NCBI GenBank assembly: GCA_001794435.1
Contig: MGJU01000014.1
Span: 93,494-146,664 of the forward strand
DNA from: Candidatus Yanofskybacteria bacterium RIFCSPHIGHO2_02_FULL_43_17
Lineage (GTDB): Bacteria; Patescibacteriota; Minisyncoccia; 2-02-FULL-40-12; GWA2-44-9
Length of the DNA stretch: 53,171 nt
Reading direction: 5' to 3'
Shown: positions 1 through 53,171 of the stretch, one piece after another
Numbering within the stretch: position 1 is the stretch's first letter
How the letters are laid out: each line of letters begins with the position of its first letter
The notes under the pieces: generated by a model
Told to the model about the DNA's origin: nothing
Databases searched by the model: none
The model's input: the letters and a program-made list of their open reading frames with translations, nothing else
Translations under genes and position numbers: made by a program

Positions 1-401
1 GGCCCCCCGTTTCTGCCGCTGGTGCGGGCGGTGTTCATTATATTTCTGCCCATAGCCATCAGTATTTCTCTGGCGGCGCATCTGGCGATAATGTCTTGAT
101 GAGTTTCTTTTGCGGTGTAAGATCTTCTAAAACTTCCCGTTTCATCTCTAACCACCTGATCACTTACCGGCACCGTACCGCCAATATTAGTTATTAATCC
201 TCCTAAAAACCGAGAGAATAATCCTCTTACTAAACCCTCAAGGATTCTCAGTCCCTGGCTAATCAAGCCGGAAATAAATCCGCCCGCCGTGCAGGAGGTG
301 AAGCTAATGGTAGATTCCAAAACTCCGGCTTGGGCAACCTGAACAAATGACGGAAATACGAGAGACAGGATAATTATAATCGGCAGTATTTTTTTAATCA
401 T
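1..401 (-). CDS. Secreted/membrane hypothetical protein, 5' part (runs off the window)
   Basis: ATG at 401 directly follows the stop of the upstream ORF. Reads MIKKILPIIIILSLVFPSFVQVAQAG... (signal peptide ending AQA) and stays open to the window edge. Not in the ORF track. Confidence 0.75.
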   Translation of the reverse strand, partial: MIKKILPIIIILSLVFPSFVQVAQAGVLESTISFTSCTAGGFISGLISQGLRILEGLVRGLFSRFLGGLITNIGGTVPVSDQVVRDETGSFRRSYTAKETHQDIIARCAAREILMAMGRNIMNTARTSGRNGG

Positions 402-1316
402 TTATTTGAATATGGTTTGATCCGGTCTTAGCTCGTTCAGTTGTATTTTTTTGGAGTATGATTCCGTGATTTCAGGAAGAATTTCCCAAAGCTGGACTAT
501 TTTGTTCAAACCGGCGACTGCTTTTATGGGATCATTCGCTCCGGAAACGACAGCTTGGCTTGCTTGCGACAATTCTCCGACGAGCTTGATTACGCCAAGA
601 TGACTGCTTTCCCAGTTTTTTGGGACGCCTATTTTTAATAATTCACCGTATATTTCCTGATATCTGGAAGCCGATCCGCTGAAACTTTTCGCAACCCCTC
701 CGTACGCCATTCCGTATGCGCCGATGTTATTTAGATTTTCTTCAAGCGCGAGCATTTGTTCGACAAATGTTTTAAGGAGCTTTTCGTGGGTTCGGGAAAA
801 CTCTTCAATATAATTTTGCTGGGAAAACTTGTCGGAGTCTATGATTCTAATCTCGGTTTTTGAGAGGTCTGCTTCAAAACTAGTTATCGCGTCTTCGGCT
901 ATTACGTCAGCTAAGTCGCTTAACGATTGTTCGTAGTTAGGACTGTCTGGTTTCAAAGAACCTTCAACCAAACCGGATAGAGCAAGTTGAGACATTTTCA
1001 TCGTCAAGTTGTCGTTTGTTGGAAGCAGATCATCCGGCCCGGGTATCAGAGGATCGTGGCCGGAAGCCACTTCTTCCCCATCAAGATAACCGTCTCCGTC
1101 GCTATCAGGATTGTTTGAATCAGTACTCCAATATGACTCCTCTCTGTTATTGAGACCGTCATCATCCCAATCGGCATCGTTTTCAATGGGCGTATTAATA
1201 TTTGCTTGGCTGGGCTTTAAGTTCAACTCGGCTTTTAGGTTTTTAAATCCAAAATAAACCAAAAATATGGCTACGAATACCATTAAACCAGATATTATTT
1301 TGTATCTGTTAGGCAA
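402..1316 (-). CDS. Membrane-anchored protein with thrombospondin type 3-like Ca-binding repeats
   Basis: N-terminal TM helix, then DWDDDGL..EE and DSDGDGYLDGEE..GHDP motifs. Confidence 0.75.
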   Translation of the reverse strand: MPNRYKIISGLMVFVAIFLVYFGFKNLKAELNLKPSQANINTPIENDADWDDDGLNNREESYWSTDSNNPDSDGDGYLDGEEVASGHDPLIPGPDDLLPTNDNLTMKMSQLALSGLVEGSLKPDSPNYEQSLSDLADVIAEDAITSFEADLSKTEIRIIDSDKFSQQNYIEEFSRTHEKLLKTFVEQMLALEENLNNIGAYGMAYGGVAKSFSGSASRYQEIYGELLKIGVPKNWESSHLGVIKLVGELSQASQAVVSGANDPIKAVAGLNKIVQLWEILPEITESYSKKIQLNELRPDQTIFK

Positions 1317-1468
1317 TCTTAATTGCGACTTGCAAGTTGCAATTCGCGACTTTTACTAGTCGCTAGTTGCTAATTACTAGTCGCTAATTTAATTATACCA
1401 CTTAAAAACAGCCTGATTTCCAGGCCAGCTGTTGATATTAGGGGTCAGTTAAAAAGAGGGGTTGCCGA

Positions 1469-1840
1469 TTAAAACAAAGAGGTGCCCATCATTCTTATAA
1501 TTGGGCCGTTTCCGACAGGGATACCGGGGCAACAAGGACATTGAGTTGGGGTCGGTTGATAGCAAGTGCGGTTTCCGCTGGCAAGACCGAGAGACCATGA
1601 GGGTGGCCACAAAGAATAGAATCGATATAATCTGCTAATGCCCGGAACATAAATAAAAGTTCCACCTCGGGGAGGGCCGACTGTTATCATTAAGGTTCCC
1701 GGTGAACACAGACAAGGTATGGTAGTGATTTTTCTGCCGCCCACCAGAGAATTGACAGGATTTAACGATAAAGCAAAAACGTCGAACGGCGATAACAATA
1801 ATGCGACAGCGGTAATGGTAAAAATGGTTGTTGTTCTCAT
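1469..1840 (-). CDS. Small Cys-rich secreted protein
   Basis: Signal peptide MRTTTIFTITAVALLLSP..A and several Cys (PCLCS, CYQ, CPCCP). Start 1840 chosen because TATAAT lies just upstream. Confidence 0.65.
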   Translation of the reverse strand: MRTTTIFTITAVALLLSPFDVFALSLNPVNSLVGGRKITTIPCLCSPGTLMITVGPPRGGTFIYVPGISRLYRFYSLWPPSWSLGLASGNRTCYQPTPTQCPCCPGIPVGNGPIIRMMGTSLF

Positions 1841-1847
1841 GATAAAA

Positions 1848-2630
1848 TTATACCCTAGAAACAATTTTTATCCAATCTTTCAAAAACAACTCCTCGGGTC
1901 GTGCCTCTGGTTTAATGCCGGATTTATTTAACCCTTCGAGACCGATAGTGTTTTTGAGTTGTTTCCTTTTTCCCGCAAAGGCGGTTCGGATCAGCTTAAA
2001 CAGATTGTAGCGCAGTAGCGGATCGGTGCGATAGTTTTCATTTTTTGGCATGAGTCGAATGATTGCTGAATCGACTTTTGGCATCGGTCTGAAACTGCCC
2101 CGCGATACATAGCTGATGATTTTAGGTTCAGCGTAAAATTGGACCGACAAGGCAAGCAGGTTCATCTTGGGGGGTTTGGCGACTATTCTTTGCGCCACTT
2201 CTTTTTGTACCATCAGCACGATACGTTCCGGCATGGGCCATTTTTCAAAGATTGTTTTTAGAAGATACGAAGTAATATAGTATGGAATATTGCCGACTAG
2301 TTTGTAGGTGTTAGCGCAGTAGCGCAGTAGATTAGCCCCGTCTATTTTTAAGACATCTTCTTGTATAATTTCTACGTTATTGTAATCCCTAAGCCCTTCT
2401 TTCAGTACTGGTATTAAACCTCGATCTTTTTCTATGGCGACTACATTTTTTGCTATTTTTGCCAACTCTTTAGTTAAGTTTCCAGTTCCGGGGCCGACTT
2501 CAACTACGATATCCCCTTCTTTTAAATCTGCGGCAAGTATAATTTTTTTCAATACCCCCCGGTTTATCAGAAAGTTTTGACCCAAAGATTTTTTAGGATA
2601 AATTATCAATTTACAAATATCAGTTTTCAA
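1848..2630 (-). CDS. rsmA: 16S rRNA adenine dimethyltransferase RsmA/KsgA
   Basis: KKSLGQNFL, VEVGPGTG, GNIPYYIT, MVQKEVAQR and PKVDSA motifs. True start may be a few codons downstream. Confidence 0.95.
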   Translation of the reverse strand: MKTDICKLIIYPKKSLGQNFLINRGVLKKIILAADLKEGDIVVEVGPGTGNLTKELAKIAKNVVAIEKDRGLIPVLKEGLRDYNNVEIIQEDVLKIDGANLLRYCANTYKLVGNIPYYITSYLLKTIFEKWPMPERIVLMVQKEVAQRIVAKPPKMNLLALSVQFYAEPKIISYVSRGSFRPMPKVDSAIIRLMPKNENYRTDPLLRYNLFKLIRTAFAGKRKQLKNTIGLEGLNKSGIKPEARPEELFLKDWIKIVSRV

Positions 2631-2645
2631 TAAATTTACAATTCA

Positions 2646-3002
2646 TCAATTATCCAATGAAGAGCATATTTTTTGAAAGATCATTAGCAATTCTTGATTT
2701 TCTCGGCCTAATTTATCTAGTTCCTTGTTTTCGGTAGTGTATTCACCAATCATTTGTAGCCAGTATTTAGTTTCTTGGGATTCTTTCTTGCAAAGAAAAA
2801 TTTTATTTCTAAAGTCCTTTTTTGAGCTTGCATTGTTTGCTTCCGCGTAATTTGCGCCGACACTTGTACCCGCGCGAACAAGCTGATTTATAATAGGGTC
2901 AGATACGGGATCTCTTTTAAGTAATTTACAAAATCTAATTATTGATACGCCAAATTTAGTAGTTCGTTCAGGCAAGTCGTATTTATTGGGTAATTGATTC
3001 AT
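2646..3002 (-). CDS. Four-helix-bundle protein (23S rRNA-IVP / TIGR02436-like)
   Basis: QLVRAGTSVGANYAEA..SKKDF..K...CKKESQETKYWL signature. Confidence 0.9.
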   Translation of the reverse strand: MNQLPNKYDLPERTTKFGVSIIRFCKLLKRDPVSDPIINQLVRAGTSVGANYAEANNASSKKDFRNKIFLCKKESQETKYWLQMIGEYTTENKELDKLGRENQELLMIFQKICSSLDN

Positions 3003-3040
3003 TGATGCTTTAGTGTAAATTGATTATTGAAAATTGTAAA

Positions 3041-5035
3041 TTAGTAGTAGACTTTGTCTTCGTAGTCGTCGTCAAAATCGGTCCCGGTTGTTTCAAATGA
3101 TGCAAGGTGGGCCGGTATTTCTCCCAAAAACCTAGACGGAAGATTAGTCTGGGTTGAGCCGAAAATATTTCTGTACTTGGTAAAAGTTAAGATTAACCTT
3201 TCTTTTGCTCTTGTAATGGCCACATAACAAAGACGCCTTTCCTCTTCCAACTCGTCAGGATAAAAAAGCGTTCTTGAATGAGGGAACAGCCCTTCTTCAA
3301 GACCGATAATGAAAACAACCGGAAATTCCAGACCTTTTGAAGCGTGAACTGTCATGAGCGTGATCTTGTTGTCGGTGTTCTTGACTCGATCCATATCTTG
3401 GAGCAAAGCGATCTCTTCAAGGAATGATTTCATTCCCTCAGAACACGATTCGCGTCCGCCAGCTGGCGGATCGTATTTTTTTGCGACGGTAAGAAGCTCT
3501 TTCAGGTTTTCTAAGCGTTCTTCGGCATTTTCCGGTGCCCACGTTTCTTTTAAGTATTTTTCATAGCCGGTTGATTTAATGATGTGTTTTATGAAGGTTG
3601 TTAGTTTGCTTTTGTCGATCCCTTCAATCATTTCTTCCAACAGATTGTCGAACGCCTTAATGGCCGCAAGTTGCCTCGCTGGCGCGCTTTTATCCGCCGC
3701 CGCTTTTTTTAGGCCGTTAAGAACGTTGTTTGGGTCCCCACTCAATATCTTGTCTAAGGCGTTTTTGCCTATCCCCCGCGAAGGGGTATTGTATATCCTC
3801 TCAAAACTGATGATATCGGCCGGATTTGTTAGAAATTTAAGGTAAGCAAGAATATCTTTTATCTCTTTTCTGTCGTAAAATTTGATACCCCCGACTATAT
3901 GGTAAGGAAATCCAGCCGAGATAAGAGCTTCTTCTATGGCGCGAGACTGGGCATGAGTACGATACAAAACCACGATGTCGTTCGGCCTCCGGTCTTTTTG
4001 GATCAAGTCATTTATCGTCGATACTATGAAACTTGCTTCTCGTCTTTCGTTGAGGAGTTCTTTGACCAAGATATTCTCGCCGTTTTTGTTGTCGGTCCAA
4101 AGCTCCTTGGGTATCTGGTTTTTGTTGTTGGATATCAGATGACTGGCGGCCGTGATGATGCTTTTGGTTGAACGGTAGTTTTGTTCAAGCATCACGACCT
4201 TCGCTTTGGGATAATCTTTCTGGAAGTTCAGTATATTTCTTATGTCAGCGTGGCGGAACTGATATATTGACTGGGCATCATCGCCTATGCAGAATAAATT
4301 ATTGTGTGCCTTGGCTAGCAAAGAGATGAAAGCATACTGATCTCGGCTCGTGTCTTGATATTCGTCGACGAGTACGTATTTCCAAAGACTTTGATATTTT
4401 TCCAAAATCTTCGGATCGTTTCGGAATAATTTTACGCAGAGAACGATCAGGTCATCGAAATCGACAGCATTCAGCCGTTTCAACTCGTCTTGGTAGTGTT
4501 TATAGACTTTGCTTACTATTTTTTCGAAAAAGCTGTCTTCGGACTCATTTCTCGGTTCGACGAACTCTGTTTTAAAGCGCGATATTCTGGACAGCACAGC
4601 TTTGGGGTGGAATTTTTTGGTATCCAGCTCCAGTTCGGCCATCACTCTTTTCACCAGGCTTGTCTGATCGTCCTCGTCAAAAATAGTGAAACTATTTTTA
4701 TAGCCGAGATTGTGGATTTCCCGCCTCAAGATCTTTAGACCAATGGAATGAAATGTGCCGACCATTGGTAAGGCTGATTGAGTTTCCGGTTCCCAGTTTC
4801 CGATTTTCAACAACTTTTGTACCCGCTCACGCATTTCACCAGCGGCTTTATTTGTGAATGTTAGGGCCAAGATATTCTCGGGTCTTATTCCGCTTGCGAT
4901 AAGGTGAGCGATTCTGTGAGTGAGGCACTTGGTTTTGCCCGAACCAGGGCCGGAGATAACTAAAACAGGGCCGTCAATTGCCTTGACAGCCTCAAGCTGT
5001 TTAGTATTTAAATTTTCTAAAATTTTATTCAACAC
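3041..5035 (-). CDS. pcrA: UvrD/PcrA-family DNA helicase
   Basis: GPGSGKT, TFTNKAA, VDEYQDT, GDDAQSIY, LEQNYRS, TVHASKGLEF and EERRLCYVAITRA motifs. Confidence 0.95.
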   Translation of the reverse strand: MLNKILENLNTKQLEAVKAIDGPVLVISGPGSGKTKCLTHRIAHLIASGIRPENILALTFTNKAAGEMRERVQKLLKIGNWEPETQSALPMVGTFHSIGLKILRREIHNLGYKNSFTIFDEDDQTSLVKRVMAELELDTKKFHPKAVLSRISRFKTEFVEPRNESEDSFFEKIVSKVYKHYQDELKRLNAVDFDDLIVLCVKLFRNDPKILEKYQSLWKYVLVDEYQDTSRDQYAFISLLAKAHNNLFCIGDDAQSIYQFRHADIRNILNFQKDYPKAKVVMLEQNYRSTKSIITAASHLISNNKNQIPKELWTDNKNGENILVKELLNERREASFIVSTINDLIQKDRRPNDIVVLYRTHAQSRAIEEALISAGFPYHIVGGIKFYDRKEIKDILAYLKFLTNPADIISFERIYNTPSRGIGKNALDKILSGDPNNVLNGLKKAAADKSAPARQLAAIKAFDNLLEEMIEGIDKSKLTTFIKHIIKSTGYEKYLKETWAPENAEERLENLKELLTVAKKYDPPAGGRESCSEGMKSFLEEIALLQDMDRVKNTDNKITLMTVHASKGLEFPVVFIIGLEEGLFPHSRTLFYPDELEEERRLCYVAITRAKERLILTFTKYRNIFGSTQTNLPSRFLGEIPAHLASFETTGTDFDDDYEDKVYY

Positions 5036-5174
5036 CTTGTCGACTTTAGCATGTATTGCGGTGAATTAAAATATCTATAAAACTACTGCGAGGTCAGCTC
5101 TTTTGGACACGTCGCTGAGTCTTCGAACTGACTTATGGGGCACGATATTTTTAGTAAAATATGATATTATTTAG

Positions 5175-5564
5175 ATGATGGTTACTATTTTTATCGAGTA
5201 TTTTTATTGGCACTTCGGGGTTGCGCCTTTTGAAATATTCAAGATTATGAAGAACTATCAAATTGCCGTCTGGCATAAGTTTTTGATAGCTAGGCATTTT
5301 CAAACTCTTTTTTCTCCGTGGCACAGGCAGAATGCTTCTGATTTCTGGAGCAGAAAAAAGACCTTTGTAGATAAAATTTCCAATGTAGTGATCGATACCT
5401 ATATCCGTTTGATAGCGGCAGGTTTGAGGTTGACCCTGATTTTATCAGGCCTTATTTTTGAAGCTCTGGTCTTTGTGGGGTTTATGCTGATTTTCATAGC
5501 ATGGCTTGCCTGGCCCGCTCTCGCTATTTACCTGGTTTTTAAGGGTGCGAGTTTCATATTATGA
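5175..5564 (+). CDS. Membrane protein translationally coupled to the Clp-like ATPase
   Basis: YFYWH...TLFSPWHR followed by hydrophobic helices; ATGA overlap with the next gene. Confidence 0.75.
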   Translation: MMVTIFIEYFYWHFGVAPFEIFKIMKNYQIAVWHKFLIARHFQTLFSPWHRQNASDFWSRKKTFVDKISNVVIDTYIRLIAAGLRLTLILSGLIFEALVFVGFMLIFIAWLAWPALAIYLVFKGASFIL

Positions 5565-8080
5565 TTTTCGATTTTGAAAAATCGGCAATATATAAGGCGG
5601 TACTATTCTTTCATTTGTTTCCGGCCGGTGTTTTGAAATTTTGTCGGATTATGTTTTTCGTTCTCGGCAGTATTCCGATCGGACTTTTTTTGGTGAATAT
5701 GGCGTACCCCTTGTCTTTACAAATTCATCTTGGCTGGGCCATGATTGCTTTTCCCTTAGGATTGTCCACGCTGTTTTTTGAATTGTTCGGTAGTTATTTT
5801 TTGAAATATCCCAAAATAAAAAGTACCGGTAATATCGCGGACCTTTTGGAATATCAGGCAGCCAGAGTTTTTGAACAGGCATTTAAATTTTCGCGTTCTT
5901 TTGGTGAAAAGGAACTATCGGTCAGGACTTTATTGGTGGCGATGCTCGAAGATAACGTGATGGATAAATTGTTTACCAGAATTATCCCGACATATAAGGT
6001 AGTCGAGAGACAATTAAAGGAAACTTTAACGACGCCGAATCCGTCTGTGGGCGGGCTTTCCGTGTTCGTCAGCAGAAACATATCTCCTGATGTTCATAAA
6101 CTTCTTGAAGAGGCGCTGGTATTAAGAGATAAGCATGGCAGTAAAAGGATTTCTGTTTTGGATATTATGGCTGCGATGTTCGATTATGACGAGAATTTTA
6201 AGAATTTTATTGTTGGTCAGGATTTGGACAAGAATGATTTGGAGGAATTGGCCGACTGGTACGAACACATCTGGGCTTATTGGAGAGAAGGTAACAAATT
6301 TTGGAGTTTGGAAAATTTGCTTCGTCAGCCGCCGATAGGCCGGGATTGGGTTTTCGGTTTCGCCCGCTATCTTAAAGTTTTCGCCGCAAATTTAACGGAT
6401 AAGATGGAATATTCAAGGCCTATCGTCAGACTTATTTTTAGAAGCAAAGAGATCGAGCAAATTGAACAGATTCTTGTCAGATCAGGTCAAAATAATGTTC
6501 TTTTGGTCGGAGAAGAGGGAGTCGGGAGAGAGCGGATTATTCTTGATTTGGCCGAGTTGATTGCAAGAGGCAAGGCGTTGCCCCAGCTTAACTTTAAGCA
6601 GGTTTTTGATTTAAACCTGTCTCTTATCGTCGGCTCGTCCAAAAGCATAAATGATGTACAAAATTTATTGACAGCCGTTTTGAACGAAGCCGTAAAAGCG
6701 GGAAATATCGTTCTGATTCTCCGTGATTTTCATAATTTTATCGGCGAGATAGGTGGGCTTGGGAGGATAGATGTGACTGAGGTACTCGTCCCCTATTTGA
6801 GGTCGTCTCATATTCAGATTATAGCCACTACAAATCCTGGCGCATTCCACAAATTTATTGAGGGACGGTCAGAACTTACGGAAGTTTTTGAAAGAATTAA
6901 TGTTTTTGAACCGGATGCAGGGCAGACTCTCAAAATGATTCAGGAATTGGTCCCGGCTATAGAGGCCAATCAGGGCGTGGTGTTGACTTTCGGCGCTATA
7001 AAACAAATCGTTCAGGATTCGGATAAATTTATCCGCACATCGCCATTTCCGGAAAAAGCTTTTGATTTGCTGTCAGAGGTTGTTTCTTACAGTATTTCGA
7101 GTAACCGGAGAATCGTGACTAAAACCGAAGTCAGCGAGGTTGTCAGTCGAAAAACAGGAATTCCGTTGGGTCCTATTATCGGAGATGAGAAAGAAAAACT
7201 CGTCCGCCTCGAGGAAATAATGCATCAGGAGCTGATAGGTCAGGACAGGGCCGTGGAGGTAGTAGCATCAACAATGAGAAGGCTTCGAATTGGATTGGCC
7301 AAACGCGGGAAGCCGGCCGGAGTATTTCTTTTTGTGGGTCCGACCGGTGTCGGTAAGACCTTGACTGCCAAAATTCTGGCAAAAACATATTTTGGTTCAG
7401 CCGACAGGATGCTTAGATTTGACATGTCAGAGTATCAGGACACAGATTCTTTGGATAGGTTCATAGGCTCCATAAAAGCTAATGAGCCGGGGCGTTTTGT
7501 GACCGAGGTCAGAGATAATCCGTTTTCGCTGATCTTATTAGATGAGTTGGAGAAAGCCAACAAGAATGTTCTTAATATTTTTCTTCAGGTTTTTGATGAA
7601 GGCAGGTTAACCGATGTTTTTGGAAGAAAAATAAATTTTGAACAGAATATAATCATCGCCACCTCAAATGCCGGAGCTGATCTGGTGAGAGATCTGGTCA
7701 GGCAAGGATTGGATCCGTCATTAGAGAAAGAAAGACTCGTGGATATGATGATTCAGGGAAAGCATTTCAGTCCTGAATTTCTGAACCGTTTTGACGAGAT
7801 AGTCATTTTTCATCCCCTCTCGCAGGATCAGGTTGGTAAAATCACCGAGCTGTTGCTGGCTAATCTAGCTGCGAGAATGAAGGAGCAGGGCTACGAGTTT
7901 ATGCCAACGCCTGAGATAGCTGATTATATCGCCAAGGCCGGTTTTGATCCGCAGTTCGGTGCCCGTCCGATGGAAAGGGTCATTCGGGACAAAGTTGAAA
8001 GCGCGATTGCTACTAAAATTCTTGACGGTAGCATTAGGAAAGGAGAAGGTTTTAGTTTGACGGTGGAAGATCTGAAATAA
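5561..8080 (+). CDS. Membrane-anchored ClpA/B/C-like AAA+ ATPase
   Basis: Two N-terminal TM helices, Clp N-like region, degenerate NBD1 (GEEGVGR), intact NBD2 (GPTGVGKT, LLDELEKA, SPEFLNRFD, FGARPM). Confidence 0.85.
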   Translation: MIFDFEKSAIYKAVLFFHLFPAGVLKFCRIMFFVLGSIPIGLFLVNMAYPLSLQIHLGWAMIAFPLGLSTLFFELFGSYFLKYPKIKSTGNIADLLEYQAARVFEQAFKFSRSFGEKELSVRTLLVAMLEDNVMDKLFTRIIPTYKVVERQLKETLTTPNPSVGGLSVFVSRNISPDVHKLLEEALVLRDKHGSKRISVLDIMAAMFDYDENFKNFIVGQDLDKNDLEELADWYEHIWAYWREGNKFWSLENLLRQPPIGRDWVFGFARYLKVFAANLTDKMEYSRPIVRLIFRSKEIEQIEQILVRSGQNNVLLVGEEGVGRERIILDLAELIARGKALPQLNFKQVFDLNLSLIVGSSKSINDVQNLLTAVLNEAVKAGNIVLILRDFHNFIGEIGGLGRIDVTEVLVPYLRSSHIQIIATTNPGAFHKFIEGRSELTEVFERINVFEPDAGQTLKMIQELVPAIEANQGVVLTFGAIKQIVQDSDKFIRTSPFPEKAFDLLSEVVSYSISSNRRIVTKTEVSEVVSRKTGIPLGPIIGDEKEKLVRLEEIMHQELIGQDRAVEVVASTMRRLRIGLAKRGKPAGVFLFVGPTGVGKTLTAKILAKTYFGSADRMLRFDMSEYQDTDSLDRFIGSIKANEPGRFVTEVRDNPFSLILLDELEKANKNVLNIFLQVFDEGRLTDVFGRKINFEQNIIIATSNAGADLVRDLVRQGLDPSLEKERLVDMMIQGKHFSPEFLNRFDEIVIFHPLSQDQVGKITELLLANLAARMKEQGYEFMPTPEIADYIAKAGFDPQFGARPMERVIRDKVESAIATKILDGSIRKGEGFSLTVEDLK

Positions 8081-8108
8081 GTTAGCCCCCTTCTTCTGTG
8101 GCGACGAC

Positions 8109-8447
8109 TTACTGCTGTTCCTGTGGTTTGGGAATTGGGAGGTCAGAATTATCAGAATTAATCTTTTTCTTGTTTTTTCTCCAAGCAACAATTGCCCATA
8201 CGATTAAGACCGGATAATAGATCATAAGCCCCATCACAAAAAAGGTCGTTAGAATTACAGGAATCAAAGCTCCCATTCCATAATCTCCATATCTAATAAA
8301 CAAAAAGGTAACGAGTACTGTTGCTAATGGAGCTACAAATAAAACTATCCACCTCTTTAATCCTTGAAAAAAGATCGCAAGAGTAATGGTTATTGCTAAT
8401 CCTATAACGGGGAAGAAAAATCCAATTAGGTATAAATTTGTATTCAT
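8109..8447 (-). CDS. Small three-TM membrane protein
   Basis: Three hydrophobic segments and a basic tail. Confidence 0.6.
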   Translation of the reverse strand: MNTNLYLIGFFFPVIGLAITITLAIFFQGLKRWIVLFVAPLATVLVTFLFIRYGDYGMGALIPVILTTFFVMGLMIYYPVLIVWAIVAWRKNKKKINSDNSDLPIPKPQEQQ

Positions 8448-8461
8448 GATGATTTGGGGTT

Positions 8462-8923
8462 TTAAAATTTAAAATATTTTGCAAGGCCGCCGATTATTGG
8501 AAGCTCGTCCATTTTCCCGGTAGCGGCATTTACGATGCCTCGGATACCTATGGCAAATACCGTCAAGTTTACAAAAAATCCAACTAACGAATAAACCAGA
8601 GAAGTTTTTACGCCACCCTCGTCTACCACAAACCTCGAGACTCCGAATGCTATATCTAGTCCGATAGAAACGATATACAAAATGATGCCCTGTTTAAGAT
8701 GGAATTTTGCGAACGGGTCGCGCCAGTCGCCGGTAAAAATAGAAATCAATATACCAATTCCGAAATACATCAATACGGCCAATTTCTTTTTGACTGGTTT
8801 CAATGCTTGGTTAATATCATTTTCCTGCCACCCACTCCCAAGGAGATTCTGTTTAATCTGCTCATCGGTTAATCCTTTTTGACGAGACTGGCCGACGTAT
8901 TTAAGAAGTTCAGAGTCACTCAT
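8462..8923 (-). CDS. DUF4870-like membrane protein with N-terminal helical domain
   Basis: RQKGLTDEQIKQNLLGSGW N-domain; AKFHLKQGI...GIVNAATGKMDELPIIG membrane domain. Confidence 0.7.
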   Translation of the reverse strand: MSDSELLKYVGQSRQKGLTDEQIKQNLLGSGWQENDINQALKPVKKKLAVLMYFGIGILISIFTGDWRDPFAKFHLKQGIILYIVSIGLDIAFGVSRFVVDEGGVKTSLVYSLVGFFVNLTVFAIGIRGIVNAATGKMDELPIIGGLAKYFKF

Positions 8924-9075
8924 GGTTATGAAAAATTTTGGGTTTTTTAAGTTTAGAGTTTCGATCTCGAATATCTAAAACGTAGCATAAATTCTGACCT
9001 CGTGCAAAATAAGAGTTTAATTTTTAGGGTATATGATAGGATTTTTATATGAAAATAGCCGGGATAACCGGCTAT

Positions 9076-9264
9076 CTAAATAGGGCACTGTTGGGGTGGG
9101 TCAAACCACTCAGGCTCACTCCCCAGTTTCACAAAAATTCTACCATCAACGATAAGGTAATTTTCTTTCTTTACCCTAACCCTAATCTTATTTCCATCAG
9201 AATCGATGTGGTAAAATACCGCGCCATCATTATCTGTGCTTTCCACCAGCCACTGATTTATCAT
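9076..9264 (-). CDS. Small hypothetical protein
   Basis: 62-aa ORF preceded by AGGAAAG. Confidence 0.4.
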   Translation of the reverse strand: MINQWLVESTDNDGAVFYHIDSDGNKIRVRVKKENYLIVDGRIFVKLGSEPEWFDPPQQCPI

Positions 9265-9374
9265 TTTTCTTTCCTGTGTAATTTGTAATGCAAGTAGAAT
9301 ATCAGAGAATCAATTTTTATTCAACTGCCCCCAACTCTCAATCAAGCTAAGCTCGATCAATTAAAAACCACGTT

Positions 9375-9647
9375 TTATAGATGCTTGTAGCCTAACTCTC
9401 TCAGGATATCTTGTAATTGTATCTTAAATTCAGCCCTACCCTTACCGCCTTTAAGGAATTTTTCTCTGCGTTTAGCATCAGACCACTTTAGATATGATTC
9501 GTAATGAATGAGTAGCAAGGGTAGCCTGTTTCTAGTTGCAATGCTTTGACCACTTTTATGTTCTCGCAGTCTTCTCTTTAAGTCATTGGTGTAGCCAATA
9601 TATAGATTGCCGTCTTTTTTGCTGAATAAGATGTAGACATAATACAT
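9375..9647 (-). CDS. Stand-alone GIY-YIG nuclease (UPF0213-like)
   Basis: MYYVYIL...LYIGYTNDLKRRLREH...AKRREKFLK. Confidence 0.9.
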   Translation of the reverse strand: MYYVYILFSKKDGNLYIGYTNDLKRRLREHKSGQSIATRNRLPLLLIHYESYLKWSDAKRREKFLKGGKGRAEFKIQLQDILRELGYKHL

Positions 9648-9734
9648 AAGGCAAAGCTTAGCTTTGCAGTAGATAAAAATCAAGTTTATTAGACTTGATT
9701 TTTATTAAGCTCAGATGGACCGAGCTTAGCTCGG

Positions 9735-9805
9735 TGGACCCGGGGAGAATCGAACTCCCGATTCGGCAATGCGAATGCCGCGTAATACCACTTTACGACG
9801 GGCCC
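9735..9805 (-). tRNA. tRNA-Ala(CGC)
   Basis: Acceptor GGGCCCG/CGGGTCC-A with G3:U70; anticodon arm CGGCA-TT-CGC-AT-TGCCG; T-loop TTCGATT; no encoded CCA. Confidence 0.93.
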
Positions 9806-9865
9806 TATTTTATTTTACCCAATTGGGGCGTTCCGGATTGTTTAGTTGGTCATCAAGCCAAATTT

Positions 9866-11041
9866 TCATTTGAGAAGCTTTGATAAGTCTTTAGCCTTGT
9901 TCGTATTCTCCCACGGTAATTTAATGTCAGACCGTCCGAAGTGGCCATAAGCGGAGGATTTGAGATAGATAGGCTGGCGCAGATTTAAATTCTTAATTAA
10001 CATTCCCGGCCGAAGATCGAATACCTTTCCGACCGCTTCCACTATTCTCCAGTCAGGAAACTTTCCGGTACCGAAAGTGTCTATATTAATAGAAACAGGT
10101 TCGGGGATTCCGATGGCATAGCTGATTTGTATTTCAACTTTGTCAGCCAGTTTAGCAGCGACTATGTTTTTGGCTACCCAGCGGGCGGCATATGAGCCCG
10201 AACGGTCAACTTTGGTCGGATCCTTTCCGGAGAAACATCCTCCGCCATGACGTCCGACTCCTCCGTATGTATCAACTATTATTTTTCTTCCGGTAAGTCC
10301 CGTATCTCCCACGGGACCGCCGATAACAAATCTTCCGGTTGGATTCACCAGAATCCTTGTTTTACCCGACAAAAGATTGGCCGGAATTGCTTTTTTGATT
10401 ACTTGAGCGATAATATCCTTTTTTATCTTTCTCTGAGATATGTTCGGATCATGCTGGGTCGAAACGAGAATCGTATTGGCACAGGCTTTTCCGTCCGCGG
10501 TATATTCTATCGTGACCTGAGATTTGCCGTCAGGTCTCAAATATGGAAGAATCTTTTTCTTTCTGACCTGCGTAAGTCGGTAGACAAGACTGTGGGCAAG
10601 GGCGATCGGCAGGGGCATTAAGGTTTTGGTTTCAGAAGATGCATATCCATACATCATACCTTGATCTCCCGCTCCGATTTTTTCAGGTTGTTCTTTGCGG
10701 TATTGTCCGACTCCCATAGCGATATCGGATGACTGTTGTTGGATATTGGTTTGTATTTGGCAGTTTTTATAATCAAAACCAAGTTCGGGCCTGTCGTAGC
10801 CGATATTCTTGATTACTCGTCGGGCGATTCTCGGAATGTCGAGTTTTGCGCTGGTGGTTAGCTCCCCGGCAATAATAACCAGATTTCCGGTGAGGAGTGT
10901 TTCTATGGCAACGCGTCCGTACGGATCTTGTTTCAAGACCTCGTCTAATACGGCATCAGATATCTGGTCAGCGATTTTGTCAGGATGACCTTCAGTAACT
11001 GATTCAGAGGTAATGAGATGTTTTGAATCGTTCTTGTTCAT
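9866..11041 (-). CDS. metK: S-adenosylmethionine synthetase
   Basis: [28 protein letters not shown] and [11 protein letters not shown] motifs. Confidence 0.97.
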
Positions 11042-11134
11042 ATCAAAGATAATATCAGAGCATTCGAAATAATAAAAGGCGGTTTCGTTTCGGTCATGTG
11101 TTGTTTTTTTAAATTTAAAACCGCCTAGAGTCGG

Positions 11135-12295
11135 TTAGGCGGTATTTGGATAGATAACTCTGAATCGAATAATATCCTCGAGTTTTCCAAGGTCGTTGAT
11201 TAATCTTGCAAGATCAGCTTCATTCTCGTCCGGCGGTTTATCGATATCAATTGCGAAGCAGGAAATTTCCCCCTTGCTGTTATTAATAACTGCGGAGATA
11301 TTAAGTCCGTCTCGGCTGATTAAACCGGTTATTTTGGCCAATGTTCCTGGCACATTTCTGTTGACGATAAATAGCCTTTTGTATTCAAAAGTGTGATCAG
11401 GAGTTAGTCTGGGAAAGTTAACCGAGTTGATTATCTCGCCGAAGTACCAGTAATTTTCGGCTTGATTTCTGGCCATAGCGACCGATCGTTTTTCAGCTTC
11501 TTCGGTCGAAGCACCAAGATGGGTGAGCATTAAGGCCTTTGACGGAATATATCGACGAAGACTTTCTTGGACAAAATCTGAGGCGTAATATCGGACTTGG
11601 CCCGCTTCAAGAGCGATGCCAAGCCAGTAGGTATCCACCAATTCTTTTCTGGCAAAATTTAGAAGAATTACCCCACGCTTTAATCTCAATATGAATTCTT
11701 CATTAACGAAATTTACGGTTCGTTCATTTTTCGGTATATGGATAGAGACAAAATCGCAGATAGAAACGGTTGTGTCGCTTAGCAGATCAAGCTGAGTAAG
11801 CCACCGCGCATCTCTTTTAACGAAGGGGTCATAACCGAACACATTCATTCCCAGATTGTGGCATGCTTCTGCGAGGGAGTAGCCGATGTTACCGAGGCCG
11901 AGAATTAAAATATTTTTTCCGGCAATTTCTGTTCCGACAAATTTGATTTTTGCTTTTTCGAAATCCGTATCTGCGGGGCTTTGATTCACAAAATCGAAAG
12001 CAGAGAAACAGTTTCTTGATGCCATAATCATAACACCGAGGGCAAGTTCTTTTACTGAATTGGCATTCGAGCCGGGCGTATTAAAGACCGGCACGCCCTT
12101 TTTTGTCATTTCATCGACAGGTATGTTGTCGGTGCCTGATCCAGCTCGGAAAATACCCCAAGTCGTATCGGGAATAAGAGATACATCATGGAGTTCGGTC
12201 GAGCGAACCATAATTAAATCAGGTTTTTCTGTGACTTCCGTAAAATTAGGACCGAGTTCTTTGAAGCTTAAATTTTTAAAGATCCGCACCCGCAT
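11135..12295 (-). CDS. serA: D-3-phosphoglycerate dehydrogenase-like 2-hydroxyacid dehydrogenase with C-terminal ACT domain
   Basis: RAGSGTDNIP, NTPGSNANSVKEL, GLGNIG, LNFAR, HLGASTEEAE, NSVNFP and ACT motif NVPGTLAKI. Confidence 0.8.
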   Translation of the reverse strand: MRVRIFKNLSFKELGPNFTEVTEKPDLIMVRSTELHDVSLIPDTTWGIFRAGSGTDNIPVDEMTKKGVPVFNTPGSNANSVKELALGVMIMASRNCFSAFDFVNQSPADTDFEKAKIKFVGTEIAGKNILILGLGNIGYSLAEACHNLGMNVFGYDPFVKRDARWLTQLDLLSDTTVSICDFVSIHIPKNERTVNFVNEEFILRLKRGVILLNFARKELVDTYWLGIALEAGQVRYYASDFVQESLRRYIPSKALMLTHLGASTEEAEKRSVAMARNQAENYWYFGEIINSVNFPRLTPDHTFEYKRLFIVNRNVPGTLAKITGLISRDGLNISAVINNSKGEISCFAIDIDKPPDENEADLARLINDLGKLEDIIRFRVIYPNTA

Positions 12296-12409
12296 CTGCA
12301 CTCTCCACTATATTCAGGTTGCGATTAGTATATTGTCACAAATTAGGCGAATTTCAAGACCCTATTTTTTCGAATAAATAAAAAACACGGCCTTAGGCCG
12401 GTTATGTGT

Positions 12410-12835
12410 CTACGCCAGTTGAACGTAAAGTGCGGACTTGCCGTTTGGTTTGAATCTGAGGATATTTCCCCCTTTTGTTGGTACCGAGATCAGTCCCTCG
12501 ACTGCCTGAAGGCATTGATCGTCGACAGAGAACTCATGCCTATGCTCCCTGATTTCTTTTTCGGTAGGATCCCTTAGAAGAACGGCCCCGTGGCAGGGTT
12601 TAGATTCGGTAATTAAGCGATGCCTCTTCGGGTCAAAAGGGTGTTCACTAAAGACGGCGATATTGATCCCATGCAGATCAGAACACGTACCGGTCCCCTC
12701 ACTGATACCAAGCAAGTGTAATTTTTTCCCGCTTCTTTTGTTGAGAAGTATTTTAGGACCATGCTTGACGGTCATGTTAATCCTTGTAATGACCGATTCC
12801 GCTGCCCGTCGCTGGTACTGTCTGATTGAACTCAA
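12410..12835 (-). CDS. Hypothetical protein
   Basis: 141-aa ORF with own TTGACA/TATGAT promoter, GGAGAG SD and downstream hairpin. Confidence 0.55.
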   Translation of the reverse strand: MSSIRQYQRRAAESVITRINMTVKHGPKILLNKRSGKKLHLLGISEGTGTCSDLHGINIAVFSEHPFDPKRHRLITESKPCHGAVLLRDPTEKEIREHRHEFSVDDQCLQAVEGLISVPTKGGNILRFKPNGKSALYVQLA

Positions 12836-12923
12836 GGAACTCTCTCCGCCCGAAAGTGTGCCTATATCATAGATAATTTATGGGCTTTGTCAATGTTTAG
12901 AATCGTAGACAAATCGGAACTTG

Positions 12924-12995
12924 TCAGGCTGCCGGGATTTGAACCCGGAGTCTCACCGACCCGAACGGTGCGTGTTACCGTTACACTACAGCCTG
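12924..12995 (-). tRNA. tRNA-Pro(CGG)
   Basis: Acceptor CAGGCTG/CAGCCTG-A; anticodon arm CACCG-TT-CGG-GT-CGGTG; GGTTCAAATCC. Confidence 0.93.
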
Positions 12996-13022
12996 AAAAT
13001 TAACTATCCGCTAACAGCTGGT

Positions 13023-14492
13023 TTATACGTAGTATTTTTTCATTCTTTCCTCCTCTTCTTTTTTAGATGCCGCCTCAATTTTATTTAGAGAATCCTTAAG
13101 CTCTTCAGGCGTTTTCTTATCCAGCTCATGGATTCTTTGTTTCAAATACTCCTTAGTGTTTTTTGTTGGATCGTCCAATACTTCGGCAAGGAGATAGTTT
13201 AGTATAAGACCGACTTTTGGTCCAGGACTGATACCCAACCCACTCATTAGTTCATTGCCATCGATTTTTAGCATCTTAACCGAGATCGGGTCGTGGGAAA
13301 CTTTATCTATGACATATTTCATATGACGGAGTTTGTATGGTACTGCTTTCGGCCTCCCCGAACCGATTCGGTCTCCTTCTCTGACCTTAATCAAGTCCTC
13401 GATGTTTTCGGGGCCGACATTAGCCAGAAGACGGCGAACTGAAGATTCGGTCACTTCTCCAACGTTATAGTAAAAAAGATGATATCTGACCAGCTTTATA
13501 ACCTTTTCTGACAGGTCTCTCGGGAACTTAAGTCGGTCCATTATTTCTGCTGTCATTCTGGCGCCTACGACATCATGGCCATAAAAAGTCGAGTATTTGC
13601 CTTCTCCCCTTTTTGTCCTTGGCTTGCCTATGTCATGGAATAAGGAACCCAGCCGGACGGCAAGGGAGTACTTTTTGTCGGCGGCGTATTTCAAAGCCCG
13701 GGTATTATGTTCCCAAACGGTATAAATGTGATGTAAGTTTTGACTGACGCCCACACCTTCTCTTAATTCCGGGACTATGTATTGCAAAAGGCCGGTTTCT
13801 TCAAGCAACAACACTCCCTCGTAAGCATTATCGGCTTCTAATATCTTTACGAATTCGTCTCTTATCCTTTCTTTTGATATCGCCCGTAGCCATTCGGCGT
13901 TTTCTTTTACTGCGGCCAATGTTCCTTTTTCTATTTCCCAGCCAGAGGCTGGTCCGCCTTTGGCGGAAAAATCTAAAACTGTCGCAAACCGAACAGCTCT
14001 CAAAAGCCGCAAGGCATCCTCACCAAATCTTTCTTCTGGCTTACCGACCGTTCTTATGATCTTATTTTTTATGTCATCTTTCCCGTTGAACGGATCAACT
14101 GTTTCTGATGTTTCGGTTATTTTTGCCGCTATTGCGTTTATGGTAAAGTCTCTGCGGGAAAGATCGTCTTCAAGTTTGTCTGTAAATTTTATATCGTCAG
14201 GATGTCTTTTGTCGGCGTACTTACCTTCAATTCGGTAAGGAGTGACTTCTACTATCGCAAGAGCTGGGTCTTCCGAACCGGTTTTAACCGCAACGGTCCC
14301 GAAGATGTTTTCATAGACAGTATCTGAAAACAATTTTTGTATTTCCTCCGGCTTTGCGTTAGTGGTGATATCCCAATCCTTGGGGGTTTTTCCAAGCAAC
14401 AGATCACGTACGCACCCGCCCACAATATAGGCCTCATAACCGGCTTTGGATAATTTTTCTAATATGTTTTTAACTTCTTGCGGTACTTGCAT
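13023..14492 (-). CDS. cca: tRNA nucleotidyltransferase (CCA-adding / poly(A) polymerase family) with HD domain
   Basis: VGGCVRDLL..KDWD, DLSRRDFTINA, EDALRLLRAVRF and FHDIGKP motifs. Start moved to MQVP because the track ORF overlaps tRNA-Arg. Confidence 0.9.
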   Translation of the reverse strand: MQVPQEVKNILEKLSKAGYEAYIVGGCVRDLLLGKTPKDWDITTNAKPEEIQKLFSDTVYENIFGTVAVKTGSEDPALAIVEVTPYRIEGKYADKRHPDDIKFTDKLEDDLSRRDFTINAIAAKITETSETVDPFNGKDDIKNKIIRTVGKPEERFGEDALRLLRAVRFATVLDFSAKGGPASGWEIEKGTLAAVKENAEWLRAISKERIRDEFVKILEADNAYEGVLLLEETGLLQYIVPELREGVGVSQNLHHIYTVWEHNTRALKYAADKKYSLAVRLGSLFHDIGKPRTKRGEGKYSTFYGHDVVGARMTAEIMDRLKFPRDLSEKVIKLVRYHLFYYNVGEVTESSVRRLLANVGPENIEDLIKVREGDRIGSGRPKAVPYKLRHMKYVIDKVSHDPISVKMLKIDGNELMSGLGISPGPKVGLILNYLLAEVLDDPTKNTKEYLKQRIHELDKKTPEELKDSLNKIEAASKKEEEERMKKYYV

Positions 14493-14498
14493 TGTTGT

Positions 14499-14574
14499 TG
14501 GTGCCCTCGGAGGGAATCGAACCCCCAACTATCCCTTAGGACGGGACTGTTATAATCCATTTAACTACGAGGGC
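14499..14574 (-). tRNA. tRNA-Arg(CCT)
   Basis: Acceptor GCCCTCG/CGAGGGC-A-CCA; anticodon arm GTCCC-GT-CCT-AA-GGGAT; GGTTCGATTCC. Confidence 0.93.
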
Positions 14575-14635
14575 ATCGTATTCAATTTTTACCTTGAAAT
14601 TTTAGCATTTTCATGGTATTTTTTCAATTAAATTT

Positions 14636-14706
14636 GGGCCTATGGTGAAACGGTATCACGCGTCCATGGCATGGACGAAGTCGGGGCTCGACTCCCCGTA
14701 GGTCCA
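14636..14706 (+). tRNA. tRNA-Ala(GGC)
   Basis: Acceptor GGGCCTA/TAGGTCC-A with G3:U70; anticodon arm CGTCC-AT-GGC-AT-GGACG; T-loop CTCGACT (C54). Confidence 0.9.
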
Positions 14707-14902
14707 CTCGACTCGTCCCAAGGGGGCTCGCTCGTGGTAAACCACAGCGAAAATTAAATCCGCTTTCAGGCGGATTTAATTTTGAGGAAAGTGCCCTGCC
14801 ATTCGACGGCCCTGAGTGGCCGCTCAGGCCCTCGAACGGGAGCGGTTAGCTCGCGCTCACCGCAGGCGAATATTTTTCTATTGGAAAATAAGTCGAAAGG
14901 GC
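14704..14902. repeat. Cluster of REP-like palindromes between tRNA-Ala and a GIY-YIG gene
   Basis: CCACTCGA..GCTCGTGG; AAAATTAAATCCGC..GCGGATTTAATTTT; GCCCTGAGTGGCCGCTCAGGCC; TATTTTTC..GGAAAATA. Confidence 0.65.
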
Positions 14903-14916
14903 ATATCCTTTTTTCT

Positions 14917-15183
14917 ATGTATTATGTTTATATGATTAAAAATAAATACGGTAAGCTGTACATCGGTGTCACTCAAAATACGATGCAACGGTTACATCAT
15001 CATAATACAAAACAAGGCGCTCAATTTGCTAAATCAAAAACTAAATTTTCTATTGTTTTTCAGGAACAGCACGACTCTTTGGCCGGTGCAAGAAAAAGAG
15101 AAATTCAAATTAAAAAATGGCGTCGTGACAAGAAAGAGATGCTGATTGAAAAGTTTCAAAATGGTCTACCGACTGAACTGTAG
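14917..15183 (+). CDS. Stand-alone GIY-YIG nuclease (UPF0213-like)
   Basis: MYYVYMI...LYIGVTQN...RL..HN..GAQF...ARKREIQIKKWRRDKK. Confidence 0.9.
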   Translation: MYYVYMIKNKYGKLYIGVTQNTMQRLHHHNTKQGAQFAKSKTKFSIVFQEQHDSLAGARKREIQIKKWRRDKKEMLIEKFQNGLPTEL

Positions 15184-15232
15184 ATTTGGTATGGCTTTGC
15201 CTTTGCCAAGAAAAGATTAGTATAGGTGATTT

Positions 15233-15262
15233 TGGTTGGGAGGTGGCGGGAGTTGAACCCGA
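15233..15262 (-). other. 3'-end fragment of a tmRNA/tRNA (possible att-site relic)
   Basis: Minus strand reads CGGG-TTCAACT-CCCG-CCACCTCC-CAACCA, a T-arm plus acceptor strand with no 5' half. Confidence 0.5.
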
Positions 15263-15272
15263 CCCCCAGATA

Positions 15273-15301
15273 TTGACACGCACGATTCAATATCGTATAC
15301 T
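15273..15301 (+). promoter_or_regulatory. Sigma70-type promoter
   Basis: TTGACA-17 nt-TATACT followed by AGGAGG SD. Confidence 0.7.
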
Positions 15302-15325
15302 ACATACACTACAAAAAAGGAGGCC

Positions 15326-15850
15326 GTGATGAAACAATTAAAGCATCGGGTGTTTATACAAGATGGACAGTACATTACAAATAATGAGGATCGTTCATTG
15401 TTAGTAAAGTTAGGCGTTAATGGTTGGGCCTTAGTGAGAGAGGATCAAAAAAGTGGCTATGCGAAAGGTTGTTTTAACCAGGTTGAGCTAACATCTTTTG
15501 AATTGCGTGAGATTATCCGCGCCAGCGAGACTCCGTTGCCACGTGCTAGAGGTTGGGGAAGGTTATTGCAGGGAGTTGGGTATTACTTCGGATACGACCT
15601 GAACCTTTCCAATGTTGAAGCTTCTGCAGAGGACGGATTAAGACCAGTTATTATTACAAGAACAAAGGACCGCAGAGTGACTGCGGTGACTAGAAGAAAC
15701 GGAAAAATACTGGTATTTGAAGAATACAGGGATGAAATGTTTGTGGATTTAGAATATTGTGGGTATGAGACAGGGATGTATTTTACTAACCAGCGCGTCA
15801 ACATGACGCCAGAAGAATGCCGTAAAATAGCATCGGAAATGCTAACGTGA
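15326..15850 (+). CDS. Hypothetical protein (self-contained accessory gene)
   Basis: 174-aa ORF with promoter, SD and terminator. Confidence 0.7.
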   Translation: MMKQLKHRVFIQDGQYITNNEDRSLLVKLGVNGWALVREDQKSGYAKGCFNQVELTSFELREIIRASETPLPRARGWGRLLQGVGYYFGYDLNLSNVEASAEDGLRPVIITRTKDRRVTAVTRRNGKILVFEEYRDEMFVDLEYCGYETGMYFTNQRVNMTPEECRKIASEMLT

Positions 15851-15868
15851 TCCCTAGGAGTTAAGTAT

Positions 15869-15891
15869 GCCGACTCAAATGTCGGCTTTTT
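15869..15891 (+). terminator. Intrinsic terminator
   Basis: GCCGAC-TCAAAT-GTCGGC followed by a T run. Confidence 0.65.
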
Positions 15892-16033
15892 CATACAAAA
15901 ATCCTGTTATATGCCTCGGAAATTAATCCTCGATTTTTGAAAAAGTCAGCGTTTACACTATTTTTTATGTATTCAAACATCGTCAACGAACTTCCACTGC
16001 TTCGCTAAAGCTATGCAGTGCAGGCACCGAGTT

Positions 16034-16057
16034 GAAACCTCCCGCAAGGGAGGTTTC
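16034..16057 (-). terminator. Hairpin after the ligA-gatCA unit
   Basis: GAAACCTCCC-GCAA-GGGAGGTTTC; T tail is weak. Confidence 0.5.
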
Positions 16058-16060
16058 GAG

Positions 16061-16645
16061 TTAGAGAGCGTTCAGCTCCTTTAATGTTTTTTCGTATAGT
16101 TGCACCGCTCTTTTTGCTTCGCCGTAGCGAAGGAAATAGCTCACATCATGAGCCAGGCGGTTTCTTATTTTGTGCGCTTCCCAGAGACCGTCTAGGGTGA
16201 CTATTTGCGTCTTGTCTATGTTTTTCAGCCGGTCACCCATCGTGTCTCCGGGGTAACCGCTGGATTTCAAAATATAGTCAACCAAACTATCCGCCTCAAT
16301 AACGGCGAATTTCCATTCGGCTTCTTTTGTTGAGTTTAAGTGTTTTTGTATCTCATCCCACCTTGAACCAAGCGGACTCGACTGGGCAGATTGAGGAGGA
16401 ACCAGTGTTTTTAATAAGCTAGCCCTTGTTCTGATAAATCTATCCATTCTTACAAAATTTATTATGAACATTAAAAGTAAGATCACTGATATGAGTCCGC
16501 CCAGCATCTTCAATGAATTAAAAGTAACAATTGCTGCAGGACCGGAAAAGTATCCTAAGAGCAGATCCAAATTCAAAGAGCCGACATGAAAATCAGAGAT
16601 GTTGTATATGGACGCTAATGTGTTGGATACAGTATCCTCGTTCAT
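16061..16645 (-). CDS. Single-TM hypothetical protein of a type common in CPR
   Basis: RWDEIQ...[11 protein letters not shown]...GDTMGDRLK...[13 protein letters not shown]; coupled to gatA. Confidence 0.8.
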
Positions 16646-18051
16646 TTCAAGTTTTGTTCTAACTGGTACGCCGTTCTTAACAGCGTTTCTTCGTCAAATG
16701 CTTTGCCTATTAGTTGAAAGCCTACTGGTAATCCGCTGTTTTCACCGTTTCCGCAGGGAATTGATATCCCAGGCAAACCTGCGAGGTTAACCGGAACAGT
16801 ATAAATATCTTCTAGGTAGAGAGCAAGAGGATCAGATGATTTCTCTCCTATCCTGAACGCCGTTGTGGGAGAAACCGGTCCGACTATAACATCCACTTTT
16901 TCAAATGCAGAGTCGAAGTCGTTTTTTATGAGACGTCTGACCTTCTGGGCTTTAAGATAATAAGCATCATAATATCCGGAAGATAAGGCATAGGCGCCTA
17001 TCATTATTCTTCTCTTTGATTCAGGACCGAATCCTTCTGTTCTTGATTCAAAATATGTATCGATAAGCGTATCGGCGGATTTGGAAGAATATCCGTAACG
17101 GATACCGTCAAATCTGGATAAGTTTGCGGATACCTCCGACGGGACGATTACATAATAAGCGGCAAGGGCGTATTCAAAGTTCGGTATCGATACCTCTGCT
17201 ATATTGCAGCCAATACTTTCCAGTATTGATATTGTTGATTTAATCCTTTCTGCAACTTCAACGCTTAAGCCATCCCTAAAGAATTCTTTGGGAATACCCA
17301 CCTTGAGGCCTTTTATTTCTTTCTCTAGGCTTTTTGTATAATCAGGGACATTTTTCTTTGCAGTTGTCGCGTCAAATTCATCATGACCCGCAATCACATT
17401 CATTACAAGCGCGGCATCATACACATTTTTCGTGATGGGGCCTATCTGGTCCAAAGATGATGCCATAGCGATTAATCCATGTCGGGACACTCTGCCATAG
17501 GTTGGTTTTAAACCAACTACTCCGCACAGAGCTGCCGGTTGGCGTATAGAACCGCCCGTATCGGAGCCAAGTGCGAATACGCACAGATCTGCCGCAACGG
17601 CAGCGGCCGAACCGCCGGATGAACCGCCGGGGACACGGGATATGTCATGGGGATTTTTTGTAGGACCGAATGCCGAGTTCTCTGTGGATGTGCCCATGGC
17701 AAATTCGTCGAGATTAGTTTTGCCCAGACAAACAGCTCCAGCAGTTTTCAGTTTTTTTACCACGGTCGCGTCAAACGATGCTCTATAGTTTTCCAATATC
17801 TTGGAACCAGCGGTGGCTAATGAGTTTTCGAATAAGATATTATCCTTCAGAGCATATGGTATTCCCCGCAATAAGCCCTCCGGCAATTTCAGCTGTTCAT
17901 CGACAGGCTTAAAAGGAGTAAGAAGGGCATTTAGTTTCTTGTTTTCCTTTTCAATCTTGTTTTCGTAGTGCCTGATTAATTCTTCAGGCGAAAAGTCTCC
18001 TCTGTTGAGGGCTTCTCGGGTAGATTTTATTGTCAGGTTTGAGGGAGTCAC
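16642..18051 (-). CDS. gatA: Asp/Glu-tRNA amidotransferase subunit A
   Basis: [35 protein letters not shown] and [14 protein letters not shown] motifs. Confidence 0.96.
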
Positions 18052-18350
18052 TTTTTTAGTACGGATCCTACCTTAATGAATCTGTTCTCTTTGTGCGGAG
18101 CTTGGCCTATGAGTTTTTCGTTCAAGTCCTCGTTCATTTCAAAATCTTTTCGATGCTCATCCGATCGTAAAGCATTTATGATACCAGTTGTCTGATATAA
18201 CGGCTCAACTCCCTCCGTGTCCAACTCATTCAACTTTTTAACAAAATCCAAAATTGAGGATAACTCCCTTTTGAACTTATCTTTTTCTTTTTCGGTCAAC
18301 TTGATTCGAGCAAGTTGCGCAATGTGTTCCACTTCTTTTTCGGTAAGCAT
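18048..18350 (-). CDS. gatC: Asp/Glu-tRNA amidotransferase subunit C
   Basis: [11 protein letters not shown]...[11 protein letters not shown]; directly upstream of gatA. Confidence 0.92.
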
Positions 18351-18354
18351 AATC

Positions 18355-20385
18355 CTATCTTAACATTTTTAAGAATTCTTTCTCGTTTATCACTTTGACT
18401 CCAAGTTTCTTGGCCGCATCATATTTCGAACCCGGCTCTGTACCGGCGACAACGTAATCAGTGTTTTTAGAAACAGAAGAAGAAACATCGCCTCCCAGTT
18501 CTCTGATGCGGTCTTTGGCCTCGTCTCTGCCCAGTGTTTCGAGTGTGCCGGTTAGCACGAATGTTTTTCCGGCAAGTTTTTCTGACCTTGCTGACGCTTT
18601 TTCAATGTGAATTTCAATTCCCGACTTCTCAAACTTCCCTACCAGTTTTTTATTGTAAGGTTTTTGGAACCAATCATAAATACTTTGCGCAACAATGGGG
18701 CCTATGTCCGGGATATTTTGAAGTTCTTCCTGTTCGGTGTGTTCAAAAAGATTGCCTAATTCGCCAACTTTTAATTTTTTACTTTTTACTTTTAACTTAG
18801 CAATTGCAAATTTTGCAATTGCAAGCGCCGTTTCTTCGCCAACATGGTCAATTCCAAGAGCATAGATGAACTTAGCCAGTGGAACTTGCTTTTTCTTCCT
18901 TATGGCGTTTACGGTATTTTCAGCCGATTTTTCCGCGAATCTTTCAAGATTCAGGAGGTCTTCTTTTCCAAGCATGAAAAGATCTGCCGCATCGTTTATG
19001 AGGGCCACATCCATTAGTTGATCAACTATTTTTGGGCCTACACCGTCAATATCCAGAGCTTTTTTGGATACGAAATGGTATATCGCCTCTCTTCTTATAG
19101 CCGGACAGTTTTTGTTAATACACTTAAAGGCAACTTGATCCCTGACTCTTTTTACTGGTTCTCCGCATATGGGACAATTTAAAGGCATATGGAATTCCTT
19201 TTCTTTTCCGGTTCGGAACTCTCTCAACACTTTTTTAATGTCCGGTATTACGTCGCCTGCTCTCCCGACTATGGCCGTATCCCCTATCTTTAACCCAAGC
19301 CGTCTTATCTCATCCAGATTATGGAGTGTTGCGCGAGAGACAGTTGTTCCCCCGATGTTCACTGGTTTTAATTTTGCGACGGGAGTAAGAACGCCGGTTC
19401 TTCCAACCTGGACGATTATGTCTTCGACTACCGTCTCCGATTCTTTGGGGGAGAACTTATATGCGATTGCTCCTCTCGGAGCCTTGCCGACAACACCTGT
19501 TCGCTGGAAAGATTTTTCGTCATTGAGTATGACGACTACTCCGTCTATTTCATAGTTCAACTGGTCGCGATGCTTCTCCCAATAGTCTCTGAATTTTTGA
19601 ACTTCGTCGAGATCTTTGGCAAATTTATTATGCGGGTTTGTTTTGAATCCCAGTGATTTTAATATCCGATGTTCTTCTTCGTGGGTTTTCTGGCCGAGGT
19701 CGGTGACGAGAGAGTAGGCGAACGAATCCATATTGCGTGAAGCGGTGATCTTCGGGTCGAGCTGTCTGACAGAACCGGCGGCAAGATTGCGAGGATTGGC
19801 GTATGCTTTAAGACCGGCTTTGTCCTGTTCTTTGTTTATTCTCTCAAAATCCTTTTTGGTTATGAACACTTCTCCTCTTACAACCACGTCCTTTTCGATG
19901 GCCAGTACAAGCGGGACGGCATCTACTGTCTTTAGATTCTGGGTCACCTCTTCTCCTGTCAGGCCGTCGCCCCGAGTCGAACCAATTTCTAAAACCCCTT
20001 TTTTGTATGTCAGTTCGACAGCTAACCCGTCAATCTTAAGTTCGCAATAATAGCCATGCCTACTTGCTCCGGGATGTATTTTTTCAAAGCGAGCCTCCCA
20101 TTCTTTCATATCTTTTTTATCGAAAGCATCGTTGAATGATAGCATGGGTTTGGGATGTCGGACTTTGGAAAATTCTTTTAGAGGTTTTCCGCCAATCCTT
20201 TGAGTCGGCGAGTCGGGAGTTATGAGTTCCGGAAATTGCTGTTCCAAATCAAAAAGCTCCTTTTTTAAGGAGTCCAACGCCTCGTCGGATATCTCTTGCT
20301 TATCTAAAACATGATAAAGATATCGATGTCGATTAATAACTTTTCGCAGTTTCTCTATTCTTTTCTTGATCTCAACTTTATCCAT
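18355..20385 (-). CDS. ligA: NAD-dependent DNA ligase
   Basis: ELKIDG, TRGDG, NPRNLAAGS, zinc finger CPICG and C-terminal BRCT. Confidence 0.97.
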   Translation of the reverse strand: MDKVEIKKRIEKLRKVINRHRYLYHVLDKQEISDEALDSLKKELFDLEQQFPELITPDSPTQRIGGKPLKEFSKVRHPKPMLSFNDAFDKKDMKEWEARFEKIHPGASRHGYYCELKIDGLAVELTYKKGVLEIGSTRGDGLTGEEVTQNLKTVDAVPLVLAIEKDVVVRGEVFITKKDFERINKEQDKAGLKAYANPRNLAAGSVRQLDPKITASRNMDSFAYSLVTDLGQKTHEEEHRILKSLGFKTNPHNKFAKDLDEVQKFRDYWEKHRDQLNYEIDGVVVILNDEKSFQRTGVVGKAPRGAIAYKFSPKESETVVEDIIVQVGRTGVLTPVAKLKPVNIGGTTVSRATLHNLDEIRRLGLKIGDTAIVGRAGDVIPDIKKVLREFRTGKEKEFHMPLNCPICGEPVKRVRDQVAFKCINKNCPAIRREAIYHFVSKKALDIDGVGPKIVDQLMDVALINDAADLFMLGKEDLLNLERFAEKSAENTVNAIRKKKQVPLAKFIYALGIDHVGEETALAIAKFAIAKLKVKSKKLKVGELGNLFEHTEQEELQNIPDIGPIVAQSIYDWFQKPYNKKLVGKFEKSGIEIHIEKASARSEKLAGKTFVLTGTLETLGRDEAKDRIRELGGDVSSSVSKNTDYVVAGTEPGSKYDAAKKLGVKVINEKEFLKMLR

Positions 20386-20455
20386 GAAACCTAATATAAC
20401 TCAAATAAAAATGAGTGGGAAGGGTAATTTTAGCTATTTTAAAGACCGTTTATGA

Positions 20456-20800
20456 TTATAGCTCCGATATTTCAAACGAACGGCTTATGCTGCGATAAGT
20501 GCCTACGGCGCGGTAATTTAGCGTTTCTCCGCCGGGACACGTAGAAGGTAGGTTATTATTATATATTATGTACGTAGCGCCGTTACTCATTGTCGGCTGG
20601 GAAAGAGTCGGAGATCTTTCCCTGTTGTTATATAAACACCACTCCAAAGCACTGTCTGCGGCATAAGCGGCGCCGATTGAGTTTGTGGCTTCGGTTATTG
20701 ACCTGATTCGGGGTATGAAAATGCGTGTCAAAGCCAAAGTTATAGAAAGAATGGACGTAACCATCAATACGGTGAAAATAATTATAGAACCTCTTTGCAT
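20456..20800 (-). CDS. PilX-like minor pilin
   Basis: QRGSIIIFTVL...AAYAADSALEW. Confidence 0.75.
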   Translation of the reverse strand: MQRGSIIIFTVLMVTSILSITLALTRIFIPRIRSITEATNSIGAAYAADSALEWCLYNNRERSPTLSQPTMSNGATYIIYNNNLPSTCPGGETLNYRAVGTYRSISRSFEISEL

Positions 20801-20868
20801 TAGCCATTAGCTATTAGCAACTAGTCACCAGCAACCCTAATTAGTCGCTAGTCGCTAGTCGCTAGTCG

Positions 20869-21426
20869 CTAGTTTAGAAATTCTTCCCTCACGTCTCTTG
20901 AAGAAATGGTTGTTTGTATGTCGAACCTGAGACCCTCGCGACCGCTTGCGGTTTGAACTGAGGCGACAATTGTCACTCTCGGCTGTTCGTCGTCAATACC
21001 GGATCCTCTGACGCAAAAATTGAGGCGAGTGAAATTGATTTTAGCCGAAGTGATCGGGAAAGTGTTACCGCCGACGGTCTTGTTTATGATGCCGCCGCTT
21101 ACCGAATATCTAACCGAACCGCTTATCGGATGGTCCATTGTCAAACTGGTGAGGTTGCATCCCAAGTCGTCGGGGCTTTGGATTTGACTTACCCTGATTT
21201 CTCTTGCCATTGATTCTAAAGCAAACAGGGTTTCTTCTTGTATTTTCTGGGCGCCGAAGCCGCGTCTTTGCAAGTTTAGAACATTCACAAAATTAGTGGC
21301 TACGATTATTGAAATGATGGAAAAAACGAAAGCAGCGGTAATAAGTTCTACCATACCGAACCCACCCTCTTTATTTGCAAGTTGACCAAATCGGCGGATT
21401 ATTTTTTTAAGATTATTCATGATCAT
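20869..21426 (-). CDS. PilW-like minor pilin
   Basis: GFGMVELI prepilin motif; LESMAREIR. Confidence 0.8.
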   Translation of the reverse strand: MIMNNLKKIIRRFGQLANKEGGFGMVELITAAFVFSIISIIVATNFVNVLNLQRRGFGAQKIQEETLFALESMAREIRVSQIQSPDDLGCNLTSLTMDHPISGSVRYSVSGGIINKTVGGNTFPITSAKINFTRLNFCVRGSGIDDEQPRVTIVASVQTASGREGLRFDIQTTISSRDVREEFLN

Positions 21427-21923
21427 TTCCAGTCAAATAAATGCGACTCGGCGCTAACGGTTCGGTTTATATTTCCTCTCTCCGTCCAAGTCACTAGGCT
21501 TGTGAGAATCAATTCACGGCTGTTGGGCTTGGATATGGTAATAGTTCTTCTGAATAATGTATTTGTTCCGGTCGAGTAATTATAAACCCCATTATTCTTC
21601 CTTAGTACCGGATTTGAACCGACCGTCATAAGACCTCCGTTCACGGTATCCCACTGAACACGCCAAGTTCCGGTAGGCAGATTGTTGTCAAACGCAGATC
21701 CGTTTAGCCAATTAGTATCCCTCATGTTTCTTATCACTTCTATCCCCTCTTGGGCCAGATTTGCTCCGATAAGGTTGTGTTCAATGCGCGCCGCGACGTT
21801 TATTGATGATGTGGCCAATATCAAAACCGGCCCCATTGCAACGGTTACTAACACAAGGGCTACCATTGCTTCTACCAAAGTGAAACCCCTCTCCCTATTC
21901 GATTTTGCCGGCAGTTGATACAT
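21423..21923 (-). CDS. PilV-like minor pilin
   Basis: RGFTLVEAMVA; ANLAQEGIEVIRN. Confidence 0.85.
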   Translation of the reverse strand: MYQLPAKSNRERGFTLVEAMVALVLVTVAMGPVLILATSSINVAARIEHNLIGANLAQEGIEVIRNMRDTNWLNGSAFDNNLPTGTWRVQWDTVNGGLMTVGSNPVLRKNNGVYNYSTGTNTLFRRTITISKPNSRELILTSLVTWTERGNINRTVSAESHLFDWK

Positions 21924-22443
21924 TGATTGTTTTGCAATCCTGAGGACAGTTGCCGCCTATTTTGCCTATGGTTATGGACAAGCTGTAATTGGGTTCATTG
22001 TGAACCGTGCCTCCGGAGTCAATTATGAATGTTTTGGGGTCAGGCGGTTCAAAATATGTTGCCCGGAAAACAGTTTTGAACTCGACTTTCGGATCTTCAA
22101 AACTCACCACCTCAATATCAGCATCATTATCCGGTCCGCCGGTGGGATTATAGTTCTTGTTTTGTGTTGAGCAGTTGAGAGCGCTTGCGTTTTCCCCTAC
22201 ATATATGGCGTATGACCGATTATTTATGTATCTGACCCCGTACCCGCACCTTATAGATCCGTTAAAACGGGTACTTGAAGCGGCTTTTGTTTGAGCTATG
22301 CGGACCTTAGATATGAAAGTATTTGTCTCTTCGCTGAAATTTATTCTGGTTCGCGAAAAGTTGATCAGGAGGAAAGTGGTTATAAAGCCAGTTATCGAGG
22401 CCACTATCAGCACTTCAAGCAATGTGAAACCATTCCTGCTCAT
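21895..22443 (-). CDS. FimT/GspH-like minor pilin
   Basis: NGFTLLEVLIV; KVRIAQTKA. Confidence 0.85.
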   Translation of the reverse strand: MSRNGFTLLEVLIVASITGFITTFLLINFSRTRINFSEETNTFISKVRIAQTKAASSTRFNGSIRCGYGVRYINNRSYAIYVGENASALNCSTQNKNYNPTGGPDNDADIEVVSFEDPKVEFKTVFRATYFEPPDPKTFIIDSGGTVHNEPNYSLSITIGKIGGNCPQDCKTINVSTAGKIE

Positions 22444-22456
22444 AAAAGGTGAGTTG

Positions 22457-22891
22457 TTATTCTAATCTGACAGTTATCCTGTCTCCGGGATTAACGAAGA
22501 TTTTGTTGAGGTCTTTTGTGTCGATTTTTCTCTCGTTGACGCTAAAATAAAAACTCTTGTCATCGGTGGCAACGTGATCGTTGATCTCAATCACGGTGGT
22601 GTTGTTGTCTTGATCAACCGTATAGATGATCTTGATCTGGCCGGCAGCAACAGATGCATTTAAAGTATCCAGGACGGTCATCTTTTCGGTTACTTCTCCC
22701 TTGAACACCCTTTTCATATTGTCAAAATCAATCAGCAGAGCCGTTTCGTTTTTGGGCACGTTTTTAAACACGGAATCTTCTTTGCTGGAGAACCTCTCAA
22801 AAACAAATATGGCGCCAGCAATTATGACAACAAAAATAATTTGAACGGCAAGCGTGTTACTGAAAATATTTCGCAATTTCTTGAAGTTCAT
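22457..22891 (-). CDS. Membrane-anchored DUF4430-like protein
   Basis: TM helix, then TVLDTL...VIEIND...FYFSVN...VNPGDRI. Confidence 0.6.
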   Translation of the reverse strand: MNFKKLRNIFSNTLAVQIIFVVIIAGAIFVFERFSSKEDSVFKNVPKNETALLIDFDNMKRVFKGEVTEKMTVLDTLNASVAAGQIKIIYTVDQDNNTTVIEINDHVATDDKSFYFSVNERKIDTKDLNKIFVNPGDRITVRLE

Positions 22892-23615
22892 GGTCGTAAA
22901 TTATAAAAATTATTGTTGTCGCCGACAAGAACGCACCGAAGGGAATTTCTGTTTTGATAGTGGCTCTCTTTGTGACAAGAAGCGCTATCGAAAACATGGT
23001 TGCGATCCATACGGCTGCAACTATCGACAAGTAACCCATCGGGTATCCCAGCAGAAATCCGATTAGGAAGATCAATTTTATGTCTCCAAAGCCTATCCAC
23101 CTGCCCTTTGAGATAATATAAAGTATAGCAAAAAACGAAGTTAGTCCAAGAGCAGAAATCAACAGATAAGAAAAATCAGTAGCATCAGTCAGTAATTTCA
23201 AGCCGACTGCGGCTATTGCCGACAGGGCCAGTATTCTATCCGGGATAATAAAATAACGGACATCGAGGAAGATAACCAGTATAAGGAGTAATATGATAAA
23301 GGCACTTAACGCCGTTAGGTGGGACACGTTAGGCGTGTTCAAAAATAACAATAGCAACGTAATTGCCGTTGAAATTTCTACTACCGGATATAAGAGTGAT
23401 ATCTTTTTCCTACACTCTCTGCACCGTCCTCTGAGGATAAAATAGCTAAGGATAGGTATCAGGTCGAACCACCTAATAATTGAACCGCAGTTTAAACACT
23501 CTGACCTCCCTTTTACGATACCCTTCCTTGTATTGAACCTGAAAATGATGACATTAAAGAAACTTCCGGCGGAAAGGCCTATCAAAAATATAAAGATATA
23601 AAAATAGATCCCCAC
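22857..23615 (-). CDS. pilD: Prepilin peptidase
   Basis: GSFFNV, RSECLNC..WFDLIPILSY..GRCREC, GFGDIKL and IPFGAFL motifs. Confidence 0.92.
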   Translation of the reverse strand: MGIYFYIFIFLIGLSAGSFFNVIIFRFNTRKGIVKGRSECLNCGSIIRWFDLIPILSYFILRGRCRECRKKISLLYPVVEISTAITLLLLFLNTPNVSHLTALSAFIILLLILVIFLDVRYFIIPDRILALSAIAAVGLKLLTDATDFSYLLISALGLTSFFAILYIISKGRWIGFGDIKLIFLIGFLLGYPMGYLSIVAAVWIATMFSIALLVTKRATIKTEIPFGAFLSATTIIFIIYDHELQEIAKYFQ

Positions 23616-23643
23616 TCATATATGTTAGTATTTTTGGAGGATT

Positions 23644-23675
23644 ATGAAAACTTCGCCGTTAGGCGAAGTTTTCAT
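23644..23675 (-). terminator. Terminator after the major pilin gene
   Basis: ATGAAAACTTCGCC-GTTA-GGCGAAGTTTTCAT. Confidence 0.65.
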
Positions 23676-23715
23676 TTTATTACTAATAACTAGTGGCTAG
23701 TCGTTAATGCCTAGT

Positions 23716-24219
23716 TTACTGGGATTGGCCGGTGTCGTATATACAGTCAGCTGATGCACCGGTTCCGCAACCTGTTTTTGCGTCCAAGGTTCCATTTGCT
23801 GTCTGTCCCGTCCACCCTCCGGCCGTAGAGTTGATATCGGAATCACTGTTCAACGCCTGAGCCCACTGTTCTAACTCGGCCCATAGGTGATATCTGGTAT
23901 TACCATTATACGCGTAACCATATGTATGGGGCGAAACATTCAACGGGTCTACTGGCAATAGTGTCAAATACTTAGGTACCAGAAGTGTTGAGAGACCGGC
24001 AAAAGTCGCTTGTGCTGGATACTGACCATTATCGTCAAAGTAAAGCTCTAAAGCGGTTCTGGTCTGGTTGACATCGGCTATACGTTTGGCGTCTCTGGCT
24101 CGCTGGCGGGCTACTCCTAATTGGAGCAAGAGCAATGTTGCCAAAATACCAATGATGGCAATAACTACTAATAGCTCGACCAAGGTGAAACCTTTTTGAG
24201 ATTTTTGTCTTATATTCAT
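23716..24219 (-). CDS. Major type IV pilin / GspG-like
   Basis: KGFTLVELLVVIAIIGILA...ARDAKRIAD...ALELYF; start at MNIRQ. Confidence 0.9.
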   Translation of the reverse strand: MNIRQKSQKGFTLVELLVVIAIIGILATLLLLQLGVARQRARDAKRIADVNQTRTALELYFDDNGQYPAQATFAGLSTLLVPKYLTLLPVDPLNVSPHTYGYAYNGNTRYHLWAELEQWAQALNSDSDINSTAGGWTGQTANGTLDAKTGCGTGASADCIYDTGQSQ

Positions 24220-24325
24220 AATATTAATTGTATAGCATTTGGAACTCTTCGAACAAGTGCAAGTTGTCAACAGGAGATCAGAGTGAACTTCGGCTCAACA
24301 CAGCGGCAATGTCGGCACGAGGACG

Positions 24326-25534
24326 CTAAGCAATTCCAACTAGGTTATATATTGGCAGCAATATACTTGATACCAATATCGCAACTCCAAATCCAAGGAC
24401 AAGGACTAATATCGGCTCTATGAGCTGAGATATGCTGTCAATTGTGGTATCCGACTCCGATTTATAGAATTTTGATAAGTGTTCAAGCATAAAATCCAAT
24501 TTTCCGGTCTTTTCTCCTATGGCTACCATTGACGTGAATAAGGGTGGCATTTCCTCATGTTTTATAAGTATATCCGATATCGTTCCTCCGCCTCTGACAT
24601 TGTCTTCGGCGTCCAGCATTATTTTCTTGTAGTTCTCGTTGCCAACAAGTTCCGACGTTATTCTTATCCCGTCCAGTATGGGTATACCCGCTTTTATCAA
24701 GGTAGACAAACTCTCGGCAATACGGGCGAGGTAAAGATTTCTTATTACTACTCCCAATGACGGGAATTTAATCTTCGCATTATCAAGCCATGCTCTCCCT
24801 TTCGGGGTTCGAATCCAGACCCAACCGGAATAAGCCAACACCAACATGCCCAGTATTAGAAAGTAAAGATATGTATTTATGAAATTAGTGACCCAGATAA
24901 GTATCTTAGTGGTCAGGGGTAGGCCCTCAACTCCGGCTTCTTCAAAAATAGCCAACAGTTGAGGAAGAACATAAACAACCATAATGAGTGTGACTACAAC
25001 AAGGGCAAAGAGCACGAAAATCGGGTAAGCGAGTGCTCCTCGTATTTTGGAGTTGATACTCCGGCTTCTTTCAAGATACTCAGCCAGGTACAATAACGAC
25101 TCGTGAAGTTTTCCCGAAATCTCGCCTGATTGGACAAGCTTTATGTAAAAAGACGAGAACAATTTCGGATATTTAGACAGAGCTATCGATAGTGATGAGC
25201 CTGCTTCAACCGCCTCCGATACTTCGGCAATAATTTTTCTGAATGCCGGCTTTTCCACTTGTCTTGCTAAAGTTCTCAACCCCTCGCTTATCGGCATGTC
25301 GGCATCTACAAGAGTGGATAGCTGTCGGGTGAATACTACGACATCTTTTACATTGGGTCTTGAAAGAATTTCAGTTATGTCGGACCGAAAGACATCCTTT
25401 TTCAGAAGGATTAGTGATAGTATGACGTACCCTTTGCTGTGAAGTATGCCGACAGCGGCTGTTTCATCGGGCGCTTCTATGGTCCCTTCTAATATCTCGC
25501 CGAGCTGATCTTTTGCTTTATAACCGAATTCCAT
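24326..25534 (-). CDS. pilC: Type IV pilus platform protein PilC/GspF
   Basis: FTRQLSTL, GEISGKL, ALAYP, GEKTGKLD and LIEP motifs. Confidence 0.92.
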   Translation of the reverse strand: MEFGYKAKDQLGEILEGTIEAPDETAAVGILHSKGYVILSLILLKKDVFRSDITEILSRPNVKDVVVFTRQLSTLVDADMPISEGLRTLARQVEKPAFRKIIAEVSEAVEAGSSLSIALSKYPKLFSSFYIKLVQSGEISGKLHESLLYLAEYLERSRSINSKIRGALAYPIFVLFALVVVTLIMVVYVLPQLLAIFEEAGVEGLPLTTKILIWVTNFINTYLYFLILGMLVLAYSGWVWIRTPKGRAWLDNAKIKFPSLGVVIRNLYLARIAESLSTLIKAGIPILDGIRITSELVGNENYKKIMLDAEDNVRGGGTISDILIKHEEMPPLFTSMVAIGEKTGKLDFMLEHLSKFYKSESDTTIDSISQLIEPILVLVLGFGVAILVSSILLPIYNLVGIA

Positions 25535-25536
25535 AA

Positions 25537-26604
25537 TTATTTAAGTTGGTTTTTTAAATCTGCCGGATTCGATGAATAAAACTCCGCTCTTTCCAGGGAA
25601 ATCTCTTTTCTTCTGACTAGATCAGCCAAAGATCTATCCAGAGGTATCATGCCGACGTCTTGGCTGGTCTCTATTACAAGATCCAGCTGTCTTGGGCGGT
25701 TATCCCTGATCAATGTCCTTACCGCCGTGGTGGCTATCATTACTTCTACGGCTGGTATAAGACCGCCCCTGATTCTTTGTATTAAACGCTGAGAAATAAC
25801 GCCCGAGAGAGTGTTGGCCAGCTGGCTTCTTACTTGAGCCTGCTGATTTGGGGGAAAACTGTCGATGATGCGCTCTATTGTCTGAGAAGCGCTGTTAGTG
25901 TGCAAAGAAGCAAAAACAAGGTGGCCGGTCTCAGCGGCGGTAACAGCTGCGCTCATTGTTTCATAATCTCGCATCTCCCCCACCAAGATCACGTTTGCAT
26001 TCTGTCTGAATGTTGAACGGATCGCTTTATGGAAAGAAAAAGTATCCTGGTATATCTCCCGCTGGTCAATGATACTTTTGTCGGGTGTAAAAATATATTC
26101 TACAGGATCCTCGATGGTAACTATTTTTTCAGCTCGTTCTTTGTTGATGAGATCAACGATCGAAGCTAGTGTGGTTGACTTACCATGGCCGTTCGGACCG
26201 ACTACCAGGACGAATCCCTGGGAGAGCCGGCTGAATATTTTGACTATAGGCGGAAGGTTTAGTTCTTCCAGAGTTCTTATATCATTTGGTATCAAGCGTA
26301 AAGATGCCGCTATTCCGCCTCGGGTGTGGTAAGCGTTAACTCTGAATCTGTATTTTCCGGCGTATTCGTGTGAAAAATCAAGCTCTTTTTCGGAAAGAAA
26401 ACGGTCTTTTCTTTCAAGGCCGACCAACTCCATAACAACCCCGCTTGATGTTTCGGGATCCAGTATCTGAGTGTCAGCGATTTGGATCAGGAGACGTCCG
26501 TCGACTCTCATTGCCGGATAGTGTCCCGGAGAAATGTGGAGGTCCGACGCCCCGCTCTCGGCTGTTGTTAGCAGTAATTTCTCTAGATATTGTTTGTAAT
26601 CCAC
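25537..26604 (-). CDS. pilT: Pilus retraction ATPase PilT
   Basis: ASDLH, GPNGHGKSTT, TIEDPVEY, GEMRD and AAETGHLVFASLHTNSA motifs. Confidence 0.92.
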   Translation of the reverse strand: MDYKQYLEKLLLTTAESGASDLHISPGHYPAMRVDGRLLIQIADTQILDPETSSGVVMELVGLERKDRFLSEKELDFSHEYAGKYRFRVNAYHTRGGIAASLRLIPNDIRTLEELNLPPIVKIFSRLSQGFVLVVGPNGHGKSTTLASIVDLINKERAEKIVTIEDPVEYIFTPDKSIIDQREIYQDTFSFHKAIRSTFRQNANVILVGEMRDYETMSAAVTAAETGHLVFASLHTNSASQTIERIIDSFPPNQQAQVRSQLANTLSGVISQRLIQRIRGGLIPAVEVMIATTAVRTLIRDNRPRQLDLVIETSQDVGMIPLDRSLADLVRRKEISLERAEFYSSNPADLKNQLK

Positions 26605-26675
26605 CGATTAGCCACTAGCCACTAGTAGTTAGCCACCTCACCATGGCGGGGTGGTTGGGCACTAGTCGCTAGGCA

Positions 26676-28436
26676 TTATGCTGATTCGTTGGCTTGTGCC
26701 ACTTCTAACAACTCTTCTAATGATACCACACCCTTAAGAACCTTGATTATGCCATCTTGGAACATGGTTATCATATCCTGTCTTTTTGCCTCTTCCCTCA
26801 TTGCGGCTTCGGACAATGTTCCCAGTATTATCTTTTCCAGTTCATCGGTCATCTCCATCATCTCAAATATGCCGACACGTCCTTTAAATGCTTTTCCGGC
26901 GCATGTTTTGCACGGGTTTTCAGTATTAGGTTTGAATACCACATAGCCCTTATCGGACAATAATTTTTCCTGGTACTCTTGAGGCATATCTTGTATTGCC
27001 TTGGTTATTATCGACTCTTCTCCGCTATTGGCTTTTGTTTTGATTTTGCAGTCAGGACATAACCGCCGCAACAAGCGTTGCGCGGCAGCGACGTTCAATG
27101 TTGGCGGTATCAGATATTTTTCCACATTCATATCTATGAGTCGGGGCACTACTCCCATCGAATCGTTCGTATGCAAGGTGGACAAGACGATGTGACCCGT
27201 CAAAGCGGCTTGAGTAGCAAGGCCTGCCGTTTCCCGGTCTCTTATCTCTCCAACCATTATTACATCAGGATCTTGCCGTAGGATGTGCCTTAATCCGTTG
27301 GCAAAGGTATAACCTATCTCTTCATGCACCTGCGATTGGTTAACCCCGTCGATAAAGTATTCGATCGGATCTTCGAGCGTTACGATGTTGATATCCTCGG
27401 TATTCATAATTCTTAACATGGCGGCCAGAGTCGTTGATTTACCCGAACCAGTCGGGCCAGTTATCAGTATACTTCCGAACGGTTTTTCCATACCCCGTCG
27501 AAGAATGTCGATTGATCTGCCCTCCAGGCCAAGATCGGCGAGAGTTATGTTGCCGGCAAGCGGATCCAGAATTCGCATTACCACCTTTTCCCCGTTTTTG
27601 GTTGGAAATGTGGAAACACGAAAATCTATTTTCCTTTCTCCTAGCTTGGTGGCGAATCTGCCATCCTGCGCCAGTCGTGTTTCGTCTATTTTCAAGTCGG
27701 AAAGAATTTTTATGCGGGTTACTATGGCAGACTGGAGATTTTTGGGCAAGACCAAAGAAGTAATTAAAATCCCGTCTACCCTGAATCTTACTCTGACCCT
27801 GTCTTCGAACGGCTCAATGTGAATATCCGATGCCCTTGATTCGACTGCGTGTCTTACTATGACCGCAACTATCCGGGTAACCGGCGCTTCTGCGCTTAAC
27901 TCTTCCAGAGGGGTCTTAACGGGACCTCCCTTTATTTCTTTTTTCTCGAGTTCTTCGGCTAATGATTCAAGAGCCTGTCCCACTTCGCCGGTCAACGTCC
28001 GATAGTTCTTTACAACATTCGAGAAATCTTTGTGACTGATGAGATATTTTTCAATGTTCAGTCCTGACCTTCCTGCCATAAACTTCAATGCCTCAAGAGC
28101 GTTTATGTTTTCTGGATCAACAATACCCACTTTTAAAGTGCCGCCTTCTTTAGCAAAGGGAACTATCTTGTAGAACGTTACCGTATCTTCGGGGATATCT
28201 TTAAGCGCTTCTTTATCCAGATCTATCTCATCCAGTCGGACTATCGGCAGCTGATATGTCTTCGACTTGAAATCCATAAAATCATTCTCGGGCATAACTC
28301 CCTGGTCGATTAGTATTTGTCCGAAGTCCTTATCCTGAGCCTGAGCAAGGTTTTCAAGTACCCCAATATCTTCCTGGGATACAAAGCCGGCTTTTATAAG
28401 CTCTTCTACTAATGTTTGAGGGATTTTGATCGCCAT
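26676..28436 (-). CDS. pilB: Pilus assembly ATPase PilB/GspE
   Basis: ASDIHIEP, QDGRF, GPTGSGKSTT, LRQDPDVIMVGEIRD and Cys zinc motifs. Confidence 0.93.
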   Translation of the reverse strand: MAIKIPQTLVEELIKAGFVSQEDIGVLENLAQAQDKDFGQILIDQGVMPENDFMDFKSKTYQLPIVRLDEIDLDKEALKDIPEDTVTFYKIVPFAKEGGTLKVGIVDPENINALEALKFMAGRSGLNIEKYLISHKDFSNVVKNYRTLTGEVGQALESLAEELEKKEIKGGPVKTPLEELSAEAPVTRIVAVIVRHAVESRASDIHIEPFEDRVRVRFRVDGILITSLVLPKNLQSAIVTRIKILSDLKIDETRLAQDGRFATKLGERKIDFRVSTFPTKNGEKVVMRILDPLAGNITLADLGLEGRSIDILRRGMEKPFGSILITGPTGSGKSTTLAAMLRIMNTEDINIVTLEDPIEYFIDGVNQSQVHEEIGYTFANGLRHILRQDPDVIMVGEIRDRETAGLATQAALTGHIVLSTLHTNDSMGVVPRLIDMNVEKYLIPPTLNVAAAQRLLRRLCPDCKIKTKANSGEESIITKAIQDMPQEYQEKLLSDKGYVVFKPNTENPCKTCAGKAFKGRVGIFEMMEMTDELEKIILGTLSEAAMREEAKRQDMITMFQDGIIKVLKGVVSLEELLEVAQANESA

Positions 28437-28504
28437 ATTTGAAAAATTAGCTCAAGCCGCGCTCGAGCGATACCAAACAGAAATATTTCAGGCGGATCTG
28501 GTCG

Positions 28505-28783
28505 CTAAAATGGGGCGAAGATATCTCTCTTGCCGGTTACGCCCGGCTTGACCGGTGATTCGCCGAATACTTTTAACGATTTGAATCTGCTGTCGTCAAG
28601 TATGGAGAAGTCGATGGCGAGATCTTTAAACATGGCGAGATCGCCTTTTGCCGCAACCGGCGAGGGGTTTATGGGTAATTGAGCCGGTTGTATCCACTGG
28701 GAGTAGAATAAATAACCTGCGGCGAACGCTACGACCACTATCAACATCATAATGGGCCTGTTTGTTAATTTTTGGTCTGTCAT
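28505..28783 (-). CDS. Small membrane protein in the PilP position
   Basis: TM helix; C-terminal GKRDIFAPF; lies between pilO and pilB. Confidence 0.65.
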   Translation of the reverse strand: MTDQKLTNRPIMMLIVVVAFAAGYLFYSQWIQPAQLPINPSPVAAKGDLAMFKDLAIDFSILDDSRFKSLKVFGESPVKPGVTGKRDIFAPF

Positions 28784-28798
28784 AATTACTTTTGCTTG

Positions 28799-29341
28799 TT
28801 ATGGGCCTACTTTTAAATAGTAAGCATTTGCCTTAATTCTGAAATTCAAAACTATCTGTTGTCCCGGTATTGACGCTTGGCTTGCGCTTAACTCAAACAC
28901 GTCTATCAGTCTCAGGTTCTTTTCTATAAGGTCAAGAAATGCCGTCAGCGAAGGATAGCTACCCACTAATCCGAGTTCAATGAAAACAGTCTGTAATTCC
29001 TGCTCTTGATTGCCTGACTCCCCCATTGTTACTTCTATCAACTGCAATCCTGTTTGCTGAGTTATCGTCTCAACGGTTGATATTAGTTCGGCTGCGCTTT
29101 TGGCGTTGGGAACGACCGATGATATTCTGCTGACATCCGAAGACCTTTCTTGGTACTGCTTATTTAGGTCATCCACTTTTCTTAATATTTCTTCTCTTGA
29201 AGAAAGCAGGTCCCCTCTTTCCGTTATAGCGTCATTTAACATAGACGTTCTGTTCCATGCGGGCATTACGAATATCCAGAAGGCAATTATAGCCAGACCA
29301 ATCAAACCGACTCCAAGATAATTTTTATTTGCCGGGGTCAT
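28799..29341 (-). CDS. pilO: PilO
   Basis: TM plus coiled coil; GSYPSLTAFLDLIEKNLRLIDV. Confidence 0.85.
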   Translation of the reverse strand: MTPANKNYLGVGLIGLAIIAFWIFVMPAWNRTSMLNDAITERGDLLSSREEILRKVDDLNKQYQERSSDVSRISSVVPNAKSAAELISTVETITQQTGLQLIEVTMGESGNQEQELQTVFIELGLVGSYPSLTAFLDLIEKNLRLIDVFELSASQASIPGQQIVLNFRIKANAYYLKVGP

Positions 29342-29895
29342 TTGTTTTGAAGGAATTTACTTCTGTTGAAAGATATCTGCATAGTGAACTCAAGCCGACC
29401 GTTGGTAAGAATATTGACCTTGCTAAGATTAATATCCGTTATGGATTCATCCGATAGGAACGCGGCTATTTGTCTGGCGATGGTGGTGTAGTTTGCGGCC
29501 GTTGCTTTGAAGTCTATTTTGTTATCGGCCGCGGCAGCTATCAAGCTGTCAAATTGCACTTGGCTTTGAGTCAGACCCTCTATTTTGGAGAATGCGGTTG
29601 TCCAATAAGCATGCTTATTGAGCAGATTCGACAACATTGAAAGCTGTTTATTGAAAACAAGGATATTTTGTTCCGACTGCCTGTTCCTGTTTTGTTCAAG
29701 AGCTGCTAATTTTCCATCCAGAGACACCAGCTTATCTTCAAGATAATTGTTGTAGAAATACAAACTGCCCGCCAAAGCGGCCGATATTGCCAAAACAACG
29801 GCGCCGATAACCAGCAGCCGATTCTCTCCGGGAATTATTATTTCTATTTTCTTTCTTGTCTCGGGAAGAAGTTGTAATCCGCCCTCATTAGGCAT
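29338..29895 (-). CDS. pilN: PilN-like protein
   Basis: LQLLPE N-terminus, TM helix, position between pilM and pilO. Confidence 0.75.
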   Translation of the reverse strand: MPNEGGLQLLPETRKKIEIIIPGENRLLVIGAVVLAISAALAGSLYFYNNYLEDKLVSLDGKLAALEQNRNRQSEQNILVFNKQLSMLSNLLNKHAYWTTAFSKIEGLTQSQVQFDSLIAAAADNKIDFKATAANYTTIARQIAAFLSDESITDINLSKVNILTNGRLEFTMQISFNRSKFLQNK

Positions 29896-29937
29896 TGCTT
29901 TTATTATAGCTTTAATTTGAAGTGCTTGTTATCAACA

Positions 29938-31017
29938 CTAGATCTCTCTCATCGCCAAGCCGGTTGCTACGGCGAATGTGCTGGAAATTTCCTGTATGAC
30001 CGGAGACAGGGTTTGGGGGTATATGACTCGGGCGAGAGCATTGCCCATATAAACTTCTCGGCCGAGCTTTTGCTGAAAGTAACTAGCGAAGTTGGGCATA
30101 TTGGTCAATCCGCCGACAAGAAGCACTTTTGATATTTTCTGGTTCTTCGTTTCCTCGTAACTGGTTATCGTCTTTCGAGTCTCAAAAGCCATCATATCCA
30201 CCAACGATTTCATCGAGTTGTTTATAACGTTCTCATCTATTTCCTTTATGCCCAGTTTTTTCTTTAGCTCTTCTGCTTTTTCCAGGCTGACGTTAAGTGA
30301 TCGGGCTATTGATTTGGTTATCTCGAAACCACCAACCTCATAATTATGGCTTACTCTTTCATATCCCCCATTCACTATCACTATAGACGTACTTCTGCCC
30401 CCGATGTTGACTATGACGATCGGACTCAAATCGTTTCCAAGCAGAGCTCTTGTTAGTGCCGAATTTTCAAGTTCAAGGGCGCGAAGGTTAAGTCCTGCTC
30501 CTTGCATTATTCTCTGGTATCTCATTGTTTCGTCTCTCGGTACTGCCGCTAGGAATACTTCTACGGTAGTCGGCTTGGTTGTGTTAACAGGATTTTTTGG
30601 TATGTCTATGATAGACCAGTCGAGAACGACTTCATCTAGAGGGACGGGTATGTACTTGCGCGCTTCAAACGGTAGCGTCTTAGCAAGATCCTGTTCGGAT
30701 ATGTACGGCATTTCTATGACGGTGGCGAAAGTGGAAAAAGATGGAATGGAAGCCACAACGTCGGAGGATTTGATCTTCGCTTTTTTGAGGACCTCTTTTA
30801 TGCCCCAAATTATTTCTCCGTCGGGAAGTTTTAGGATGTTTTTAATCTGCTTTGATTCTGTTAGCGAAGGAGTGTTGTCGGCGCTTTTAAACTCAAAAAA
30901 CCCGTAGTTCTTCAGAATAAAACGGCCACTCTCTTTTTTGAGCTCGACTATTTTTATGGCCGAAGTGCCAATATCTATTCCCAACCTATCCTTTGACTTA
31001 AATAATCCAAATGGCAT
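29938..31017 (-). CDS. pilM: PilM (actin-like ATPase)
   Basis: LGIDIGTSAIKIVEL, EARKYIPVP, VNIGGRST and LVGGL motifs; start at MPFG. Confidence 0.92.
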   Translation of the reverse strand: MPFGLFKSKDRLGIDIGTSAIKIVELKKESGRFILKNYGFFEFKSADNTPSLTESKQIKNILKLPDGEIIWGIKEVLKKAKIKSSDVVASIPSFSTFATVIEMPYISEQDLAKTLPFEARKYIPVPLDEVVLDWSIIDIPKNPVNTTKPTTVEVFLAAVPRDETMRYQRIMQGAGLNLRALELENSALTRALLGNDLSPIVIVNIGGRSTSIVIVNGGYERVSHNYEVGGFEITKSIARSLNVSLEKAEELKKKLGIKEIDENVINNSMKSLVDMMAFETRKTITSYEETKNQKISKVLLVGGLTNMPNFASYFQQKLGREVYMGNALARVIYPQTLSPVIQEISSTFAVATGLAMREI

Positions 31018-31056
31018 ATACAAGATATAGTATATCACAAATAAACACACATAATT

Positions 31057-31857
31057 ATGCCTAATTATCCCCAGAGATTAGTAGGTTGGATTTTGGATAC
31101 GATATTTCCCAAAATATGTTTGGGATGCGGCAAGTTTACCCGCCTAAATTTTGCTTCGCAAAACTTAGGCGGGTTTACCGATAAAAAAGATTTTGATTAC
31201 GTGTGCAGGAAATGTTTCGGAGAAATTGATCTGAAAAACACTTTTGAGTGTATTGGATGCAAAAGACAAACTCAACTCGGCCTTACCTGCACGTTCTGCA
31301 AAAAAGACAATTATATTGACCAGCTTCTGATAGCAGCCGAATTGACGGATCCTTTAGTAGAAAAAATACTCAAGGCATACAAGTATAAATTTATATGCGA
31401 CATGGCCATGCCGTTGTCCATGATCGCCAAGAAATGCGTTAAGAGACTGCTGTCAAAGGGCTTTGTTCTTTTTGAGAGCAACCCCATTTTGGTCCCGGTG
31501 CCGTTGAGCGGCAGTCGTTTGAATTGGAGGGGTTTCAATCAAGCCCAGCTTTTGGCCAGATCATTGTCGGACGGGTTTCTGGCGTCCTGCGGCGAGGGCG
31601 TTCTGGCAAGGATAAATTGTTTCCGGCATCAGGCGGACATACAAGCAAAGGAAGACAGGATTAATAATGTAAAGGATAACTTTGCCGTAAAAGACAGCGA
31701 ATCAATAAGGGGCAGGACGGTAATTTTGGTTGACGATATTTGTACTACCGGCGCGACGCTTAACGAATGCGCGAGGGTCTTGAAGAATCCGCCAGCCGGC
31801 GGAGGAGCGAGAAGGGTTATCGGCTTTGTAATCGCGAGAGGACAATTTAAGAGATAG
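31057..31857 (+). CDS. comF: ComF/ComFC family competence protein (zinc ribbons plus phosphoribosyltransferase)
   Basis: FPKICLGCG, PVPL...RGFNQAQLLA and LVDDICTTGATL motifs. Confidence 0.9.
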   Translation: MPNYPQRLVGWILDTIFPKICLGCGKFTRLNFASQNLGGFTDKKDFDYVCRKCFGEIDLKNTFECIGCKRQTQLGLTCTFCKKDNYIDQLLIAAELTDPLVEKILKAYKYKFICDMAMPLSMIAKKCVKRLLSKGFVLFESNPILVPVPLSGSRLNWRGFNQAQLLARSLSDGFLASCGEGVLARINCFRHQADIQAKEDRINNVKDNFAVKDSESIRGRTVILVDDICTTGATLNECARVLKNPPAGGGARRVIGFVIARGQFKR

Positions 31858-31936
31858 GAATTAGGAAGTTAGGAAATAGATAACAAAAACAGAATCTGGA
31901 ATTAATATTGAAAACGTGGTAAAATTTGATGAATTT

Positions 31937-32187
31937 GGTGAGGTGCGGCGAATGGTAAGCCAGCAGTTTGTTCCCGATTTGTTCAAGAGCAAAGCGATTG
32001 ATCACAAATCGCAATCCCGTTGGAGGGGCGGAGACGTGGCTGAGTGGTCTAAAGCGGCACGGTGCTAACGTGTTGAGGGGGAAACTCCTCCGCAGGTTCG
32101 AATCCTGCCGTCTCCGCCCCTTTTGCGGGACTAAACTGTAACCGTCTAAAAAGCGGTTTGTGGGTTCGACCCCTACCCTCACCGCCA
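31937..32187 (+). ncRNA. Interrupted Ser-like class II tRNA scaffold; a 160-nt insert in its anticodon loop contains tRNA-Ser(GCT)
   Basis: 5' half 31937-31970 is GGTGAGG-TGC-GGC-GAATGGTAA-GCC-A-GCAGT-TTG. 3' half 32131-32187 is CTAA-ACTGT-AACCGTCTAAAAAGCGGTT-T-GTGGG-TTCGACC-CCTAC-CCTCACC-G-CCA. Confidence 0.8.
32030..32116 (+). tRNA. tRNA-Ser(GCT), nested
   Basis: Acceptor GGAGACG/CGTCTCC-G; anticodon arm GCACG-GT-GCT-AA-CGTGT; long V-arm GAGGGG-GAAA-CTCCTC; GGTTCGAATCC; no encoded CCA. Confidence 0.93.
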
Positions 32188-32475
32188 GTTGGAATTTTGC
32201 AAGAAAGAAGGGTCAAGCTCGCGGCGCGTCTCGCGCCGCTCGCATAGAATTTGAAAGGGATTTTTTGGCGAAAAGGAATGGTTCAATAAATTCACCACAA
32301 GAAGGATTTGAAGTGGGGGGACAAAAGCAAAGTCCCGCACCGAGCTTCGCTCTGGTGCGTGGGAAATTTCTCATCTTAATTTTTTCCAAGAAGCGGCAGT
32401 TTAGCCGCTTCCTTGACCTCTAGATAATTATGATGTAATATATCGTGTTAGAACCTGAACATTAAGGAGGCTCTT

Positions 32476-32700
32476 ATGTTTGACGTGTTGATGCACGTTT
32501 TCATGAACATCTGCGCATTGTTGATTCTTGTCTTCTATGTGCTGGCGGCTATCGCTCCGATTGCAGTATTTGCGTTCATATGGTACTGCTTTTGGATAGC
32601 GATGGGGGGACACGAACAGGACAACATCTGGACCGAAGATGTCCGGCGACAGAAGTTGGAACGAATACGACGATGGAATCTTGAGCGGAGGTTGTCATGA
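32476..32700 (+). CDS. Small membrane protein
   Basis: AAGGAGG SD, hydrophobic N-half, ATGA overlap with the next ORF. Confidence 0.6.
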   Translation: MFDVLMHVFMNICALLILVFYVLAAIAPIAVFAFIWYCFWIAMGGHEQDNIWTEDVRRQKLERIRRWNLERRLS

Positions 32701-33179
32701 ATATCATCGGTGACATTATGCTGACAGCAATTGCGGGTGTTTGTTTCCTGCCGTGTGTTATCGTTGCCTATCTCGGCTTCACTAAGCACAAGGATCAAGG
32801 CTTTTGGATCCTTTTACCACTCAGTTCGCTGATGGCTGTTGTTTCCGGGCTTTTCTTCGTCGCAGGTCTGGTTGACAGTACGATCGACTTGTTCAACTTC
32901 TATCGCGCAATAGACGAAAAAATCCTTAGATTCCACACGGTTACAGCTCTGGCAGTTGGACTCTTGGGATCATGGATCTTTTGGCGACATCGAAATGCGC
33001 AACTCCAGCGACGTAAATCCTGGGCATCTTCAGTGGCACGTGGACGTATTTCTAAATGTCCAAGGTGTTCAAGCACCAACTGTGGTGCGCTCCACAGTCT
33101 CATGCCGAGTTATGAGCATTACTCCTGCCCTGACTGCGGATACAACGATACCGTCTGGGTTGGGATAAATAGGATGTAA
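32697..33179 (+). CDS. Three-TM protein with C-terminal zinc ribbon
   Basis: GGAGG SD; CPRC...CPDC; terminator at about 33200-33240. Confidence 0.65.
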   Translation: MNIIGDIMLTAIAGVCFLPCVIVAYLGFTKHKDQGFWILLPLSSLMAVVSGLFFVAGLVDSTIDLFNFYRAIDEKILRFHTVTALAVGLLGSWIFWRHRNAQLQRRKSWASSVARGRISKCPRCSSTNCGALHSLMPSYEHYSCPDCGYNDTVWVGINRM

Positions 33180-33453
33180 AGCACGACATCACCTTGGTCG
33201 CCGTGGGTTCTGGACAACAGGACTCACGGCTTTTATTTTCTTAAATTTCAAAGAGCGAGAATTTGCCGCCAAAGAACCTGAAAACAAATCGGCTCGAATT
33301 ATATTTTGGAAGGGCAGAAGAAATTTTTTCATACTGATTTTTACCAATAGTCGGCAAACTTGCCGGCTATTGACTTTTGTGGTCTAAAATGCTAGGATAA
33401 TTGGCAATCTGGACATGGTGTTCAGTAGCAATCAAGCAGTTCCTTGAAAGGGG

Positions 33454-33843
33454 GTGAACATGAGCGAACGAGTACCATTCAAGCCGAAGCGTACATGTGA
33501 ATGTCACTTGACTCGTCAAGGCTATGCAGGAGTTATCCGCCATCGCTTCCCGTGTACACAGCAGGGGGTGGAATGGCTGGCGCAATCTGGCGACCCAATC
33601 ACCCCTGGCAAACGGTATCGGTGGATCAACGGAGATGACCAGTGGAGCCGTGACCGGGGCTATGAGGAAATCAATGCCGTTGCTGAGGTGACGCGCGTGA
33701 ATGAAGCCGGCATGGTCTTTGCCTACTGGCATCAGGATCGGCCACAATCGGATCAGTACGGCCGCGAGACCTGCATCCCCAATAGCGCGGTGGTAGAGCT
33801 CGTCGACCTGCCTGTGCGGGAGACAGAGAGCGCGACTGCGTAA
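33454..33843 (+). CDS. Hypothetical protein
   Basis: TTGACT-17-TAGGAT promoter, AAAGGGGG SD and downstream hairpin. Confidence 0.6.
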   Translation: MNMSERVPFKPKRTCECHLTRQGYAGVIRHRFPCTQQGVEWLAQSGDPITPGKRYRWINGDDQWSRDRGYEEINAVAEVTRVNEAGMVFAYWHQDRPQSDQYGRETCIPNSAVVELVDLPVRETESATA

Positions 33844-34092
33844 GCAACATCAAATCCAACCCATCGGTTGATCGGTCAGCCCACAAAGCTGGCCGTTTTT
33901 CTTTTCCATAATTCAAAGAGCGACCTGCATACGCAGGCAGGGAATCTGCAACCAATCTTTGATAGCTCAACTCAAGAAGCCAGTGAATTTTTCAATAATT
34001 AAAAATTGAAAAACTTGCAAAAGTCAGAGTTCTGTGGTATAATTATCATATAGTTCGTTTAGAGCCATTCCGGCTCAGAAAGGACCGACAAG

Positions 34093-34356
34093 ATGGATTT
34101 CTGGCAGGTTCACGGATCTCACGGATGGTTGTTCCTCATCCTCATCACCCTGTTCCCGCGGTTGACGATGCTGTTCGCCGTTACGGTGCCGTTCGGGTGG
34201 CTGGCGTGGTTGGGCTGGGGATTGTCCCCGTCCCTCCTCGTAGCCATCTTGGCGACTACCTACTACGGGGACACAAACCCAGGGTTGTGCGTCATCGCTT
34301 GGTTTTTCGTCTTCGCCAAAGGAATATTGGTGACTGCACTCTGTTCACGGAACTGA
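34093..34356 (+). CDS. Small membrane protein
   Basis: TTGCAA-17-TATAAT promoter, AAAGGA SD; MDFWQVHG...FPRLTMLF...YYGDTNP. Confidence 0.7.
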   Translation: MDFWQVHGSHGWLFLILITLFPRLTMLFAVTVPFGWLAWLGWGLSPSLLVAILATTYYGDTNPGLCVIAWFFVFAKGILVTALCSRN

Positions 34357-34465
34357 ACGTCGCCGCCGTCGGCTCGTCGTCACACAAGAGGTCGTCCATT
34401 GGACGCACTTCCCAGTGTGACGACTTTTTGTTTTAAAGACCTAAAAAAACTGATAAATTAACAAT

Positions 34466-35089
34466 ATGGCGGCACCGATAACTCATATTGTATTGGCAGA
34501 TAAGGTTTTTGATGAGTATTTCCCAAATCTTTCAAAAGATAAGTTTTTGGTTGGTACGAGCTTTCCAGATATAAGATATTTGAGGGTTATTAAAAGGGAG
34601 CAGACCCATCCAAAGAACATTACTTTATCTGACATTAAGTCGGTCGAGAGTTTCAATGGTGGATTATTATTTCACATATTGATAGATAGGGTGCGAGAAA
34701 ATTATATGCAGGAGAATGATATTTATTCTTTAATGCCAGCGTCAAAACTGATTACCCAAACTCTTAAACTGCTTGAAGATGAACTGTTTTATGACCGATT
34801 AGAAAATTGGGGCCTGGTAAGCTCATATTTTGACAATGTTTTAAGCGAAGAACTAGAATATCCAGTCAAAGAGAAGGATGTCCTGAAATGGCACAAATTA
34901 CTCCAGAGTTATTTATCTGAAAAGCCGACACTCGAAACAAGGAAAGATTTTTTTGAAGCAATTTATTTTACTGAAGAAAACGCAAAAGAAGTTGAGGATA
35001 ATTTAGCCATTATAAGAAGCAACCCAAAAGTATTAGAAATCGTAGGAAGTTTTTATAAAGATTTTGATAAACTGTTAAACAATGCTTAA
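34466..35089 (+). CDS. Zinc-dependent phospholipase C/S1-P1-like metallohydrolase
   Basis: N-terminal PITH, GTSFPDIRY, TH and GLLFHILID metal-ligand pattern. Confidence 0.6.
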   Translation: MAAPITHIVLADKVFDEYFPNLSKDKFLVGTSFPDIRYLRVIKREQTHPKNITLSDIKSVESFNGGLLFHILIDRVRENYMQENDIYSLMPASKLITQTLKLLEDELFYDRLENWGLVSSYFDNVLSEELEYPVKEKDVLKWHKLLQSYLSEKPTLETRKDFFEAIYFTEENAKEVEDNLAIIRSNPKVLEIVGSFYKDFDKLLNNA

Positions 35090-35174
35090 TAGAAAACTAA
35101 TTCTAATTTCAAGTTTTCCGGGAACAGGTAAAACTGCTACTGGCAATTTTCTTGCCGATAAATATGGCAATTGA
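35082..35174 (+). pseudogene. Truncated P-loop kinase fragment
   Basis: MLNRKLILISSFPGTGKTATGNFLADKYGN*; Walker A with the first G replaced by S, stop after 30 aa. Confidence 0.6.
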
Positions 35175-35195
35175 GTATCGAAAGATCCAGGCGTC

Positions 35196-35450
35196 TTATT
35201 TTATCTTGGGTAATTTTCTCAACAATCTCCCGACGCCGAACTTTTGAAACAATTTCTTCCCCATCATTCTTTCTACCCAATATCTAGTTTTCTTTCTGCC
35301 AAAAATCATAAACAGACCTACAAAAAAGAGCCACGAGCCCGGCGTAAGAGGTGTTAAGGCCGCAAACACTCCCAATAAAATCAGTAGGATAGCCAGACTA
35401 TTCCACAAACATCTGCCCAATTTATTATAAAAACGCCGATCCTTATTCAT
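35196..35450 (-). CDS. Small membrane protein (PGPGW-like)
   Basis: LILLGVFAALTPLTPGSWLFFVGL. Confidence 0.65.
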   Translation of the reverse strand: MNKDRRFYNKLGRCLWNSLAILLILLGVFAALTPLTPGSWLFFVGLFMIFGRKKTRYWVERMMGKKLFQKFGVGRLLRKLPKIK

Positions 35451-35458
35451 ATTTAATT

Positions 35459-35866
35459 TTAAATTTTGACCAAAACAAACATCAAAACAATTACTATCCC
35501 AGTTAACAGGTGCCACAAAGAATGCGAATAGCTAAAAATCCCATAGCGCCTTGTTTTAAAAAGAACATGGTCAGCCAGTCTAAATATTAGTAATACGAAA
35601 AGAAAAGAAAAAATGTATTTATCGAACCTGATCCTAAATAGATAATAAAGATATATCGCCAAGACCGTGCCGAACACCCAATCAAGAACTTTTAAACTAA
35701 AATTACGAAAATTATTGTGATATAGGATTGAAAAAATGGTTACAATAAAAAGCAGGATCGAAAAGTACGGGTTCTTGTTAAATACTACTAGCCCCGCAAA
35801 CAAGTAGATCAGTGAAGAGAGGCAAAGGAGGTGTGCGTTGTATCTATTTTTTAGTAATTTCAACAT
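35459..35866 (-). CDS. Multi-TM protein with conserved His residues
   Basis: SILYH...D...HSLWH pattern resembles CREST/hemolysin-III-like membrane hydrolases. Confidence 0.6.
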   Translation of the reverse strand: MLKLLKNRYNAHLLCLSSLIYLFAGLVVFNKNPYFSILLFIVTIFSILYHNNFRNFSLKVLDWVFGTVLAIYLYYLFRIRFDKYIFSFLFVLLIFRLADHVLFKTRRYGIFSYSHSLWHLLTGIVIVLMFVLVKI

Positions 35867-35869
35867 GTT

Positions 35870-36226
35870 TTAGTTGAGGAGAAGCACGATTTGCAAAACA
35901 ATCATACCTACCAAAAAACTTGTTGATGATATATCCACACAACGATTTGTAACAACTATGCCGAAAAACCTTTTCAAATTTATTGCCGTAAAATTTGCAC
36001 CAGACCGATTGAAGTTTTTATTTAATTTCCTTCTAAAATAAAATTCCCAGGGTGTAAGTATGCAGTACCCCAAAATTAGGTGTTGAACAAGAATAAGGCC
36101 AAGAAAAATTATGTAGCCCAATCTATAACTTGGAAATAGCCAGCCCAGATGGATTACGAGAAGGGCAAAAAAATGCAGATAGAATATTAATTTGGATAAA
36201 AAATAGAACAGCAATCTCCTAATCAT
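35870..36226 (-). CDS. DUF2784-like membrane protein
   Basis: LHF...GW...GYCILTPWEFYFR. Confidence 0.7.
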   Translation of the reverse strand: MIRRLLFYFLSKLIFYLHFFALLVIHLGWLFPSYRLGYIIFLGLILVQHLILGYCILTPWEFYFRRKLNKNFNRSGANFTAINLKRFFGIVVTNRCVDISSTSFLVGMIVLQIVLLLN

Positions 36227-36489
36227 GTTTGCTTAATTATACATTAGTTTATACCCGATACCCAGATCCACACATCTTCAATTCATCTCTGGTCAGATTC
36301 TCAATAAACCTCCATGGCGCTTGTATGTCAGAGGTACTTAACCTGAGGCCAGTCAGTTGGGAAATGTATGATTTTAAGCAAGGTCAATGTGACCGAAGAA
36401 GCCTAAAGATTTTCTCTCCAGGACTTAGGCCCAATATGGGCCTTTTTTCTTGTAAAAATTAAGTCGAAATGCTAAAATTCACAGGTTCT

Positions 36490-38106
36490 ATGACAGACAA
36501 TAATGAGGGACAATTAAGGGAAGGACCGAGATCGCCAGTAGTGGTGGTTTTAGGTCATGTCGATCACGGAAAGACAAAACTTCTGGACACGATACGAAAG
36601 ACGAATATCGCAGAGAAAGAGTCGGGCGGCATCACCCAGCACATAGGCGCTTATCAAGTGGAAGTGGGAACAGGAGACCCCGAACAACAGCAAGCTGTAT
36701 ACGGGGCAGGCAAGAGACAAGAGACAAGGAAGATTACGTTCCTTGACACTCCTGGCCACGAGGCGTTTACGGCCATAAGGTCGCGCGGGGCCAAGGTGGC
36801 TGATGTTGCCGTTCTTGTAGTGGCCGCCGACGAGAGTGTTAAACCCCAGACAAAAGAAGCGATAAAGATAATCAAGGGCGAAAATATGCCCTTTGTCGTG
36901 GCGATAAACAAAATAGACAAAGAAGGAGCTAATGTTCAAAAAGTTAAACAGGACCTTGCCACAGAAGACGTTCTTGTAGAGGACTGGGGCGGAAAAGTTC
37001 CAGTAGTTGAAATATCCGCCAAATCGGGGAAAAATATTTCCGAACTGATGGATATGATATTGCTTGTAGCTGAGCTCGAGGAGTTTAAAGAAGATCTCTC
37101 AAAGCCGGCCGGAGGGGTGATAATAGAATCACATTTGGATAAAAGACAAGGGCATATCGTGACGGTGCTGGTTCAAAAAGGAATTCTTTCGCTTGGCGAC
37201 TGGATGGTGACTGGGAAGGTTGTGGGAAAGATAAAATCGATGAAGGATTTCAGGGGCGATGCGGTAAGTGAAGCCAGACCTTCGCAGCCGGTCATGCTTA
37301 CCGGCTGGAGTGAAGTTCCGGATACGGGGGTGCGTTTCATCGCCGCTTATTCGCGATCAGAAGCTGATGAAATAGCCGACAGCAATAAGGGGATCGACCT
37401 TGCTCCCCTATTCTCCTTTCTGTCTGAAACGACTGACCCAGACTCCTCCTTCGCTGAAAGCTTCGGAGAGCAAAAAAAGAAAACCTACAACTTAATACTG
37501 AAGGCCGATGTTAAAAGTTCTCTCGAGGCGATTGACTCTTCTTTGAGAGCGATAAAGTCAGAGGACATAAGATGCAACATTGTCGGCTATGATGTCGGCG
37601 ATATTACGGAAAATGACGTTAAAACAGCCATTGCCACAAAAGCAGATATTATCGGTTTCAGAGTCGGTGTCGGCCAATCTGTTGGACAGCTTGCCGAGAA
37701 AGAAGGAATCTGGGTGCAGACATTCGACGTAATATATGAATTGATAGAAACGATAAGAAAGAATATGGCCGGCTTGCTTGAGCCGGAGATTTCCAAAGTG
37801 CAGCTTGGGAAACTCAAAGTTCTTGCCCTATTTAAGAAGAATGCAAAATCCCAAATTTTCGGAGGCAGAGTTTTGTCTGGTAAGACGATCCGCGGTGCTA
37901 TGGGGGAAGTAACCAGAAATGAAGCCAAGGTTTCTGTGGGTAAAATTGGCCAGCTTCAGCACAACAAAGAGGATGTAAGCGAAGTTAAAGAGGGCCTTGA
38001 AGCAGGCATTCGCCTCGATATCATTTCTGGCCAGCCTTTTGAGGAAGTGAAAGAAGGCGATATGGTGGAGATATACGAAGAAGAAAAAACACAGAGGTCG
38101 TTATAA
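36490..38106 (+). CDS. infB: Translation initiation factor IF-2 (short, no N-terminal domain)
   Basis: [26 protein letters not shown] and NKIDK motifs. Confidence 0.95.
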
Positions 38107-38134
38107 GCATAATTTTAATATCCTAAATAAATTT

Positions 38135-38206
38135 GGCGGCATGGCGAAGCAGTAACGCATCGATCTGCAAAATCGACATACGTGGGTGCAATTCCCACTG
38201 CCGCCT
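38135..38206 (+). tRNA. tRNA-Cys(GCA)
   Basis: Acceptor GGCGGCA/TGCCGCC-T (U73); anticodon arm TCGAT-CT-GCA-AA-ATCGA; variant T-loop TGCAATT and D-loop AG. Confidence 0.9.
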
Positions 38207-38208
38207 CT

Positions 38209-39231
38209 ATGAAAACCATCCTCGTAACCGGTGGGTGCGGATTTATCGGCAGCCATTTCATAAGGCAGTTTCTAAAGAAGCATCCGGATTTTAAAGTTGT
38301 AAATTTAGACAAACTTACCTATGCCGGAAATCCGGACAATCTCAAGGACGTCTCTAAAAACCGAAGATACAAATTCATAAAAGGAGATATTGTTGACAAG
38401 GAAACAGTGGGAACGATATTTAAGAAGTTTAAACCGGACTTTGTCATTAACTTTGCCGCCGAATCGCACGTTGACCGGAGCATTCACGGTTATGCCGATG
38501 TTTTCGTTAGCTCAAACATTTACGGCGTTTTCAATCTTTTGGAAGCGGCCCTTCGACAAGCTCAGGGTAAAATAAAAAAATTTGTTCAAGTATCAACCGA
38601 CGAAGTATATGGCAGTTTGTCGCTGAACTCCAAAGTAAAATTTACAGAAAGGACACAATATAATCCGAGAAGCCCATACGCTGCTTCAAAAGCGGCCGGC
38701 GATCTCCTTTGTCATTCGTACTTTGCTACTTACGGTTTACCAGTTGTCGTCACTCATTCGTCCAACAACTACGGGAGTTTTCAGTATCCCGAGAAATTGA
38801 TTCCATTCTTCGCGTTGCGTGCCTTGAAGAACAAGCCCCTACCGCTTTACGGTGATGGTAAGAATGTCCGCGATTGGATTTATGTTCTTGATAATACGGA
38901 AGCGATAGGCAAAGCACTGTTTAAAGGCAAACCCGGAGAGGTCTATAATATCGGCGGAGACAATGAGGTAGCCAATAGCGGCATTGCCAAGCGGATATTA
39001 CAAATTTTACGAAAGCCCGATTCTCTGATAAAATATATCCCTGATCGGCCGGGCCATGACAGGCGCTACGCACTAGATGGTTCCAAAGTCAGAAAAGAGC
39101 TTGGCTGGAAACCAAGATATGGCTTCGACAAGATGCTTGCGGAAACGATAAAATGGTATCGAGATAATCCTGCGTGGATAAGAAGTGCTGTTAAGAGGTT
39201 GAAAACAGTGAACTCACACATTGAGATTTAA
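38209..39231 (+). CDS. rfbB: dTDP-glucose 4,6-dehydratase
   Basis: TGGCGFIGSHF, DKLTYAGN, AAESHVDRS, STDEVYG, YAASKA and DRPGHDRRY motifs. Confidence 0.95.
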   Translation: MKTILVTGGCGFIGSHFIRQFLKKHPDFKVVNLDKLTYAGNPDNLKDVSKNRRYKFIKGDIVDKETVGTIFKKFKPDFVINFAAESHVDRSIHGYADVFVSSNIYGVFNLLEAALRQAQGKIKKFVQVSTDEVYGSLSLNSKVKFTERTQYNPRSPYAASKAAGDLLCHSYFATYGLPVVVTHSSNNYGSFQYPEKLIPFFALRALKNKPLPLYGDGKNVRDWIYVLDNTEAIGKALFKGKPGEVYNIGGDNEVANSGIAKRILQILRKPDSLIKYIPDRPGHDRRYALDGSKVRKELGWKPRYGFDKMLAETIKWYRDNPAWIRSAVKRLKTVNSHIEI

Positions 39232-39290
39232 ACGGTAAAGGTATTGATAATTAAGTAGTAAATTCGTTTTCCGTTTGGTATAATTTAATT

Positions 39291-39785
39291 ATGCCTCGGA
39301 AACGAACATGGACAGTCGAGCAACTAAAAGAAGCCGTTAGTTCTTCTTTTAGTTATCGAAAAGTTTTGTCGAAACTTAATTTAGTAGAGGCCGGAGGAAA
39401 TTACGATCAGATAAAGAAATATGTTAAAGAATATAACTTAGATTCAAGTCATTTTACCGGCAAAGCATGGAATAAAGGAAGAGTAGGGATGGGTAAACCT
39501 CATATTCCTTTGGGAGATGTTTTGGTTAAAAATAGTACCTATCAGAGCTTTAAATTAAAAAATAGATTGTTTAAGGCTAATCTTAAAAGTCCACAATGTG
39601 AGTTGTGTAGATGGTCAAAAGTATCCTTAGATGGCCGTTTACCGCTAGAGCTAGATCATATAAACGGAAACCGTCACGATAATCGCTTGGAAAATTTAAG
39701 GATACTTTGTCCAAATTGCCACAGTTTACAAGTAACTCATCGAGGCAGAAATAGGAACAAGAATATAAAAAAGATATTTTTATAA
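39291..39785 (+). CDS. HNH endonuclease with N-terminal HTH-like domain
   Basis: CELC...LELDHINGNRHDNRLENLRILCPNCH. Confidence 0.88.
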   Translation: MPRKRTWTVEQLKEAVSSSFSYRKVLSKLNLVEAGGNYDQIKKYVKEYNLDSSHFTGKAWNKGRVGMGKPHIPLGDVLVKNSTYQSFKLKNRLFKANLKSPQCELCRWSKVSLDGRLPLELDHINGNRHDNRLENLRILCPNCHSLQVTHRGRNRNKNIKKIFL

Positions 39786-39786
39786 T

Positions 39787-39873
39787 GCTCGGGTGGCGAA
39801 ATTGGTATCCGCGCGTCACTTAAAATGACGTGTCCGTAAGGACGTGCCGGTTCGACTCCGGCCCCGAGCACCA
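39787..39873 (+). tRNA. tRNA-Leu(TAA)
   Basis: Acceptor GCTCGGG/CCCGAGC-A-CCA; anticodon arm CGTCA-CT-TAA-AA-TGACG; long V-arm. Confidence 0.95.
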
Positions 39874-40023
39874 CGTAGGAAATTGCAAAGAAGGGGAGGC
39901 CGATGACTAATCCTTATATTCTCCCCTACCCCAACTGTCTCTTTGGCTTGTTTTTTGCTCTTGCACCATGGGAAGCGTGTGGTAAAAAGGAACAAAGGGA
40001 ATAGACTCTTCTTACAAACAACC

Positions 40024-40584
40024 ATGTATTCAAAAGAAATAATCCAACTTTTGCTGGAGAACAAAGATATAAGTTCATTCGGGCTTACTCTTTATAAATA
40101 CAAACCAGGGAAAATGGACGAGAAAAGAAAACTCTATTGGGCCTCAAGAGGAGGCATTTTTAAAAAGCTGGATCTAATTGATAAAGCAAAAAAGGAAGAT
40201 TGGGCTTTCGGCATAAACTCCTTGGTTAAAAATAAAAAAGGACAATTTTTACATATTCCTCAGGTAGATTTACACTGCAAGATATCTAAAAACAATCTCA
40301 GATATATTACCAAAGAACTGAAAAGTATCGGCTACGGAAAAGGGTTTGTGGCTGTGACCGGTCGGTCATACCACTTTTATGGAAACAAGCTTCTTGACCA
40401 GGGGGAGTGGGTTGCTTTTATGGGTTATCTTTTAAGGTTCAATGACCATAGGCGCAAACCCCTCAAAAAAGTCACCGATCAAAGATGGATCGGCGCAAGT
40501 TTGGTCAGGGGTTTTGGAACCTTGCGCATATCCTCAAGTTTCGACAAAAGGACCGTGCCCAGAGTTGTCCTAAGATTGAAATAA
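40024..40584 (+). CDS. Compact archaeo-eukaryotic primase (AEP)-like protein
   Basis: HIPQVDLH, TGRSYHFYG and DQRWIG...LRIS resemble AEP motifs. Confidence 0.55.
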   Translation: MYSKEIIQLLLENKDISSFGLTLYKYKPGKMDEKRKLYWASRGGIFKKLDLIDKAKKEDWAFGINSLVKNKKGQFLHIPQVDLHCKISKNNLRYITKELKSIGYGKGFVAVTGRSYHFYGNKLLDQGEWVAFMGYLLRFNDHRRKPLKKVTDQRWIGASLVRGFGTLRISSSFDKRTVPRVVLRLK

Positions 40585-40638
40585 AGCAAAAAACAATATA
40601 CCTTTTGCTCATCGGTCTTCCGATTTTGAGGTGGTACT

Positions 40639-41508
40639 TTGAAAAGCATTCTTTTGGCTGTAATTCTAATTCTTTATGGTAGCAACCTCGAGGCTCAAGT
40701 TAGGAGTTTTTACGTCTTAAATCCTAAGGTTAAACAGGGCGATACTGTAGTAATCGCAGTTAATCCTCAGGGGCAAGGATCATTGGTTTGTATCTCGGCT
40801 CTAAAGAAACAATATGTGCCGAATACTAACGGCTATGTTTTTGTGGGGATTCCGGTGGATGCGGAGCCGACAGGAACAAAAAAACAGAGAAGCAATTATA
40901 CCGCATCTCTCGTTGAGTGCGGCAGAGGGGTTAGTCTGGATAATATTTATCAGGAATTTGAGGTAGAAAAAAAGAATTATAGTAAAACAAGAACGACTGG
41001 TCGGGGCAGGTCGACAAGAGCCAGAAAGGGATCAGAAGTTAATGCAATTAATAAAGCATTCAGCGCTAGTAATTTGGAATCGGACATGACTCAAGGACTT
41101 GCATTTAGCGAGCCGGCCGATTCTGGGGACGTCATCGATCCATACGGCTTGATTTATAAAAACAACGGCAAGCTTACTCATAATGGCCCTGATTTTCGCT
41201 TACCGATCGGCACTTCAATTAAAGCCGTGAATGGCGGCAAAGTTGTTCTTGTTGCTAGGAATTTCAGCAAGGAAGGCAATATGATAATTATAAACCACGG
41301 CCGTGGCATATATTCGGTATATATGCATCTTTCCAGAATTGAGATTGCGCAAAACCAACTTGTTCAAAGGGGGCAAATCATTGCGCTGTCTGGCGACACC
41401 GGTGCTGGCGTACGAGAACCGCACCTCCATTTCAGTATTAAAATAAACGGCATCTATGTTGATCCCCTGATCTTTTTAGATACCGTTAACCAGTATTTAA
41501 CTCGATAA
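40639..41508 (+). CDS. Secreted M23 family peptidase
   Basis: HNGPDF, YMHLS, PHLHF and VDPL motifs; signal peptide. Confidence 0.9.
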   Translation: MKSILLAVILILYGSNLEAQVRSFYVLNPKVKQGDTVVIAVNPQGQGSLVCISALKKQYVPNTNGYVFVGIPVDAEPTGTKKQRSNYTASLVECGRGVSLDNIYQEFEVEKKNYSKTRTTGRGRSTRARKGSEVNAINKAFSASNLESDMTQGLAFSEPADSGDVIDPYGLIYKNNGKLTHNGPDFRLPIGTSIKAVNGGKVVLVARNFSKEGNMIIINHGRGIYSVYMHLSRIEIAQNQLVQRGQIIALSGDTGAGVREPHLHFSIKINGIYVDPLIFLDTVNQYLTR

Positions 41509-41521
41509 TTTTATCGAGTTT

Positions 41522-42439
41522 TTATTTATTATTTTTATTGTGAAACTTTTCGTGAATCTCTCTGAGCTGCTTATCAGTAACATGTGTATAGATCTGGGTG
41601 GTTGTCACGGAGGAATGGCCAAGCATTGCCTGGACGGAGCGTATATCGGCGCCATTGCGCAGGAGGTCGGTGGCGTATGAATGACGGAGGGTGTGCGGGC
41701 TGACCCTTTTACCCATTACGCCCGCTTTCGTGGCGTATTTTTGGACTATTCTTTGGATACTGCGCGGAGTAAGGCGTAAATTAGATTCCTTTGAAAAACT
41801 TTTTGAACGCGGGATTCTGATAAATAAAGCCTCGTCGATATCAGGTCTTTTGGCTAGATATTGTTTTAATCCCTCTTTTGCATCATTTGAAAGGAATACA
41901 AGACGTAATTTCCCGCCCTTTCCTCTGATCGTAACCTCTCCCCCGCCCAAGTCTATCTTGTCCCTATCCAAAGAGCACAACTCTGATACGCGCATACCGG
42001 TACTGAACAGGGTGGCAAGCAATGCTCTATCTCGAAGAGTGTCCAGGCCGCCGCCTTCTGGAGCTGCCAGCAAACGGGCCAGTTCTTCCGGTTCAAGGAA
42101 TATGACCTCTCTTTGCTCTTGTTTGCCAAGTTCAACTTTTTCCGCGGGGAGGGATTTGATGTCTCTTTTTGACAGATATTTAAGAAAATTTCTCAAAGCG
42201 ATTATGTGATAGTTCTGGGTTACCCTCTTTAAGTTATTGCCGTCCGCATCCTTTAGTCGGTTTAAATACAAGCGGTAATGCCTGACAAGGTCATCGTCTA
42301 TGTGGCTGGGGTTTGAGATGTTGGCGAAAGAAAAAAACCTGTTCAAATACCGTCCGTAATTCTCAAGCGTTTTTGCCGAGCGGTTCTTTTCTATTTCTAG
42401 ATGCTCGAGGTATTGAATTTTAAGCTTTTTGATTTCCAT
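41522..42439 (-). CDS. XerC/XerD-family tyrosine recombinase
   Basis: TGMRVSEL, GKGGKLR, HTLRHSYAT and LGHSSVTTTQIYTHV motifs. Confidence 0.93.
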   Translation of the reverse strand: MEIKKLKIQYLEHLEIEKNRSAKTLENYGRYLNRFFSFANISNPSHIDDDLVRHYRLYLNRLKDADGNNLKRVTQNYHIIALRNFLKYLSKRDIKSLPAEKVELGKQEQREVIFLEPEELARLLAAPEGGGLDTLRDRALLATLFSTGMRVSELCSLDRDKIDLGGGEVTIRGKGGKLRLVFLSNDAKEGLKQYLAKRPDIDEALFIRIPRSKSFSKESNLRLTPRSIQRIVQKYATKAGVMGKRVSPHTLRHSYATDLLRNGADIRSVQAMLGHSSVTTTQIYTHVTDKQLREIHEKFHNKNNK

Positions 42440-42511
42440 GTCGCATAATTAGTATAGCATAATTGCAATCACGTAAAAATTTTGATACCCTTTTGGCAGT
42501 TGTTTTAGATA

Positions 42512-42895
42512 ATGGAGAAGAAGAATATGTGGACCAAACTTAACGCCATGAATTGCCAAATAGCTAATCTTACTAAGAAACGAAATGATCTGCTTCGTGA
42601 ATTACGAAAAAAGTGCAAACATTTAAGATTAGTTGAGTTAGATTATTCATGCGCGTATTCTGGAGCACCCCCATTTCGTATTTGTGCTGATTGCGGAGCG
42701 GAAGAAAGAGGCTGGTATTGCGGTTATCAAGTTCTTGCCTTAAGAAGTGAAAGAACCGATATTTCGCGTGGAGTTGAACGCGCTATAATCAGAACCACTC
42801 GAAGCGCTGATATTTTCTATTCTTATCGCAAGAGTGGACCCCTATATTATGTCGGCCAGAGCCACCCTAATTTTAAGGGAGGAGGGGAGGTTTAA
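42512..42895 (+). CDS. Hypothetical protein with Cys/His zinc motif
   Basis: CKH...RICADCGAEE. Confidence 0.6.
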   Translation: MEKKNMWTKLNAMNCQIANLTKKRNDLLRELRKKCKHLRLVELDYSCAYSGAPPFRICADCGAEERGWYCGYQVLALRSERTDISRGVERAIIRTTRSADIFYSYRKSGPLYYVGQSHPNFKGGGEV

Positions 42896-43061
42896 AGACG
42901 TACAAACAATTGATGGCAGTTTAAGGTCACCCACCGACGAGGTGACTTTTTATTTGCAATTTTTGTGAATTTAAGTATACTGAAGACGTACTAATTAACT
43001 GCGGTTATCCGGTTTACCCTGAGCTCGTCGAAGGGCTGTTCACTGGATAACAGGCACGAAT

Positions 43062-43325
43062 ATGTTAAGCCCAAAAGAAAAATCAAAGGTTCTGGAGAAG
43101 GTCAGGATACACGAGAAGGACACCGGATCTGCGGAAGCGCAGGTTGCTTTGTTTTCGGAGGAAATAGAGCAGTTGGCAAAGCATCTCAAAAAGCACAAGA
43201 AAGACAACAGTTCTCGCCTTGGCCTTTTGAAGATGGTTTCTAAAAGAAAACGTCTTCTTGACCACCTGAAGCGTGAATATCCCAAAAGATACAATACTCT
43301 GGTCAAAAAGCTGGATCTTAAATAA
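43062..43325 (+). CDS. rpsO: 30S ribosomal protein S15
   Basis: [13 protein letters not shown]...[22 protein letters not shown]. Confidence 0.97.
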
Positions 43326-43328
43326 TCT

Positions 43329-43844
43329 ATGGCAAATAAAATAACTGTTCCACAAAGGAAGAATCATAGAGTCGGTGTTTTTGTCGACGTGAGTAATATG
43401 TACCACTCGGCAAAAAATCTATATAAATCAAGAGTAAATTTTCGAGAACTTTTAAAACTGGCAACTGCCAACAGACAGCTGGTCAGAGCAATCGCTTACG
43501 TAATTAAATCCGACACCAAAGAAGAGAAAGCATTTTTTGATGCGCTTGAAAAATCCGGATATGAATTAAAAAGCAAAGACCTTCAAATTTTTCCGGGCGG
43601 AATGAAAAAGGGCGACTGGGATGTTGCCATTGCCATTGACGCCATCACCCTTTCCAAGCTTGTCGATGTTGTTGTTATCGTTTCTGGCGACGGCGACTAT
43701 GAACCCCTTGTTGATTTTCTTAAGTTTAGCGGAACGATTGTTGAAGTGGCCGGATTTAACCGTTCAACCTCTGCCCGCCTCATTGAAACCGCTAATAATT
43801 TCCTCGACCTGGAAGAAATAAGGGACAAGGTGCTTTTGAAATAA
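43329..43844 (+). CDS. NYN/LabA-family PIN-like nuclease
   Basis: FVDVSNMY, KGDWDVAIAID and VSGDGDYEPL motifs. Confidence 0.9.
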   Translation: MANKITVPQRKNHRVGVFVDVSNMYHSAKNLYKSRVNFRELLKLATANRQLVRAIAYVIKSDTKEEKAFFDALEKSGYELKSKDLQIFPGGMKKGDWDVAIAIDAITLSKLVDVVVIVSGDGDYEPLVDFLKFSGTIVEVAGFNRSTSARLIETANNFLDLEEIRDKVLLK

Positions 43845-43933
43845 ATTCATTCTGATTTGATAGAAAAGATTACGGTTGACAATATATTACAAATAATGTA
43901 TCGTTTTGTTAAATCTCGGTTTTGGAAGGGAAA

Positions 43934-44398
43934 ATGCCTCAGAATCAACTGGATAACGAACAGAACTTTAATAAATTCAAGAACTTCTATGAGTGGCTGA
44001 AACTGGAAAGTGGACAACTTAGGGAGCTTACTCAAACTCCTCAAGGCAAGAAAGCATACCAAGAAATCTATCAAGCTGAATGTGCTACTATGCTTGAGAT
44101 GATGCTTCCAGCTTACCGTCGCATTATAGTAGTGCTACAAAATAAAACTGGCATAGCTATGTGTTCGTGCATGGATGCTCGTAGATACAGCGATATGGGA
44201 GAACCTGTTATTTTTGTATGCAAAGATCATCAAACCAGATTCGGTACTTCTCATCTCTACTGGGAAGATGAGCTTAGTTTTTTCTTGGAACATTATAGCC
44301 AAAATGATAGAGACCCTGTTCTTCCCGAGCCAACTCTACCAAAAAGAGAGTGGTCGGATAGAGATTTTTTGAAAGATTTAAATATTAGTTCCGATTAA
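43934..44398 (+). CDS. Hypothetical protein
   Basis: GGAAGG SD; CSC...CKDH; own promoter and downstream hairpin. Confidence 0.6.
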   Translation: MPQNQLDNEQNFNKFKNFYEWLKLESGQLRELTQTPQGKKAYQEIYQAECATMLEMMLPAYRRIIVVLQNKTGIAMCSCMDARRYSDMGEPVIFVCKDHQTRFGTSHLYWEDELSFFLEHYSQNDRDPVLPEPTLPKREWSDRDFLKDLNISSD

Positions 44399-44678
44399 GT
44401 GACAAGGTGATAGCGGCACAATAATCTTGGCCGCTTTTGATTTTAAGAAGAACTGGTATTTTTAATCGATTTATGATATATTCCTTTTAAGTTAATTAAT
44501 AACCAACTAAAAGCAGTAAAAACAATACTAAGGGGCTTGCAATATTGGCCAAAGGGCCGGAAATATCGAAACATCGAAATGTCGATATATCGAAATATCC
44601 GATTTTTTGGCCAGGATTGTTTTTTACCCTCCGAAGCTTTGGCGAAGGACGGGCTCACTCTTTTGTTGGCGTTTGGTT

Positions 44679-46799
44679 ATGGAAGTAAAAACATATAAAG
44701 AAGAATTTGCGGGAAAACCGCTTTTTATTGAATTTGGCCGCTTAGGAGGCCAAGCAAATGGCACTTGCCGTGTCCAATACGGCGAAACGACCGTTCTCAT
44801 CAACGCCACAATGTCGGCCAACACGAAGAACGTGGACTACATGCCGCTGATGGTTGACTACGAGGAGAAATATTATGCGGCCGGTAAAATAAAGGGTTCG
44901 AAATGGATCAAGCGCGAAACAAGGCCCTCGGACGAGGCGGTGCTTTCAGGCCGTTTGATAGACAGGACTATTCGCCCCCGTTTCGATAACAACATCAGAA
45001 ACGAGATGCAAGTGGTGGCAACCGTGCTCTCTTTCGACGGAGTGAACGATCCGGACATACCGGCTCTTTTTGGCGCCTCTTTGGCGCTGATGACTTCAGA
45101 CATTCCTTTTGATGGACCAGTTGCGGGCGTGAGGGTGGGCAGAATCGACGGCAAACTCATATTTAACCCAACATATAAAGAAAGAATCGAGAGCGAATTT
45201 GACGTTGTTGTTGCCGGAACCGCCAGCAGGATAAATATGATAGAGGCCGGCGCGAACATAGTTTCTGAAAAAGAAATGGCCGAAGCGATAGCGGCCGGGT
45301 TTAAAGAATTCCAGGCCTTGATTAAATTCCAGAACCAAATAGTTAAAGATCTGGCTCCGAAGAAAAAGGAGTTAATTTTGGCTAACCGCGACAAGGATCT
45401 TGCCGCAGTTGTGAGAGATTTCAGCGAGTCAAAGCTTGAGAAGGCTCTCTATGCTCCCGGAAAGAACAAGGCGGAATTCTATGAGGGAATAGGCCAGACA
45501 AAAATCGAACTGATGGAGTATTTGAAAGAGAAATACAAAGAAAGCCACGAAATGGATAAGAATCTTAATGAAGCTAGTGTTATTTTTGAAGAGGAAATAG
45601 ACAGGATAGTTCATAGGAATATTCTCGATTCGGACAAACGGCCGGACGGCAGAAAACTAGACCAGTTGAGAGAGTTAAATTCCGAGGTAGGTGTTATACC
45701 CCATACTCACGGTTCAGGCCTCTTCAACAGAGGCAACACTCAGGCATTATCAATGCTTACTCTTGCCGCACCGGGTTTTGAACAATGGGTAGAAACAATG
45801 GAGATAGATTTGACGAAGAAACGATTTATGCATCACTATGTTTTCCCGCCTTATAGTGTAGGTGAAGTCGGACGTTTGGGCGGTGGCGGGAGACGAGATA
45901 TTGGTCACGGCGCTCTGGCGGAGAGGTCTCTTAAACCGATAATTCCGGATAAAGACAACTTTCCTTACACCATACGGCTTGTTTCCGAGATATTATCTTC
46001 AAACGGCTCGTCTTCAATGGCTTCAGTTTGCGGTTCATCTCTGGCGTTGATGGATGGCGGAGTGCCAATTAAATCCCCTGCCGCCGGTATTGCGATGGGC
46101 TTAATGTTTGATGAAAAGGGTGAGAAGTACAAAATTTTGACGGACATCCAGGGGCCGGAAGATCATCACGGCGATATGGATCTGAAAGTTGCCGGTACCA
46201 GGGAAGGCGTCACCGGGATGCAGATGGACGTAAAAATCGAAGGCATAACAGTTGAGATAGTTGAAAAGGCGCTTGAGCAAGCAAAAAAAGCTCGCCTTGA
46301 AATTTTAGACGTTTTAGAAAAAACCATTGCTTCTCCGCGTTCAGAGTTATCTCCTCACGCTCCTCGGGTTGAAACAGTAAAGATAAATCCAGCCAAAATA
46401 GGGATGCTTATAGGTCCCGGAGGAAAGGTTATAAACGGCATAATTGAAGAAACTGGCGCAGAGATCGACATAGAAGATGATGGCACGGTGTTTGTTACTT
46501 CGGCTACTCCGGAAGGGATGAAAAAAGCCCTGGCCCTAATTCAAGAAGTTACATATGAACCGAAAGAGGGCGACGAGTTTGAAGGAACAGTTGTTGCGAT
46601 AAAAGACTTTGGCGCTTTTGTGGAGATAATGCCGGGCAAAGACGGCATGGTGCATATATCGGAGATGGCTGACAGAAGAATAGATAAGGTCACCGATGTT
46701 CTTAAAATGGGTCAAAAAGTCCACGTTTGGGTAAAGGCGGTGGATGATGCATCGGGCAAGATATCGCTGACAATGAAGCGTCGCTCAACCGTCAATTAA
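44679..46799 (+). CDS. pnp: Polyribonucleotide nucleotidyltransferase
   Basis: RLIDRTIRP, GHGALAERS, SNGSSSMASVC and GDMDLKVAG motifs; KH and S1 domains. Confidence 0.97.
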   Translation: MEVKTYKEEFAGKPLFIEFGRLGGQANGTCRVQYGETTVLINATMSANTKNVDYMPLMVDYEEKYYAAGKIKGSKWIKRETRPSDEAVLSGRLIDRTIRPRFDNNIRNEMQVVATVLSFDGVNDPDIPALFGASLALMTSDIPFDGPVAGVRVGRIDGKLIFNPTYKERIESEFDVVVAGTASRINMIEAGANIVSEKEMAEAIAAGFKEFQALIKFQNQIVKDLAPKKKELILANRDKDLAAVVRDFSESKLEKALYAPGKNKAEFYEGIGQTKIELMEYLKEKYKESHEMDKNLNEASVIFEEEIDRIVHRNILDSDKRPDGRKLDQLRELNSEVGVIPHTHGSGLFNRGNTQALSMLTLAAPGFEQWVETMEIDLTKKRFMHHYVFPPYSVGEVGRLGGGGRRDIGHGALAERSLKPIIPDKDNFPYTIRLVSEILSSNGSSSMASVCGSSLALMDGGVPIKSPAAGIAMGLMFDEKGEKYKILTDIQGPEDHHGDMDLKVAGTREGVTGMQMDVKIEGITVEIVEKALEQAKKARLEILDVLEKTIASPRSELSPHAPRVETVKINPAKIGMLIGPGGKVINGIIEETGAEIDIEDDGTVFVTSATPEGMKKALALIQEVTYEPKEGDEFEGTVVAIKDFGAFVEIMPGKDGMVHISEMADRRIDKVTDVLKMGQKVHVWVKAVDDASGKISLTMKRRSTVN

Positions 46800-46922
46800 T
46801 TTTTGAGCATTGAAATCCTTTAACAAATCCGTCAGTATTTGCTCATAATGCGGAGACGGACCGCATTATCTCTCAAATATCTTAGTATTTGTGCCAAAGG
46901 ATTTCAGTTGCTAAAAATTAAC
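46797..46922. repeat. Long imperfect stem-loop directly after pnp
   Basis: AATTTTTGAGCA-TTGAAATCCTTT-AACAAAT pairs with ATTTGT-GCC-AAAGGATTTCAG-TTGCTAAAAATT; inner ATAATGCGG..CCGCATTAT. Confidence 0.65.
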
Positions 46923-47085
46923 TGATGGTCTCGCGTATCCGTTTCATTCTGGGTGCTTTTCTTCTCTCCTTCTTTTCTTAAATCTCCTCTTAATCTTTTG
47001 GACAGATTTTCGTAAAAATTGGCGAATATCTAAAGCCGTGCTATCATAGGGCACAGTTTTAGTTTCTTCAAAACAAGGAGCAAAA

Positions 47086-47322
47086 ATGCTAAGACACCGA
47101 ACTTCAAGAGTAATTATTAATGGAAATCCGGGCAGCTTTCTGGATCTAGAAGAGGGAGACTTTGTCAGAGAGGGAGACCCAGAGTTCAAAGACGGTAGAT
47201 ACATTGGACGACCGCTTATCGTCACCAAGCTAACCAGCAATGAACGCCTAGCTTACGCTCAAAGAACACAACAGAATAAAGCTAATATTTTTCAACGTTT
47301 AGCTAGCAGAATATTTGGATAG
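47086..47322 (+). CDS. Small hypothetical protein
   Basis: AAGGAG SD, promoter module and downstream hairpin. Confidence 0.6.
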   Translation: MLRHRTSRVIINGNPGSFLDLEEGDFVREGDPEFKDGRYIGRPLIVTKLTSNERLAYAQRTQQNKANIFQRLASRIFG

Positions 47323-47495
47323 ACTAAGCAGTGCGACTACCTCGCACTTTTTAATTTCTCCTTTTTCCCAAGTGTTTCTGGAAGCTTAACATCTTTTTTC
47401 AGGGCAACTTCTAATGATGATTTGCCATTCAGATGTTTGAACAGTCGGATTTAATATGTTGATAGGTTGACTTACTACTTCCAACTAGTATCTTC

Positions 47496-47717
47496 GTGTT
47501 AGTTCCCAGACATAATACGGAGTATAAAATGGGCTGGACGGAGCCGAAACTTAAATTGAGAACAGCGCATGAAAGCGTAGGATGGTTAAATAGTGTCGGG
47601 CCTGTGTCAGTTAGTTCTACCTCCGAATGTGACAATCCGGAATGCGGTTGTCACGCAGCAATAAAAGAATACAGAGAACGACTTGCTGGTCATAAACTCG
47701 AGTTCAACCCCGACTGA
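47496..47717 (+). CDS. Small hypothetical protein with CDNPECGC motif
   Basis: ORF ends in a strong terminator AACCCCGAC-TGATAA-GTCGGGGTT; start uncertain. Confidence 0.4.
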   Translation: MLVPRHNTEYKMGWTEPKLKLRTAHESVGWLNSVGPVSVSSTSECDNPECGCHAAIKEYRERLAGHKLEFNPD

Positions 47718-47858
47718 TAAGTCGGGGTTTTTCTTTCCTTGTTCACAACTTGTTTTGGATGATTGTGTTAGAATGAAATCAAAATTAGCCAATAGCGAAT
47801 AGCCAATAGCGAATAGTAAAAAACTAGTCGCTAGTTGCTAATCGCTAGTCGCTTGCAA

Positions 47859-49262
47859 ATGGCTGACGATCAAAACAAAACAAGCACCATCGACGATTTG
47901 GTAAAAGAATTATCAAAAAATAATAATTCAAATCAGCCACCTCCGAACTTGCCCGGGGTTGTTGTTGATACTAAAGACACTAAACCACCGGTGCCACCTC
48001 CACCATCTGCCCCGATTAGCGGGGGCGGACCTCTTCGGCCTGAACCGCCACGACCACTGCAACCAACCTCACCTTCGTCATCCGCCCCGATTAGCGGAGG
48101 CGGACCGTCTCGACCGCAGCCGCCTTCTCCTCCTCTTTCACAGCCAGTTAAACCCCCAGTTTCTCCTATGCCAGTCAGCGGACCGAAACCCTCACCGGTT
48201 CAGGAATACAAGTCTTCAATAAGGACGATGGGTGAGGATATAGCAAGTATTAAGTCGGGACAAAAACCATCCGGCGTTGATATTCCAAGAAAAGTGACTC
48301 CCGAAGCGCCGAAACCGGTAATGCCCGGAGTTTCCAAATCGGAAGCTCCGCCAAGCGGCCCTATTTCTTTCGTCGGACTTGGAAAAACAGAAAAAACAGG
48401 ACCATTGCCGTTTCTTACTCCAGAAAAACCTCCGGGACCATTTAAGGCGCCGGAGATTCAGCCACCCATAACAGTACCTGGTGAGAAAAAAAGCATCAAC
48501 ACGACACTTTATCTGTTCATAGCCGGCGTACTAGTTGTTGGAGGATTTCTCTATTGGTTTTTGGTCTTAAGGGTTGTAGAGCCCGAAGTTGGTTTATCTC
48601 CTACCCCGACTCCTACTCAGACCGTTACTTCTACGCCTCTAGCCAAGAGTTTAGGTGATATCTTCGAGGGTGCTTCGGTTAATTTTGAAGCTACGTTAAG
48701 CGATGACTTGGGTCAGGATTTCAAAACGTTTATAGGCACGTTAAGCGTTGTTAGAAACGAGTTTTTAAAAATCAATTTGGTTGAGGATGTTGATGGCACG
48801 CTTGCCCCCTTGAGTTTTCTGGATATGCTCGATATGGACCTGACGATATACCCCACCTCTTTAAATGATAATATCGTCGATTCAATAGTTACCGTTTATG
48901 GCCAGTCGGAAATGTTCGACAAAAACGGAAGCGTTAATCTCAACACCCAAAACCTAAAAAAGACCGCATTTGTAGCAAGAATCAAGGACGTTGCCGCAGT
49001 TGAGCTAATGATAAAAGACTGGGAGCTTACTATTGCCGAAGACTTAGCCGACTATCTGTTGATTGAAGATATCTCCAAAGAAGAAAGCGTAAATTTTCTC
49101 GACAATACATACAGAAGTGCCTTGATAAGATATAAGAACTTTCCATTCCCAGATGTTACAGTTGACTATGCGGTTGTTGAAGTTGCAGAGCAAAACTACC
49201 TCATCATAACAGGCTCAAGAGAAGCAATGTACGCTACGATGGATGTTTTACTAGAACAGTAG
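47859..49262 (+). CDS. Proline-rich single-pass membrane protein
   Basis: Pro-rich N-region (SAPISGGGP twice), SSIRTMGEDI, TM helix, PTPTPT linker, C-terminal F.DNTY...IRY.NF. Confidence 0.8.
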   Translation: MADDQNKTSTIDDLVKELSKNNNSNQPPPNLPGVVVDTKDTKPPVPPPPSAPISGGGPLRPEPPRPLQPTSPSSSAPISGGGPSRPQPPSPPLSQPVKPPVSPMPVSGPKPSPVQEYKSSIRTMGEDIASIKSGQKPSGVDIPRKVTPEAPKPVMPGVSKSEAPPSGPISFVGLGKTEKTGPLPFLTPEKPPGPFKAPEIQPPITVPGEKKSINTTLYLFIAGVLVVGGFLYWFLVLRVVEPEVGLSPTPTPTQTVTSTPLAKSLGDIFEGASVNFEATLSDDLGQDFKTFIGTLSVVRNEFLKINLVEDVDGTLAPLSFLDMLDMDLTIYPTSLNDNIVDSIVTVYGQSEMFDKNGSVNLNTQNLKKTAFVARIKDVAAVELMIKDWELTIAEDLADYLLIEDISKEESVNFLDNTYRSALIRYKNFPFPDVTVDYAVVEVAEQNYLIITGSREAMYATMDVLLEQ

Positions 49263-49276
49263 TTTGTGGATATTCT

Positions 49277-49443
49277 GGTGACACCTATTTGAAATATAAA
49301 ATTGGATGTCACCATAGTAATACTAAAATCCGCTTAATACCTACAAAAAGTGGTGACAAATGTCACCTCTGCCAGTTGACGGACTGGTGACATAATTATC
49401 AACAGTTTTACCATTGACTGTCACCACTCGTGTCACGTATAAT
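49277..49443 (+). promoter_or_regulatory. Promoter with seven GGTGACA/TGTCAC boxes
   Basis: Boxes at 49277, 49307, 49352, 49361, 49386, 49419 and 49431; TTGACT(49414)-18-TATAAT(49438). Confidence 0.65.
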
Positions 49444-49636
49444 TAGACCATAGTTCTTTCGCTGGTGATTCGACAATATTTTGTGGATTGCCGGCAATCC
49501 ATTTTTGACCCTTTAGGGTCGTAAGGCGCAGAACTCACACTTCACATTTTTTCACAGGGGTGCTCTGCGCCTTTTAAGTTTTTACCCAAGAGCGAAGCCA
49601 AGTCAGACTTGGCGAAGCGATTAGATGTAAAAACTT

Positions 49637-49788
49637 AACCCCGCACCAATTTTGTCGACTGCTCTAAAATAGAATCTCGAGATAAGATTTATTTGATAAA
49701 CACTCGCAAAGCGCGGGGGCCAAATAGGCCCATCCCTTATAGGCGCAGCGCTTTGCTATCAGATAGGTTGCAAAATTGGTGCGGGGTT
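49637..49788. mobile_element. MITE-like element with perfect 18-bp terminal inverted repeats
   Basis: AACCCCGCACCAATTTTG at 49637-49654 and CAAAATTGGTGCGGGGTT at 49771-49788; internal hairpins. Confidence 0.6.
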
Positions 49789-49845
49789 GCTACAAAAATC
49801 GATATATGCTATTTCTTTAGGCACTGGTTCTTTGGAGTAAAAGAG

Positions 49846-50070
49846 ATGCAAGCACAGCCGAAGCAAGAAATTCACCATAGTGAACAAGTGTGGGTTAATC
49901 CTACCACAGAATCATTACGTCGAACCGAGTGTTTGTGCCTTAATTGCAGCAATCTTAAGCCGAGTCGGTCCGATAATTGTCATATTGCTAAAGCGTTTTA
50001 TCAAGTTTGTGTCGCAGAAAATGTTGCGCTTGCGGTGACTCGCTGTCCTCTTTGGAAGCCCAAATCGTAG
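49846..50070 (+). CDS. Small Cys-rich protein
   Basis: GGAG SD; CLCLNC...CHIA...C...RCPLW. Confidence 0.65.
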   Translation: MQAQPKQEIHHSEQVWVNPTTESLRRTECLCLNCSNLKPSRSDNCHIAKAFYQVCVAENVALAVTRCPLWKPKS

Positions 50071-50145
50071 TTCTTTGCCTGCTTTGCGGGCGTTTTTTAT
50101 TATTTTCTCTGGACTATTTTAATAGATTAGTTAATATTAATTCCT

Positions 50146-50499
50146 ATGACCACAGACGAACTACAAAAACTCGATAACGACCTCGAACAGGAAGAAAAGA
50201 ATCTAATAGATCAGCTCAATAGGATAGCCAACAAAAATCCGCTGGCTTCAGGCGATTTTACTGTAAGAACGCCCAGCTATGGCAATGAGGATGACGAGAA
50301 TGCTCAGGAAATCACTGACCTTGATAAGAATTTTGCTTTGACTCAAGAATTAGAGACAAAGCTTAACTCCATTAGGAAAACAAGACAAAAAATAAAAGAC
50401 GGTACTTATGGTAAATGTGATAATTGCGGTTCGGAGATACCGTCGGAACGGCTTAAGGCTATGCCTGAAGCCATCAGATGCATTACTTGTGCCGTTTAA
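50146..50499 (+). CDS. TraR/DksA C4 zinc-finger protein
   Basis: GTYGKCDNCGSEIPSERLKAMPEAIRCITC. Confidence 0.88.
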   Translation: MTTDELQKLDNDLEQEEKNLIDQLNRIANKNPLASGDFTVRTPSYGNEDDENAQEITDLDKNFALTQELETKLNSIRKTRQKIKDGTYGKCDNCGSEIPSERLKAMPEAIRCITCAV

Positions 50500-50538
50500 A
50501 TACCGGCCCAGAGTACGCTTGAGGGGGCGATAATTATC

Positions 50539-52092
50539 TTGCCAGTTAAAATATTTTCAGCTTCTGTTGTGGGAATAGACGCTAAACTTGTAGAGGTCGA
50601 GGTTGACTCAAGCCCCGGCCTTTTCTCTTTGAATATAGTTGGTCTGCCGGATAAATCAGTGAAAGAGTCGAAAGAAAGGATAGCCGGAGCGATAAAAAAT
50701 AGCGGACTGACTCCTCCAAGCGGAAAGCATAAGAAAATAACCATCAACTTAGCGCCTGCCGATGTCAAAAAAGAAGGGCCGTCTTACGATTTGCCCATCG
50801 CTCTCGGGTGCCTTCTTGAGAGCGGACAAATAAAGTTTAGTCCGGAAAAAAGGCTTATCGTCGGAGAAATATCTTTGGACGGCTCTCTTAGGCATTCGAG
50901 CGGGGTGTTGTCGGTGGCTATTCTGGCTAAAAAACTTGGTTTTAAGGAACTCATTGTTCCTGGCGTCAATGCCAAAGAAGCATCGGCGGTAAAAGGAATA
51001 AATGTTATAGGCGCCGCTACCTTAAATGATGTGATAAGGCATATTACCAGTCTATCCCCTATCGTCCCTTATGTTTTTAGCGAACAATTATCTGACGATG
51101 GCGGTCTCGAAAATTCAAACTCCCTTCTTTATATAAAAGGGCAGGAAAGCGCTAAAAGAGCTCTTTTTGTTGCAGCATCCGGCGGCCACAATATACTGAT
51201 GTTTGGTCCCCCGGGCTCCGGTAAAACGATATTAGCGAAAGCCTTGTCAGAAATTCTACCGCCAATGGCCCTTGAAGAATCAATAGAAGTTGCTCGAATC
51301 TACAGTTCTGCCGGGCTTATCAAGGACTCGTATCTGTCTTATAAACGGCCATTCAGGAATCCGCATCACACCACTTCGGCTGTCGCGGTTATCGGTGGAG
51401 GAACACACCCTAAGCCAGGAGAGATAAGTTTGGCTCACCGAGGAGTATTATTTTTGGACGAACTCCCGGAATTTCCCAGGAGCGTATTAGAGGCCCTAAG
51501 ACAGCCGCTGGAAGACGGAACGGTTACTGTCTCAAGAGCCGCTGGTTCTGCCACACTACCAGCCAAATTTATGCTTGTAGCGGCTATGAATCCTTGCCAA
51601 TGTGGCAACTATGGCGATGATAAGTTGAACTGCATTTGCTCCCCCATCAGCGTCATTAGGTATAGAAAGAAAATATCAGGGCCGTTGCTAGACAGGATGG
51701 ACATTCAAATAAATGTTTCGCGCGAAACACCTCAAAACGAAACTGTTCAAGAATATGACCGTAAAAAGCCGATAAATATTGAGGAAATGAGAAAGTCGAT
51801 AGATTTAGCCAGAAAAGCACAAGCACAGAGGTTTTCCAAAGAAAGTATTTATACAAATGCCGAGATTAATTTTAAAAACATAGATAAATACTGTGTTCTT
51901 GAGCCAGAAGCCGAGCTAATGCTCAAAAATGCTGTTGCCAACAAGAATCTTTCAATGAGAACCTACCATAAAGTAAAAAAGCTGGGTCGCACAATGGCAG
52001 ATCTGGATGGCTCAGAGATAGTCAGAGAGAACCATATTGCCGAAGCGCTCGCCTTTCGGGTTAATGAGAGCATATTTTCGGAGTTGGCATAG
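50539..52092 (+). CDS. comM: YifB/ComM Mg-chelatase-like AAA+ ATPase
   Basis: VGLPDKSVKES, INLAPAD, GPPGSGKT, PGEISLAHRGVLFLDELPEF and ISGPLLDRMD motifs. Confidence 0.92.
   Translation: MPVKIFSASVVGIDAKLVEVEVDSSPGLFSLNIVGLPDKSVKESKERIAGAIKNSGLTPPSGKHKKITINLAPADVKKEGPSYDLPIALGCLLESGQIKFSPEKRLIVGEISLDGSLRHSSGVLSVAILAKKLGFKELIVPGVNAKEASAVKGINVIGAATLNDVIRHITSLSPIVPYVFSEQLSDDGGLENSNSLLYIKGQESAKRALFVAASGGHNILMFGPPGSGKTILAKALSEILPPMALEESIEVARIYSSAGLIKDSYLSYKRPFRNPHHTTSAVAVIGGGTHPKPGEISLAHRGVLFLDELPEFPRSVLEALRQPLEDGTVTVSRAAGSATLPAKFMLVAAMNPCQCGNYGDDKLNCICSPISVIRYRKKISGPLLDRMDIQINVSRETPQNETVQEYDRKKPINIEEMRKSIDLARKAQAQRFSKESIYTNAEINFKNIDKYCVLEPEAELMLKNAVANKNLSMRTYHKVKKLGRTMADLDGSEIVRENHIAEALAFRVNESIFSELA
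51714..51729. promoter_or_regulatory. parS-like palindrome inside comM
   Basis: TGTTTCGCGCGAAACA. Confidence 0.65.
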
Positions 52093-52345
52093 CGTCGCTC
52101 GCCCCCATCCCCACTTATCGGCCTGTTGGTTACGTCCTTCGGATCTTCGCCAGACAAATACTAAAATTAACTATCAATTTGCTTAATAAATTTCAGCAAC
52201 CGTTTGCCTCCGACTATAGTCGGAGTTTTCCGGCTAAAATTTATTGCAAAAGCAAATTATTAGTTAATTTTAGTATTGTGTTACCTGGCGAAACCAAACG
52301 GCCTCAAGTGGGAATGGGGTCTCGCTCCTGGGCGTACTTTTCTAA

Positions 52346-52361
52346 TGTTCCGCGCGGAACA
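52346..52361. promoter_or_regulatory. parS-like palindrome
   Basis: TGTTCCGCGCGGAACA. Confidence 0.65.
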
Positions 52362-52373
52362 AAAAAGCGCTAA

Positions 52374-52529
52374 TTAGCGCTTTTCACGTTCTAACAAGTG
52401 TTTCTTCAAATCTGCTTCGCTGGCTCTTAAGGCATAACTTTTCTTCCAATCAGGCCACCTAGCAACTCTTTTGCTTGCTTCTTCAAGAGTCTCTTTAAAT
52501 CGGCTTGGGGCAGATTTTGACTCGGTCAT
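52374..52529 (-). CDS. Small protein, 51 aa, not in the ORF track
   Basis: MTESKSAPSRFKETLEEASKRVARWPDWKKSYALRASEADLKKHLLEREKR*; TTGACA-17-TAGATT promoter; stop lies within the hairpin AAAAGCGCTAATTAGCGCTTTT. Confidence 0.55.
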   Translation of the reverse strand: MTESKSAPSRFKETLEEASKRVARWPDWKKSYALRASEADLKKHLLEREKR

Positions 52530-52668
52530 CTTGTCGCTTTTTATAAAAAACCTACTTAAATCTAATAAATTAGAATAGTGGTGTCAATTTGTTCCGCGCG
52601 AAGCTTGCTTAAATATCATTATTTTTGTACTGTTTTTAACAGTTCTTACCTGAAAGGTGGAAACTTAG

Positions 52669-52962
52669 TTGACACCAGAAAAAATCATTTCCGTTGTAAA
52701 TATGTATGAAAGACGGCTACGGGCTGCTGGTGTTCTCAAAAAAAGAATTGATCCCAAGAGAACTTTCGCGTCTCTTAGCAAAGATGAAATCTTGGCACAC
52801 GCATATTTCTTAACTGATGACTTGAAAGAATTTGTATCAAACCCAGAAAAGAAACGTAAAACAGGGAGCCATTTAACAGTAATTCAGATGTGTTTGAGTT
52901 TTGCCGGTTGGTATACGCTTGAAGATCTAATGAATCACAATCGTCCAGATGCCGTCAGCTAA
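52669..52962 (+). CDS. Hypothetical protein
   Basis: AAAGGTGG SD; LAHA...HLTVIQMCL...YTLEDLMNHNRP. Confidence 0.65.
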   Translation: MTPEKIISVVNMYERRLRAAGVLKKRIDPKRTFASLSKDEILAHAYFLTDDLKEFVSNPEKKRKTGSHLTVIQMCLSFAGWYTLEDLMNHNRPDAVS

Positions 52963-52973
52963 AGACGGCCTTT

Positions 52974-52989
52974 TGTTCCGCGCGGAACA
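52974..52989. promoter_or_regulatory. parS-like palindrome
   Basis: TGTTCCGCGCGGAACA; a degenerate fourth copy TGTTCCGCGCGAAGCT is at 52590-52605. Confidence 0.65.
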
Positions 52990-53171
52990 GATAATCAAAA
53001 ACCAAAGCCAGTTTCATTTCTGGCATCTTTCTTAAACACCCTCTTCTCTTAAATCTTCGGGCAAATTCCGTAAATATTGACGAACCACTAGAGCTGTGCT
53101 ATCATAAGGCACAGTTTTTAGTTCGCTAACAAAGGAATAAGAGACAATGACCGAGAAGGCAGCGGTTCAAC

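What the first reader, a model, noticed from the sequence alone, without database searches (positions are those of the whole stretch)
31937..32187. Nested tRNA: an intact tRNA-Ser(GCT) inside the anticodon loop of a second Ser-like tRNA
Seen: the outer RNA has every cloverleaf element. These are a 7-bp acceptor GGTGAGG/CCTCACC with G73 and encoded CCA, a D-arm GGC-GAATGGTAA-GCC (A15 fits U48; one extra nt after G9), an anticodon stem GCAGT/ACTGT, a long V-arm AACCG..CGGTT and a T-arm GTGGG-TTCGACC-CCTAC. Its loop is interrupted by 160 nt. Removing 31971-32130 gives TT-GCT-AA (Ser); neighbouring junctions give ACT or GTT. The insert is ordered: a hairpin CGATTTGT..ACAAATCG, then a ~15-bp stem TCCCGTTGGAGGGGC/GCCCCTTTTGCGGGA that extends the acceptor stem of a complete, sequence-distinct tRNA-Ser(GCT) at 32030-32116. 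The only promoter-like motif (TGG-TAAAAT, 31917) precedes the outer 5' end, so one transcript is likely. Known: SerRS recognises the V-arm and acceptor end rather than the anticodon, and about 70 non-tRNA nt is far too little for a group I intron core. Inference: the outer RNA could be a serylatable anticodon-less or two-piece tRNA (non-ribosomal Ser donor or decoy), a precursor spliced by an unknown route, or a regulator of release of the inner tRNA. I do not know of a described bacterial tRNA-in-tRNA of this kind.
Basis: partly seen in the sequence, partly recalled or inferred. Interest (0 to 1): 0.93.

Follow-up and report, generated by a model that had tools for sequence, protein, structure and literature searches.

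The report
tRNA-carrying mobile cassette inside tRNA gene
A resident serine tRNA gene has been split in its anticodon loop by a 160-base hairpin element that brings its own complete serine tRNA with the same anticodon, and this element belongs to a large, apparently undescribed family that replaces tRNA genes in this way in many tiny-genome (CPR) bacteria.

Summary
Window 31937-31970 plus 32131-32187 is a complete tRNA-Ser(GCT), interrupted between anticodon bases 34 and 35 by exactly 160 nt (31971-32130). The insert holds a second, different tRNA-Ser(GCT) at 32030-32116.

Relatives carry the outer tRNA uninterrupted at the same locus. Four DNA metagenomes hold both the nested and the uninterrupted form.

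The insert belongs to a conserved cassette family: a fixed 5' end, a covarying hairpin, a fixed 16-mer, a stem, the cargo, a stem, and a fixed CGGGA end.

In my census of 127 cassettes from CPR genomes and metagenomes, 66 carry a tRNA (Ser x4 anticodons, Val, Cys, Ala, Arg, Gly).
- In 54 of the 58 with both ends defined, the cargo anticodon equals the one rebuilt from the flanks.
- After in-silico removal the outer gene is still callable in only 19 of 58.
- Cassettes without cargo never sit in an intact tRNA (0 of 24, and 0 of 44 undefined ones).
- Double and triple nests exist, as does a 5S-in-5S nest.

Best reading: a miniature mobile DNA element disrupts the resident tRNA gene and substitutes its own copy, read from the resident promoter. 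The outer halves are a fresh relic.

Splicing of the outer tRNA is not supported but is not excluded. The insertion enzyme is unknown. Six literature searches found no description.

The parts
31917..31925 (+). Extended -10-like motif TGGTAAAAT, the promoter of the resident (outer) tRNA gene. Inferred to drive the whole nested transcript.
   Evidence: Sequence. The same motif lies 10-20 nt before the orthologous tRNA in G002, G007 and G027, and G006. The simple scan does not call it. No promoter-like site lies between it and the inner tRNA.
31937..31970 (+). 5' half of the resident outer tRNA-Ser(GCT): acceptor strand, D arm, anticodon-stem 5' strand, U32, U33 and G34.
   Evidence: Contiguous with the 3' half in uninterrupted homologues of G009 and G033. 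ARAGORN calls tRNA-Ser(GCT) after in-silico removal of the insert.
31971..32130 (+). The 160-nt cassette: the mobile insert, including its cargo.
   Evidence: This exact stretch is skipped by the joint 31970->32131 in contigs of 4 of 4 DNA runs and is absent from the relatives' tRNA. It belongs to a family of 127 cassettes.
31971..32019 (+). Left module: fixed TTCCCGATTTGT, a variable hairpin (31983-32003), then fixed ACAAATCGCAATCCCG. Helix P_a pairs 31975-31982 with 32004-32011.
   Evidence: MFE fold. In an alignment of 50 family members, 12 pairs are predicted and 5 show compensatory changes in the part not fixed by my search pattern. CM R1 scores this copy at 70.1 bits.
32015..32029 (+). 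5' strand of helix P_b (TCCCG) plus the extension stem that runs into the inner acceptor stem.
   Evidence: Pairs with 32116-32130 in the MFE fold. G002 shows a compensatory change (GGGGC/GCCCC becomes GTGGC/GCCAC). L098's second cassette has TCCTG/CAGGA.
32030..32116 (+). Cargo: a complete inner tRNA-Ser(GCT) with no encoded CCA. It is the only tRNA-Ser(GCT) that ARAGORN calls in the genome.
   Evidence: Rfam 56.9 bits. ARAGORN. It is 83-91% identical to stand-alone tRNA-Ser(GCT) genes of G008, G020, G023, G006 and G001, and only 63% identical to its own outer gene.
32117..32130 (+). 3' strand of the extension stem plus the fixed right end CGGGA.
   Evidence: In the 83 family members for which a 3' end was set, that end was located by searching for C[G/A]GG[A/G], so its constancy is partly built in; examples are shown.
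32131..32187 (+). 3' half of the resident outer tRNA-Ser(GCT): C35, U36, the rest of the loop, anticodon-stem 3' strand, V arm, T arm, acceptor strand, G73 and CCA.
32221..32239 (+). G+C-rich hairpin downstream of the outer tRNA, part of the conserved 3' flank of the locus. Likely end of the transcription unit (inferred).
   Evidence: The same flank follows the uninterrupted outer-type tRNA in G028, the stand-alone inner-type tRNA in G006, and the innermost tRNA in metagenome locus L206.

Best explanation
A miniature, protein-less mobile DNA element (the cassette) inserted into the anticodon loop of the resident tRNA-Ser(GCT) gene. It landed exactly between G34 and C35, with no duplication or loss of target bases.

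The cassette has two parts. The first is a conserved left hairpin module. The second is a long stem whose tip holds a complete, foreign tRNA-Ser(GCT).

Shown:
- The insertion, its exact borders, and the existence of the uninterrupted allele.
- Membership of a large family that obeys a same-anticodon, same-orientation rule.
- A preference for inserting after (T/A)TG in loops.
- Decay of the outer genes elsewhere in the family.
- Replacement of the tRNA type at this syntenic locus among relatives.

Inferred:
- The cassette has no promoter of its own, so the inner tRNA is transcribed from the resident promoter at 31917. RNase P and RNase Z release it, and CCA is added afterwards.
- The two outer halves are by-products and are not rejoined.
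- The insertion destroys the only resident gene for AGY codons, so only cassettes carrying a matching, co-oriented tRNA survive. The host then cannot lose the cassette. This is gene replacement acting as an addiction mechanism.
- The relic is later removed by deletions, probably between the directly repeated tRNA ends, leaving a clean replacement as in G006.
- In this genome the outer halves are still perfect because the insertion is recent.

The insertion enzyme and the way cargo is loaded are unknown. The features resemble hairpin-guided single-strand DNA transposition of the IS200/IS605 (PATE) type more than anything else known, but I give that sub-claim only about 0.25.
For: 1. Exact insertion and an empty site. 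Relatives G009 and G033 have the two halves contiguous. G028, G007, G038 and G027 have uninterrupted outer-type tRNA-Ser(GCT). Contigs of 4 of 4 DNA runs carry a joint 31970->32131 that skips exactly 160 nt, at depth 50-76, and their 5' half differs from the window by one base. Zero-difference pieces span both junctions of the nested form in X1 and X4 and cover the whole layout in X1 and X3; X2's listed pieces leave gaps.

2. Family. The 16-mer of the left module occurs in 8 of 105 genomes of the order, spread over 4 families. CM R1 gives full-length matches in about 10-16 of 105.

3. Census of 127 cassettes.
- 66 have a tRNA cargo.
- Of the 58 with both ends defined, 54 rebuild the cargo's anticodon at the junction of the flanks.
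- 19 of 58 give a callable outer tRNA after removal, and 18 of those 19 have the same anticodon and strand as the cargo.
- 39 of 58 outers are no longer callable.
- 0 of 24 cargo-less cassettes, and 0 of 44 with an undefined 3' end, restore a tRNA.
- The 5' flank has T at -2 in 119 of 127, G at -1 in 89 of 127, and T or A at -3 in 110 of 127.

4. Nests of two and three layers: L098, L256, L187, L206. There is also a 5S rRNA inside a 5S relic, L190.

5. The same genome has a second nest on contig C22, Ser-GGA inside a Ser-GGA relic whose anticodon stem no longer pairs.

6. Decay at this very locus. G002 (same genus) keeps the cassette, the inner tRNA and the outer 3' half but lacks the 5' half. 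A co-occurring variant keeps only 19 letters in place of 31928-32008.

7. Replacement at a syntenic locus. The homologue of ORF 31057-31857 sits beside the tRNA whatever its form:
- outer-type in G009, G007, G033, G027 and G028;
- inner-type alone in G008, G020, G023 and G006;
- nested in G002.
G006 has the inner-type tRNA between the same promoter motif and the same 3' flank.

8. The cargo is foreign. Inner versus own outer identity has a median of 0.70 (range 0.61-0.89) over 18 pairs.

9. Three further cargo cassettes found with the CM rather than the exact pattern fit the same-anticodon rule at their 5' junction (Val, Arg, Gly; read by eye; the Gly 3' flank was not checked).
Against: 1. No RNA data exist for this organism, so processing, and the absence of rejoining, are inferred.

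2. The outer gene here is flawless, which is also what a spliced, functional outer tRNA would look like.

3. The G000 and G002 outer 3' halves differ by paired changes that keep the V arm. This fits either independent invasions of two functional alleles (my reading; the G002 variant's 5' arm and four of five 3'-arm bases recur in the uninterrupted tRNAs of G007 and G038) or continued selection on the outer half after insertion.

4. No enzyme is identified.
- The one Y1/HUH gene of G000 is flanked by its own, different hairpins.
- That family is present in 53 of 105 genomes and in 7 of the 8 cassette genomes, which is only a weak enrichment among related genomes.

5. Selection alone does not explain how closely related left modules come to carry Val, Gly, Ser-TGA or Ser-GGA cargo. 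It also does not explain why cargo borders are so exact: the base before the tRNA pairs with the discriminator.

6. The census is biased. It was seeded with exact matches to the conserved arms, relies on ARAGORN defaults, and draws on metagenome contigs that are not independent.

7. A module with the same 5' sequence forms the 5' edge of a group I intron in 23S rRNA. A link to introns is therefore not excluded.
Confidence: 0.72

Rival explanations
1. The cassette is a true intron. After transcription the inner tRNA and the arms are cut out and the two outer halves are ligated, for example by RtcB. One gene would then yield two working tRNA-Ser(GCT) species.
For: The outer gene is intact here and in 19 of 58 family members. 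Insertion is base-exact and lies in a loop, as for introns. The arms bring the two junctions together at a three-way junction. G000 encodes RtcB.
Against: - 39 of 58 outers are decayed, while no case was found of a decayed cargo in an intact outer.
- Cargo-less cassettes never sit in intact tRNAs (0 of 24 and 0 of 44).
- RtcB is present in only 4 of 105 genomes of the order and is missing from 7 of the 8 cassette genomes and from G002.
- No archaeal-type splicing endonuclease was found.
- No ribozyme family matches.
- Cassettes occur antisense to the interrupted RNA (Ala, Cys, some Ser-CGA, 5S) with the cargo flipped to stay in sense. This points to DNA-level insertion plus selection for expression.
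Confidence: 0.12
2. A designed nested or two-piece tRNA. The outer halves stay paired through the acceptor, anticodon and extension stems and act without ligation, as a Ser donor, a decoy, or a regulator of inner tRNA release.
For: All outer arms are intact, with G73 and the long V arm that SerRS uses (established knowledge, recalled). The fold is strong.
Against: The same layout occurs for Val, Arg, Cys, Ala, Gly and 5S rRNA, so it is not serine-specific. The outer halves are lost or broken in close relatives and in most family members. Relatives have either tRNA type alone at this locus.
Confidence: 0.04
3. The cassette is a degenerate group I intron whose catalytic core was replaced by a tRNA. 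The family descends from, or is mobilised with, group I introns.
For: About 14 family members sit at one 23S rRNA site, and there the same 5' module is followed by a group I core (RF00028: 41.5 and 38.2 bits in L211). This genome has group I introns in tRNA-Met, tRNA-Asp and probably tRNA-Thr.
Against: - No group I match in the window cassette.
- Only 7 of 127 cassettes have both core motifs downstream, all at the 23S site.
- This genome's own tRNA introns do not start with the module.
- The 5' exon ends in G and the insert ends in A rather than U...G.
- Antisense insertions exist.
- The 23S case is equally explained as a cassette sitting in the first loop of an intron, where it does no harm.
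Confidence: 0.08
4. An assembly chimera of two tRNA-Ser genes.
For: tRNA genes are repeats that assemblers can mis-join. G000 is a 23-contig MAG.
Against: Zero-difference contig pieces span both junctions in X1 and X4 and cover the whole layout in X1 and X3. The same architecture appears in well over a hundred independent contigs and genomes.
Confidence: 0.01

Closest known systems
Group I introns in bacterial tRNA anticodon loops (e.g. cyanobacterial tRNA-Leu(UAA), Azoarcus tRNA-Ile; recalled, and the review PMC3984707 seen only as a search listing)
   Same: A base-exact interruption of a bacterial tRNA gene in the anticodon loop. Sporadic, mobile-looking distribution. The same genome holds real examples.
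   Different: No catalytic core. The wrong boundary bases. Only about 73 non-tRNA nucleotides. It carries a tRNA. It also occurs antisense. The interrupted gene decays, which a self-splicing intron would not cause.
Integrative elements (phages, ICEs, archaeal pNOB8/SSV-type) that integrate into tRNA genes and carry a replacement for the displaced part. One example is the Caldiarchaeum tRNA-Thr locus (PMC3293823; I read the outline and abstract only).
   Same: A mobile DNA targets a tRNA gene, keeps tRNA function by bringing tRNA sequence with it, and leaves a displaced fragment of the old gene.
   Different: Those are kilobase elements with an integrase. They restore only the part 3' of the crossover through an identical core sequence. 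Here the element is 55-180 bp with no gene, brings a whole and different tRNA, shares no core with the target, and leaves both halves of the old gene around it.
MITE-like hairpin elements: IS200/IS605-derived PATEs, and REP/REPIN elements with RAYT transposases (recalled)
   Same: Tens to hundreds of bp, with no ORF. Conserved sub-terminal hairpins. No target duplication. A short fixed target next to one end. Many copies, some in tandem or in other hairpins.
   Different: None is known to carry a tRNA in a hairpin tip or to nest in the matching tRNA gene. The end geometry differs: the hairpins lie 4 and 0 nt from the ends. No cognate transposase has been shown.
Archaeal disrupted tRNA genes: BHB introns, split tRNAs of Nanoarchaeum, tri-split and permuted tRNAs (reviews PMC4033280, PMC4090602 and PMC3978253 seen only as search listings)
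   Same: tRNA halves separated by foreign sequence, with complementary sequences that could hold the halves together.
   Different: This is a bacterium. There is no splicing endonuclease gene and no BHB at the junctions in the fold. The intervening sequence is itself the working tRNA.

Membership tests
tRNA (Rfam RF00005), inner gene 32030-32116 | Cloverleaf scoring above the curated threshold | tested here: met
   56.9 bits against a cut-off of 29. ARAGORN calls Ser(GCT).
tRNA, outer gene 31937-31970 + 32131-32187 | Callable as a tRNA once the insert is removed, and has uninterrupted homologues | tested here: met
   ARAGORN calls tRNA-Ser(GCT) on the script-joined halves. Contiguous homologues occur in G009 and G033, and uninterrupted outer-type genes in G028, G007, G038 and G027.
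Group I intron (RF00028) | Conserved catalytic core P3-P9 | tested here: not met
   No RF00028 match in 31700-32500 at E<=10. As positive controls in the same genome, the tRNA-Met intron scores 48.2 bits and the tRNA-Asp intron 44.8 bits.
Group I intron (RF00028) | 5' exon ends in U (U-G pair in P1) and the intron ends in G | tested here: not met
   The exon ends in G at 31970 and the insert ends in A at 32130. The junction is fixed by the uninterrupted homologues.
Archaeal-type (BHB) tRNA intron | A splicing endonuclease encoded in the genome | tested here: not met
   PF01974 is not found in G000 (100% complete). It rang in 4 archaeal control genomes.
Archaeal-type (BHB) tRNA intron | A bulge-helix-bulge at the two junctions | tested here: not met
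   In the MFE and centroid folds both junctions lie at a three-way junction between the outer anticodon stem, P_a and P_b.
IS200/IS605-type non-autonomous element (PATE) | No target-site duplication, with exact insertion | tested here: met
   Exactly 160 nt are added relative to the uninterrupted alleles.
IS200/IS605-type non-autonomous element (PATE) | Conserved sub-terminal hairpins rather than terminal inverted repeats | tested here: met
   P_a and P_b hairpins. 5 of 12 P_a pairs show compensatory changes across 50 copies.
IS200/IS605-type non-autonomous element (PATE) | A short fixed target immediately 5' of the left end | tested here: inconclusive
   There is a (T/A)TG preference: T at -2 in 119 of 127, G at -1 in 89 of 127. 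TTA, GTT, GGA and ATA flanks also occur.
IS200/IS605-type non-autonomous element (PATE) | A Y1 (HUH) transposase that recognises these ends | tested here: inconclusive
   G000 has one Y1_Tnp gene, but it is flanked by a different hairpin. The family is present in 53 of 105 genomes of the order and in 7 of the 8 cassette genomes. Activity cannot be tested here.
Integrase-type integrative element at a tRNA gene | Encodes a recombinase, and attP shares a core with the tRNA | tested here: not met
   The insert is 160 nt and is fully accounted for by hairpins plus a tRNA. The only ORFs listed across it (31847-32182 on the minus strand, 32160-32423 on the plus strand) are mechanical. There is no shared core at the junctions.
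Split or permuted tRNA | Halves at separate loci or in permuted order | tested here: not met
   Both halves are collinear and 160 nt apart.

The most novel reading that the evidence does not exclude
The outer tRNA is still made. Once RNase P and RNase Z cut out the inner tRNA, the two outer pieces are held together by the acceptor, anticodon and P_b/extension helices. They are then trimmed at the fixed TTCCCG and CGGGA borders and ligated. This would be a protein-dependent bacterial tRNA splicing pathway in which the intron is itself a tRNA. In the same reading, cargo is loaded at RNase P/Z-defined tRNA ends by an RNA-level route. That would explain the base-exact cargo borders and the quick exchange of cargo among near-identical arms.
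Probability: 0.08. Interest if true: 0.95.

Novelty: categorically new. Interest (0 to 1): 0.88.

Why it matters
If this reading holds, CPR bacteria harbour a class of selfish element that works by gene replacement. It destroys an essential, single-copy tRNA (or 5S rRNA) gene and supplies its own copy in the same stroke, so the host becomes dependent on the invader.

This would explain three things:
- how tRNA genes at a conserved locus switch between unrelated sequence types among close relatives;
- why CPR tRNA and rRNA genes are littered with odd insertions and fragments;
- how foreign tRNAs spread horizontally.

It also gives a living, polymorphic model for how tRNA genes become disrupted. 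Intact, nested, half-decayed and resolved alleles co-occur in the same groundwater and soil samples. Until now that question has been argued mainly from archaeal split and intron-bearing tRNAs.

There is a practical consequence. tRNA finders miss the outer genes and may mis-annotate the relics. The conserved arms make an easy marker for surveys.

Tried and rejected
- Group I intron: rejected for the window insert.
- Known ribozymes or other Rfam families in 31700-32500: nothing beyond the tRNA and chance-level matches.
- BHB splicing: no endonuclease.
- TnpB: PF07282 not found.
- RtcB as a general partner: present in G000 but in only 4 of 105 genomes of the order.
- RAYT/Y1 gene of G000 as the mobilising enzyme: it is flanked by its own, different hairpin, and NCBIfam gives 40.7 bits, below the cut-off of 80. 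Its distribution across the order is only weakly enriched. Left open.
- ORF-bearing autonomous copies: the two long candidates (1591 and 2020 nt) were wrong 3'-end calls of short empty cassettes. None was found among the 44 undefined ones.
- Strand test: I counted G:T against A:C mismatches in the arms of direct and inverted cassettes to tell RNA-level from element-strand selection. The counts were 45:22 and 17:17. My offset choice favoured G:T, so this is inconclusive.
- Viral contigs: 0 exact matches to the two-part pattern.
- RNA evidence: no RNA holder was listed for the stretch, so expression and processing could not be examined.
- A cassette-like start after tRNA-Pro at window ~12910 is only a short fragment.
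- My first collection scan used a 15-mer that was too short. Most of its 120 loci were chance hits, and about 20 were real.
- Supplementary files of papers were not opened. They could hold tRNA gene lists for CPR genomes that bear on the claim that this is not in print.
Full report
WHAT IS THERE

The window is contig C14:93494-146664 of an 862-kb, 23-contig genome rated 100% complete. I infer it to be of CPR/Patescibacteria type from its size, and because every named genome holding the same element is a CPR MAG, apart from one titled Nanoarchaeota.

A complete class II tRNA is interrupted in its anticodon loop by 160 nt (31971-32130), and the insert contains a second complete tRNA-Ser(GCT) at 32030-32116.
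- The inner gene is called by ARAGORN and by Rfam at 56.9 bits.
- The outer gene is not called in place, even with ARAGORN's intron option.
- After a script removes 31971-32130, the outer gene is called as tRNA-Ser(GCT), with the junction after nucleotide 34.
- The MFE fold of the 251 nt gives both cloverleaves plus two insert helices. These are P_a (31975-31982 with 32004-32011) and P_b plus an extension (32015-32029 with 32116-32130) that stacks on the inner acceptor stem. Energy is -115 kcal/mol, z is -5.9, and 0 of 200 shuffles do as well.

THE OUTER GENE IS THE RESIDENT GENE AND THE INSERT IS AN INSERTION

A BLAST of 31900-32230 against 40 relatives found the two outer halves lying directly side by side in G009 and G033. 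G028, G007, G038 and G027 carry uninterrupted tRNA-Ser(GCT) genes of the same outer type, and the join falls exactly at 31970|32131.

The upstream ORF (31057-31857) has a homologue next to the tRNA in these genomes. The TGGTAAAAT motif and the downstream G+C hairpin flank recur there too.

Most other relatives have, at the same syntenic place, a stand-alone tRNA of the inner type that is 83-91% identical to 32030-32116. In G006 it sits between the same promoter motif and the same 3' flank. This locus has therefore switched tRNA type among relatives, and G000 shows the intermediate state.

Four public DNA metagenome runs were laid on the window.
- Zero-difference pieces span both junctions in X1 and X4 and cover the whole layout in X1 and X3; X2's listed pieces leave gaps. 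The layout is not a misassembly.
- All four also hold contigs with a joint 31970->32131 that skips exactly 160 nt, at depth 50-76. Their 5' half differs from the window by one base, so this is the uninterrupted allele in co-occurring relatives.
- Because these are DNA runs, the joint says nothing about splicing.
- A third form replaces 31928-32008 by 19 other letters, so most of the outer 5' half is gone.

The same-genus genome G002 has the cassette, the inner tRNA and the outer 3' half, but no 5' half at all.

THE INSERT IS ONE COPY OF A FAMILY

The left part of the insert recurs upstream of the tRNA-Ser(GGA) on contig C22 of the same genome. There a complete tRNA-Ser(GGA) sits inside the halves of another Ser-GGA gene whose anticodon stem no longer pairs.

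The 16-mer at 32004-32019 (one mismatch allowed) occurs in 8 of 105 genomes of the order, scattered over four families. A covariance model of the left module gives full-length matches in roughly 10-16 of 105.

Collection scans found it in MAGs titled Saccharibacteria, Wolfebacteria, Terrybacteria, Portnoybacteria and others. No viral contig matched.

The common plan, from 5' to 3', is:
- a fixed TTCCCGATTTGT;
- a variable hairpin;
- a fixed ACAAATCGCAATCCCG;
- an extension stem;
- the cargo;
- an extension stem;
- a fixed CGGGA (sometimes CGGGG).

In an alignment of 50 copies the hairpin part, which my search pattern did not constrain, keeps its pairing through many compensatory changes: 5 of 12 predicted pairs, for example CG 33 / UA 13 / AU 3 at one pair. 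P_b also covaries, as TCCTG/CAGGA in L098 and GTGGC/GCCAC in G002.

CENSUS

The census covers 127 distinct cassettes.

Cargo called by ARAGORN:
- Ser-GGA 14
- Ser-TGA 11
- Ser-CGA 9
- Val-TAC 7
- Cys-GCA 7
- Ala-CGC 6
- Arg-GCG 5
- Ser-GCT 4
- Gly-CCC 3
- none 25
- undetermined 36

Findings:
- Of the 58 with cargo and both ends defined, 54 rebuild the cargo's anticodon at the junction of the joined flanks.
- After removal, 19 of 58 give a callable outer tRNA, and 18 of those 19 have the same anticodon and strand as the cargo. The other 39 outers are no longer callable.
- Among cargo-less cassettes, 0 of 24 sit in a callable tRNA. One further case is a double nest. None of the 44 with an undefined 3' end restores a tRNA under any short end.
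- Cargo-less copies lie in relics beside a cargo-bearing cassette, in tandem, or in intergenic hairpin-rich DNA.
- The 5' flank is T at -2 in 119 of 127, G at -1 in 89 of 127, and T or A at -3 in 110 of 127.
- The position within the loop therefore follows the sequence: after G34 for GCT, GGA and GCG; after G35 for TGA; after A35 for TAC. The T loop is used for some Ser-CGA.
- For Ala, Cys, some Ser-CGA and 5S rRNA the arms are inverted relative to the interrupted gene, but the cargo is flipped so that it stays co-oriented with it.
- Two- and three-layer nests occur (L098, L256, L187, L206). A complete 5S rRNA lies inside a 5S relic in L190.
- The cargo is not a fresh duplicate of the target. 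Identity has a median of 0.70 over 18 pairs, and is 0.63 here.
- Three further cargo cassettes found by the model rather than the exact pattern fit the rule at their 5' junction.

Caveats: the sample was seeded with exact arm motifs, ARAGORN defaults decide what counts as callable, and the metagenome contigs are not independent.

HOW IT MOST LIKELY WORKS

Shown:
- exact insertion without duplication;
- empty-site alleles;
- a sporadic, multi-site family;
- the same-anticodon and same-orientation rule;
- decay of the outer genes;
- type replacement at a syntenic locus.

Inferred:
- The cassette has no promoter. Its tRNA therefore depends on read-through from the resident promoter, which explains the orientation rule.
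- Insertion kills a single-copy essential gene. ARAGORN finds only one Ser-GCT and one Ser-GGA in this genome. Only insertions that bring the matching tRNA therefore survive, which explains the anticodon rule and the absence of empty cassettes from live tRNAs.
- The host is then locked to the cassette.
- The relic is later trimmed or cleanly resolved.

The insertion chemistry is unknown. The features resemble IS200/IS605-type single-strand transposition most: loops of hairpin-forming genes as targets on either strand, sub-terminal hairpins, no duplication, and a short 5' target. However, the only Y1 gene of G000 has its own different hairpins, and its distribution is uninformative.

Two things remain unexplained. 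Near-identical arms carry different cargo. Cargo borders are exact, with the base before the tRNA pairing with the discriminator.

RIVALS

- Splicing of the outer tRNA is the main rival. Against it stand the decay pattern, the missing empty-in-live class, the antisense copies, the absence of a splicing endonuclease, and RtcB being present in only 4 of 105 genomes (G000, G007, G031, G091). Seven of the eight cassette genomes and G002 lack RtcB. For it stand the perfect outer gene here and the paired V-arm differences between G000 and G002. I attribute those differences to separate invasions of two functional alleles, because the G002 variant's 5' arm and four of five 3'-arm bases are also found in the uninterrupted genes of G007 and G038.
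- A link to group I introns is raised by about 14 copies at one 23S rRNA site, where the same 5' module precedes a group I core. No such core accompanies any tRNA cassette.
- Misassembly is excluded.

COMPARISON AND NOVELTY

The element shares single features with tRNA group I introns, with integrase-type elements that repair the tRNA they enter (Caldiarchaeum example, abstract only), with MITE/PATE/REP hairpin elements, and with archaeal split tRNAs. It fails a defining test of each, or the test is inconclusive (see Membership tests).

Six full-text searches found no bacterial tRNA-in-tRNA or tRNA-carrying hairpin element. Subscription-only papers and supplements were not searched. I rate it categorically new, with the mechanism still open.

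Noticed in passing
G000 contig C22, about 12560-12830, minus strand (locus L053); outside the window: A second nest in the same genome. A complete tRNA-Ser(GGA) with the same cassette arms sits inside the halves of another Ser-GGA gene. The relic's acceptor strands still pair, but its anticodon-stem strands (CATAC against GGCGG) do not.
   Followed up: yes
G000 contig C1, 13481-13709, minus strand; outside the window: A complete tRNA-Ser(CGA) is flanked by a perfect 14-bp leader/trailer stem. It lies beside a 5'-truncated copy of the same tRNA that carries a ~35-nt hairpin insert where its D arm should be. Similar small inserts sit in D loops of relics in L100, L206, L187 and L302. This looks like an arm-only cassette and a further small element family.
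   Followed up: partly
G000 C1:14769-15148, C12:19912-20204 (minus strand), C5:44267-44534: tRNA-Met, tRNA-Asp and tRNA-Thr(GGT) genes carry introns of 308, 216 and 192 nt. The first two match the Rfam group I model at 48.2 and 44.8 bits, just under the cut-off. The third is weak at 14.8 bits.
   Followed up: partly
G000 whole genome: ARAGORN finds no tRNA-Asn and no tRNA-Trp in a genome rated 100% complete, even with the intron option. It does call a tRNA with anticodon TTA (labelled Stop) at C13:59957-60030.
   Followed up: no
G000 C23:5414-8101, minus strand: RtcB is encoded in one 934-aa open frame as two Pfam pieces about 1.2 kb apart, which suggests an intein. RtcB is rare in this order, present in 4 of 105 genomes.
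   Followed up: partly
Window 31978-32008. Copies at G000 C19:26187-26217, C19:55181-55205, C19:55932-55955, C19:7975-7997, C10:18041-18063, C14:34155-34177 and C3:462-478. Also L308 and L320.: The variable hairpin of the window cassette is about 90% identical to a hairpin repeated elsewhere in the genome. Its loop contains a GCGAAGC-like mini-hairpin. Two copies abut, on the other strand, the start codons of genes I identified by eye as dnaK and rpmA (no tool check), so that the start codon lies in the stem. The same arrangement, a hairpin abutting a start codon on the other strand, recurs in other genera.
   Followed up: partly
L211:287-622, and about 13 further metagenome loci with the flank GGCTATATG: In 23S rRNA, at a site I judge by eye and from recalled E. 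coli sequence to lie near E. coli position 1950, the same 5' module is followed by an ~83-nt non-tRNA segment and a group I intron core (RF00028, 41.5 bits). I could not decide whether the module is part of the intron or an insertion in its first loop.
   Followed up: partly
L190:1030-1560 (also L050, L165, L191): A 5S rRNA inside a 5S rRNA. A complete 5S gene with long complementary arms sits in a loop of a 5S relic, and an empty cassette lies 8 nt away in the same relic.
   Followed up: yes
G000 C13:187697-188410 (L177:1297-2010): A RAYT-like Y1 transposase gene has a perfect ~39-nt palindrome (starting CCTGTGGATAATCGACTT) upstream of it and another copy at its 5' end. This is a separate REP-like system.
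   Followed up: partly
Window 12895-12922, minus strand: Directly after tRNA-Pro(CGG) comes a string resembling the cassette's first 11 bases with one C missing. The rest of the cassette is absent. This is probably chance or a remnant.
   Followed up: yes
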